Shown: one piece after another, positions 1 to 64,000 of the stretch | Numbering within the stretch: position 1 is the stretch's first letter | How the letters are laid out: each line of letters starts with the position of its first letter | Source of the DNA: Perkinsus chesapeaki ATCC PRA-425 | Lineage: Eukaryota; Protista; Perkinsozoa | Direction of reading: 5' to 3' | Assembly: GCA_013115145.1 (NCBI GenBank) | Contig: JAAPAO010000112.1 | Span: 1-64,000 of the forward strand | Length of the DNA stretch: 64,000 nucleotides | Made by a program: the position numbers and the translations under genes | Notes under the pieces: model-generated | Seen by the model: only the letters and a program-made list of their open reading frames with translations | Told to the model about the DNA's origin: nothing | The model's database searches: none

Positions 1-3000
1 CCATTTTCATCCTCAGACTCGATCTACATCACATTCAGATCGGCGCTGGACAATTTTTTTGACCAGACTGTATTGACTAATAATAATAAATAATTAATAG
101 GTTACATTAGAGATTGTTAAATACTTTCAAGGAAGGTTTGTATCATCAGATGAACATATGAAGGATAAAGGAGGTAAATAATATATAAGTATGTATATTA
201 TTATGTGTATTATAGGTCATAGAACAGCAACATCTAATAGTTCAACATTAATAGAAGAATTAGGATCAGTAACCCATTTATTTAGTGATAAGACTGGTAC
301 ATTAACTGAGAACCTGATGATATTTACAAGTAGTAGTAGCCTATATAGAAGGAAAGGGATATGATGATACTAATAATAATAGGTGCTTATATCATGGGTA
401 ATGGTGGTGCAGATTCATTATTATTAAATAAGTATCATACTAATGGTTAATAATATTGTTATAAAATTGTTATAATAATCGTTTATTAGATCCTAACCCT
501 GATAAACATGTTAGTGCTGAATTCGATACTGATACCTTTAAAAAGGCTGTTATGAAGTAATACTGCGGCCGGTATATTATGTATATATACATTATGATAT
601 TAGTAATAACAAGGAGGATAAGGAAGATGGTATATTGTTATTACTTGGTTTATGTCTATGCCATTCAGTACTTATTAAAGATACATCATCATCCACAATA
701 ACAAGCTCTACTACTACTATAGGATCTGAATCATTGTAATAATATAGTAATACTACTATATTATTATTATCAGGTATGATGCATCATCACCAGATGAATT
801 AGCTCTAGTGGCTGGTGCACGACATTTAGGATTTGAGTTCATATCTAGGCCTACTCCAGATACGATAAGGATTAAATTAACAAATGAATTCGCTAAAGAG
901 GTAGTACTTATTATTAATGACAGTAATAATAGTATTATAAAAGGTTATTAATATTAATGATGATATTATTGATGTTGAACTATTAGAGGTTCTAGAGTTT
1001 GATAATGATCGTAAAAGGATGAGTGTATTAATAAAGATACTTACTCATAATAAGTAGTAACTCATTATTTATTAATAGCATATTTCATAATTCATATCAG
1101 GTATGGTAGTATATCACACCCATTAGATGGTAGGACATTATTACTCATTAAAGGTGCTGATTCTAGTATGATAGAGGTATCTGAAGGTAAAGAAGGAGGT
1201 AGTAGAATAAGGGTTATATAATAGCAGGTAGCAGTAAAGTAGTTAGTATCTTATTATTATTAGGTAGCAATGATGAATTAGAAGGTGTATTAGATGTGTT
1301 AGCAGCTGATGGTTTAAGGACTTTAGTTTATGGTATTAGAGATTTAACTAATGATAATATATTTATAGAGGGATGGAGAAAAGATTATAATAATATAAGG
1401 GGAATGATAGGAGGAAATGATAAAGATAAAGCATTAAGGGAATGTATTAATAATATAGAAAGGGATATACATATAGTAGGATGTACTGGTATAGAAGATA
1501 AATTACAGGTAGGGATATATAGGGATATATATTAATAATAATAATTATTATTAGGATTATGTATCTGAAACTATATCAGATCTACAAGAGGCTGGTATTA
1601 AAATATGGGTATTAACTGGTGATAAAATAGAGACTGCTATTAATATAGCGTAATAATGTATATATTAATAATAAATAATAGTAGTAAGGTTAGGTATAGT
1701 AGTAAACTATTATATGATACTGTATTAAACGAGGTTATTACAACAACTAATATTAATAGTATTGATAAAACATTAAATAGATTATCATCATTTATAAGAC
1801 GTATTAATAATGGTACTTGTACTGCTATATATAATAAAGGAAGGTAATATAGTATATACTGTACTATGTTATATAATAATAGATCATCCATGGCAACACT
1901 TGATTGGGATGATTTAGCAGAAGTAAAGCTAGCCAAACAAGGGTTATTATCTTCAGTATCATCCATTGATAATACCAGTCAAGTCACTCCCGTAATAATA
2001 TATATATTATATCATTACCAATCATATCATAGACTATATCATCATTAAATAGTGTTGATAAAGAGAAGGTTGATGATGAGGAGACTGGTAGAAGTGTGAT
2101 GAGGTCATGGTCATGTTATTATTCATCATCAACCCCTATTATTAAATGTACATCCGTAGCTATAACTATATCGGGTGAAAGTCTAGCTATTGTACTTAAA
2201 GATAAGTAAGGTAAGATAATAATATATAGTTATATATGACAATATCAGATCACTTCGGAAAAAGTTCTTTAAATTTGCATTAACACATTGTATTACTATA
2301 ATAGCATGTCGTGTATCACCAAGACAGAAGGCTCAAGTAGTAAGGTAGTAATATAATTAATATAGGGTATATATTAATAAGGAGTATTTAGATGGAGTAG
2401 TAGTTATCTACCATATAATACTATGTTAGCTATTGGTGATGGTGCTAATGATGTTGGTATGATAGTAGCTGCTGATGTTGGTGTAATAATATAATGTATA
2501 TTAATGTTGTATACATAATAATTATTAGGTTGGTATAAATGGTAAAGAAGGTGCTCAAGCATCACGATCAGCCGATTACGCTATACCACAATTTCATTAT
2601 CTACGTCGTTTATTATTCTTACATGGTCGTGAAGCTCTAAGGAAGAATTCTATATTTATATATTATACAGTTTTTAAAAATGTTGCCTTCTCATTACCAG
2701 CATTTATATTAGGATTTATATCACAATTTTCTGGTAGTAGTATATATGATCCTATACTTAAACAAGGTTATAATATAATATTTACATTATTACCAATATT
2801 ATTATATGGTATATTTGATAGACAATTACCAAGTAATATATTATCACAATGCCCTTATCTTTATCTATGGCCTGGTATATCATTCAAGAATATATATCGT
2901 AATAAAATACTATCTACACGCATTAAATTCTCACCAAGTAACTTATATGGTAATAAACAATTATTAATATGGTTAATAGCAGCAGCATGGGTCAGTATAT

Positions 3001-4217
3001 TATCAATTATACCATCAATAATATATCTATATAATACACCATTACAATCAAATGGTAATTCAACACCATCACTTGATGCAATAGGATCATCAATTATATA
3101 CCTACATATATTAATATTATCTAATGGTATTGTTTATATATTATCTAATATAACTTATTGTTTTACACATATTGCTATAATAGGTGGTATAATAGCATAT
3201 ATTATATCATATCTAATATTAATAGTAATATAGTAATAAACAATATTTATATAATAATAATATTATTAGGTATCATCACCTTATATAGAGGATGATGATG
3301 ATGAAAGCAGTTTATTATCATCCATGATAATATCTAGTAGTACTGTAGCATGCTTACTATTTGGTATAGGTAACTAATAACAGTAACTGCTGCTGCTGTA
3401 TGGTATTGTTATTAGGTATAGCATTCTTACCCTTTATAATGTACAGTCATTACGGATCATTATTTAAACCAGGTAATGCACGATTAGTGAGAGAGAGGAT
3501 ATCATTAGGGGTAAGTAGTAGTAGTGGTATAATAATATACTCATATCATAACAGCTACCTGTACACCTATCTGATATGTCATCATATACAATTATAGAAG
3601 AAGAAGAGCAAGAAGATGGTGATAAGCTACATCATAATATTATAGGGCAAGAACAAGAAGAGCAGCTACCACAGTGGGGTAGTGGTACTGCTGATGGTGG
3701 TGGTGATGGTGATGGTTATATAATAGAATCATTACCACCACGACCACCTATTATGAAGACAGGACATGGTAAATATAATACAATAGGTGGTGATGGTGAT
3801 GGATTGGTTATGGGACTGGGACGGCATGGTAGATTACCAAGTAGGTTGTTAATAGATAGTGATAATATAACAACAACTATGCCTGGCGGAGGGGCAGTGA
3901 TATCATCACTAAAGGGGTTTGGTTTTGATGAGGTATCTAGAGTTGATAGAATTGGAAAGTAATATAAAGAATGGTTATCATAACTTGTTGTTGTTTTTAT
4001 TGTTATCAGATATAGATCATCCATAGATATACCGTTACAAGACTATATAGAGAATAGTACAGATGAGGTGGTGGCCCCCATTGCTGAAGGTAGAGCTATG
4101 ACAGTAGATGTAGATGCTACATCTATGGAACGGTTAAGACATGATAGAAATTGGTATACAAGAAGGAGTATAGGCTCATCATCATCATCAAATAGTAATA
4201 GCAACAGCAGCAAGTGA
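1..4217 (+). CDS. P4-type phospholipid-transporting ATPase (flippase), multi-exon, 5' end outside window
   Basis: Spliced exons give [21 protein letters not shown] (phospho-Asp motif, ~260-310), [92 protein letters not shown] and [11 protein letters not shown] segments and a long low-complexity tail follow, ending at TGA 4215-4217. Confidence 0.93.
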
Positions 4218-4431
4218 ATAGCATGTAGCAGTATAAAGTAATGTCTCTATTAACCTCATCATTGTGCATGATAATAATATAACAATATTATAACCAAATA
4301 ATGTCTCTATTAACAGCCTTATGCCATCATTTGTGTTAATATCAATATTCGCCTCATTATCAGCAGTTATAGGCTTATAATCGCCTTCTACACCTTCTTC
4401 TTGCTGCTGCTGCTGCTGTTCAGTCCCTAAT

Positions 4432-5528
4432 ATGGTATCATCTGCTAGATTCATCATTAATGTGGCATGTTGTTGTTATTATTATATTATAGTAGTGCAT
4501 GGTGCCTCTAAAGTAGCCTTACCTAGAGATGCTGGGCTATATTGTGAATTTGATGATAACAATGCCAGACGGCTTGTTGATAAGGCTAATGCTGTATGTG
4601 CTCTTACAAGGAAGAATTATCTCTCTAAGCTTATTGTAGCTGATGATAAAACTGTATCATATAGATGTACACTAGATCGTAGTGATAGAAGTAGAACGAA
4701 TCTATACATCTGTGGTGATAATCAGTTTACGTTAGATAGGTCTGATAAGGATAAGGTAGTAATATCAAAGGGGGCTAGTACTACTAGAGATGGCGGCCAA
4801 CAAGGCGGAGGCGGTGGTGATGGTAGGGTTACATTAATACCAGTGATGCATGGTAGTAAACATGATTGGATTAAGGAAGTATTTGAGGCATTACCTTTGG
4901 ATGATAATGCACCACAATATGTATCTGTTAATGATGGTATTGTACGTACTGGTGATGTTATTGGTTTTAATGATAATACTGGTATATATGAAGCATCAGG
5001 AGATAAGAAGGATATGATGCTTGGATTTGATAATAGACATGAAGGTGTATTGTTATTTAATAGTAGATTAAGTCAGTTTAATATCCTAACACCAGCTGAT
5101 AAACTACCGTGAGAATTACCTATTATGAATATAATATTATAATAGCAGGTCCGTACCAAGAACCAGCGCCAGTAGTAGTAGCAGCAGCAGTGCTTTACTA
5201 CTACGTGGACAGATGGCATCCAAGGTAGAAGAAGAGGGCAAGCCTATTAGACCTCATAACATGGAACAAGAAGGAAGAGGAGGCCAACCTACTACTGAGG
5301 ATGATGAGGAGACACCATTCTCTAGGGATAATAGCGAAGATGAAGAAAGGGGCAGCATGGATAATGATAATAATGAAGTACTAGATGAAATTAATGAAGG
5401 TCAGTATTATTAGTTATTACTATTAGGATAATATCAAGGGGGGCGACGATAATGATGATGTTGTTGCTGCTGCTGATACAACTGATGAATCTGGCATGGA
5501 TTATGATAGTGGTTACGAAGATGATTAA
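4432..5528 (+). CDS. Hypothetical secreted/surface protein with Cys-containing N-terminal domain and acidic C-terminal tail
   Basis: The 226-aa ORF starts with a hydrophobic leader. A GT-AG intron (~5109-5148) joins it in frame to the MASKVEEEG ORF. A D/E-rich last exon ends ~5528; that final junction is uncertain. Confidence 0.6.
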
Positions 5529-6038
5529 ATAGAAGGTAATATATTCATATTTATAATAATAATGTATTACTGTCAGGTATTATTATGAATAACTTGTTAT
5601 TGATTATATCTACCAAACATATTTATTAATAGATTTATAAAGAATAATTATTAATAAAGTATTTATCATATTGTTCATACTAAACAACTGTTTAGTATAC
5701 CCATTTAAATAACATGTGTAGAAGAAGATGAATGAAATGATGTCACAACCACAACAACAAAAAGCAGTTAGTGTTTTAGTACTTTAATCATCCACCACCA
5801 TCACGAAGTTGTAAAGATACTGTATGGCTACAGATGATGATGATGGTGAGGCAAATGATATCGATTAATCGGGCTAGCGCGTATTTCATTTCCACCATCA
5901 CCGTCTGTTTGGGGGTGGGGGGATATGAACTGCTGCTGCTGCTGTCATGATGATGGGATATGCTCTGAGCAGTTGAATGGCAGTGTATTGTTGTTGCAGT
6001 TTTTGGTAGTTGTTGTGGTATATATACTTATTGTCATA

Positions 6039-6959
6039 ATGAATGATGACTTACTGCAATTTACTGCTACTAGTAATAATAGCACATCAATAGGACAACA
6101 GCAAGAAGAAGAACATAGTACACCAATAGTAACATCATCATCATCAGTATCTAATCCATCATCTAATGTATGGATGTAATAATATTATAATATTAATATA
6201 TATTATAGGTTACACCAATGTCAACTACAGCTGTACCTCCTCCTCCACCACCACCAGTAGTTAATGATGATGATAGTCAACAGCCGCAAGATGTCGCTGC
6301 CCCAGTAGATAGTGTTATAGTAGAGGAGGAGACTGCAACTAGAGCTGTTACTGTTGTAAATAAGGATAGGGTAGTAATGAGGGTATAGGGGGTAGGTATT
6401 ATGGGTATTATTGGAGTTGTGGTTATTTAGTCGTCATCTGTTGATAGCTATATGGAAATGTCTAGGGCTGAAAATGATAAAAAGGCAGAGATAAGAGAAC
6501 AAGCACAGAAGGATATTAAGTAATAGTAATAAGGTATAATATTATATAGTAATATTATAATAGGGATTTCTATGCTAATAGAGCGGTAAAAATAGAAGAA
6601 AATAAACAAGTACAAATTGAGGATGAAAAGGAATTTATTAACAAGGCACATAAGTTAGATGACCCTACTGCTACTACTAAGTAATAATAATGTGTATTAT
6701 TGGTATATAGTATTATTAATGCAGTCCATGGACTGTAGTAGCTAATCATATTAACTTTTATAAAGATAATACTACAGCAACAACAACAGCAGCAGTGGCC
6801 GGGGGGGCTAATGATAAAACAACAGTAAGCACTAGCACAGGGCATAAGGATATGACTACACAGAAGGACGGTGGAAATCAAATGAGGATGAAACAATTAT
6901 TACAAGATTTAAGGAAGAATGGTATGATGAAGAAGGTTACTACTGCTGGTGGAGCATAG
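6039..6959 (+). CDS. Hypothetical low-complexity/coiled-coil protein
   Basis: S/T/P-rich and E/K/Q-rich exon-like blocks are separated by AT-rich GT-AG introns, ending ...LQDLRKNGMMKKVTTAGGA-TAG. The start codon is uncertain. Confidence 0.45.
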
Positions 6960-7441
6960 ATGGCTTATTGTTGTTGTTGTGTTAATAATACTATTATTAA
7001 CAAGTGTGATGATGCGTATCTAGTTACTATCGTACTTGTTGTTTAGTTAGTATAAACAATATTAAAGCAGTATTAAAGCAGATGATGGATACATTGACAG
7101 TATCATGATACCATATAAAATAATAAATACCGTATTGGCAATACCGACTTTCAGTATATTGATGTGATAAACTGAAGTCTGAGTAGCAGCAACAGCAGTA
7201 TGAGCATGAAGTTGTACATGATAGTGTCGTCTGTTGTATATTTTATCATATTTTTCATCATAAAGGGGACATGTGACACAATAATTGGCTAAGTATCATT
7301 ATCATCATAAGCTCAAGTAAATGGGACCTATGCTGTGATGCTTGCCAATTAAGGTAGCTTCCAGAACCTTCACTAGCTACTCCTTCAGGCTTACCGCTCC
7401 GATATTGTTTTATTGTTTAATCAGTATCATCCTATTTATAA

Positions 7442-9199
7442 ATGGTTGTTGTTGTAATCCCTATCCTATCCCTATTACTATCATCTACTATAGCATATGC
7501 TACTCTTACCTCTAGTAGTGCTAGAATGCTGCTTACTACTACTAGGTTCTGTAATAATGATTTAATGGGTAGTAATGCTCATGCCGTCCCGTGTGGTGTA
7601 TCAGCAGCTGCTGGTACTGAAGGTCTAACGTTACCAGGTATGGATGATGGTTATATTACTACTCGTGAAGATGTTATTATAGCCAATGATGGTCAAGTAA
7701 CAGTTAAAGCATTACCTAATCATCCTTATCAATATTTTATGGATATACAAACTCCTAATCATTTAAGAGTTAAACAATTATTCATGAATGAAGCCTTTGT
7801 ATTAAAGGATGATTATATTGATGATGATACTGTTGGTGTTGATACATCATCAATAGGTAGTAATACTATGGAAGATGATGGTTGGGTTCATGTAGGTATT
7901 GTTGATGGTATTGGTGATAAATATAATAAAGTTAATAAATGGGTTAAGAAAGGTGTTGAAGGGGTTGATCCTTCTAGTGGTATGAACTATACAGCTTTAT
8001 ATATGACTGGTATTGCACCAGATACCTGGACACTTTATGAAGCTGATGATACACCTTTAGTAATGGTTGTTAGTAATAGTTTTAAGAATGATAGAGTATT
8101 CCAATTATCTACATTCACACACTTTACTAAACTACAAAATGGTATAACTGTTGATGAGGCTGAAAGTACCATGGACTCAATTTATCATGTAAAACAACAA
8201 CAACATCGTAAGCTACAACCTAATGATGATAGTAGTTCCATCACACCTCCTCCTACAGTAGATGTTGATATGATATCATCAGACTATCTACCGGAGGCAT
8301 CTCGTGCTTACTTTCAGACTGTTGATTCTAATGATATTGATTGGATGACAATGCCCTATCATGATAATAGTAACCTTCGTCGTCAATCTTCTTCTTCTTC
8401 CTCCACCTTTGAGGGTATTGATTATTTTACTATTCCTAAAGGTTCTGCGGCTGATATATATTTCCATGCCAACACTAGAACCTCCTCCTCCCTAGTAGCT
8501 GCTGTTGTTGATAGTACTAATAAGCAACCACAGTTCCAATGGGAGTATCCTACTACTTGTATGGGTAATATAAATGATAAATATTGTTTACATGCTGATG
8601 CTAATGCAACTACTGAATATATGTCAGTTGATGGTGGTGTTATATTTAGAGACCCTAAGATACCATCATATCAATCACATTTGGATATAGGTGTTGTAAT
8701 GAGTGGTCAAAAAGATCCTATAGTAATTGATTTACATGCTCAGGCTGATGGTTGTGCTGATGTATTCCAATATGGGGCTTCGGATGACGATGATGTTAAG
8801 ATTATTATTAATCTATGTATGTCGGGTAACTTTGAAGGTGATTCACTTATTAAATCGGATAATAGAACCTTCGAAGCTGATATCGATGCCAAGGCTACAT
8901 TCTCATTTGCTATACCACATTTTACTACAATAACAACCCCTATATCATCTACTATAGCATGTACTGCTGGACCTAATTATGATATAGGTGTTCTTGGTAA
9001 CCTTGGTACTGGTGTTGATCTTAAATTTACAGGTGGTGGTATTATGTTAGATCTTAAGGGAAGTACTGTTGATAACCTTCCTAAGAAATGGCAGTTTAAT
9101 TCTGGTGTAACTGTTGATGGATGGGTTAGTGTTCTAGCCTATAAACATAAATGGTCACATCGTTGGGTAATGTGGCAGACCGGACCTGAGAATATGTAA
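7442..9199 (+). CDS. Intronless 585-aa secreted protein of unknown function
   Basis: Uninterrupted ORF with a signal-peptide-like N-terminus ([20 protein letters not shown]). It has two beta-rich halves separated by an S/P/T/Q linker. Confidence 0.85.
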   Translation: MVVVVIPILSLLLSSTIAYATLTSSSARMLLTTTRFCNNDLMGSNAHAVPCGVSAAAGTEGLTLPGMDDGYITTREDVIIANDGQVTVKALPNHPYQYFMDIQTPNHLRVKQLFMNEAFVLKDDYIDDDTVGVDTSSIGSNTMEDDGWVHVGIVDGIGDKYNKVNKWVKKGVEGVDPSSGMNYTALYMTGIAPDTWTLYEADDTPLVMVVSNSFKNDRVFQLSTFTHFTKLQNGITVDEAESTMDSIYHVKQQQHRKLQPNDDSSSITPPPTVDVDMISSDYLPEASRAYFQTVDSNDIDWMTMPYHDNSNLRRQSSSSSSTFEGIDYFTIPKGSAADIYFHANTRTSSSLVAAVVDSTNKQPQFQWEYPTTCMGNINDKYCLHADANATTEYMSVDGGVIFRDPKIPSYQSHLDIGVVMSGQKDPIVIDLHAQADGCADVFQYGASDDDDVKIIINLCMSGNFEGDSLIKSDNRTFEADIDAKATFSFAIPHFTTITTPISSTIACTAGPNYDIGVLGNLGTGVDLKFTGGGIMLDLKGSTVDNLPKKWQFNSGVTVDGWVSVLAYKHKWSHRWVMWQTGPENM

Positions 9200-9577
9200 T
9201 TTATATTACAAATCATAATAATAATACTAGATGCTCTTCTTTAGTATTTATCTATTCGTTATTGTTGGCTTTAAAGTCACTTTGCTCCTCCTATTTTGGT
9301 CCCTTATTTGGACCTTATATGTTTTATCTTCGTCTATAGAAGATTCCCATCCCTTTTCCCCATACCTCATTCCTTATCTACTATTTATATTGTGTTGTTT
9401 GTTAAGTTAGTAATACTAATAACACCATCACTTATATACATATAGATAACAGCAATAACAACATCATTGACATGACAACAACCATATAACAACATCTATT
9501 ATTATCAAATTATCCTCTATCATTCCTGAAATGTATTATAATGATACCATGCAGCAGCAGCAGCACAAGCTACTAGC

Positions 9578-10544
9578 TTACATCAAGTGTTCCTCCTCTT
9601 CCTCCTCCGCCTCATTATCCTGGTTTTTAGTAGTACCACCAATAAAGGTTATTACCGTAGATGCGGCAAGTAGGACGAATAATATCTAAACATAAGAACA
9701 GCCGTAGTAGGGATAGGTTATTAATAATGTTGTTGTTGTTGTTACCCATGATGCTGCACAGAACCATTGAACCATTTCCCCTATCTCCCAGCTTAATTGA
9801 GCATTCAGTCTGCACCATAGTCCATCCTAAAATATATAGTGCTATTGTAGTTGTTATTAATAGTAGTAGTAGATTACTCCTTGATCAAAGAATGGAGTAT
9901 CAGACATACAATATTCCCATTCTTCAAGCTGTTGAGCTGTCTCTGGTTCCCTAGCTAATCGTATCATCTCACGAAATGTCTAATAATATTACATAACCAC
10001 CCCCATCAACAGCAATGCCACCACTTACCTGGAATTCATCACAATATGGTCTAATAAACATCTTAGTAGCCTTCTCATATCCACCACCACGGCATTCACC
10101 TTTATTATAGCTTACGGCAAATGATTTAAATAAATCATCAACAAGTTGTTGAGCATAACGATCTCTAGATGGTACTAGAGTTATCTCAGCACGATCAAGT
10201 CTAAGCTTATAAAAGGTAATAGATAAATGACATAGGCTAATAGCAATACCCAACCACCATACAGTCATAACAGCAGATAAACCACCATTAATAAAGCGTA
10301 GGGGGCCAACATCTTTATTCATAGCAGCAAATGCTATACCAGAGCTACAGACCATAAGGGCTAATACACTGCTAACAATGCCCGAATCAACATGGGCAAT
10401 ACCAAAGAAATCATAATATAAAGGATTATAGCTTATCCAACCAAGAGTAGCCATAAGAGCTATACTAAATAGGATAATTATACCATTAATACCCATTAAT
10501 ATAGGACCAAATACACCATTAAGATAAGGGGCAGATGGGGGCAT
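9578..10544 (-). CDS. Tetraspanin-like four-pass membrane protein
   Basis: Exon 1 has three TM helices. A Cys-containing loop follows (GECRGG, PYCDEF, EYCMS, LWCRL across spliced exons), then a fourth TM (ILFVLLAASTVITFIGG) and an acidic tail EAEEEEEEHLM*. Confidence 0.7.
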
Positions 10545-10689
10545 TGTTTAATATATTAAAACCTGTATAAAAGGCTACGGAAATACCCTAAAAACGGATA
10601 TGGAAATACAACAACAAAATGCGCTGTTAATAAAGCGCACGCCGAAAAATAGAAGAACGCAAAGTCGTGTCACCACTTCTGTGTGTATA

Positions 10690-12716
10690 ATGGCGGCGGA
10701 GGCGGGGGCAGTTCCTCTCGTATTACCTGGACGTAGCTATGATAGAGCTGGGCAATTAGGTAGTATGGTAGTAGGGTTAATAATAGGGAATAATAGGTGA
10801 GGGGTCCTATGGGGCCGTATTAACGGTATATGAGACTGATACTGGTATTGAATATGCAGCTAAGAGATTTGAGGTAATTAATATCCATTATAATTAAATA
10901 TATTATTAGTTAAATGAAGATGATGGTTGTACTATGAGTAATGGTGCTATTATAGAAGTGTCCTATTTAAGTGCTATTAGATCAGCTAATATTGAAGGCA
11001 TAATATGTTTAGTAATAATAATAAGGTTTGTTATTATAATAATATAAGATTAGGAGGATATATGTGAATTAACTGAGGAAGGTGAGAATATATTATGTGC
11101 TGTATTACCTAAATATACATGTAATTTAGAGGATGCTATTAAAGGTAATATCCCTTATTATTATTATTATTATACCATCGTCCTATTGTGGTCAGGTGTA
11201 GCACTTACATCAAACCGTATAAGGTTATCAATAGCTTTAACTATCCTAGAGACATTATCAATATTACATGATAATGGTGTTGTACATAGGGATATCAAAA
11301 GTGCTAATATTATGTTAACAGATGATCTAAGTCCAGTAATAATAAGGACCGTATAGTATTATTTATATTATTATAAGGTACTTATAGACTTCTCATTAGC
11401 TAAATATATGCCTAATGTTACCGATACCACTACACATACTACTACTACTACTTCACTACCAAATAGTATGGGTAAACATACAGTATCAGTAGGCACTCCT
11501 ACGTATATGGCACCTGAACTAGTTGAAGCAGCAGCTAATGGTAATGCAATAAGGTATAATATATTGGATATCATTGATATATTAATGATGGATATAGTTA
11601 CGATAATAGAGTTGATAGCTGGTCTATTGGTGTAGTATTATTAGAATTATTCACTGGTAAGGCTAATAGAGTATATAGGAGGATATAGTAATAGAGTAGG
11701 TAAAGTAATAGAGGAATGTAAAGATAAAGCTGCATTTAAAATGATAGCTGATACTAAATCACGTATGTCTGATAAACCAGTACCATCTATTATTAAAGCA
11801 TTATTAGAAGTAGTAATGTGATAAGGTGGTGAGGTAAAGTATACCTAGGTGGACCCTATACATAGGATAAGATGTAAAGAGGCATATACAAGGTTAATAG
11901 AGTGTAGTAATAATAAGGAGAATAAACAACAACATAGTAATAGGGGACAATTTGAGTTGAATCATTTACGGTATTATTATGATGATTATCAGCGATGATG
12001 GTAGATGATAAAAGAATTGTTAACTGTTTTGGTAACTATACAGTAGCACCTCCAAAGAAGGGAAGTGTACAAGATTTGGACGTGTTAAAGGAAATAAGAA
12101 GGTTTTATCATTTATTAGAGATGAGTAATCCAACAACTATTAAAGCAGCTATGTAAGTTGGTTACATCATAAAGAGGAGGAGGATGAGGAGGGTTACTAT
12201 AGGTACTTTAACTCCCTATTCAACCAGTCAACCAACAAACATAGTAACATACCAGCGCCTTTACCATTACATTTAATATTGTTATCACAGAAAATCTATG
12301 AGCCTCAATCATTAGGTAGGAAGGAAGCATCAACTGAGGGGAGAAGGGAGCGGCTTATGGTTATAGATTTGGTGACCATTGATGAATTTGATGATAATGA
12401 CCCTAACCTACAGGACTTTGATATAGATGAGTATATGGCAGATGAAGTTAATATAATGAAGGCTGCTAACTGGTATTAAATTATGTATCCTGGGTATTGG
12501 ATATGTAATAATAGGTGTTGTCTAGTAGTACCAGTATCATCTAAAGAAGAGGGGGATAGTCTTATTGGGAATACTGTAAGGAAACATAAAGCACTTAAAG
12601 GTAAAAGGAAAAGGAAGGAGGAAAAACAAGCAGAAAAGAGGAAACAAAGAAGGGAAGCGGTTAAGGAGGATGGAAGATCTGACGATGATGACGAGGATAG
12701 TGATTGGTATGAATAA
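10690..12716 (+). CDS. CDK-like Ser/Thr protein kinase with C-terminal cyclin-box-like domain
   Basis: Kinase motifs: LGEGSYGAV, YAAKRF, alphaC-like GAIIEVSYLSAI, HRDIKSANIML, LIDFSLAK, VGTPTYMAPEL, VDSWSIGVVLLELFTG. Downstream exons read EIRRFYHLLEMSNPTTIKAAMYFNSLF / LHLILLSQKIYEPQSL / IDEYMADEVNIMKAANWCCL, followed by a K/R-rich tail. Confidence 0.85.
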
Positions 12717-12837
12717 TTAACAAATACATGACTCAATCATTTCTATTTATGATATGTTGGATTTAGTTTGTGTATTGGTATTGAATGTTTTAAGTGATGA
12801 TGTTCAGTACTATTATTGAGTAAACATTTCATTTCCC

Positions 12838-13556
12838 ATGAGATCATCATCACCATTCACTTTAATGCTAACACTTATTCTTCCATTAGTTCTTATGGCT
12901 GAACCAGAACGTCAGGTTGTCGAACCTAGGATGAAAGTTGGAGGGTAATTAGTGATAAGCATAATAATAATATTAACAAGTATTATCGTAATACTTTTAG
13001 ATTCACTGATAGAGTCCAAGTATCAAATGAATGTAGCCGTACTACTGGACAGGAAGCTGCATCTAATGTAGATGCGTAAGTATACCAATAACTAGTATTA
13101 TGGTTGTTATGTATTATTTAATAGGACCCTCTGTCTTGGGGCATCTAAGGAACAATCTATACTTGATTCAGTTAAAGGACAAGTTGTTGAGATACTTCAG
13201 AAACAAGGGTATTCAGCTCAACTATTAATAATATCGTATTAGCAGCAATCGGTTCAGTTACAATGGTATTGTAAAGAACTTTGAGTTAAAGCTGGTTGAC
13301 TATGCCACTCAAGTGGTTGCTGGTAATAAGAGGTAATTAGTATTTGATGTGTTACTATTAAAGAGTAGGTATCAATCATGACATGCGTGTCCAGCTCATG
13401 CCTCATCGTGATGTGGTCCGTATCCGTGTATTTGAACCATTATATTCCCATGAGAACCAGAACTACGAAGTATCACAGTTAGAGTTTGTTGGAAAGGTTA
13501 ATGATGATGGAAAATATGAAGAGACGGAGAGAGCCATTCGTGATGATTTGCTTTAA
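12838..13556 (+). CDS. Secreted cystatin (stefin-like cysteine protease inhibitor)
   Basis: Signal peptide MRSSSPFTLMLTLILPLVLMA, N-terminal GG (MKVGGF), ILDSVKGQVVE, the canonical QVVAG hairpin (VDYATQVVAGINHDMRV) and RVFEPLYSHENQNY; five exons. Confidence 0.82.
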
Positions 13557-13699
13557 ATATGATGCCCCATCATTACCTCATTTGATTGTTATTACTTCAT
13601 TATTGATAGACCCAGATTTTTGCCAGACTATTAAGTGTTGTTGAGTATTTCTAGTGATGGGGGGGCTGTTGGTAATAAGCAATAATAGTGTTGGTATAA

Positions 13700-14272
13700 A
13701 TGCATTGTGAAGGTGCAGTGTCACAAAGTGAATGTCAACTTGTTTTCGTATATGGTACACTTAAAAGAGGATTTTATAATTGGGATAAATACTTAAAACC
13801 CGAACAAGGGGCTAAATTTATTGGTAGGATTATCGGCATTCATTCCAAGGATGATCTGTTTTAGCAACTGCCGTAACTATTAACAAATATCCATTGATTG
13901 TTGAGAAGAAATACGGTATACCATTCCTTATAAATAAAGAAGGTAAAGGGCATCATATAGAAGGGTAAGAAGAAGGGTCGTAGAATGTCTTAATATTGAT
14001 GGCTTTATGATGTTAGTGAAGTATTCAGTGTTACACCTGAGTGCTTGAAGGCTTTAGATCAACTTGAAGGTTATCCTAATTGGTATGATAGACATTTAAT
14101 ATCTGTGAAGTGTAGCGATGGTCCACAAGTCCAGAAGGTATTGGTTTATATGCGTAACTTGGTAAAGAGCCCTATGGATTGGGAGAAGGAAGAGGAGGGG
14201 GATCTATACCAGTCTTATACTCTTCAACTTCATAAACAGTTTTATGTAGCTGGACTTGCCGAAAGGGCATGA
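13700..14272 (+). CDS. GGACT: Gamma-glutamylamine cyclotransferase / AIG2-like (GGCT fold) protein
   Basis: LVFVYGTLKRGFYN, KYPLIV...GIPFL and GEVFSV...LKALDQLEGYPNWYDR; three exons. Confidence 0.85.
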
Positions 14273-14554
14273 GTAGCTCTTGAAGGTATGCGGTGGTTAG
14301 TGACATGCTGCTCCTGTTTCATTGTTTAATTTGTTAATGACTTTGGTTAATAACATTGTTATGGCTATAAACACAATGCTTTATTTGATAATATTTGTTA
14401 TTATTATCAGCAACATTAGACATGTATTGACCCGTTCAATAATAATACATGACATGATCTATTACTTTATACTGCATTATTAGACACTCAAGGTTGTTGT
14501 AGTTAACATGACTAATGATACTAGTTATCAAAAGTGATAAGTGAATAAGTATCA

Positions 14555-16973
14555 TTAGAATATGTCACCAGTCATATAAGTGCTACCAAAGTCGAGGAAC
14601 TCTGCCAACCAATGAAGTATAAATTCAGTTGCTATTGTTGTCAAACCAACAAGTAAGAAGAATGCCAGTATTACTGCCACAAACGTGCCTCTTCCTAAAC
14701 AAGGACAAGTATGAGTAGTATGTCGTATTCTCAGTAATGTCGTAACATCTTACTAACACCACAGAATGTATATATTGCACCAATAAGAAATAACAGTACC
14801 ACAGCACCTGTATAGATATGATATTATTATTATTATCATTAAATTGTTGCTGACTGTACTTGCTCCAAGGACAAAGTCTGTATAAGTATCGATGAGCCTC
14901 ATTATCTTACTCTATAAATATATTAATGTATTAATGAAGTTATGTGTTGTTATTATTACTTTTGTAAATAAACCTGATATATCAAAAGGCAACTTAATGG
15001 ATAAACCATCCATATCAACATTATCCATTATATTAATAACAACAACTGTTATACTATTAACATCATAATCATCATCATTTACCCAACACTAAAGACACTA
15101 TCATCATTATAACATAATAATATTACATGCTCATATCAATAACAACAACAGTGGTACTATAAAACAACAACAACAACAAGACACAGTTGAATATCAACTA
15201 CTTTATACTTTATATAGGATGTTTTTCATCATATGCATCAGATTCCAAGAAGAATGCAATTATACCAAACTTCTCTTTAATAGCACCCTTTAGCCTATCC
15301 CACACTTCTGGTACTGCATCATCAGTTATATATGATATACCAGCTATAATAAAAATAAATAATAATATCATAGTAAAGAAGGTAGCTGTACCTAATCACT
15401 ACAATCATTCTTGTTGTGGTGTTTATGAGGCTTACGGGCTCCAAAGCAAGCTGCAATTAATAGGATACTAAAAAAGGTAATGACAGAACCTAAAATAATA
15501 TTATTATTGCTACGGTTATATTATATTATTATTACCAACACCGAACAACCATCCGGCATAACTAATCATCACATTCCTCCACCATTCCTACAACGAACAT
15601 TACATCATTTAAAGTTAGGCTAGTTGAGGGAAATACGGTATGAGTTATTATTAACCTACATCTCTTATCCATCCATGTTCAATGAACTGTGATAGAGTAA
15701 ACCCATCAAATACCCATATCCAGAATGAATTAATAGGCCCCGCCATAATAATACTAAATTAACAATAATTACTATTAACACCACCACTATTAAGAGTATT
15801 ATAGAGAAGGAGTATAATCCTTTATTATTATTGCATGCCATCATCAGCTTCAACGCCAACATCAACACCACCATCATTTGAACCATCTTTTGCTTGTTTA
15901 GCTGCTTTAATAAACTTTCTAAAATTATTAACTATTGCTTGAACTGAATTAACTGGATCCAACAATACTGCCCATGGACCAGTAGAGACCTTCGCCAAGT
16001 TAAACTTATATTGGAAGTCTTCAAGTATTCTTTTAGCATAATAAGTTGCACCCAAAAACATAAATAATATGGACCAAAACATAAGTACAGCTACCCATTC
16101 TAGAAGGGAGGAAGTAATGTTAACTTATATGCCACTTACTTAGTCCAAAGAACTTGTAAACTCCACAGAGGAAAATAATAAATAGTAAGCTACCTGAACA
16201 TGGTGTAGTGGGATAATATATGATGATAATGAAGTTACCAAATCCTGTCATAAACTTAGGCCATTTGAAGAAGAATCCTATAAGCCAACTCTGACATAAT
16301 ATAATATTACGAGTTGAAGGAAATATGGTATAATTACATCATCTATCATTTTTCTTAGCTTCAATTGTTTAGCTCTATCAATCCTCTGGAATATCCATGA
16401 TAATGATTTAAAATATATCTAACTCTAACATTTACTATAATCTCCTTAATATTATAATTACCTTCTTATCTTTAGTATCTATTGTAAATCCACCATATAG
16501 TCTTGCATATTTAACATAAGGTAAGGAGTATACCGTTCTCTGATGATAGATAATATTAATTCATACAACATTCCCCCTACCTTAAATGCCTTCCCTCCTT
16601 GCTTTGTTGTTTCCTTCCATATTTTATTCCATATGTTTTCAAAAAAGTTAAGTCTCCTCCTCGGTACCTCATAATCATCACTTACTTCTTCTTCTTCTTC
16701 TTGTTGGTTATAATAATCCCTATAATCAGGTATTTCTATATAAAAAGGGTTATTATCCTAAATGTCATTATAATACCTAATATATAGGTATATATTACTA
16801 CATTAATTATATAGTCGTTGCTAATATAGTCAACTCTATCTAATATATCTAATGCTATAAATACCACCAATAATGATGGTAGTACTATCAAAATCATTAA
16901 CAAGTAAAACAACAACGACAACTGACGAGAAGGAGGATCTCAATAATCTAACCAACACTTGCTTACCTTGCAT
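14555..16973 (-). CDS. Multi-exon multi-pass membrane protein of unknown function (possibly two genes)
   Basis: Numerous hydrophobic exons (e.g. FWSILFMFLGATYY, FFTMILLFIFIIAGISY, TFVAVILAFFLLVGLTTI) are separated by GT-AG introns. The last exon ends ...MTGDIF-TAA. Confidence 0.55.
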
Positions 16974-17021
16974 TTCCTCAACTTATCCGCTCTTGCTGTT
17001 GTAGTGGTTGTTGTTGTTGTT

Positions 17022-18351
17022 ATGAATGTTAGTGGTCCTGTATTCACCTTAAGATCTCGTGATACATTATCATCAATTAATGATATTATATTATATAATA
17101 ATACAATAGTAACTGCTAGTAATGATGGTTATATACGTATATGGGATATGGTAGTAATATTACCACCACACAGTAGTAGGTTACTAATATTAGGTAACGA
17201 GAAGGCCTATAAGCCTATTATGTATTAATACTGGTAATACACCTATTAATAGTATAATAAATATTAATAATAGAGATATAGCAGTACAAACTAAGGCCAA
17301 TTCATTATCTCTGTGGCAAGTGGAAGTAGGTAATGGCAATAGTAAAGGTAATATTATTATTAATATTATTATTAACATACACATTAGATTCATCACCTAT
17401 ATGGTGTACCCCTATACCTAAGGCATATACCTTCTGTAAAGCAATACTATTAAAGGATGGTCGTACAATAGCATGTCCAATAACTGAGAATGACATTGGT
17501 ATATATGATGTTAATATTGGTAATTGTATTGATATATTAAGGTAATTATAATAATATTATATATCTAATAATTACACTAATAGAGCACCTACTGAAGATG
17601 GCAAAGATATAGGATCAGCTATAGCGATACGTCAACTAGATGAAAAGGAGAATAATGCCGTTGTAGTAGTATATGAATCTGGATGTAATAATAAAGGAAG
17701 GGTAGAGGGATGATAATGATAGTAATAGGTATAGCAATATTTGATATAACATCTTATGGTTACCCATGCTTAATAACATATATAGATATACCAAATCAGG
17801 CTATAGTAACATGTATGCAAGTGATTGAGAATGAGATATGGATAGGAACTTCTAATAGCTATATATTGATGATGGTAATAGTATTATATAACAATACTTA
17901 TAACATAACCAAAGTAATAATATACATTATACGTTATATAACTTATATACATTATCATTAGTAGGGTAATCCTCTATTAGTAGAGCCTACTAAAGAGGCT
18001 GGTATTGGATGTATAGCAGTCCGAGATGATTTACGTCTAGGTGTTGTTGGCTTATGGGATGGTAACATATCTCTTATTGATATTAAATCACGTACTATAT
18101 ATAATACATATTATCTAATTTTATATAGTATTAGGTACCTTATTAGGACAGTTACCTTTATCACATGATGCTAGTGTTACTAAGGCTATATTCCTACCGG
18201 ATAATCGTTTTGCTCTTGGTAGTACTGATGGACGTGTTACTATATGGAACACTTATCAACATAATAATACTAAGCAAATTCAGCAAGTTTCTTATTACTA
18301 TGTTGTTGCCGAGTTCACTTTAACATATATCTTGTTATTCAGTTTTTCATA
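17022..18351 (+). CDS. WD40 repeat protein, GNB1L/ASA1-like
   Basis: IVTASNDGYIRIWD; the C-terminal repeats AGIGCIAVRDDLRLGVVGLWDGNI and LSHDASVTKAIFLPDNRFALGSTDGRVTIWNTY resemble the GNB1L/Asa1 C-terminus. The 3' end is approximate. Confidence 0.65.
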
Positions 18352-18362
18352 GTGTTGTTAAT

Positions 18363-18948
18363 ATGGCGGTTGGTCCCATGGCTCGGTAGGGATAAGCCTT
18401 CATGAATAATAGTAGTATTATGTTGTTAGGTTGGTTACTAGAGTAGCCTCAGTAGCAAGTAATATGATTGGTAAAGCAGTTGTTAATGCATATAAAGATG
18501 CAGCTAAACGAGCTGCCCATGCTGCTACTTTAGCGTAATAATTAATAAGTATTATTATTAATAATAATATAATAGGGCTGCTAAACGTAAAATGCCGGTA
18601 GAAGATGCACATAAAATACTTGGGGTTGATAATAATGAATTACTTAACCCAGAGGCAAGGGACATATTAGCTGAAGTAATATGCTAAGTATATATAATAA
18701 CTATTGTTATATATGAAGTAATTTAGCACTATAAAAAGTTATATGAACTTAATAATCCTAATCCACCTGAGTTTTATGGTAGTCCATATATACAAAGTAG
18801 AGTAGAGCATGCTTATAAGGTAATATTAGTATTATTATTATACTGTATAATAATAGTATACTATTATTAGGTTGCCTTACAGGAGATTCAACAAAATAGT
18901 AAGAATGCTACTTCTACTACTACCACTGTTAATAACAACAAGCAATAG
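18363..18948 (+). CDS. PAM16: Mitochondrial import motor J-like subunit Pam16/Tim16
   Basis: Spliced product MAVGPMARLV...GKAVVNAYKDAA...MPVEDAHKILG...HYKKLYELNNP...GSPYIQSRVEHAYKVALQE. Confidence 0.85.
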
Positions 18949-19080
18949 CAGCTGCTGCTTTACTACCATTCATCATCATCATCAACATATCCCTTCTGTT
19001 TCTTATTGTATTACTATTCAATATTATAATAATATTGTGTTAATATATATAGTAGTATATAGTTTATTATAGTACTTATA

Positions 19081-19872
19081 ATGAGCACAATAATAACAGG
19101 TAGACCCATAGGTAGAAGTACTGATGATATAGAAGTAGGATCTAATATACAGAATGGTACATGTATACCAAATACTATACTTATAACACCTAAAGCTTAT
19201 AGGGTAGTAAAAGGCTGTTATAAAGCCCCTCCTTCTTCCTTTATTTGATAGATACGGTATAATTGGGTATTTTGGATATATTTATTGTTAATGAGTATTG
19301 TTTGTACTAGTGGTGTATGGGCTGGATTCTTCTACAATAGAAGTGATGACTTGGTATGGCGTATTGCTTTAATACTAATTATTATATTCTTCCTTTCTGC
19401 TGTATTATCCTTTTTTGCACCAGTACGTCTTATATTATTACAGGATAGGATAATTATGGGATCACTTATAGCCACTTTTACTGTTCATTATATTCATATA
19501 GAAGAAGTTATGTTAGTAAGTAATCTATTGTCAATTATTATTCAATTGTCATTATTTAATAGGTTCAAAGTTGCTGTGGTGAAGATGCATTAGATGTAGC
19601 TCAACGTTACCCTTGCCGTACTTTTTTCGGCTTTCCTACCGCTTTTCCTAATTATGTTGCTATAGCTAGTACAAAGTGTACCAGTAATATAATGGTATCT
19701 ACATATAATATGGATGAGCTTGTTAATGATATAAGAAGTATGATATCAAGGTCAAGAATGGTAATGAATTAATGTGTTGTTGATAATATTAATTATGTTA
19801 ATTGTGTTCATTATCATTAATTACGAATAATATAATACTAGCACCATTGGTGGTACCGCAGTAAATCGGTAA
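19081..19872 (+). CDS. Hypothetical small membrane protein (two TM helices plus soluble domain)
   Basis: Exons give WVFWIYLLLMSIVCTSGVWAGFF and WRIALILIIIFFLSAVLSFFAP, then a soluble region. The 3' end is uncertain. Confidence 0.55.
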
Positions 19873-20227
19873 CAGAAGACCCCGAGGTAACGCTCCACAG
19901 AAACTCACAGAGTAGGGTCGGATTCTAGAAGGTTTTGGGGGTAAGAGGGTGGAAAGTTGGGCGAATGGAATATGAGAGGGCTGCAAGCTAAGTCAAAGCT
20001 AAGCCGCTCTCAAAGATCAGCTCACGAGGCAGTGTCCAACGTTCCCGACTCAAGATTCTTGCTTCCAACAATGCTTCAGAAGCCCTGTTTGTTTCAACCT
20101 CGATGGAACTGGTGCAACAGCAGTGATTATGTTACAGCATTCTGCTTGTGCCGCACAAGTTGTGGGCCCCACCTATTTCCTTCCTCTTTTTGGCGAAGAC
20201 TTTTGGCTCGCTTTTACCTCTGCTGGC

Positions 20228-22533
20228 TCAATTTTCTCTCTTCCCCTCCCCCTTTCCCTCTATTCCCTTTTGTCCCTCCCTCCTTCCCTTCCCCTCCCCC
20301 TTTCCCTCTATTCCCTTTGTCTTTCCCTTCCATATATTTAATGTAGCATTGAATTCAACACTATGTGTATAATAATAATAAGGTTCTGCTTGTGCTTGTT
20401 GAAGTGTAGTATAAGGAACATAGTTAGTATAAGGAACATACATAGTATTATTATTATCATCAGTACTACCAACAATATCATCAGACATATAAAATTGTTG
20501 ATTGTCAATGAAACCATCTATATTATTGTCTTGCATTGCTGCCACACCAGCACATAACCTCCAGTGAGATGCATTACTTCCTATAATTAATCCTACATTC
20601 ATATATTCTACCCAATCTCTTTACTACCTAGCTTCCGCATATTATGGTTAATAGCTCCTCGATGATCCCTGTACTCAACTTCAACGGTTTCCTGCATATC
20701 TTCTGGTGCTATTGACCGTAATTCCCAATCAATAACCTATACCACCACCATTACCACCACCGTAATAACCCTAGTATCAAGCATCACTACTACTACCTCA
20801 AATAGTTCAGGATCAACTACTGAGTTCCATAAGCCAATAGTATTACCTCTTGGACGTACTGATAGGACTATACCATTCTAACAACAACAGCACAATAATA
20901 CTAATATAATTAATTAATATTACCATTTTTTGTGGTGCAGTAAATAAATTACCCAATAATGCTAGAACACATGTTGAATAATAGTCCTTACTATCTGTTC
21001 TACATAACCCTTTTACTACCCAACGTCCTCCTTCCCTATTAACACCATCCATATAGACATATTAGTGATGATGCTGCTATGCTATTATTATTACTGATTC
21101 CTCTCATCTTCCCATGCTGGCTGTATACCATTTTTAAAAACCGATAAAGTACTATATTTAGGTAACTTCATCAGGTCAATAGAATTCCAAAATTGCCAGA
21201 ACTGTTCAACACTCTTTATATCACCTAATATATATCCATACCAACTTTCCCTCACAAATGCCAGTCTACTACCTATCCGGACTAGGCCCCGAGAATACTC
21301 CTCGGAATCTCGTGCCCCAATAGGATGATTAGCATTATTGGACCCAGGATCATACCTAGTATATATATTGTAACTCGTTTATTAATAGTACATTGTACCA
21401 AATGGTAAATGAATCAAATAAAGGAGTACCCTTTATATTATCCTCTTCAACAACAGCAGCAGTAGCCTTAGCATTGTCCTTCTCTTCTATTAATACCTTA
21501 TTATCTTCTATTACCTCATCAACTGTTGTTGGTGTATCATTTACTTCTATAATAATATACTATAATAACATCATATTATCCTTACCATCCTCTTCTATTA
21601 GTATATCTTCCTCCTCATTAGACTTATCATTTTCCTTATCTTCCTCCCCATCTATCCGATCAACTCCTTGTTGTACCTATATTGTCCATACACCCTTCCA
21701 TTATAATATTCTACTTACCTGTTTCCCTCTCCTACGTCTTCTATTCTTTAATGCTTCTGGTGATGCAGGTACATGATGATGATTACTATTTGTTGTTGTT
21801 ATTTGCTCTTGTTGCGGTTGGTTTTCATTATTATTATGTTCCTTAGACGACGTTGTGGTTGCTGTATTATGCGCTTCGGCAAGCCTAGATCTAGCCTTTT
21901 GTTTTGCCTATATTACCAATATTATTATTAATATATTATTAATATATACCTTTAATAATGCTACTGCCTCCCTTGCTGCAGCATTACCACTACAACATCC
22001 TAACCATGGAGGAGGTGCTGCCACTTGATATGCGACAGATGACGAAGAATCGGGATCCCTTCGACTGTAATAATAATATTCTTAATATGGTAATATATAA
22101 TATATTACTAGTTAAGAACAGGAGATGGTTCAGCCTCAGAGTCACTTCGGATACAACTCCATAGGAGGTATCTAATATTAGATTCCAACACTACCATCCA
22201 TCTCCTACTCCCTCCCCTTTACCTGCTCTGGGGACATAATGGTGGACTGGCACTAATACCAGAACGTCTACGTGGGCGACTAGAGCTACGACCTAATGTA
22301 CGTCTATATGGTGTTATTATATATAATGTATATACTTCTTTCACGTCTAGCAGCTGCTTCTTTGATTTGTGGTTCAGTAGCTTCATCATCAGCTTCAAAC
22401 TCTACAATAACAGAGTCAGGTAGGATCTAATTAATAATATCACCCTTCACTAATAACAACAACAACCTACAAATTGTCCATCAATAACATCATCCTTATT
22501 ATCTTCTATGGGTTCTATTGACGTTGCTTCCAT
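20228..22533 (-). CDS. EIF4E: eIF4E-family cap-binding protein with long N- and C-terminal extensions
   Basis: TPLFDSFTIW, KSVEQFWQFWNSI, VFKNGIQPAWEDERNQEGGRW, VLALLG and IVLSVRPRGNTIGLWN. The core spans ~20620-21420. The 3' end is approximate. Confidence 0.88.
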
Positions 22534-22850
22534 GACGTTTGGCTAATGGAAAACCACTAACACTCAACACCAGCCTATAAGGACGTTCAATAAGCAGATC
22601 TTGAAATTCATAATCGATTCCAGAACTGCTTTGTACACGCAAATTGAGATGCTAGAATCGATCCAAGATTAAACAGGGCCCCTGTTACAGGGGGTTAGTT
22701 TGGAAAAAACATTTCAAAAGAGCTAAGTCACGCATCGCTCCGCTGAACCATGTCATCTCCCTGCATTTAGGTAATATATGTTTTCATTCATATTTTGTAT
22801 ATAGCGCGCGCCCTGGACTGTATACCACTTGAGTTGTTGTAGGGTAGTAG

Positions 22851-25800
22851 ATGCCTAAAGCATATCTAAGATATAAAGGAGAGGGGTCTCTAGGGGCTAT
22901 AGTTAGCCAACAAGGTACTAAGGATGGTATTTCAGAGGAAAATACGGTATGAGATTAGGCAACGTGGTTGTTACTGGAAACTCCTCCTCTAGTAGTGGAA
23001 GATATATATTCTGTCCAACTAATGATAGTGTTACTATATGGGATATTAAAACACAAACTATTAAAGGTATTATGGAAATACCATTAGGTAAAGATGAATT
23101 ACAAAAGAGGCCACCACAGGTAGTATTATTAGTAATATTATCATACACTGCTCCACTACATAGGTAACTGCATTATCTAATCTATATACACCTAATACAA
23201 CAAGCTGGCATGATGCTAAAATAGCTGTTGGTTATAGTGATGGTGATATATTACTACCTATTGTAGTATTATTATATATGCCTTATAGGTTCTATACGTA
23301 TATTCTCATATGATGATCATCAATCTAAGCCAGGATCAGTAGATGGTATATGGTCACCTGATGTATGCTTTATAGGTCATAGATCTGCAGTTAATGTACT
23401 TAAATTCTCTCGTGGTGGTTTCCAACTATGTAATTTTATAATACCATATTTCTTGCGTATAGTATATGATTGTAGGTAGTGGTGGTGCTGATAATGATGT
23501 TATAGTGTGGGATGTAGTAGCTGAGACTGGTATGTGCCGTCTTAGTGGCCATAAGGATCAAGTCACTGACCTTGTACTATCATCATCATTACTAATAGTC
23601 CATAAACCTATTATTAGGCCCTTCTACATGAGACCAATGCCCCTGATGCCTCACTGAGTTATGTTGTTAGTGTATCTAAAGATACTACTTGTAAAGTATG
23701 GAGTATTGGTACACAGATATGTGTACAAACATGTAGGATGGTGTTATATATTATAATATATATAACTGCTTTATATAGGTGGTGAATCTAGAGGTGAACT
23801 ATGGTCTATAGCAACAACCACACAAGTAGTGTCTACTCATAATAATACTACTACTACTCCAAATGATAATAGTACAGTACTACTTGTTACAGGAGGTGTA
23901 GATCAAAAGCTCTATATGTAATAGTAGTTAATAGGGTATGATAATATATCGATTACCGTATTATGCTAGGTATGGTATATCAAGCTTATCATTGCTGTCT
24001 GGTGGGGGGTTAGACGCAACTGGTGATATGATGAAGTTTATTGGACCATTAGACAGGGGAAGTGGAGAGTCTGGATTAAAGAAGCGTGTTGGTATGTAAT
24101 ACGATGATAAACTAGAAGAAGATATACCTGGTTTGATAGGTACATTAGCATTTACATATGATGGTAGTAGGTTATTAGCCCAGGCTGTAGGAAGGACTAT
24201 TGAGATATATGATATGGTAATAATAAAGGGGAGGATTAGGAAGGAGGGGATAGTATATTGAATAGTTAACTGAGAAATATCGTAAAAGAGTGCAAAGAAG
24301 AAAGAGAGAGAAGGCAGCTAAAAAACATAAGACAACAGCTGCCACAGCCACAGCAGCGGGTCCAGATGGTGTGGAGCAGCAGCAGCAGGAGGCGGCGGCG
24401 GCAGCTGAGAGTCAACAACAGGAGGATAATGGGGAGGATGGTACAAAGCCTATGAGCGCAGCAGAGTTATATAAATTAAGGGATAAGGTATGATGAATAA
24501 TGGAGGTTAAGAGGTGGTGGTGGTATGATGGTATGGGTGGTATGTTTTAGTTATTACATTTACCTGGTAAAATAGGATCTATGGCGATATATAAGGATAC
24601 AGTATGTGTTGGGTTATTAGATAACTCATTGCATTTGGTAGGTTACTAATAGGGATAATATAATATATATAATATAGATACCATCATTAACAAATGAATT
24701 ACAAAGTGATGATGATAATAATAAAGATAGAATGAGTATAAGAGGTAAAGGCCATAGACAGGCGATTAGGTAATAATAGTGGAATAAGGCAGGGAGGGAG
24801 GGAGGGGGTATTACTATATACCCGACTATTAGGTATGTATCATTTTCACCTGATAGTAGTATGTTAATGTCATGCTCTGGTGAATCATTAAGGATATGGA
24901 CAGCACAAAGCAGTAAACAATGTGTTAGACATATAGATAATACTGGATATAGTAATAACATTAGCTATTATTATTGAGTAATACAAGTGTTATTTATAGT
25001 ATTATGTGGAAGATGGTATGCTGGTAATCAACATGTAGTATGTGGTACTAAGGATGGTTCATTATCATTATATGATCTACAAACAGGGGAATGTATATCA
25101 CGGGTAGTAATAAGGGTTAATAAATAGGTGGTATATAATATACTTATTACTAATACATAAATACTATAACCATCTAAACCTTCAGTATTATCTCTTTAAT
25201 AGGCATATTCAGCTGCATAAAGAGATCGTAGTAATAGTAGTACATATCATAGTATAGTAGTAGTAGTTATAGAGGTATATAATAATAGTAAATGATGATG
25301 TTAATATAATGATATCATTCCATTGTTGGAGTATAACCTTCTCCCTTAGACCTTGGCATCAGAGGAAAGTGCTCAGCAACCAATATATGGTATATGTGAT
25401 GATCCTGATGTTGAAGGTAGTACTGCACTTTCAGTAGTATGTCTATATGTCTATATGTTAAGATAACTTCATTACTGTTGGTGCTGATAAGACATTACGG
25501 TATTATTCAACTGATATGTCTAGTATTGGTCAAGATGAATCTTCTATCCTGATAGAGGTACTATACAACATTAACAATAACAATAATATACATATTGTTA
25601 TATAGGATGATAGTAAAAGGTTAACATTAAATGATGATGGTCTTTGTGTCGCACTGTCCCCTAAAGATAAAAAGAAACCAGATGCCCCTAGGTAACAGGC
25701 ATGAGCTCCTCAGCTCTGGGGTGGTGGTTGTATTATTATAAATATCAGGTTTCTGGCAATAGGCTTATTAGACTCTACCATAACAGTAGTATATGCTGAT

Positions 25801-27738
25801 ACCGGTAAACAGTTCCTAACACTGTATGGTCATCAACTACCAGTAACCAGGGCTATACTATTATTATCTTAATATAACCTTATTAGGTATTAACAGTGGC
25901 ATTCTCGGATGATGGTCAACTATTAGCATCTGGTTCAGCTGATAAGAATATTAAGCTTTGGCATCCTAAGTTTGGTAGGTCTCCCCCTTCTACCAAGAGT
26001 TATTGCTATTATTATATGTATTTAGGTAATTGTCTGCGTTCTCTTCGAGCACATGAATCCTCAGTAACAAGTATAACATGGTTACCTGGTACACATTATT
26101 TAGCTAGTGTTGGTAAACTAGATGGGTTATTAAAGCTATGGGACTGTGATAGGTAGTGTTATATATTATATGGTATAATAATAACGATAATGCTTATTAT
26201 TAGATCTGAGGAGATTGCATCATTACCCGGTCATAATGGTGATGTATGGTCAGTGGCATGTGATGCTGATGGGGCTTTAATAGCTACTGGTGGAGCTGAT
26301 AGGAGTATAAGATTATGGAAGAGAACTGATGAACAAATGTTTATAGAGGAAGTAATATACACTATAACAACAACAACTTAGAATATAAGGAGGTTTAATA
26401 TACACTATAACAACAACCTAGAATATAAGGAGGTTTAATATACACTATACCNNNNNNNNNNNNNNNNNNNNNNNNNNNNNNNNNNNNNNNNNNNNNNNNN
26501 NNNNNNNNNNNNNNNNNNNNNNNNNNNNNNNNNNNNNNNNNNNNNNNNNNACCTAGAATATAAGGAGGTTTAATATACACTATACCAACAACCTAGAATA
26601 TAAGGAGGTTTAATATACACTATACCATGCATAGTCATTAGCAGCAGCAACTAGAGGCGGGGGTATAGGTGGTATTAGTAAATAGGGTGGCAGCAGCAGC
26701 TGTATTGATATGTATATTAGTGGTAGCAATCATCGTATAGTATTAATAATAATTTAGTAAATTTCGTAAATAATAGTTTAACTATTTTAAAGTAACAAGT
26801 TGTCTGTGGTGATGTTATTAGGAACAAGAGGAAGCATTAGATAGGCAGTTAGAGGAGGATGCAGCCAGGGAAGCAGCAGTAGTAACTATGGCTAGACCTA
26901 CTAGACGTAATAATAATATAATAAGGTGTATTATTATATTGGATACTAGGTACAATGGATACTGTTAAATCAGCAGAGAGGCTTATGGAAGCATTGGATG
27001 AAGTTAGAGAGGCTACTATTGAAGAAGAGAAGGAGGGGGAAGAGGAGGAAAAACAACAATCTACACCAGAAGAGTCAATAAAGGTATATAATACTATTTA
27101 TAGTTAGTAGGTTAGCTCATCATTTATTAGACATTAAGGATAATGGCTGCTATACCAGTAGCTGATATGCAAGAGGTTGTATTAGCACTACCTGTCACGT
27201 AATAATAATAGTATTATTATTATTTACCTACATGGTGTCTCGTAAGTGTTGTTGTTATTATTATTAGGTACTCTAAACGTCTATTATCAGTATTAGTAGA
27301 ACTATTATCATTCCTATCACAATCAGTACCTAAATCACAACAAGCAGCTATTAGAGGAGGCTTACCTATTGAACTATGCTTATCTGTTGGACTTAGCCTT
27401 ATACAGGCACAGGCACCATATCTAGTACATGATCCTACTAGTAGACGATTATTAGTACATCTACGTGATTTACTGTAATAAAATATATAGTGTTATTATT
27501 TAATTATAATAGTTATTAATAGGTATGATGTTGCTAGTACTGCTGTTGATGAGGCAGGTGTAGCTAGGGCAGCTGCCATAATGGCCAGGGAAGAGTAAGG
27601 CTTTGGCACGTGTTGTTATTTAGGATATGGTATTAATATAGGTTAAAGCGTAGAAGGGAGATAGGGGACCTAGATGCAGAAGATAGGGCATATAGGAAAT
27701 CAAGGAGAATAGCAGGAGGAGGAGGAGCAGGCAAATGA
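22851..27738 (+). CDS. UTP12: U3 snoRNA-associated WD40 protein Utp12/Dip2/WDR3
   Basis: MPKAYLRY start, [33 protein letters not shown]...[26 protein letters not shown]...[18 protein letters not shown] and [13 protein letters not shown]. One intron spans an assembly gap. Confidence 0.9.
26354..26627. repeat. Intronic ~40-bp tandem minisatellite (ACAACCTAGAATATAAGGAGGTTTAATATACACTATACC) interrupted by an N gap at 26452-26550
   Basis: Near-identical units lie directly on both sides of the run of Ns. Confidence 0.9.
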
Positions 27739-27974
27739 TGATGATGACAGCGATAACTACTACTAGCACTCACAGTACATATTTACCAGTTCCTTATTAC
27801 AACAACAACAGCAGCGACTAGTGCCAGCTGTTAACGTCAACTTATTGTTTCCATAATGATATGTATGTATTGTTATTATTATCAAGCCGGTGGCGACGGT
27901 TGTATTATGGGATATAACATCAGGGTCACCCTGGTAGTCATTAGTAATAGCTCTTAGTTTCTGTTGTTGTTGTT

Positions 27975-30900
27975 ATGACATCCAACACTAGTGACTTCTT
28001 TACCCAACATGGAGAGTCTCAATTCTCCCAAGGTAGTAGTATTATTATTATAACTATATATACTATTATTATATTTACTATATAGGTATAGAGGATCTTA
28101 TGTTTGGTACATCTACTGTAGGAGGTAGTAATACCATGCAGAGGCCTACTGCAGGAGGAGTAGCAGGGGTAGGAGTAGGCAATAATAATAGTACTATGAC
28201 AGACTTCTTGGATATAACTACTAATAAAGGGAAGACACAGGTAAGAAGTATTTATTAACGTATGTGGTGTTGTTAGTGCTATATGTTAGGAGGTGGAGCT
28301 AACACTGGATCAAAATGCATTTGGTGGAGAGAAGACCAAACATAGAATGTGGGCTGATGATTCTGATTCTGATGATGATGATATTGATCATGGTATAGAT
28401 GATGGAGGGCAGGCATATACAGGTATATGGTCTAGGTATATATTAATAATAATATTATTAATAAAGGTCTACACCATAATAATCACCATCATCATCATCA
28501 AGGAAGATATATGGGCCTAGAGCCAGATGGGTTTGATCCTTCTAGGTTACCTGAACATGCTTGCCAGTAATAATAATAATACCATACTCTTACTTATTTA
28601 CTATCATCATTATCTAATATTAGGTATTGTTATCTTAGTTCACCAGAATGTGTTGTAGAATGTAATGTATGTAAAAGATGGTTCTGTAACTCACATCATA
28701 ATACTAGTGGTAGTCATATTATGAACCATTTAGTTCGGTAATAACACCACCACCGTCATCATTACATTATATCATACTCCTTCTTGTTCTTTTCTCCTTT
28801 AGTTCCAAGCATAAAAGTGTATGCCTACATGAAGACTCACCATTAGGTGCATCATTATTAGAATGTTACGTATGTGGCAATACTAATGTATTTGTATTAG
28901 GCTTTATACCATCTAAAACTGATAGGTATGTCAAGACGACGACAGCAACAGGCTTATGCATCGGCTTTATTATTATTGCTTCCTGTTCTTTAGTGTTGTG
29001 GTACTTATTTGTCGTGAACCATGTCTAGGGTCTAATACACTTAAAGATGATGAATGGGATGTATCTATGTGGCAGGTAATGCCTCTCCCCCTTTGTGTAG
29101 TATTATTATTGTTATTATAGCCATTAATAGAAGAGAGAGCATTCCTACCATGGTTGGTTAAAATACCAACACCAGAAGAGGAGGTTAAGTATACTAGACC
29201 AATAACTAATTCACAGATTAATAGATTAGAGGATTTATGGAGGGAAGGCAAGGATAGTGTAATATATAGAAACAGCAGCATAGATAGCAGTTGTTATTAG
29301 TAGTGTATTGTAGGCTACGGTACTCGATCTAGCTAAACCTGGTGCAGCTGCAGCTGAAGATGATATACCTGTTGTTAGGAATACGTAATAATATTATTTA
29401 TAGTAATGAGTCATTACCTTGTATTAGTTACCCTGATGCATTTGTATATCAAAATACCTTTGGTCCATTAGTAGAGATGGAAGCTGTTTATGATAAAGAG
29501 GTGAAGGAAAGTCAAGCTAAGGTAGTACTAAATACCTTTGCTGTGCTCCTCCTCCCTCGATAATAACAGCATTAATTTAGCATGATATTAAACTAAGATG
29601 GGACCTTACTATGGGTAATAGAAGATGTGCGTATTTCCCTATATTCACTAGAGAGGAGACTGCTGGTGCTAAGTTGGTACCTGGTGATGAGATACGTCTA
29701 AAGTTGGCTGATTGGGGTACTAATAATGAGGGTTGGATAGGTGTAGGACATGTTACTAAATTAATGCAAAGTAGCGAGGAAGTATGTGTTGAATTAAGAC
29801 CACAGTAAGAAGGTGAATAATAAGGTTATATTATTAATAGTTTGATATAGGTATAGTCATCAAAAGGGACCATGGGATGTTAGTAGTGGATATACTGTTG
29901 AGTTTGTATGGAAGGCAACTAGCTTTGATAGAATGCAACATGTAGTATATTAAAGATAGATTGATAAATAGATCGTTGGTATTTAGGCACTAAAGGCATT
30001 TGCTGTTGATGATACTAGTGTATCTGGTGTAATGTAAGTAATAGGATATAAAAGATGGTATATACCGCTCCTTCCTCAGATATCATATGTTATTAGGGCA
30101 GGCTATTGAAACTAATACTACTATAAGGTACTAATATAAATACTATAACTATTACTATATTAATGTAGGATACATAACCCACCTAAGAATTGGACTGCTC
30201 CTAATCTACCACAGCTAAACCATAGTCAAATACATGCCGTACAGAAGGCATTAGAGCAACCTCTTACTCTTATACAAGTAATAAAATAGGATAATATACA
30301 GGTGGACCATGTACTTATAATAATATAGGGGCCACCTGGTACTGGTAAAACAGTTACATCAGCCAGTATTATATATCATTTAGCTAGACAGAATCAAGGA
30401 CAGGTACTACTAGGGATGGGAAAAGAGGGAGGAGGAGGAGGTTTACAGTTAAATACATATTTTGTATGTTGACCATATCCCTCTGACACTTATAACATTT
30501 AGCATACCTGAGCAATCGTGATGATTGTTATTACCTTTAACTAGATGGTATAGTGATACTATTATCAGGTGCTAGTAACAGCCCCATCTAATATAGCTGT
30601 AGATCAGTTAGCTGAAAAGATACATCTTACTGGCTTAAAGGTAATAATAATAACAAGCAACTTTATTATCATATGATATTATCTTACAGGTGGTACGTAT
30701 CCTAGCTAAATCTAGGGAATGCCTTTATTCACCAGTAGAGTTCTTATCATTACATACTCAAATACGAAATATGAGAACACCACAAGCTAAGGAGTTTAAG
30801 AAGCTTTTTGATCTTAAAGTAGTATAATACTACTACTAATATATGGTTCAATAATCAAATCAACTTACCAATTAATTAGGATGAAGTTGGTGAGCTTACA

Positions 30901-33330
30901 TCTAGTGATGAGAAACGTTTTAGGATTCTCAGGAGTCAGGTAGTAGGTTGTTATACTACTCTTTGGCTGTAGTAGGGAAGGGTATCTTAGGTCGAAAGGG
31001 AACTGTTAGAGAATGCTGATGTTATATGTACTACTTGTGCTGGGGCTGGTGATCCTAGACTTGGTAAATTACGTTTTAAAATGGTAATACTTCTTTTTAC
31101 AATATCTGGTATGTGATATATTAATATAGGTACTAGTAGATGAAGCTACACAAGCCTGTGAACCAGAAGCATTGATACCAATATGTAATGGTGCAAAACA
31201 GGTAATAAAAATACAACTAGCCTCACTTAGTACTGCAGTCTTACTCAACTTGTTGATTAGTACAAGAGTTGAACAACATAGTTGTTGTTGATTCATCATT
31301 ATTCCAAATATGTCATTAGGTCATTCTAGTTGGTGATCATAAGCAGTTGGGGCCAGTTGTGATGTGTAAGAAGGCTGCTAAGGCTGGGTTTAAACAGGTA
31401 ATACTCTACTACTACTACTACTGCTGCTGTAGGAGGATGATGATGATGATATTATAACGTTGTTGTTATTTAGTCACTTTTCGAACGCCTTATTGCACTG
31501 GGTGTTCGACCTATACGTCTTGAAGTACAATATCGTATGCATCCCAGTCTTGCTGAATTCCCTAGTCAAGTAATATTGTTGACAATGGTTATCCTATGAC
31601 CATCCTTTACTATTGTTATAGACCTTCTATGATGGATGCCTACAGAACGGTATTACTATGGAGGATAGGCAAGTATCTGGGGTTAAGTTCCCATGGCCTA
31701 GGGAGGAGATGCCTATGTTCTTTTATAATTCAACGGGTTAGGAGATTATTATTATAGTAATATAATAATATTATTATAATTAGGTCAAGAGGAGATATCT
31801 GCATCTGGTACATCATATTTGAATAGATCAGAGGCTATTAACATTGAAAAGATCCTTACCTACTTCCTACGTGCTGGGCTCAAGGTAAAGATACATCGAT
31901 ATATACAACTCTTTCCACAACTTGTTGTTCTTATTAGGGTTCACAAATAGGTGTAGTGACACCTTATGAAGGTCAAAGAGCGTAGGTTAACTCCTATTAT
32001 TAGCATTTATATTAAACCATACTTGTTTAGTTATATTCAACAAGTATTACAACGTCAAACTACTCTCAGTGCTAAGTTATATGAGACTATTGAGATAGCT
32101 AGTGTTGATGCCTTCCAAGGTAATAATAATATAAGGAGATTCTATTACTTCATTTATTAGGTCGTGAAAAGGACTTTATTGTTTTATCATGTGTTCGATC
32201 CAATCAAAGAGCTGGTCTAGGTTTCCTTAATGATCCTAGACGCCTTAATGTTGCCCTTACTAGAGCTAGGTAGATTGGGGTTATTATACTATTATATAAA
32301 TAGTAGTAATACCACCACTATTATCAGGTATGGTCTAGTTATATGTGGGAATGCACAAGTATTAGCTAGGGCTACTACAGTAGGTCATCAAGGAAGAGGT
32401 AATGATAATGACACGGACTACTAGTACTAAGTTAATAGTATATAGGTTCAATGCCATCGGTGTGGAATGGTCTATTATCATATATGAAGAAATATGATCT
32501 TATAGTAGAGGGACCATTATCAGCATTAAGGCAAAGTCATGTAAGTGAATAAGAAGAAGAGGAGGAGCAATACCCCTCTGGAAGCCTTTATAATGTGATA
32601 TAAGTTGAATAGATACAAATAGATGAGCCTGTAGTACCAGTGGCACCATACAGAGGGGGCCCTACAGGGGGGAATAGTGGGCGTAATCAATCAGCACGTA
32701 GTTTTGCAAGGGACGCCACATTAACACAAGTATTAATGATATTATTATTGGTGATTATTATTATTATTAGGATGAGCCACCATTATTCGATAATGATTAT
32801 TACAGAGGTATACCACAGAATGTACCAGCACCAGAAGCAGCTATGAGAGCACCTAATCAATACTTCCAAAGTAGTAGTAGTAATTAACCCTATAATGTTA
32901 CAATGAATAATATAACCCTTAGATGATCTCACTACTACTACAGCAGCATCAGGAGGGCCCCGAGATAGAGCCCCTCGTAGTGATAGACGTAGACGTGTTG
33001 GTGGTAGTAGTAGTGCTAGTGGATACAGTGAGAGTCAGATGTCACAAGATGCTTTTGCTACACCAACACAGGGTGCATCATATGCGCCATCATCTACTAT
33101 GAGTAAGTCATTAAGTTATTATTATCATACTCTTATTACTTATATTGTTCAGCTTTGAGTACACAACAATCCCAAATGAGTCAACAGACAGATGCATGGT
33201 GATAAGCATACAGGTTGAGTTGATGATGATAGGAGTAGGACTACTACAACGCGCTGTCCCTACATCACAGACCAACAGGTCAAGCAAGATCATCAACAAC
33301 ATCATTATTATCAACATCGATGGCTATAAG
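27975..33330 (+). CDS. UPF1: Regulator of nonsense transcripts 1 (SF1 RNA helicase, NMD factor)
   Basis: CH zinc domain (CKRWFCN...[12 protein letters not shown]...[18 protein letters not shown]), [61 protein letters not shown] and [11 protein letters not shown]. An SQ-rich tail follows; the 3' end is approximate. Confidence 0.96.
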
Positions 33331-33933
33331 ACTAGGCATGATGAGGTTGAGTAAGACATCTAGAGTTCTAATGGTATTGATAATAATAATACAGAGCTGT
33401 TGAAATAGGTGTTGTAACAATACTGTTGTTATTATTACTATTGTAAGTAGCCCTATATATTATTTATAGTATTATTATTGCTCTATAATAGTATCATAAC
33501 AATGCCTAGATACTATGGCTTTGTATAATCATCATTATCATTATTACTACTAAACCGTAGATATTTCAACAGCATCATAGCTATTACCGATTCTCTTGTC
33601 GCTTGTTGTTTTTCCCTCCTCCTCCTCCTCCCGCTCATTTGGTGACATTCCTAACAGTTGAAGCATCCAACTGTTATTTCTTATAACACATAAGTGTATA
33701 ACCCTTCTTCTTCTCATAATCATTATCATTACCCATATTGTTGGGTAATGGTTGTGATGGTGGTATACGTATACATGAAGTAGTACTGTACTATTTATAA
33801 TACCTAAACCACTACATCACCGCCGCCAACGATCATCGTCAATAGCGTCTCCGTAACGCAGTAAGTCATTTGTGTTGTTGTCAATTTATCATCACCACTT
33901 TGATTATTAGAGGTATGCTATTAACCGAACTAA

Positions 33934-36652
33934 ATGGTAACTTTGGTGTTCCTATGGCACTTACTAATAGCATGTATAAGCATAAGCGATAAGACGACAA
34001 GTGATTTAATGGAAAGTGCGACTAGACAAGTGTTGGATAGCTATTACTTCATATCAAGGTCTATGCCAATATTACAAAGTATGTGCCATTACTCTGAGTT
34101 ATTCTATGCCAGAGAGCTTACTAATACTATACTTATAATAATATCACAAATCGATAAGTACGACGAATATGACAACATGGTACTGCGACATGAAGGGGGG
34201 CAGGTCCCTATTGGTATAGCCGGAGAGCTAGAGGCAATTCTTAAGGCTGAGTACAATAACATAGAGGAGCTGTTGGATGTTATAGTATCATTTCAAGTAC
34301 ATAAGTTAAATGAACGTATTAAGATGAGACCATGTCATAGTACACCATCTAATATTGATGCAGCAGCATCACTTGTAGTGCCTGAATATGCCTTTACTGA
34401 TTTCATATCAATACCATTGAGATCTATTGTAAGGCCAACTAAGGAATGTTTAGCACTTAGAGCGGTAGAGGATTATACAGGGCCCAGTCCGACAGGTTAC
34501 AGGGATATATCTAGGGCACATTCATTATATATGCCACCAGAACAATTACTACATGACATTTCGCGGCGAGTGAAACTATCAGGTATAGTGATAAGCATGT
34601 TAAGTGGTTATCCTAACGAGAATTATACTACTTCGTTTGATTGGTATGATCCATCAAGACGTGTACATGAGAAGTCTAATAAAGGTGAGAGTAGACATAT
34701 GAATATATATTGTGATACAGATGGTAAGAATACAACATATTGTGGTGTGGTAGAACATTATTATGGTATAGGGTTTAGTGAGACATTTTATAGAGCACGA
34801 ACAGATATTCACACGCAAGTGTTTAAATACACCAGATCAGCCTTTGCTAGTCTTCATCACTTCTCTCCAGACATGCTCTATATTGATCCTCGACTACATA
34901 ACTGTCGATTGCTGCATGATATGGTATTGCATCATCAAGGCATCAAGACACTTTACTTACCATTCGATGCTCTAAGCGGCCCCAACAGTGATGAAGTACC
35001 ACAGTGGACTACTACTTCTGGTATTGGTAACTGGAGTGAGCATTGTAGCCTTAATGGCTTATCACAACAGCTCAGTCAACTTGGTTATATACTCCATCAT
35101 ATAGAGTTTAGTATAGCTGTATTTGTATTGCAAGACCTGTTGGAGCACCAACCAACAACGGACCAAGATACTATGTGGCGAATGGGCTTTTACTGTCATC
35201 CACTAGCACCATACTTTGACCGTCAAGAGCGATCACCTCAAGCCTTAGACCTGTTCAATGTTGATGACTCCAGGCTACCGAGACGTAATCATCTAGCTGA
35301 GTTCCGTTGGCGTGAGAGTGCTGGTATGAGGATGATGCTTGATGAGCAGCATGCACTATGTATTGATGGTTACTGTGAATGTATACCACCAATGAGAGGA
35401 CAACTGTGTGATATACGTGACGGAGATGTCACCAACATGACTATACATTATCTTACAAGCAATACGACAAGACACATTAATGACTTGTCTTTGGCGTTGA
35501 TGCTGCTCTGGGAACGGTTTAATTATGCATTTGATCATCCTGTTATCATATTCTATGATACCCCTTTAACTAGAGTTCAACGTACCTCTCTTAAAGAATC
35601 ATCAATAAATAGAATATGGTTTGCCCCACAGAGATACAAAGGCTTTCACGGCCTTCTTGATAGCAGCAGCAGCAGCGGGAGGAGTGGTCCATACAATAGG
35701 CCATATGATGATCCTTTGTCGATAAGCTCTAAACTGGCTGTCCATCCGAGGCCAATGGGTTATAGGCAAGTATGCCTCTTTGAATCAGGGCCAGTATTCC
35801 TACACCCATCACTCACCATATCACGATTTACCATGCGCCTTGATACCGATCAATACTTTCCTATTGATGCATCTCATGCTGATCCAGTCAAGGGAATGCT
35901 TTCTAAAGGATATCATTTCCTATTCTCGCAAGTTATACATGTTGCTGGAGGACGAGTTAACCATTTAGACGCCATTATTACTCTCTATAACGAGGCGTTC
36001 GGCCATAAAGTCCGAGATACTGCTTTCCTACAGGATGTGATGGCGAATGCAAAGGAAGATGGCATGCTAATGACAGCCAATCATCCACCATATGTATTCG
36101 ATCTGGAATTCTTTGCCGGTCAAGAGTATCAACATTGGTTCAAGTTCGTATCATCCTTCGATGGCTTCCTCAACCTTGGATGGTTAGGTAATGGTGTATT
36201 CACCGCAGGTGTGGCCTTACATGCTGGTGATAGAACAGGAGTGAGTCGGGGGAGAGTCTCCGTGGCAAGCCCATGAGAACTCCATGTCAGATTTTCTCCA
36301 TTCCTACCGCCCACCAAGAGCAATGTATGTGCCAACGAGATCTTCTAGGTGACAGCGTGTCACATCCAGATGAACAGTATGGTTGTGTAGCTATTCGAAA
36401 GGATGATTTGACTTTCTCTTACAACTTTCATGGTCGAGGTATAACTCTGGTGTGCCTGCTGTGTTATCCTCTATGTTAGGTCCTGCCTTGTGGGAATGCT
36501 GGCCAGAATCAGACATCCTTCATTCAAAGGAACGGTATGGCCTACGTTGTGATATATTTGATAAGACTGAGCATGGTATACCACGATGGTGGTGTCAAAT
36601 GGAAGATGATAACTTCGTACCAGTTTCAAAAATACGACATTTCAATTCATAA
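33934..36652 (+). CDS. Glycosyltransferase family 15-like (KRE2/MNT1-type mannosyltransferase) with EGF-like module and large uncharacterised N-terminal region
   Basis: The 780-aa first exon has a hydrophobic leader, CIDGYCECIPPMRGQLC (EGF-like), ERFNYAFDHPVIIFY, GYRQVCLFESGPVFLHPSL, RLDTD and FDLEFF...EYQHWF. Two further short exons are joined by GT-AG introns. Confidence 0.65.
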
Positions 36653-36772
36653 CATTATTATCATAAAGAGTTTAGTTTAGCAGTTACCGAAAATGCATCA
36701 TCCAGGCGATCTGGATTGAATATATAACACAAGGACTACTTCTAATAGACTAAGTAACAAAATACACGGCAT

Positions 36773-39200
36773 TCACCGTCCAGGCTTCTTCAATGAAAAT
36801 GATATGCTCGGCCCGGCATGAGTCTTTGGACGGCCAGTAGTTCGCGCAGCGGACGCTTGCTTGGGTGACTGGCCTTCTTGCAATCGCCTAAACAACAACG
36901 ATAATAATATCTAACAGAAGTTATCGTCACTTTTCCCTCTCCTGTGCTCTCCTTTGAAGCTCTTGGAGTTTCTTCTCTCTCTGAGAGTCAATTAACGTGT
37001 TTACTTGCTAACTCTAGCCTACCCTCCGTGCTTCTGCCTCGGAGTCTTTCGATGCCTTCGGAGCTCTGAAAAGCCCGTGTCTGCAAGAGCGATGAATTGC
37101 CGCCTACAATTTGCAGCCTTCATGGTCTTTGATGTCTTTCTGAAGAGCCGCTGTTTTACTCTCTTCTAACTTCCGATCGAAATCCTTTTTAATCAATACT
37201 TTCTCACTCTCCACTTCTTGCAACTGAGAACAGCCCCGATGTAAAACGCGCGCTTCCGAGTCCCGTCTAGCATCCGTTTTGCGGAGTATATATCAGCCAG
37301 TGGCTGACAGCCACTGCTTCCGATGGTTCGTCTTTTCTCTTACCATTTTAGCATGTGCTTTTACCCGGAGTTCCTCTACTGCCTTGCTAACTTCTTTTTG
37401 ATATTCTGCATCCTTCAGACCATCCCTGATTCTTTTATCGATCTCATCTTCCAGCCTTATAGATGACAACAATGCCCATCCCTTCTTGAATGGCATCCTA
37501 CCTTCTCTTCACTTTCCGTTCAAACCTATCGTCCCTATTTTCCCTACTAACTGAAATACTCAGCAAACTACCATCATTTAATACAATACCGCATTCGTTA
37601 CCAGGCACCTGCCCTGAGCCGCTGCTGTTGAACAAACGTTGGCGTTTCCTTGTCATCTTGTCACCCTCCGCGCCGTCACTGCTGCCGTCCTTTTCCCGGC
37701 TGAAAGAACCTTGACAACAGTTCATACTGTTCTTATTGAATACTTGTGATTGCGCCTTTCTCTTGATGAATCCCTCTCTGAATCTTGAGGCATTAAATTT
37801 GCCAACTTGTAGTGGTGGGATGAAACTATCGTCAACACAAGTAACTCAAAAGTGACAGAAACAACACCACCGCCAGTATAATTAATATCAACATATCATT
37901 CACGTTGTAGGATATCCCTTTCCCTATCTAATCGTAGTATTCGATGAGCTAATAGACTGGCTTGAGGGTATAAATGAAGTCCTAATACTTGACGATGGTT
38001 ATCATCTGAGTTACCCATGCAAAGCTGATAGATAGACTACTTACTGAAATCTATTATAAGAACATCTTCATCACGATTAAAGCTTTCCGGTAGTTTCGAT
38101 GCTGGAGGGCAGTATTATCCATACTAGTGGCTCTGTTGTTACACTCGTCTCCTTCCACTTTATTCGCATCTTCTTCTTGTTGCTGTTTCCTTTTACCATC
38201 CTTAACTTCATCCAAAGTGGTATACTTGAATTCTAATCCAACATTGTGGTATTTAAAGGACGGTAAAAACCTCTGTATGAAGTCACTGAAGAGCAGAGGC
38301 CTTTACAGACGGCGAAGGAGGACGACAGTTGCTCACTCAGCGACACGACAGGATGTTCTAGCACGCAGCTCGAGCAGTTTGATGGACCGAAATCCGAACT
38401 CGGTGGCGAGAATAACTCGTTCGAGCCGACGGGCCGACATTTATAAAAACCTTACAGGAGCATCGAGTGCATTCGAACGGCGACGGGCAGATATGACTGA
38501 TAGCGAAATTAATAACTCGGAAAGGATTATGAGGTCAGAAACGAAGGGATCGCACATGCACACGATTTAGAAAAATCGGTAACCGTCATCAGTGGAGTCG
38601 TTAACCAACCGTAACCAAAGGAATGGTGCCACACAGAAGGGATTATTGCGGAATATCCAAGCATATGCCACAGAATGGAATGCACACATTGCGGTTGATG
38701 TGAAGAGCATTGCTTTCGGGTCATGATAATACCAATACCTGAGCGCATGAATTCAATAAGTTGCTGTTTAATACTATTATCACATTTGTATTATATGTTC
38801 CTCAAATCTATGCAACAGCTCAGCCATCCAGATACCACGAATAGCTCTAAACTGTCATGAACAGTTACACTTCCATTGAAGGAGGAGGGAGTATGATACT
38901 TACCGCGGTTCCAAAGAACATCTCTAGATTTCGCATCTTCAGACTTCTTATCATAAACAGAGTACGTATTGCTGCATAAGATGCAGTCCCTGATGATGAT
39001 GATGCAATGTCATGTCCGCCAGCTACTACCATCACTTCCTCCCTCTACCTGATGTTATAACCTCGAATGTTCGATAGTCCAGTTTCCGTTCCAACGGTGC
39101 TGATTCCCTCAGCTGTCTCCTTGGCACCTTTACCATTAGATCGGGCCTAATAATACAGCAGCAGCAGTAGCTCCAGCGAGTGGAGGCCTCACTGATCCTT
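36773..39200 (-). CDS. Hypothetical multi-exon gene(s) with charged coiled-coil C-terminus
   Basis: Exon-like frames (LLFSDFIQRFLPSF, RLEDEIDKRIRDGLKDAEYQKEV, last exon ...AGPSISFSLKKPGR*) flanked by GT-AG introns. No family recognised. Confidence 0.4.
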
Positions 39201-39699
39201 AACAGCTTGATTTATCAACCTTGCACATTTGTGGAGGGTATCATGAGTCTCACAGCCTAACAGCAATAACTGTTGTGTTAAAGATGTCATTATCCAATAG
39301 AGGTTGGATTATTACTGTACATTTTAGACTTAAGTGGGTTCATACTGTCATAAGGGACATATTTACCACCGGTTTCGATGAACTGCCGAACTTCTGGTAT
39401 TGTTGCCGCCTAACCATTAAAGGGTAGTAATAAAAGTTCTAGGCTAGTAGTGCGCGATCAGATGGAAGTATGGTAATGATACAGTGAGGTAATGTATTAA
39501 GTGATAATGTAGAGAGGGAATGTATTATACTAATCACATTGACCAACAATATTATTTCTACAACTAAAATAGCTCTTATACCACTCCCTTACCTTCCCCT
39601 TACCTCTCTAGCATTATCCTTATTCTGCAATAGTTTATATAATATATATGCCTTATACCTATAACACTCTTAATACCAGCCATACAGTGACAACAACAA

Positions 39700-40630
39700 C
39701 AACTTACTCTTGAAATGTTAAATATCGTTCCCATTGTTCTTTGTTAGTTGTTACCAGCCTCTCCATCAGTTGTCTCGGGACCACCCTATCCTCTGGCTCT
39801 ACAGCGAATAGGACATCCATGGCTACTCGTAGTTGTGTCTCTGAGGGCTTCCATCGTAACAGTTACTGAACCGAAGTGCTACCAAAATGTCCGATAGCCT
39901 TTATCCGTAAACCTTCCTCTGGCGGTGCTACTAGATCAGCAACAACAGGCAAAAGGGCCTGTGGAACAGCAGCAGCATCAGTACCCTTATAACATGTCTT
40001 ATAACTACATCAAAGCCATACTGTTGTACTATATCACGGACAGCTGCCCGACGTTGAGTAACGTATTCGAGATCGACTAGGGCTGAGGCTCTAGAGAAGA
40101 GTGGTGGTAGGAGGAGTTGATTGATAGGGTAGGTGCGGTAATTACCTCTCGGCATCCAATAGTAAAGGATCTTCACCATCTACTGGGGACAGCGATTTTA
40201 TTGCTTCCTTCCAACTAAGATGATGAATCGATATGTTAAGTAAAGGTAAATTCATACTCTCCTCCTTTAACAAATTGTGGTACTAAATACGGTCCCATAT
40301 GAGCCCAACCTCGCCATCCTAGCAACTGATGTGGTTTCCAATCCATAGCCCATGGTATCAATAAGGCAAACCATATAACAGCACCTACAACAATAGTGTT
40401 AGTCATTATATTTAACGGCAAGGCGGACTGGGAAGTCCGATAATAATTATATTCTCTCCAAAGGTTCGCTTGCCAAACCATCCATATACCGATGGTTTGT
40501 ACTTCATTATAGCCTTTGTCATTACCCCAGCAATACCTAATAACCTACTCGTCTTCTCACAAAACGTTCATGCTGCGGCTTTCTTACGTTGACTAGAAGT
40601 ATCCAATATCTTTGCCTTCTGCATCTTAGT
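39700..40630 (-). CDS. Hypothetical protein with one TM segment
   Basis: ORFs 40236-40481 (IVVGAVIWFALLIPW) and 39931-40179 link through GT-AG introns. Boundaries are approximate. Confidence 0.4.
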
Positions 40631-41281
40631 GGCATGTAACCCTGTGGGCCGGTATCGTACTTTAACGTTTAGATGCCATGTTCGTAGAGGATGGGTGAAG
40701 AGTTCGGGATTCATGGCTCAAATGGACTTCATAAGGGAATACACCAACTTCCCCACCCCACACCTTTTACAAATTGCAAGCTTATCGATTTTATTATTTA
40801 GCTGTACGAAGGGGCTATTCTGTACCACGGCCTCTGATGGCCACCTCGAAATCTCGGTGAAATCATTCTTTCTGGAGCATCCAGGCAGCAGATGCCGGCC
40901 TTTTAAAATATCTTTTTGATAATGCCATGTTTCGTCTCCTTTCCTTGCCTCCTATATATTACTCTAAGCACACGACTATTATGGCTCTCCCGAATACCCA
41001 TCGGCCACCTTACACACGTACTTCACTGCACAACTACCACACACTTTCCGACGCATGCGTGCGAATATACTGTGTAACATGTCCCCAAACGAGCACGTTT
41101 CATGCTTAACATAAAACTTACTATACCTATGTACCAATAACGCAAGATGGGGCAGCATATATGGAGTAAATTGTACGTAAGAGGGTTATTCATGTGATAA
41201 TGTTAATGGTATGATTAATTCTTCATATATTATATTATTGGCTCATACCAGACTAATAATCCAACACTACACAGCAACTAC

Positions 41282-42470
41282 TCACACTTCAGGCTCCTCT
41301 CCATCGAAAAACCAATTGGGAGAATAACGAATTGCCAAATGCCGAGCTTGTGTATAAAATGCATGGATTTGGATACAATCAGCAACACCCTCAATGTTTT
41401 GCATGACCCTGGAAGTTATATGAACAGTGCCATCTCTGTCTATTAGGGAGTCCAGTGGTTCGGTTTCCTTCTCTATCTGACACCTTCTATCGTCCAGCTC
41501 ACGGCCTCTATTGTCACATAAGGAGTAGAAAAAGCGACCTTCATCACGCGGACTTCCACACAGAAGCATCAGATTTGGCTTCAGCATCGTATATTCGATA
41601 GGACTACCGTTCAGCACAGTCAAATGGTAGCTTGCTTAGGGTTATTGTCTCAACCTTTCTCCCATAATGATGATGATGATGATATTGCACACGAATATTA
41701 TGGATACACCATGCTTCATGAGGGTTGCAGTAGGTCATAGACACTAAATGCTCAGTTTTACTGGTGCCCTCTCATACGATCAATGATGGAGAGCAATATA
41801 GAGTAGATTCTCGGAATTGTATAATAACCTCGCTCTTAGCCACTGTAGCTTTTGAACTGATGTCGGCAGGAAAGTACAGAATGCAATAGATTCCATCATC
41901 ATTATTGACGTTATTGGCAGGGATGTTATTGGCTCCATCTGTCGGATTCCAAACCACAGGTAGATATACTTTACCTCCTATACATGATAATAGTTCGCGA
42001 GGGGCGTAGCAATCTGTGACGGAAGATAGATAGCCTTCAATGCGGACTGAGCGGGACACAGGATTGGCCTCATCTGCGAGTAAATACATATTTTCAATAT
42101 GTGCTGTTGTAGCTGGTGAGAATATGGGTAACAAGTTAAGTACATTTTCAGTTATATAAGCAGCAAAGAGCTTCCCGTGCCTCACAATCATGAATGAAAT
42201 ACTCTCCAAGATAACTGTATTAGATGGGCAGTTAAGGGTTAGCTCCCTCGAGGACTTGCCGAGGAATGCCGAGATGGTCCTCCCAACATCGTTTAGGAAC
42301 CTCGCGCTGTCTGAATGTCGACGAAATGAATATCTCACAGCTTCAGTTTCGAGTGCCACTGTAGAACAGAGGAATGTATCCAGCATGGTATTAAGGGGGA
42401 TTAATAAGTATATCGACGAACAGCTGCAAAGCGAATAACAGCTTACAAAATCCCCCTTCGGCTCTTTCAT
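41282..42470 (-). CDS. Hypothetical protein(s)
   Basis: 232-aa and 113-aa ORFs on the same strand with protein-like composition; they may be one spliced gene. Confidence 0.45.
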
Positions 42471-43160
42471 CCAAAGTAAAAGATTCCTTGCACATCTATT
42501 ATAGCTCGCTCGAGTTTGTGTAACGATAAAACCCGAGTACGGTCGAGCCTACTACTGCGGGGAGCTGCGGCGAAGAACGGTGGGGGAACCGGGCCGTTTA
42601 TAAGGACATGCCGCAAATAACAATTTTGTAGAAACGTCCGATGAAGGATTATTATTTGTTAGAACGAGCAGCAGAGCAACCACATGAAAATCCTTGACCT
42701 TACGTCCATATAAGTTATCTACCCACTTACCTAGTTACCTGTTGGATGCCAGCAGCTAAACAGGAATATTCCACATCCGACAGCCTATCGATCTAACGAT
42801 TTGCGCATGCGTGCCATGGTCGAGTCGCACGCGTGCGCAAGCGCAATAAACATCAAGGAAAAAGCATCGGTAGTCTGGCTTCTACGGATATCAATATGTC
42901 CGACCCTTCGCGAACTTCTGATGGACACATCAGCAGGAAAGGTAAGTTTCACCTTATTCACTTCCCTTGTCTCTATATAACACGTCACTCTAACTAATAT
43001 ATGCGGGTATATCGTGGAGAAATACGCTTTCTAAACATCAAAGTCCAATGTACCAAACACGGGAAATGCGATTACACCTGCACTCCAGCTGCTGCAACAA
43101 CAATTACCGTAGATATTCAGTGTAACGATAACGATATAACTCCCGATCTCTTTAGCCGGA

Positions 43161-44830
43161 ATGTCAGAAAATGATGCCAAAGAGCTCGAAAGCGAGCATA
43201 CCATTTCTTCACCAACTCATTCACGACCGCCGAACCGACGTGGAACACCGAGAGTTCGAAAACTGCTATGTAACAGGAATACCGATGGTTCCAAGGTGGA
43301 TTCAGTGCACGCACCGCAGAAGAGCAAAGGGTTATCCTGTCAGTTACCTTCTTCAAAACCTGACGTTGATCATTTGATCAGAGAGGCCAGTATAAGGCAA
43401 AAGAGCAGGTGAGGGTCTCCAGTTAGGCTCTTGCTAATGGGCCAGAATTGAGACATAATGGTTTCGTATTTAGGGCGAAAGCACTCTTCGATTACGATCG
43501 CTCTACTGGAATGGATATGCTGGATTTCGCAGAACTTATGAGTAAAAATGAATCCCTCCATAGGCCTTATCCGCCTACATTCCACACAGACACGCCGATT
43601 ATACCTAATCCCGATGTTGAGATAGCTGAGCTACGCAGTCAATTGGAGGACTCACAAAGAGTAACTAACGTGCCACCTGACCCGGTTAAACTCAAACTTG
43701 TTAGGAAAGATGCAGGCTGACTTCGGAACTCACAAAACTTCGAATTCTTCACAAGAAAACAGAGCAGTTGTTGCAAGAGACTGTTTTATCAAAAGAGCGT
43801 GAAACCATAGCGCTGTAAGGCTAATAAGCCCTACGGATAAGTAATGAGTCATAGGTCAGCATCAGTGAAGCAACTGAAGGGGAGGCTGTCCAGTCAGCAA
43901 GACAGCGTTACAAGCCTTGAACAGCAATTGGAAGTTGCATTGCAAAATGAGGAAATCCTTCGCATCGAACATGATAACCTAAAAGTACATCGCAATCTGA
44001 CCGGTTGGAGGGGAGTGTTTTAGAGTGACCTCGACGAAGCAGAATTACAGATCGAAGGGCTGATGAAAGCAAGACATAAACTTCTACAGTCTCAATCCAC
44101 ACATGAAATGGTTATGAACACATTACTCGTAGTGTATCTTGAGGCTATGCAGCGAACAGAGGTAGAACCTCGTTTAATCTCACTCATACGAATACAGCTC
44201 CTCAGCGTAAAGTTGGTGTGGTACCTGATGCGACGAAGCCAAACGAGCTCTCCGATGCTAGTTTGATTCCAGGGGAGTTAAGTGAATTCCTGAAGCCCGG
44301 TGCCTCTTCGAAGCGAGCCCTAGCCGAGGCCAATGCCGCCATCGAAATGAAAATTAGAACGATGGAAGAGTGAGGAGCGGAGTACTCCTGTACATATAGT
44401 TGATGCATTGTGCAGGTCTCACCTCGAGGAGATGGAGGAAATTTTAGCTGGAAATGAAATAACACTGAGCAAGCTGCAAAGCCAGCTTGAAGAGGAGATC
44501 ATCAGTAGGCCCCTACGACGAGAGTCAATTTATCGAGGGAGGCTGTAGATAATACTAGAGAATTAGAGATAAGGAGATGCAACGAATTGGAGGAACAGAA
44601 AGTGTCATTTAGCAGAGAGATTGATATGCTATCTCAGAAGCTTGGGCAGGTCCAGGAAAGAAATAAGTAATCTTGCCTTGTGGGGGAAGCATCCTCCGTA
44701 AATACTTTATATCTCAGAGCCCTCTGTCAACAGCTAACACACTTTAAAGAGATAGATTCAATTTACCGAAGTCGTACTGACTTTAATGGTATGTTTATAG
44801 CCATTGTGAAGAATGAAGTAGGCTCGTAAT
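43161..44830 (+). CDS. Hypothetical coiled-coil protein
   Basis: ORFs 43161-43412 and 43448-43720 are followed by E/L/Q/K-rich heptad-like exons between GT-AG introns. Confidence 0.5.
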
Positions 44831-44899
44831 GACACGAACGTGAGAGCGGCTGCTGCTTGCAGGACTATACCCCAACATGGTTCATTAACTACTTAGCGG

Positions 44900-45903
44900 T
44901 TGCACTTGGACAAGAACATAATCGATTTAGGATAGTCGACGAGGAAAAGGGTATTTGAGGAGCTTGCTAAGTCCTTTTCTGAGCACTCAAAACAGGAAAT
45001 CACATTCAATCCTGTGATGCTAACAACGATGATAATGAAAGCAGTACAAAGCATAGCATGGTATCCTGTATTGACAAGAGCCACTAGAATATGGTTGGCA
45101 TCTAGGTTAGACTTGTTGTTGAGATCATAGACTACGACGACACCGTATATGTTGATACAGAGAAGGATAAAATAATGTAAAGCTAACTGCTCAAAGCGGC
45201 ACTTGATAATATATCGACTACTTGAAAAGGAAGAAGATAGCAGCTCACTCGGGTTCAGGCCCCATTGTCCTAGCGGGTATAAGGAAGTGCTCGTCGAACA
45301 GCTTGCTTCCCTTTGGCTCGACGCTAAGGTTGAAGACGTAACATCAGGGTTATTAGGGGAGCTGGGAATCCAAGAAATGGCTCTTCTTCGTGGGTCACAA
45401 TCCCTATCCACAGCCTACTCTCAAAATAAGATGACATTCATCGGTAGCCTTGATAAAAAGGAGTTGGTTGATGATGATGAGCATAGTGATTGGCAGGGCG
45501 GACTATGTGCCTGATTTCTCACAGAAGAATGGTTGTCACTGTACATCATATGGTGGAGACATTCCTCGAAGATGAGATGATAAGACTCGTTGCTACCGAT
45601 GTCGATGCACGACAAGTCTTCGTTCTGTACTTGCGGGCATCCGACCTGGAGGCAGATCCTGAAGGTGAGCCCGGTTACCCTGGCAGATTGATATTGGTGG
45701 AACAAATAGATAATGAAATTAAGTCCTTGGAACAAACCACACTTGAAGACATCTGCGCAATTGCCAAGGAACGGTTGAGAGTGATTAGGGTGGACGGCGT
45801 TGATGCATTGGTGAGTGTCCGAAAGATAACTATGCCCAGACTGTACGTACATTCAGTGCTATTTAACCATCCTTACTTCCAAGGATATCACCAAGCATGT
45901 TGA
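44900..45903 (+). CDS. Hypothetical protein
   Basis: Consecutive + strand exon frames (VRLVVEIIDYDDTVYV, 45203-45514, 45490-45903). Confidence 0.4.
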
Positions 45904-46229
45904 TACTATTATAGAGGTAGATAGCATCAATACAAGCTATGAGTGGTGAATTGCCATAGCTGTTGCCAATGTAGGAAGAATCCGTTGTAGCCGCCGTAGT
46001 CGATGACGGAGGGGATGATTTCAGAGGTAACTTCGTGTCCTCGACTGGTGTTCCACTGCTTTAGGAATCGGTTCGATTGGGCAAGTTCTCTACCGCGAAA
46101 CCGTGTATCTAGAAGAAGGTCAGCTAGCAATCAATGTCCTAGTCACAAGATACGAGGTATATCCAGGAGCCTCTCTAGGCCACTTCAACCTATAATAGGG
46201 CTCGGAGATGATTGGTGTAACAATGATGG

Positions 46230-48717
46230 ATGATAAGCGAGTAATCATGATAGCCGACGTTATCCCCCAGCATACATCCGAACCATCAACTGGTATTCAA
46301 TCCCTATCACTGGTGTTATATGCTCAATGATATAGGTCAAACCAATTCTCTCGACCCACAGCCTACTCTCGGTAACTGGGTATGTGCTCACTGCCAGTCA
46401 TATAAAGTGAAAGGTGATTCAAGCCTCAGCTATCTGGAGAGCCACGGTCTGGACCATTCGCTAGGTTACATCCTTGAGGCCCTTCTCGAGTCGGCTGAAG
46501 AGGATGCTATGTTACACCTGCTACTGAAGCATCGGGGTATTCAGCGATGACTCCCTCTTCGAATGCATAGTAGCCTCTACGTTAGATTCACCTCCGGCAT
46601 ATCGAAGCCTCCTCATTCACTCTAGAGATAGGTTGTGTATACTAGACCCTTGCATGTAAGCTCAAGAAACGCCGCCCAGCCTGAAGGAGGACGATACAGG
46701 CCTTTAAAGTCAAGGCTGTTGGACAGCGCCCAGTCAGCGTCGCTATCGGCAATTCTACAACAACGTTACTCTAATGAAGCACCATGGCGTATACTATACG
46801 GTATGACTCTACTCTCCGTACTCGGCTCGAGTTTACTTCAGGTTACCCTGGCCATGTCGCCCTTCAAAACGGAGGTGGTAGCAGAGCTCACGCCGACAAG
46901 CTACCATTGTTGAAACGATGGAAAATAATGGCGGTGTACGTTGATGATGCTATAACCTTCAGCACCTCAGCTTGTGCTCATGCTTCAGAGATGATGGTCA
47001 ATCAGCCTTTTATGAGTGTACCGTTTTTGCCATTTTCGACACTGAGGGTCATCATAATGAGGAGCGGCATTCCTATCCGGCCAAGTACTTGGTCGAAGTA
47101 CGTCCCGTACCATGTCGATCCAATGTCGCTCACATCACCCCAGCCGACTCAAGTAAGAGGGATACATAACCTCCCCATGACAATGGTTACTGCTCCCTAT
47201 TAGCGTTGGGCTCTTATGAACTACAGCTCTGTCGAGAAGAGGTAGAAAGTATAATGGACCAGTTGATGAAAGACCGTCGGTTGTGGTCTGATGAGGATGT
47301 TAGTATACATAGCTCTTACATAGACCCTAACCTATACCAGGTCCCTGCAAGACTCTTGCACCATTTGGAAATAGAATCGAATGGAAAGGGAGGAGCTCAA
47401 CTGACTATCTCGACAGACTTGGAGCCAAGTAGCCCACCAATGCGGTGTAAGAATGTATGGTGTTCTTGCATCAACTCAAAATTGAACACCATTCGACATG
47501 TAAATCTAGCTTCTGTTTAGGCATGCCTTAGGTTCCGACACACGGGAAGACCGGAGCAATAGCGGACCGAGTTCCTCGCTCTCATCCTCTTTGCTTCACG
47601 GCCAAGGAATAATTTATGGTTTGTGATATAACATGACGATCATTATTCCCGCTCAGCTATGTCTTCCACCAGATCTGTTCTAGCAGGTTCCGGTGTTGAC
47701 GTGGTACCATCGACATTAGGTTGGAAGAGGCTCTTCTCTGGTGCGAAGAGACTGAACGACATCAACCTGGTTATATCGGTGTGAGATACTCTCTTCATAC
47801 CTGACCCTTCCGCAGAAGTCGGTTAGATACACTGCACGCTCATCAGACAACAAGGCGTCTCTCTTTGTATCTGTTTATGATCGCATCAGCCGCGACTCGT
47901 GGTTCGCTGTAAGTGGTTCGGGAAACGGTGGAATGCAGCGGCCACTCTTGGTAGGCAATGCCAGCCGACGGTCCCACCGATCAACCATTACGACTTATGC
48001 TATGCTCGTTCAACCTCGTTATCTCTAGCGACCGGGATGAGTCGAATAATAATGCCTTAGATAGAAGAGTAGGTCAGCAGCAGCTCACACCATACTGATT
48101 ACCATCAACACCGCTGATAACTACAGCTCTCCCTTTCAGAGATTCATCTTGTGCCTATCCGAGTCACCCTTCCCACATATCTACACCGTATCCGTAGTCG
48201 ATACTTCTTTACCCAACCAGCAGTCTTTTACATTCCTGTGAGCCAACACAGAATATCGAAACTCACAGCTACCCCATATCTCAGAGCCGACTCTCCATCA
48301 CGGTATCGTAATGAATCAACAGCGGCTCTTAATCCAAGTAAAGCTGTTGCTGAAGATAGAGCTTACTCTCCGACCCGGCCCTCAGGTGGGTTAGGTCACG
48401 TTTGGAGCGGTATTGAAACTACATCACTTTCTGCATCAGATAACCTTCAAATCCTTTCAAAATCTGCCGTCGACGATGATGAGAGTGAAGGGGCCTTCCA
48501 GCACTTCACTAAAAAAGTAGAGGAGAGTATCCTCGGTTATCACTCCGATATATCATGTTTGGATAGTTGCAATTTTTCTACCGTATTGGTGTGTATAGGT
48601 ACCATGCTCCGCGATGGTTATGTTCTATCTGATGGCGTGAAGGAAATAGACTATCGATTCTGCAAACCAGGTAAGAATGACATAGTTCCCATCAGCTCAC
48701 TGATAGTCAGGGTTTGA
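46230..48717 (+). CDS. Hypothetical multi-exon protein, possible PHD-like zinc finger and Tudor/Agenet-like segment
   Basis: YHWCY...GNWVCAHC resembles the second half of a PHD finger, and DDGQSAFYECTVFAI resembles a Tudor-like strand. Both are weak matches by eye. Confidence 0.3.
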
Positions 48718-49962
48718 TGGGGCGAGTGTGAGGCAAGATGGAACCGCTGAAACGGCGATACCGGTCGTGACCACTGATTTGACTAAGAATGGCTCAACCG
48801 ACTATGTCGAAGTCTTGTAAGCTTTGAATTCGGGTTTAACTCGACAATAAGAGATCTCAAGCCATCAGGTATGCAACTAACCGGTCGATATCTAAAGACA
48901 ATGGTACATGTGGCATACGGATAGTTGTGAAGGCAGCCTCTTCTCTACTAGCCGAGCATCGAGGAGTAGAGGGACGCAGTGGACTGATATTAGTATGATG
49001 ATGATTCACCAAATAGTCGCAGATATATTACAATCAGGACTTGACAATAGCCGAGTTCTCATCGAGTCATCTTATCGTCCCTCACCACGATGATATCGGT
49101 TCATCTTTGTTTACTTCCCTCATCGCTCTCGGGGACAACAGACTCATCCTCTCTGTACTCCAGGATATTCATGTGGTAGGCGGAGTTGACCCGTACCTTT
49201 TAATCGAGCTCTCAGATAAGGCTGAGTCTTGGATCTGCAGATAGCCGGTCTGTCATTTGGCAAGGCGTCATTGTCCACTCAACAGAGATGGTGAAATTAA
49301 AAGACTTCCGGGCACCGTAATTTACACTACTTTCATAACAACCTTGGTACACTTGCTTTAGACGACCTCCAGTCCTTCCTGCAATTATTTTTTATTGCCC
49401 TCTTAGTGCCTCTCCTAGGTATCCTTCACCAGACGAAGGCCGCCGTTTGTCTATGCTACAATGGTTCATCTCCTCACCACACTGCCATGCAAATGTAGCA
49501 CGCATAGACTTGTGCTGACTGGAATGTCCTAACGTGGACTCCACAATGTCAGAGTTTCATGGGCCTTAAAGAGCCGGCATCGGTTAAACCATTGCACAAG
49601 AGCAGGAGAATGCACGTCTCTGCGGTAAAGTCGGTAAACAACAGCTACTTATGTTTAAGCTCAGCTATCCGGTCCCTCGACGCCCAAACTGAGCGACACT
49701 CTAAAGGCACTAGTGGAGAAGGATAATAAAAGTAACAGCCTGCAGACGAGATATCCCACTGCCTCTGGTGGCAGGGACAAACAACACTCTGCAGCTTATA
49801 CATAGGACAACTTATGGCTTCCAAGGGGGCAAGCTTCCCGCAGTGCTCAGCTTGTAAGTTGAACAACTGGTTTGAACCATTTAGCAGCATACTCGTGCAA
49901 CCTCGATTTTTGGACTAATTTTCATTAACATAGAACGTCTTCGAGGCCTAATACGTTCCGCC

Positions 49963-51517
49963 ATGTCGAGAAGAGATTGTGACTGCGAGACGCTCGAACG
50001 CTCTATGGGAGAACGTAGCAGGTACTTGAAAGCAGTCGAGGGAGAGCTGCTGGTGAAGTGCTACAGATGTGGTGGTAAAGAAGGTGACTTAACTATCAAA
50101 TTAGAGGACTTGCCTGAGGCTGTTGGTTACGTGGTTGGAGGTACATATAACAGTAGAGTGTGGTATGTGGTAGATGTGCTCCTCTAGATGCCCCATCCAC
50201 GAGCCTCACCGACCTCAATATGTCCCGAAGCAAAGAGTTTGGCGAGCTTATCCTACATCACAGCATCACAGTACTCCCCCCTGCTCGCCATTAGGAGATA
50301 CTCTTGCTCAGTTTGACCCCTCTAATCCTGCCAGTGACCTCCACTTCAACGCCGAGGCTTTGAAAGCAGAAATATTTAGAAGGCGTGAATCCGCAGTAAC
50401 AACATAACGCGCTGGACGTTCCTTGGATTCTCCTCAGGAGGAAGACAAGTGGAAGGATGAGGGAGGAGTAGACGAGGGATTTGCGAATGTCCACGGAAGC
50501 ACCTCTCGAGCCTCTCGCCCTCTGGTAAGAAGTATTATCGGCTGTCCCGTCACGGGACTCCCGAGCCTCCAGTACAGAATGTACCACCCCTCACATTGGA
50601 GCACTCGGTACAATGTTATACAATGTGTCTTTTCGGAGGTTAATATCGCGGAGGAAGCTTTGGCCAAATGTTACCGAGAGATAACTACACCCAACGAGGA
50701 ATCTTATGTGGTGTTGGTAGAGCTGTACGACGGCTGCTCAGAATCCAATGACGAGGTATTCATAGCCGTACATGATGATGAGCATTATCATCATTCATTA
50801 GGTATTCAATGTTATTAATTATACTCTCCGAGTGAGCGAAGTAGACCCAAAAGATAAGCGGCTCACGAGAACAATTTGGAAGAGGGATGTAAGTAACACA
50901 TTTACATGTACCCTCTTATTAATATCAGATCCATGAGTCTGACCTCATCGATTGGTTATCGGCTTACTCCCGCGAAGACCTACTCTCGGCTATCATGGTA
51001 CCCCAACTCGAGACCGCTATTGTGTCAAAGGTTACCCTTGAAAAGATGGGTGTGGATAATAGCGAGGGACCAATCCTCTTCGATGGCCCACCATGATGCC
51101 CTTATATGTCTCATCACTTCACAAGTGTTGTAGTTATTCGTCAGTTAGTTGACCTCGCATTGCTTATCGTGCACTCCATAAGCTACCACGGCAAGGTACA
51201 CCACGTAATGTCATTAGCTTTGTCCTGTTAGTTGTTGATATTGTACTATTTGTCAACGTGGACAACACAACACATTTATAATGAAACCATATACTGTAAT
51301 GCAATAAGCAGGCGACAAAGCCGGTCGAATGAGTGGTGGTTTAATGCGAGTTAATAAGATCTACATATTGCTGTGGATGATATAAATCCATCAACGTGAC
51401 GAGACCATCGAAAGAGTTCAACTGTTTGAGTGTGAGATTGATAATAGTGTTATAAAAATTGACAATCCTAGTGTATACCATACACCCTGTATTGCATTAG
51501 TCTCGGATCTAGAATAG
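49963..51517 (+). CDS. Hypothetical multi-exon protein
   Basis: ORFs 49963-50187, 50174-50407 and 50423-50818, plus later frames ending ...TPCIALVSDLE-TAG. Confidence 0.4.
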
Positions 51518-51545
51518 AAACAGAGATCAACGCACCGTTCGACAC

Positions 51546-53231
51546 TTACGCTGGTGAGGCTGGACCGGTAGTGCTGCTACTTGTAGGTGCGGTAGTCGTA
51601 GGAGCAGCAGCAGCTGCGTTGACGTGTGGATACCACGATAGAGATTCAATACCACATCTACCTGAGTGAGTTCATTGGTGATATACGCAACCCGTGCTTG
51701 AAATAATAATAATGATATGGGAGCTAGTCTAATGCAAGAGAATGAGGAATTAGCGGTCGTTTATAATAACAGATTCAGACATGAAGTTGAAGCAAGTATT
51801 CGGCTAACACCCACTGTACCTACCTCTACCACCAGTCCCCCTCTCAACTTTAGCATAGCCTTGCTCACCCCATCCAGTGCCCCATGAGTTCTTTATTAAC
51901 CAATATCTAACATATCGTAGATAATCCATCGGTAAAGGTGATGACACAACTTACTTCATGCCCTCCTCACTCACACCATATCCAACAATAACTACAATGT
52001 GCAAAGTTAGACTGTCACAGGTAGTACCTAAGGAATGACAGTAATAGCGTCAAATATCGGACATAATAATGTACCATTTATAATTCCAGACTTGTAGTGC
52101 TGGAAAGGCGGGGTAGTACCATCTATCATAGTGGCTACTGGCCCGATAAGACCAACAGCTGATAACAGCTCATCATAGTTGTTATTTATTTGAGTATAAC
52201 CACTAACAACACCCGGCTGAGGAACAAGATGATAATGATGCTTATGAAGTTTAGAGAATAATGAGTCTCTACTTATTACCTGGATCACGAGGCTATTGGT
52301 TGATATAAGATCACTTCTACAAGCAAGCTTGGCAGTTTGGTAAGGATAGTTACTTTCGCTTGTTATACCACTAGTATTTATATAAGGATATGTTAGACTT
52401 GGTAGCCCACCGTTGCAGCCACTGAGCCGAGCACATTATTGAGATATAAGAGGGGATATAGATGGAACTCACATAGATGGAATGCAATCCAACAGTTGTT
52501 GCTCAGATAGGGGTACAATAGAGTTACCAGTCTGGCCCATAGCCAAAGCGTAATGGGCTTCAAGAGCACCTATATGAATAATTAATAGGTAATAGAGGAA
52601 TAGGATGAACCTGTGGTCGCAAAGCTTGCACAGGAACCACATTGTCCTTGATCTTTAACTGGGCCAAGTACACCTCTATCCACCCAATTGATGGATTCTG
52701 GAGGAGCATCTTGCAGGGCTCGGCTACTAACTTCAGAGTTAGTTGGTTGACGATGTTCTAACACCATGAACAACTTGTAGCCATTATGTAATGGTACGGC
52801 GAGTACTGTCAAGGTAGTCTGTAAGGTCATCTACAGAGCCCTTTAGACCAGTGGCAACATATGAGGTAGCAAACTCTTCATTGGTCATATCAGCGAATCT
52901 TGTTACCCCAAGCACATAAGAATGATCACCTAACTCCACCACACGAGGAGCAAGTCGTTATAAGTAGCCTCCTTCACCATGTGGCTTACCTCGAGTATTC
53001 TGCTCCTTAATCCACTTGTAATTATCTATGAATACACCACGACGATAATCCTCATCATCGGGTGAATATGACTTAGAGTACCTTACAAAGGGCAAGAAGC
53101 TACAGATTAACAAAGAGGACAACAAGGACCACTCACTCCTGTTTAAAGATATCAAACTCCCTTATAGCCTCATCGTCAAGGGAGCCATAGACTAATCGTA
53201 ATGAAGGCAGAAGAGCAAAGATGACCTTCAT
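51546..53231 (-). CDS. Cathepsin L-like papain-family (C1A) cysteine protease, pre-pro form
   Basis: Signal peptide MKVIFALL..., ERFNIN-like [34 protein letters not shown]...[44 protein letters not shown], and a last exon [14 protein letters not shown] followed by a T/S/A-rich tail. Confidence 0.9.
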
Positions 53232-54184
53232 TTAATTGTCTTGGAGCTAAGTAATACTGAAGACTGACGAGCTTGGGATTCATTTAGTTGTCTTAGAACT
53301 AAGTCTAATACTAAGTTTATACGCGTGTAAAGTGCTCTATGTTGCACTCTACAAATACTTGGCGGAAAATCCACCCGTTCCAATATGGCTGCTCGATGAG
53401 GAGGTATTACTCGTCTAGGGAACTGAGTCACTTTTTCCTGTAGAGCTCCCCGTGAAGGGTTGTGGGTAACCCTAAACACATAGTGTACCGTACGCATGCC
53501 TGGTGGGAGGATTCTGTACTCTGTTGCAGTCGGGTGGGCACGCGTGCGGTGAGCGAGTCTTGAGAAGGGAAGATTCACCGGAATTTTTGACGCGGGTTGT
53601 TGGTCGAGAGTGAGCTTCACCTACGCTCCATTACTTGCCCGCGATGTCTCGAGCAAGTGTACACAATCAACATAGATAGACCACCCGCGATAGCACTCGC
53701 GATTACAGGAACTTTAGCTATAATGACGACAGAGCGAGATAAAGGTAACGAGAAGCACGTTACCGAAAGAACGGAAGATAGCGATGCACGAGTGAGAAAA
53801 GAGTATCAAGGCGAAATTCCCGATTAGCATTCGAACTAAAGTGTCAGAGTAGGTGTGCGCTTACGATGCCCCTAAAACCAAATCTTGAGCACTTGCATCT
53901 TCTCAGCTTCGCGTACGCGTGTGCAAATGTTGTTTTCAACAACTTGAGTTGATGCTTACCTTGTACCCAGTAGTTAATTGGCGGATCAAGTCATACTTGC
54001 GAAGGTTCGGTTACTGGTAGGTTGCTGTGTACATTTTAGGCCAGCGTGGACAATGTTATCTACTTTGTTGGTATTGAAGTTCACCAAGTGAACCCACAAC
54101 AAGTGTAACCACCGCTGGATAAAGGTGTGACAGCACCGACATTCCGAGCGATGCATGCGACGCAGAGGCCTCGTTGCAGTTCAT
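53228..54184 (-). CDS. Hypothetical membrane protein
   Basis: Hydrophobic exon frames (MLIGNFALILFSHSCIAIF, IASAIAGGLSMLIVY) between GT-AG introns. The gene model is poorly resolved. Confidence 0.3.
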
Positions 54185-54249
54185 TGTATTACCTTAAATG
54201 ATTAAATGCGTAGGTGTGTATTATTTAGTTGTTAAATAAGTCCTATATA

Positions 54250-56396
54250 ATGGCTAATCGGATACCTGTGGATGACTTGAAACAAGAACTCTTGGCATGG
54301 TAGTAGTAGTAACCCTTCTTATGGCATCTAATAAGACCCTAACAATAATAATACACTCTATCCTTTCCTTAACCCCATACTCTACTGTCTCCATCATTTC
54401 CACTGAATAGTCTTCAAAGCCTTGTGCGGTATCGACTATAACCTATAATACAGAATCTCGATAGGTATCTGGATAGCTTAAAACTATCGGTAATACCGAA
54501 TCCAGTAAGCCCATCAGACTTTGATATTGGCTCACCTATTGTTACATCATCTGAGCCTGATTTTCACATGCCCGTTGATGGCCATACCCCTGACCCTGAT
54601 GCGGCGGGTAGAGCTACTCCTCCTCTGGTAGGCTCAGAGGAATCTGGTATTAATAGCGATGAGCTACTGCTGCTGCTGTCATGTGATAGTGTTTAGAATC
54701 ACCAGCACCTCCAACACCATCCGAGTCAGCAACTGATGAAACACCTCCAGTAGCACAGCTCTCACAGGACGCTCAATCGGCCAAGAAACTAGCACTTGTG
54801 CTTGATCTTGACCATACCTTAGTCAATGCAGTACCGCAGGTAGAAGGGAAGGCAGATGATAATCTTAGGAACAAGCGACTTTTGCAGCCACCAACTATGC
54901 CGCGGTATTCTGATAGAGTTGTTGAGGCATTGGGAATAGACCTTCATCAGACAGAACTTCCTATGCAAACCGGCAAAGAACCACATTTTGTTAAGCTACG
55001 GCCGGGTAGGTGGATAGGGCTGCTCCGGGCTGCTGCTTACAAATGTTCTATACTTAGGTGTTCATGAATTCTTGGAGTCACTTGAGCCAATGTACGAATT
55101 CTATATTCATACCAAGGCGACTAGAGTGTATCTAGAATACGTTATGGAAGTAGTATAGGTGGGGGAATATAGTTAGAAGTGGCTAATACTGCTTAGGCAC
55201 TAGACCCCCAAAGTAAAGGTTTCTTCCGTAATGATAATGTATTCTCAAGATGTGATGATATGAAGCATGGTTCTAATGAAAATAAAGATATAAGAGCAGT
55301 TTGCTCGAGGCCTCGAGAGGAAGTTATTATACTTGATGATAAGTGAGTTAACACTAAAGCGATAAGTATTCCTTAATGCACGCTTAGAGATAAGATATGG
55401 CTTGATTTCCAGCCAAACGTGATTAAATGTCCACCATACAAGTATATGGATCAAAAGCTATTACAAGTGGTTCGGGCATTAAAGCAAACATCCGACTGGT
55501 TAAAGGATGGTGGTGAAGAAAGCGGTTATCCTAAACCAGAGCTTGATGATGCATCTAAGAATTTTGACGGGTAGTTGTAGTACTCGGGTTTGATGATGAT
55601 CCGTGTGCAATGGATTCCTGTCAAGTAGTGTTATTATCTATCAGATACCTTCCCGCCATGGTCCGTGTTTTTACTGACATACACCATCGGTACTGTAACG
55701 CTTTAGCAGAGGCTGATGCTGATGGTTTTGTTGTTGATGTTAAGGATATCATAGATGATGTTAGAAAGCAGACATTTAAGAATTGTCGTATTATGCTCAC
55801 TGGTACTCAATATAGCTGTGGGGTGTAGTATACCACCGCTCAGGCTTTAATCAAAATGAAGCTTCGGACAGAGCAGAAATGATAGAAATGTACGGTGGTA
55901 CAGTTGTTAATAATGTTGAAGATGAACCAACTCATTTAGTATGTGCTAAGGGTGGTACTGCTAAGGTAATTGTAACCTGGGATGGGGGTGGCATCGCCTT
56001 CATTATGTTCAGTGTCATATGATAACGAAGGCGATGAAGGAAGATTCACTTAAATGCAAGATAGTGCATCCATGCTGGCTTGATCATGGTTTTGCAACAT
56101 GGAAGCATCCAAGTGAATTCATATTCGAGGTAACCCCGTCTGACATCATCGTAGTTCGTCTGTTATCTACATCGCACTGGAGTCGTTGGTTTTGTTAGAT
56201 TGGCAAGTTCACAGCTGATCCACGTACCGGACAATATCCCGTCATGGATCACTTCTTTGTTAAATATTTGGCCGATACGCACGAGAAGATGGAAGAGAAG
56301 GCTCATAGGAAGCGTCGGGAAGCCACTACCAGCTCAAGCAATAATTCCTCGTCTGCAAGCCAACAACAACAACAAACCGTTTCTGATGGTGGTTGA
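54250..56396 (+). CDS. FCP1: RNA polymerase II CTD phosphatase Fcp1 (HAD/NIF domain + BRCT)
   Basis: KLALVLDLDHTLVN (DxDxT), FVKLRPGVHEFL, EFYIHTKATRVY and VIILDDK. BRCT: FKNCRIMLTG...YGGTVV...PTHLVCAKGGTAK...VHPCWL. Confidence 0.92.
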
Positions 56397-56753
56397 CGTA
56401 AGCACCTCATGTTTAGTTCATTGAAAGTATTCAAAATTGCACTTACAATAGCAGTAATGATGGCTAAGCCATCATGGCTTGATGAAAATTATACCGATCT
56501 GAAGGGGTTGACTATCTAATATCGAGATGAGTGTAACAATTATCAAGGAGCTTCCTCAGTAGGCACCAACGACATCGATGTATCTACCAAACACTTTAAC
56601 TAGTGAACATACCACGACATGACAACGAGGCAATTGACCAAGAACAAACATTGATGACATTTTGAAATGAAACACGTTTAGAAGATGGTAGTTATCGCCT
56701 AGATAGCAAACTGCTGAAATGGAGCTGACCGAAGCTACTGCACACAAGTATCA

Positions 56754-58945
56754 TCATCGATCACCTGGTGTCCACCATTCGAAGGAAACACGTACCTACA
56801 ATGGGGACATGTAGCAGTCATGATTATCGATAAACCATCCCCAGTGGGAAGAGTGCGTACAAACCTGAGCTGGCCGATACACCTTGATCGTAGCCGTGGC
56901 GCAAAGATTCCCCGAGTAGGCCGAGAGAGACAGGGAGTAACGGTATAATGAGGGACTTACTTGAATGCCTTCGAATGCTCGACAAAACTTTAACATCGCA
57001 TAAATGCACGATAAGCAAGGGAAGTGTGAGACATGTAGATGGAGCCAGCCTTTGCTATTATTCGATAACATACCAGATACCATGTTGAGTGCCGAGAGTT
57101 CAGCATGAGAGGATCTATCGTTTATCACATACAAGCCTGTTAAAAGCTCGTGGGGCGGATCACGCATGCCGCTGGCATCATCATCAATGCTGTCGGTTAT
57201 ATCTGATCTTGCATGGATATTGGGCATACTTTTAGCGCCGCCATCGATCACAAAAGCATCAGTGTCTCGTCCATCGATGGACAGTTCCACTTCGCATGTT
57301 ATATATTTGGCTGTGGGCTGCCGGAAGCCTCGATCTCTACGCTCCATGCATCTAGGCACATAAGGACAGTGGAGGATTCCTAGTAGGTCAAGCAATCGAC
57401 CGGTAGTGACAGGGCCGACATGTCCTGCTGTCAACCTATGCCGTATTTCACTTGCATCGGAATGTTTCAATAGATGAATTAGCTCGGCAAGATCGGGCTT
57501 AGGTGGCATGTCAGCTTCGCGGAGACCGGCGAGAGATGAAGCATCCCATAACATTACAGTATCTATCAGTTTACTATTCTCGGATACCGTCGTGCATATA
57601 GTATCAATACGTTGAAGTTGTGATGGTCGAGCAAGTTGAACACATCGCTCTATTAAAAGCAACCCATCAGTGCTTAGAGAATCTCGGGATCCGAAGCCAA
57701 CCGATAGAGCCCATGCAAACTTGGGTACATCAGGAGCATGCAATCGATCAATTAACACTGTGAGGGGTTCGATGAAGTCACTGAAGTGCCCAACCGTTTT
57801 AGCTAAAGACCACACTGCGATGACGATATCGCCAGATGTCGCGGAGCTATCATCTGCCAAGTACAAGAGAATCTGCCGGGCCTTCTCGGGACTCAGAGGG
57901 TTGCTTGTCGTCAACGCAGCAAGCCGAGATACAGACCACAGTAGCGTAGAAAGGCTCCGTGTTGAAGGCCTCTCTAACAAGCTCGTGTGGGCAATATTGG
58001 CGACCGTGTTACAAACCTATAAAATAGAAATGTACATAACGGTTGTCAATGATACTACTTGAGGAGCTCTCCATTCAAGTAGATTAGAAGGAGCAAGAGA
58101 AGCGAATCCGTGCGCAGCTGTTGCGAACTCGACTAGATCTGGTTTGGGTACTTCTATGAACCACTTATTCGCTATGATAGGGAACCTCAATAAGACATCG
58201 TCTATCCTTGCTAATCTCATAACTAAACTACAAGCTACAGGCATTGCGGTATTGTTGTTACATACCTCCTAGGTCCCTGATATCAGCTAAAGTACGTAGG
58301 ACCATCCCCAGGGTATTCAGCTCAGCATCTTGGAAGGTAATCCCAAGATATTTCAATATGAGCAATTGGGCGACGGGTAAGATCGCTCTGCATAATAGAA
58401 AGCTTGATGGTTCTTGATCAGATTGTTGTTACTTACTCACGATGCCCCGATATGGCAATGAGCTTGCAGACTTCAGGAATATTCCATTCGTTGAGAAGTC
58501 CTTTATCAATAAGACGATTCAAAAACTCGTCGGTGATATTAGTAGCACTCTTGGTAGATGACAATACAACACATAAAACATCTTTAGGCTGCTGCTGCTG
58601 CTGCCGCCGCTCGTTTGTTGTCGATAATGATTCCATAGCACGGGGAAGGATTCCCTCAGCCTCCGAATCTAAACCCTCAAAGGTGAGCCTTCGAATGAGC
58701 TCAGCGCAGTCCCTGAATGATAGCTGTGGCGGTAGCTGACCAACGGCCTGTTTTGTTAGCTCTTGCGGCGCACCAATGCGCATGGCTAGTGTGACCAGTT
58801 GAGTGAAAACTGCCGGGGGCAGACCTGGGCGGAGGGCCGCTCGCACGGCTTCCGCTCCTAAAGACATGTCCTTGCCCCTCGTGGAAGCGATGCGCGCTCG
58901 CAGCAACTTGAGTAGAAGTACTGGGGGCCTCGTAATCGTTGTCAT
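56754..58945 (-). CDS. OPR/HPR-like helical-repeat protein with C-terminal zinc-dependent (cytidine/adenosine deaminase-fold) domain; putative organellar targeting peptide
   Basis: Five exons join in frame through canonical introns. Features: R-rich, acid-free leader MTTITRPPVLLLKLLRARIASTRGK; repeats RSLSTLLWSVSRL, GDIVIAVWSLAKT, PDVPKFAWALSV; HAE at 57099-57107; VSHFPCLSC with PCLSC at 57006-57020; last exon VRVSFEWWTPGDR*. Confidence 0.82.
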
Positions 58946-59250
58946 GTATAAAGGAGCGTAATTAATTAAACAACTGCATTAAATTTGAGGAGCAATGCAC
59001 TCGATAAATCCCTGCCGTCTAATTGAGCGGAAGACTAAACACACAAGAGCTGTGGGTAATGCTTGCGTAATGTACAATAATCCTAGATAAGGGACAAGAG
59101 GGGCGAAAGCGTTAACAACAATCAGTTTCATCATCTCAGTCATTTATAAAAACTATAGAATGCTACTAGAAGATCGATTAGCTGCATGATTATGCAGCTC
59201 TCCTCCTCTCTAACCACCGGACCACTCAGGTGTCGTCATCGCCATCATCA

Positions 59251-61390
59251 TCAACTGTGAGATATCTTCGTGAGGTCGGCGGTAAGAGCACCTATGGCTC
59301 CTACATATCCTTCGTGTTGAAGGAACAGGACATCAACGGGGTCGCCCATTCCAATAGATGACGGTGGAAGTGCCGGCGTTGGAGCTGAAGTATAAAAGAT
59401 ACTCGAGGCACCGTGGGGTGAGGCGCTTCATTCTATACAGGACGAGTTAACACCGTTAGTGAGGAACAAACGCAATATTCTAGAGTATAACCCCGAGGAA
59501 ATACGCTCCTAGAACTGCTATTTCCCAAAGTGGAAGAACTTGACAAAGGACAGACGGTAAAATAGAGCGAGAGATACAGTTAGTGAGAGCTTACTCTTAT
59601 CTTGGTTCCTTGTTGGTATAGGTAGCCCTAGGGAGTTAGGGTCATGAAACCCGAAGCCATTATCCTCATCAGAGACATCACCTGAAGGCACTAACGAGCT
59701 GCATCCTGCTGAGGATGATGCCATTCAAGAAGTCTCACCACTTGGTCTTATATGATCCGTTTGCCTATTCTGCTGTTGAGGTTGGCCCCACTGTTGATAC
59801 CACTCCACCGCGTAGCTGACAATGAGCTCAGACTGTAACTGGATAAGCTCTCTCCCTACCTGATGCTCGCCATCGTAGGCTCGTGCTTATTCACATATTT
59901 CCCTAACAACAAGTTGGCTACTATTAAGTAAGTGTACTTTGACGTACCACTGAAAAAAAATGTACTGCACTTATTGATCTTGGCAACAAGGTAAGAGATA
60001 TATCCAATATTGTAAGATACCATCTGTATCAACGACTGGGCTAAGTCCTCTCGAGCAGGATGTGATGATATCGCTTCATCCTCTCGGGAGCCAGTGAATC
60101 CAGCGCAACAGTTAACTAGAAAGAAGATAGAAGGGTAGAGTAGCTGCTGCTGCTGTCCCACACCTGTAGAAGCAGAGACACTATCGATTCGGGGGCAGTC
60201 TGTGGTGAAGAGCTTTCCCATCGAACTTGCTAAGGTATCATCGGACCACATGCCATGCTCGGGTCCCGGCTGGGTCCCCATGAGATCTCCCACTGATAGA
60301 TCTGCTCGACGGGCATCTCCCCACCTAGAAGTTAATGAGAAATAGCCTACTAAGCTGGTGAAGGTTACCGGCTGAGTTCGATGATCTCTTCGAAGCTCTG
60401 CGCATTGAACATTAGAGAGCCGAGACCGAGAACCTACTCAAGCTTGTTGATTAAAGACACAAATTAGAGAACAGTCAAGAAGCTTTGATTTTTCATACCG
60501 TTCCGCCGCCAACAGATGTCCCAGATACCCTTCTGTATTTGTCAGGCCCTTCGACTTTCAATATAGACACCCCTGAACCTGGGCGACACAGCTACACAAG
60601 CACTACTATAAGCAACGGTACCTATGTTACATAATAGGAAAGGGAAGAATCCTCTTCCCTCTACGCTATGCATATCGGTAGTATCTATCACTTGACGGCG
60701 TTTATGTTTGATATTATATCGAAACAGTGAGCCATCAGTGTTGAGTAATAGTGATAATCCACTGATGAGGATATGTTGCATTAAACCAACATTTCACAAC
60801 TTACCTCACGAGACTGTCCATTTCATCTACTTTGATTATATCGGCATCTAGCTCTTCGCGTATCACAGAGGCAAACTTCACTGCCCCTCCACCTTACATA
60901 ACAACAACAGTTCTATTCTCATCTACTCTACCAATCCTCACCAGTAGCTCGTATTGTCGGTCTTGGTAAGGTTCCCAAGGGGTAATGTTCCAAAACAACA
61001 AGCTTCAAAAATGCCATCTAATGACCCTTATACTATCAATACGACCATGTAGACCTACCGCAGAGCTAAGAAGACCCTCCCGGCTCGAGAATAGAAAGAA
61101 CGCGAGCAAGTCGCCACCAGATGTTTTCAATGACCTCTCATCTCGGCTCACCGATAGCCCTTCCTCTTTCAGACGCTCAACTGAAATGAAGTGATACGAA
61201 GCCTTGTCATCACAAGTTGTATAGAGGTCCTTATGAGATGTTATGTACTGTTATGACTATTGTTGACTGTAAGGGGGCCGGTCACCTTACCCGGAATCAT
61301 TCTCTCGACACAGGCAACTTTAGCAAGCGTTCCACCAATGTCGAGTGCTAACCAATTCACCACTTCGTGTGGTCCTCCGGATGAGTCCAT
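59251..61390 (-). CDS. PANK: Type II (eukaryotic, fumble-family) pantothenate kinase
   Basis: LALDIGGTLAKV, ATGGGAVKF, VDEMDSLVRG, FPFLLCNIGSGVSILKV...RVSGTSVGGGT, TLASSMGKL, EDLAQSLIQMVSYNIG and LFLQHEGYVGAIGAL. Confidence 0.93.
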
Positions 61391-61586
61391 TTGTAACAAG
61401 TGTTACTGCTACTACCGACTACAGGCTGCCAAGAACTTGGTGAACACAACGATAAGAAAAGTGAGAAACGTTTTGACGTGATGCTGCCGCTGCTGTTGGT
61501 AGTAGTAGTAGTAGCTCGCAATATACAAGATATAATAATCAACGTTGGTAAAGGGAAGTCCTTACAAGGATGCATCATCCTCATCA

Positions 61587-64000
61587 TCATCGCCGACCTC
61601 GGCCCTTCTTTCCTGATAAGAAAGAAATAGAGAAGAAGAAAAGGGCAGTCAGAGGCTCACCAATATCACCACCGATGGCGAAGGATCTCTTCGGGGCTCC
61701 GCGCTGGGCGAACTTCTCAGCCTGTTTAGCTCGGAAGGCAGCCTGTTAAATGATGGAACCCTGAATAGGAAAGCAATGTTTACCTTGCTCTTCGCTGCAA
61801 ATGCCTTCCGCCGTTTGGGATCTTGCATTATCTTAGTCATTGTCTTCTTCTTACGATTCTTAGCAATCCTAAGGTTCACCAGACTAGTCAGAGCAAAGTC
61901 TGATAACACCCTACTGGTTCGCGGCTAATAGCTCATCCTTGGCATTGTCCCCTCTCGATGTTACTCCAACTCTGTTCATCACTCTTTCTTGCTTACCTAA
62001 CTGTCGTTTCTGTTTGTTCGTTAGGAACCTAGCAAAGGCAAATGAAGCCTATCTACTTGATAGAAAAGGCCTACTCTTTCTGGACTTCACCATGGAACTG
62101 TTTCACAGTCCGAGCCCCGTCCTGTCTAGATGGCTCCTCCGCATCCTCATGGTCACTCTCAATAGTAATCGCCTTCTTCGGCGCAGTGAAGTTTGAGCTC
62201 TAGCCAACACAATACTGGCTATCATTACACCACCTAACTAACCTGTTGTTTATCCTCAAGCTCACCAACCTTCTGAATCCTCTTGTGACTTGACTTCAAC
62301 CACTTAGAGTAAATATCACTCTTCTCCATCTCACCGCTCACCAACTGAAAACAACAAGTACATCTTCACATCCTACAATCTCAAAGCAGCAGCAGCAGCA
62401 GCTGACCTTGCCAGCTTCATTACGCCTCTTCCTCGGTGCAATTGGCGCACCACCATCACCAGCAACCATCACTGGCAAATACCTACGATAAGTACACCAC
62501 TTAAGCAGGTGTATTTCAAACCCTACTTCTTCTTTCTTGCATCCCATCTCATAACACTTTTAGCCTTTGTCATCGACTCTCGGTCATCTGGCACTAAGTC
62601 TAACTGAGCCTTCTCTATGTCAAGCTGCCTATCCCTCTCCTTTGCTTCTACCGACTCCGGATCGGCATCAACAGAGCCTAATGAAGCACATTATTACTAT
62701 TAAAGATACTCCGTCAAGCTTACCAAGATAAAACTCATCTGATCTACAAGTAGTCTGATTGAACACACTAACACCCTCCTCAAGGTGATAACGGGATTTC
62801 TTCTTCCCACTTTCCTCACTCTCCTGCTGTTGTACTTGTCCCCCTAGGAAAGCATCGTACGCAGCAAGCGCCATGATGACGTACCATTTTTCTGTAGCTT
62901 CTTCCTAGCTCTCTTGCTTAGGCGATGAGGCTTACTCTCTGGTTCCTCTGGCATCTGTCTCTTCTGTCCTATTGACTTAACCTGACAACACTCCGATAGA
63001 GCCCAATCGTTACCCAGGCCCGATCTACCTCTTCTTCATGGTAGTCTTCTTCCTCCTCATCGCTGTCACTCAAATTTCCCTCTTCCTCTAGTAACTCCTT
63101 TTGTTGCTTCTCCCTAGACATTTTCTTCAAGTCATGCCGAAGTTGTCTCGGTGCAACCTAACCCCTCGTATCCACTTCCCAACCACTATTAGTAGGAGGA
63201 GGCGGAGGCCTACCACATGCTGGGATATCTCCGCCATGGTCTCTGGTTTGATAACTGTCGTACCACTGGCAGATTTGGGTTGCTGTGATGGACGGAATGA
63301 TCCTGACACGTCGCTTATGCATTGAGTCCGTAATATTGCACTTTTAAAATGACTAGCAATAACCTACTCAACTGCGCAATCATATCCAACTTCTCTTTAA
63401 CATCTTCAACACTTTGAGACCCTAATCATATAAGCTAGGATACAAAGTCCTCGACCCTCACTTTACCAAGATCGGCTTTAGTCCGGAAAGCTGGGTGTGG
63501 AGTATCTAGTAGCCTCTGCGGTCCCCCTGCCTCAGCTCGGAGAATCCATTTAGCCCTTCTAACCTGAAACCACCATCATACTCATCAACAATATTGAGCC
63601 AACTTACACTCTGTTTGGATGCAGCTGGACGTGTTTTGTAGTAAAGATGATATGCACTCATCATTGACCGCTGGAGGGAGGCCAACTCGGCATCACTCGA
63701 TACCAGCCTACGGACCTAAAAACACCGTTGCAAGGGTTCGAACCTGCGCCCTGTAGCCTACTGTCTCCACTTCCTCCTGTACGCTGGGTATACCACCAAT
63801 AACACACAGCTTCTTATCATCCACATCTTCCCCACCTTCAGCGTCCCCTTCAGCAGGCACAGCATGATCTTTGTCTAGAGGCTGGAGACCGAGTTTCCGA
63901 CCTAAGATACACCACCCAATCAGTTCCTATGATCCCCCCGATGCCCATGCCCATGTCTTACCTAGGAACAGCATCAACTCCACTGCGTAGGGCATATCAT
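61587..64000 (-). CDS. DDX54: DEAD-box RNA helicase Dbp10/DDX54, C-terminal part (5' end outside window)
   Basis: DMPYAVELMLFLGRKL and YYKTRPAASKQSV, plus the DBP10 C-terminal motif LDLVPDD...MRWDARKKKY...NEAGKLV...IYSKWLK and KDELLAANQIAKNR. Confidence 0.88.

What the first reader, a model, noticed from the sequence alone, without database searches (positions are those of the whole stretch)
10690..12716. CDK-like kinase apparently fused in cis to a cyclin box
Seen in sequence: after a complete CDK-style kinase domain, the frame can continue through a canonical 56-nt intron (11937-11992) into EIRRFYHLLEMSNPTTIKAAMYFNSLF...LHLILLSQKIYEPQSL...IDEYMADEVNIMKAANWCCL (~12080-12525). Established: this follows the cyclin N-terminal box pattern (H1-H2 'L..ET...A..Y.DRF', H3 'L..ASK.EE', H5 'I..ME..IL..L.W/F.L'), and CDKs normally bind separately encoded cyclins. 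Inference: a single-chain, self-activating CDK-cyclin protein with a basic NLS-like tail, possibly for an unusual alveolate cell cycle.
Basis: partly seen in the sequence, partly recalled or inferred. Interest (0 to 1): 0.75.

Follow-up and report, generated by a model that had tools for sequence, protein, structure and literature searches.

The report
Perkinsus kinase with conserved C-terminal extension
This is one 13-exon gene of the shellfish parasite Perkinsus chesapeaki that joins a divergent protein kinase, which is not a CDK, to a conserved helical tail domain; the tail's resemblance to a cyclin box could not be separated from chance.

Summary
The window is Perkinsus chesapeaki contig JAAPAO010000112.1.

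**Confirmed.** The reading frame runs from ATG 10690 to TAA 12716 through 12 GT-AG introns of 36-56 nt. That gives 13 exons and 497 codons with no internal stop.

**The kinase and the tail are one gene.**
- The proposed 56-nt junction intron (11937-11992) sits at the same place in P. marinus and a P. marinus-like contig (56 nt) and in P. olseni (51 nt, containing an in-frame TGA).
- In those three loci no ATG precedes the conserved start of the downstream part.
- The downstream domain is under purifying selection similar to the kinase.
- GenBank models in P. olseni already join the two parts, for example KAF4685106.1.
- The P. chesapeaki annotation misses the kinase and calls only a 128-aa fragment, FOL47_000649.

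**Not supported: a CDK.** The best solved relatives are STK33, PAK and GCN2; CDK13 ranks far lower. The motifs are HRDIKSAN, DFS and GTPTYMAPE, and there is no CMGC insert.

**Not established: a cyclin box.**
- Pfam, a PDB profile search and hhalign against 36 genuine cyclin boxes give nothing above shuffled controls.
- Both AlphaFold models were unusable.
- Only a sub-threshold language-model lead points to Cyclin_N.

No RNA run was listed. Natural CDK-cyclin fusions are already published for oomycetes.

The parts
10690..10759 (+). Exon 1 (start ATG 10690; ends in phase 1)
   Evidence: The PGxSYDRAGQL stretch is conserved in P. olseni. An upstream in-frame ATG at 10600 is not conserved.
10797..11936 (+). 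Exons 2-9 of the kinase domain: 10797-10873, 10910-11011, 11054-11144, 11196-11335, 11378-11553, 11598-11656, 11700-11809, 11849-11936. They are separated by GT-AG introns of 36-51 nt.
   Evidence: Pfam Pkinase hits on single exons and 1.4e-29 on the P. olseni orthologue. All exons are 55-89% identical by tblastn in L002, L003 and L004. Phases checked.
11918..11926 (+). K-E-N tripeptide in the otherwise variable linker after the kinase domain. It is conserved in all four Perkinsus loci and is a candidate KEN-type degron (inference only).
   Evidence: Read from the translations and from P0016 and P0014.
11937..11992 (+). Junction intron 9: 56 nt, GTAATA...TATCAG, frame shift +2. If retained, the frame stops at TGA 11996-11998.
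   Evidence: At the same position there is a 56-nt intron in P. marinus and L004 and a 51-nt intron containing an in-frame TGA in P. olseni.
11993..12152 (+). Exon 10 (C1): FGNY motif and the near-invariant EIRRFYHLLEM(S/T)NPTTIKAA stretch
   Evidence: 49-54% identity across species. Changes are biased to third codon positions upstream of the Met of LLEM.
12203..12315 (+). Exon 11 (C2): PLHLxxLxQKIYEP helix
12316..12366 (+). Intron 11: 51 nt, in frame and stop-free in P. chesapeaki. The GenBank model FOL47_000649 reads part of it as coding.
   Evidence: In P. olseni (40 nt) and P. marinus (49 nt) it shifts the frame, so it must be spliced there. P0012 sequence.
12367..12472 (+). Exon 12 (C3): acidic loop and the DEYMxDExxIMKAANW helix
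   Evidence: 61-79% identity across species.
12515..12716 (+). Exon 13 (C4): CCLVVPVSS, basic KGKRKRKEEKQAEKRKQRR stretch, acidic end, TAA stop
   Evidence: P. olseni and P. marinus carry an extra intron after ALKG that P. chesapeaki lacks.

Best explanation
Positions 10690-12716 hold one protein-coding gene of Perkinsus chesapeaki with 13 exons and 497 codons. It encodes a divergent eukaryotic Ser/Thr protein kinase that belongs to no recognised group. The kinase is probably active, because the G-loop, the beta3 Lys, the alphaC Glu, HRD, Asn, the Asp of DFS and APE are all present.

A short variable linker follows the kinase. After it comes a domain of about 130 residues, predicted to be helical, found so far only in Perkinsus. 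The protein ends in a basic stretch that looks like a nuclear-localisation signal and an acidic tail.

**Shown:** the kinase and the C-terminal domain are joined by splicing of a conserved 56-nt intron, and both parts are under purifying selection.

**Inferred:** the C-terminal domain is a built-in regulatory or docking module of the kinase, and the basic stretch sends the protein to the nucleus. Whether the domain has a cyclin-like fold is open.
For: **Gene model.** 1494 nt, no internal stop, 12 GT-AG introns of 36-56 nt.

**Species and locus.**

**Conservation.** Every exon is conserved in syntenic loci of P. olseni, P. marinus and a Logan contig.

**Junction intron.**
- It is conserved in position, with lengths that fit the local frames: 56, 56, 56 and 51 nt.
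- No in-frame ATG precedes the conserved C1 segment in three of the four loci.
- Substitutions upstream of the first shared Met fall mostly on third codon positions.

**Selection.** dN/dS is about 0.09 for the C-domain and 0.05 for the kinase, with synonymous sites saturated.

**Independent models.** P. olseni GenBank models join the parts: P0016 (465 aa), P0020 and P0022 (411 aa) and P0015. The P. marinus model PMAR014543 spans the last kinase exons and the tail.

**Kinase identity.** Pkinase 1.4e-29.
Against: There is no RNA evidence. No RNA run was listed, so splicing is inferred from comparison and from other groups' gene predictions, which may themselves be ab initio.

P. chesapeaki alone has an ATG directly after the intron's acceptor. 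Perkinsus uses spliced-leader trans-splicing (PMC3101222). A separately trans-spliced downstream mRNA in this species therefore cannot be excluded.

The function of the C-domain rests on inference only. No family, structure or experiment supports it.
Confidence: 0.8

Rival explanations
1. The C-terminal domain is a highly diverged single cyclin-box fold that packs on helix alphaC of its own kinase and activates it in cis, giving a built-in 'cyclin' for a non-CDK kinase.
For: - Predicted helices fall in the order and spacing of cyclin-box H1-H5, and hhalign's extended alignment is collinear with a real cyclin-box profile.
- The best local hhalign match is the H5 motif, in register.
- The Atlas feature search returned Cyclin_N clusters as top hits, 0.85-0.86, with all ten family-bearing best hits in one family or clan.
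- A conserved K-E-N tripeptide and an NLS-like tail would suit a cell-cycle protein (inference).
Against: - Pfam gives no cyclin-clan hit at E <= 10 on three constructs.
- The PDB profile search finds no cyclin.
- hhalign P = 0.19, no better than shuffles and worse than the reversed alignment.
- AlphaFold2 gave no usable model.
- The Atlas score lies below the tool's 0.9 line, and the window's own piece gave no hit.
- The domain is only about 110-130 residues, so at most one box.
- The kinase lacks CDK hallmarks.
Confidence: 0.25
2. There are two genes or two mRNAs. The kinase ends at TGA 11996-11998. The downstream part is made separately from ATG 11995, for example after spliced-leader addition at the CAG acceptor at 11990-11992.
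For: ATG 11995 lies three bases after an AG acceptor in P. chesapeaki. Perkinsus trans-splices (PMC3101222, PMC2868825). The GenBank annotation of P. chesapeaki calls a separate small gene at 12121-12716.
Against: P. olseni, P. marinus and L004 have no in-frame ATG before the conserved FGNY...RRFYHLLE segment, yet that segment evolves as coding sequence. Intron length co-varies with the frame offset: 56 nt where the frames differ, 51 nt where they agree. The P. chesapeaki small-gene model starts inside a conserved helix and reads an intron as coding.
Confidence: 0.1
3. The C-domain is another kind of kinase-attached helical regulator. One example is a UBA/autoinhibitory-type bundle, as found after the catalytic domain of AMPK/MARK-type kinases. 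It would hold the kinase off until a signal arrives.
For: The best full-length solved relative is a CAMK-type kinase, STK33. The helical bundle sits directly after the kinase domain. My own reading, not a test: the LEM(S/T)NPTTIKAAM stretch loosely recalls the helix-loop-helix of a UBA domain.
Against: No Pfam hit to UBA or any other domain at E <= 10 and no PDB profile hit. The resemblance is as subjective as the cyclin one.
Confidence: 0.12

Closest known systems
P. olseni orthologues in GenBank: KAF4685106.1 (FOZ62_030658, 465 aa), KAF4670687.1 and KAF4676127.1 (411 aa), KAF4737710.1; P. marinus PMAR014543
   Same: Same gene, same synteny and same exon structure. Identity is 68-71% (P. olseni) and 55-73% (P. 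marinus-like contig L004), and the kinase and C-domain are already joined in one model.
   Different: None of them is annotated with a C-terminal domain. The names are 'hypothetical protein' or an automatic 'Cdk9, partial'. Several models are truncated or mis-spliced. P. chesapeaki lacks one intron in the last exon and has a far lower GC3, 0.22 against 0.53.
Natural CDK-cyclin fusion proteins of Phytophthora infestans (e.g. PITG_21617), with relatives in other oomycetes, ciliates and Theileria annulata (Judelson & Ah-Fong 2010, PMC3019232)
   Same: The order is the same: kinase at the N-terminus and a proposed cyclin part at the C-terminus in one polypeptide, in the same broad group of eukaryotes (SAR).
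   Different: Those proteins have true CDK domains, strong Pfam Cyclin_N plus Cyclin_C matches, and Asn in place of the catalytic Asp. The Perkinsus protein has an intact HRD, no CDK hallmarks and no Pfam cyclin match.
Cyclin N-terminal box (Pfam PF00134) of A/B-type cyclins
   Same: Similar length, all-helical prediction, and motif order by eye (AxK..E..P after a hydrophobic helix; E..I(L/M)..(L/A).(F/W).(L/C)..P at the end).
   Different: No statistical similarity in Pfam, the PDB profile search or hhalign. There is an 11-residue acidic insertion before the last helix and no second cyclin fold.
STK33, PAK4/5/7, GCN2 and MAP3K2 kinase domains (best solved relatives)
   Same: Catalytic-loop and activation-segment motifs (HRDIK.AN, GTP.YMAPE). 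E-values 6e-19 to 1e-14.
   Different: Similarity is low and spread over several kinase groups. The N-lobe alone finds nothing in the PDB. The serine in DFS and a very short alphaG region are unusual.

Membership tests
Eukaryotic protein kinase (Pfam PF00069 Pkinase) | Pfam match above the gathering score, and the catalytic motifs present (GxGxxG, beta3 Lys, alphaC Glu, HRD..N, DFG-Asp, APE) | tested here: met
   Pkinase 103.7 bits (cut-off 31.7) on orthologue P0015. Exon 5 alone scores 37.3 bits. The motifs GEGSYG, AAKRF, IIEVS, HRDIKSAN, DFS and APE are read.
Cyclin-dependent kinase (CMGC group) | Closest relatives are CDKs | tested here: not met
   The PDB phmmer search is led by STK33 (71.8 bits), PAK5/7/4 and GCN2. 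The first CDK, CDK13, scores 52.9 bits at about rank 34. The catalytic-loop exon hits PAK, OSR1 and ASK1.
Cyclin-dependent kinase (CMGC group) | CMGC hallmarks: HRDLKPxN loop, T-loop ending in ..WYRAPE with the CMGC arginine, and the CMGC insert between alphaG and alphaH | tested here: not met
   The sequence reads HRDIKSAN, DFSLAK and GTPTYMAPE. Only about 37 residues lie between ..LLELF and LLEV(D/E)P, where CDK2 has about 70 (CDK2 figure from my own knowledge).
Cyclin-dependent kinase (CMGC group) | PSTAIRE-type cyclin-binding alphaC helix | tested here: inconclusive
   The helix reads SNGAIIEVSYLSAI, a loose resemblance only. The N-lobe (residues 1-100 of P0016) has no PDB match at E <= 0.01.
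Cyclin (Pfam Cyclin_N PF00134 / cyclin clan) | Profile match to a cyclin-clan family | tested here: not met
   No family at E <= 10 for P0015:300-495, P0013:225-342, P0014 or the single exons. The positive controls from environmental contigs score 1e-26 to 1e-44.
Cyclin (Pfam Cyclin_N PF00134 / cyclin clan) | Profile-profile similarity to genuine cyclin boxes | tested here: not met
   hhalign of A3 against A6 (36 A/B-type boxes): probability 0.3%, P = 0.19, score 12.5. Shuffles give 11.4 +/- 2.3 and the reversed alignment 24.2. Only A/B-type boxes were on hand.
Cyclin (Pfam Cyclin_N PF00134 / cyclin clan) | Five-helix cyclin fold in a structure or a confident model | tested here: inconclusive
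   AlphaFold2 on the domain gave mean pLDDT 37.3 and on the full length 30.4. The alignments hold only three lineages. The models were not passed to fold search, because matches to a low-confidence model mean nothing.
Cyclin (Pfam Cyclin_N PF00134 / cyclin clan) | Two tandem cyclin folds (N and C) | tested here: not met
   Only about 110-130 structured residues lie between the linker and the basic tail.
Oomycete/ciliate/Theileria CDK-cyclin fusion proteins (PMC3019232) | C-terminal Cyclin_N plus Cyclin_C found by Pfam, and Asp-to-Asn in subdomain VIb | tested here: not met
   No Pfam cyclin match. The catalytic Asp is intact, HRD.

The most novel reading that the evidence does not exclude
A kinase that is not a CDK carries its own single, extremely diverged cyclin-box fold in cis. 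The box clamps alphaC to switch the kinase on. A conserved K-E-N tripeptide and a nuclear-localisation tail would tie its abundance and location to the cell cycle. This would be an independent, Perkinsus-specific invention of cyclin-type activation.
Probability: 0.2. Interest if true: 0.6.

Novelty: new member of a known kind. Interest (0 to 1): 0.25.

Why it matters
**Practical value.** This corrects an annotation. The P. chesapeaki assembly GCA_013115145.1 has no gene called over the kinase, and FOL47_000649 is a fragment of a 497-residue protein.

**Biological value.** The finding defines a kinase limited to the genus Perkinsus, with a strongly conserved, unclassified C-terminal domain. It could be a regulatory module worth a structure or a deletion experiment in a commercially important shellfish parasite.

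**Limits.** The headline idea, a self-activating CDK-cyclin chain, would not be unprecedented, because oomycete CDK-cyclin fusions were published in 2010. It is also not supported here.

Tried and rejected
- **RNA evidence.** The look-up of sequencing runs listed no RNA run.
- **Pfam on single exons.** It recognises only the kinase exons.
- **Whole-library phmmer** with exon 11 + intron 11 + exon 12 read as one open frame. It found only Perkinsus proteins and one spurious tandem-repeat protein, P0011.
- **Word-index search** with the C-domain of P0015: only P. olseni.
- **Metagenome scans.** With P0016:283-412: 78 pattern hits, none confirmed.
- **PDB profile search:** only chance hits, pre-phenomycin and UvrD1.
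- **AlphaFold2.** Both the domain and the full-length models were unusable, so no fold search was run on them.
- **MAFFT with exon fragments as separate rows.** It misplaced many rows (A1, A4). Only A3 and A5 were used.
- **Second Atlas query** with the window's own piece: no usable hit.
- **tRNA B-box in the junction intron.** None within one mismatch.
- **Joined spliced model.** All searches used single exons by reference or database orthologues. Frames and phases were checked exon by exon.

Full report
**Where the window comes from.** The long ORF at 7442-9199 is 94% identical to FOL47_000647 of Perkinsus chesapeaki. The contig that carries it, JAAPAO010000112.1 of GCA_013115145.1, matches the window from position 1. 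Earlier notes of this scan had named the species, and I confirmed it here. In that GenBank annotation nothing is called between 10545 and 12120. A 128-residue 'hypothetical protein' (FOL47_000649, KAF4672341.1) is called at 12121-12716.

**The observation.** Reading the three frames gives a gene of 13 exons from ATG 10690 to TAA 12714-12716.
- There are 12 introns of 36-56 nt. All are GT...AG and most begin GTA.
- Checked exon by exon with phase tracking, the coding length is 1494 nt, or 497 codons plus the stop, with no internal stop.
It moves the frame by +2, exactly what is needed to pass from the kinase frame into the downstream frame.
- If the intron is retained, the frame ends at TGA 11996-11998, and an ATG lies at 11995.

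**Is the junction real?** No RNA run was listed for this stretch, so I used comparison instead.
- Through the neighbouring divergent gene (9972-10544, minus strand) I reached syntenic loci in P. olseni (L002), P. marinus (L003) and a P. marinus-like Logan contig (L004).
- tblastn with each window exon on its own finds every exon, in order, in those loci. The four downstream exons score 46-79% identity. The first kinase exons are missing from the P. marinus locus, probably an assembly gap.
- At the junction, P. marinus and L004 have a 56-nt GT...AG interval that again shifts the frame by +2. P. olseni, where the two exons happen to share a frame, has a 51-nt interval that contains an in-frame TGA.
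- In those three loci no in-frame ATG lies between the preceding stop and the conserved K-P-L-x-D-Y-F-G-N-Y...RRFYHLLE segment. The first Met is the one inside LLEM.
- That segment nevertheless evolves as coding sequence. Differences at codon positions 1, 2 and 3 are 10, 4 and 17 between P. chesapeaki and P. olseni, and 4, 2 and 8 between P. olseni and P. marinus.
- Across the three downstream exons tested (C1-C3), dN/dS is about 0.09 against 0.05 for the kinase exons, with synonymous sites saturated.
- Independent GenBank models in P. olseni already join the parts. KAF4685106.1 (P0016, 465 aa) runs from the glycine loop to the acidic end, and KAF4670687.1 and KAF4676127.1 (411 aa) run to the third downstream exon. 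The P. marinus model PMAR014543 spans the last kinase exons and the tail, though it skips two exons.

I therefore take the single-chain reading as well supported, at about 0.85. One caveat is that those models may be ab initio. A second is that Perkinsus trans-splices a leader (PMC3101222, PMC2868825), so P. chesapeaki, with its ATG three bases after the acceptor, could in principle also make a separate downstream mRNA.

**What kind of kinase?** It is a complete eukaryotic protein kinase. Pkinase scores 1.4e-29 on the orthologue, and single exons score 2.7e-9 and 7.6e-4. All catalytic residues are present, with DFS in place of DFG. It is not CDK-like.
- The kinase part of P0016 finds STK33 (6e-19), then PAK5/7/4, GCN2, phosphorylase kinase and MAP3K2. 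The first CDK, CDK13, comes at 3.6e-13.
- The catalytic-loop exon finds PAK4, OSR1 and ASK1.
- The N-lobe alone finds nothing in the PDB at E <= 0.01.
- The motifs are HRDIKSAN and GTPTYMAPE, and the alphaG-alphaH region is too short to hold a CMGC insert.
- The 'Cdk9, partial' name on two P. olseni entries is an automatic label.

The tests give the following.
- Pfam finds no family at E <= 10 on three constructs that cover the domain.
- A profile of the domain (A3) finds no cyclin among PDB sequences.
- For a profile-profile test I fetched real cyclin boxes with a degenerate DNA pattern for M-R-x-I-L-V-D-W-L from metagenome contigs. I kept 66 open frames, confirmed three as Cyclin_N at 1e-26 to 1e-44, and aligned 36 of them (A6).
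- hhalign of A3 against A6 gives probability 0.3%, P = 0.19 and score 12.5. The only local match is the last-helix motif, in register.
Even so, 200 column shuffles of A3 score 11.4 +/- 2.3, 55 of them at or above the real score, and the reversed alignment scores 24.2.
- AlphaFold2 gave mean pLDDT 37 for the domain and 30 for the full length. The alignments hold only three lineages, so neither the fold nor any packing on alphaC can be judged. I did not run fold searches on such models.
- The one positive sign is the Atlas feature search, where Cyclin_N clusters lead at 0.85-0.86. The tool's own text says scores under 0.9 are leads only, and the window's own piece gave no hit.
- No relative of the domain was found outside Perkinsus.

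Membership in the cyclin family is therefore not met. A very diverged cyclin-like fold is neither shown nor excluded, and I put it at about one in four. Only A/B-type boxes could be tested.

**How it most likely works.**
- Shown: this is one gene, with a kinase that has all its catalytic residues and a C-terminal domain under selection. A basic stretch, G-K-R-K-R-K...E-K-Q..K-R, and an acidic end are conserved in all lineages.
- Inferred: the domain is a cis regulatory or docking module, and the basic stretch acts in nuclear import.
- A K-E-N tripeptide is conserved in the otherwise variable linker in all four loci. It could be a degron, but this is speculation.

**Comparison with what is known.** Natural CDK-cyclin fusions exist. 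Judelson & Ah-Fong 2010 (PMC3019232) confirmed four in Phytophthora infestans by RT-PCR and reported relatives in other oomycetes, ciliates and Theileria. Those have true CDK domains, strong Cyclin_N and Cyclin_C matches, and Asn for the catalytic Asp. The Perkinsus protein shares none of these features, so it is not a member of that family. The other hits for 'cyclin-CDK fusion' in the literature search appear, from their titles and abstracts, to concern engineered fusions and conventional cyclin-CDK complexes rather than natural fusion genes.

**Verdict.** The sequence observation is sound and the fusion is real with good probability. The kinase is an orphan kinase rather than a CDK, and the cyclin identity is unproven. 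The fused gene is already in GenBank for P. olseni. The new points are the missing annotation in P. chesapeaki and the recognition of a conserved, unclassified C-terminal domain. Interest is modest.

**Note on method.** Exons were searched one by one by reference, and database orthologues stood in for the full length.

Noticed in passing
window 10545-12716: The GenBank annotation of P. chesapeaki (GCA_013115145.1) calls no gene over the kinase exons. FOL47_000649 (128 aa, 12121-12716) starts inside a conserved helix, skips exon 11 and reads part of intron 11 as coding. It is a fragment of the 497-codon gene.
   Followed up: yes
window 1-34000 versus 34001-64000; gap of 99 N at 26452-26550: There is a sharp compositional split, 34% G+C in the first 34 kb against 45% in the rest. 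The kinase gene has GC3 of 0.22 here, against 0.53 in P. olseni and 0.41 in the P. marinus-like contig, while the protein is conserved.
   Followed up: partly
window 11918-11926; L002, L003 and L004 at the matching place: A K-E-N tripeptide is conserved in all four Perkinsus loci inside an otherwise poorly conserved linker between the kinase and the C-domain. It is a possible APC/C-type degron. This is untested, and a conserved tripeptide could be chance.
   Followed up: no
window 12590-12605; L002 about 7847-7892, L003 about 8549-8590: P. olseni, P. marinus and L004 have an extra short intron between ...LKG and KRKRK in the last exon. P. chesapeaki lacks it, so an intron was lost or gained within the genus.
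   Followed up: partly
L002 (P. olseni), L003 (P. marinus); proteins P0014, P0015, P0017: Several GenBank models of the orthologue are faulty. PMAR014543 skips part of exon 10 and all of exon 11. KAF4737710.1 reads through the last intron into the next gene. KAF4714085.1 retains an intron after exon 10. Two entries carry an automatic 'Cdk9' name that the kinase does not merit.
   Followed up: partly
window 7442-9199: This gene belongs to a DUF6740 (PF20525) family with several paralogues of 30-38% identity in P. chesapeaki and P. olseni.
   Followed up: no
window 10544-10690: Only about 145 bp separate the start codons of the kinase gene and the divergently oriented membrane-protein gene FOL47_000648. 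About 120 bp separate its stop from the next gene, at 12838. The locus is very compact.
   Followed up: no
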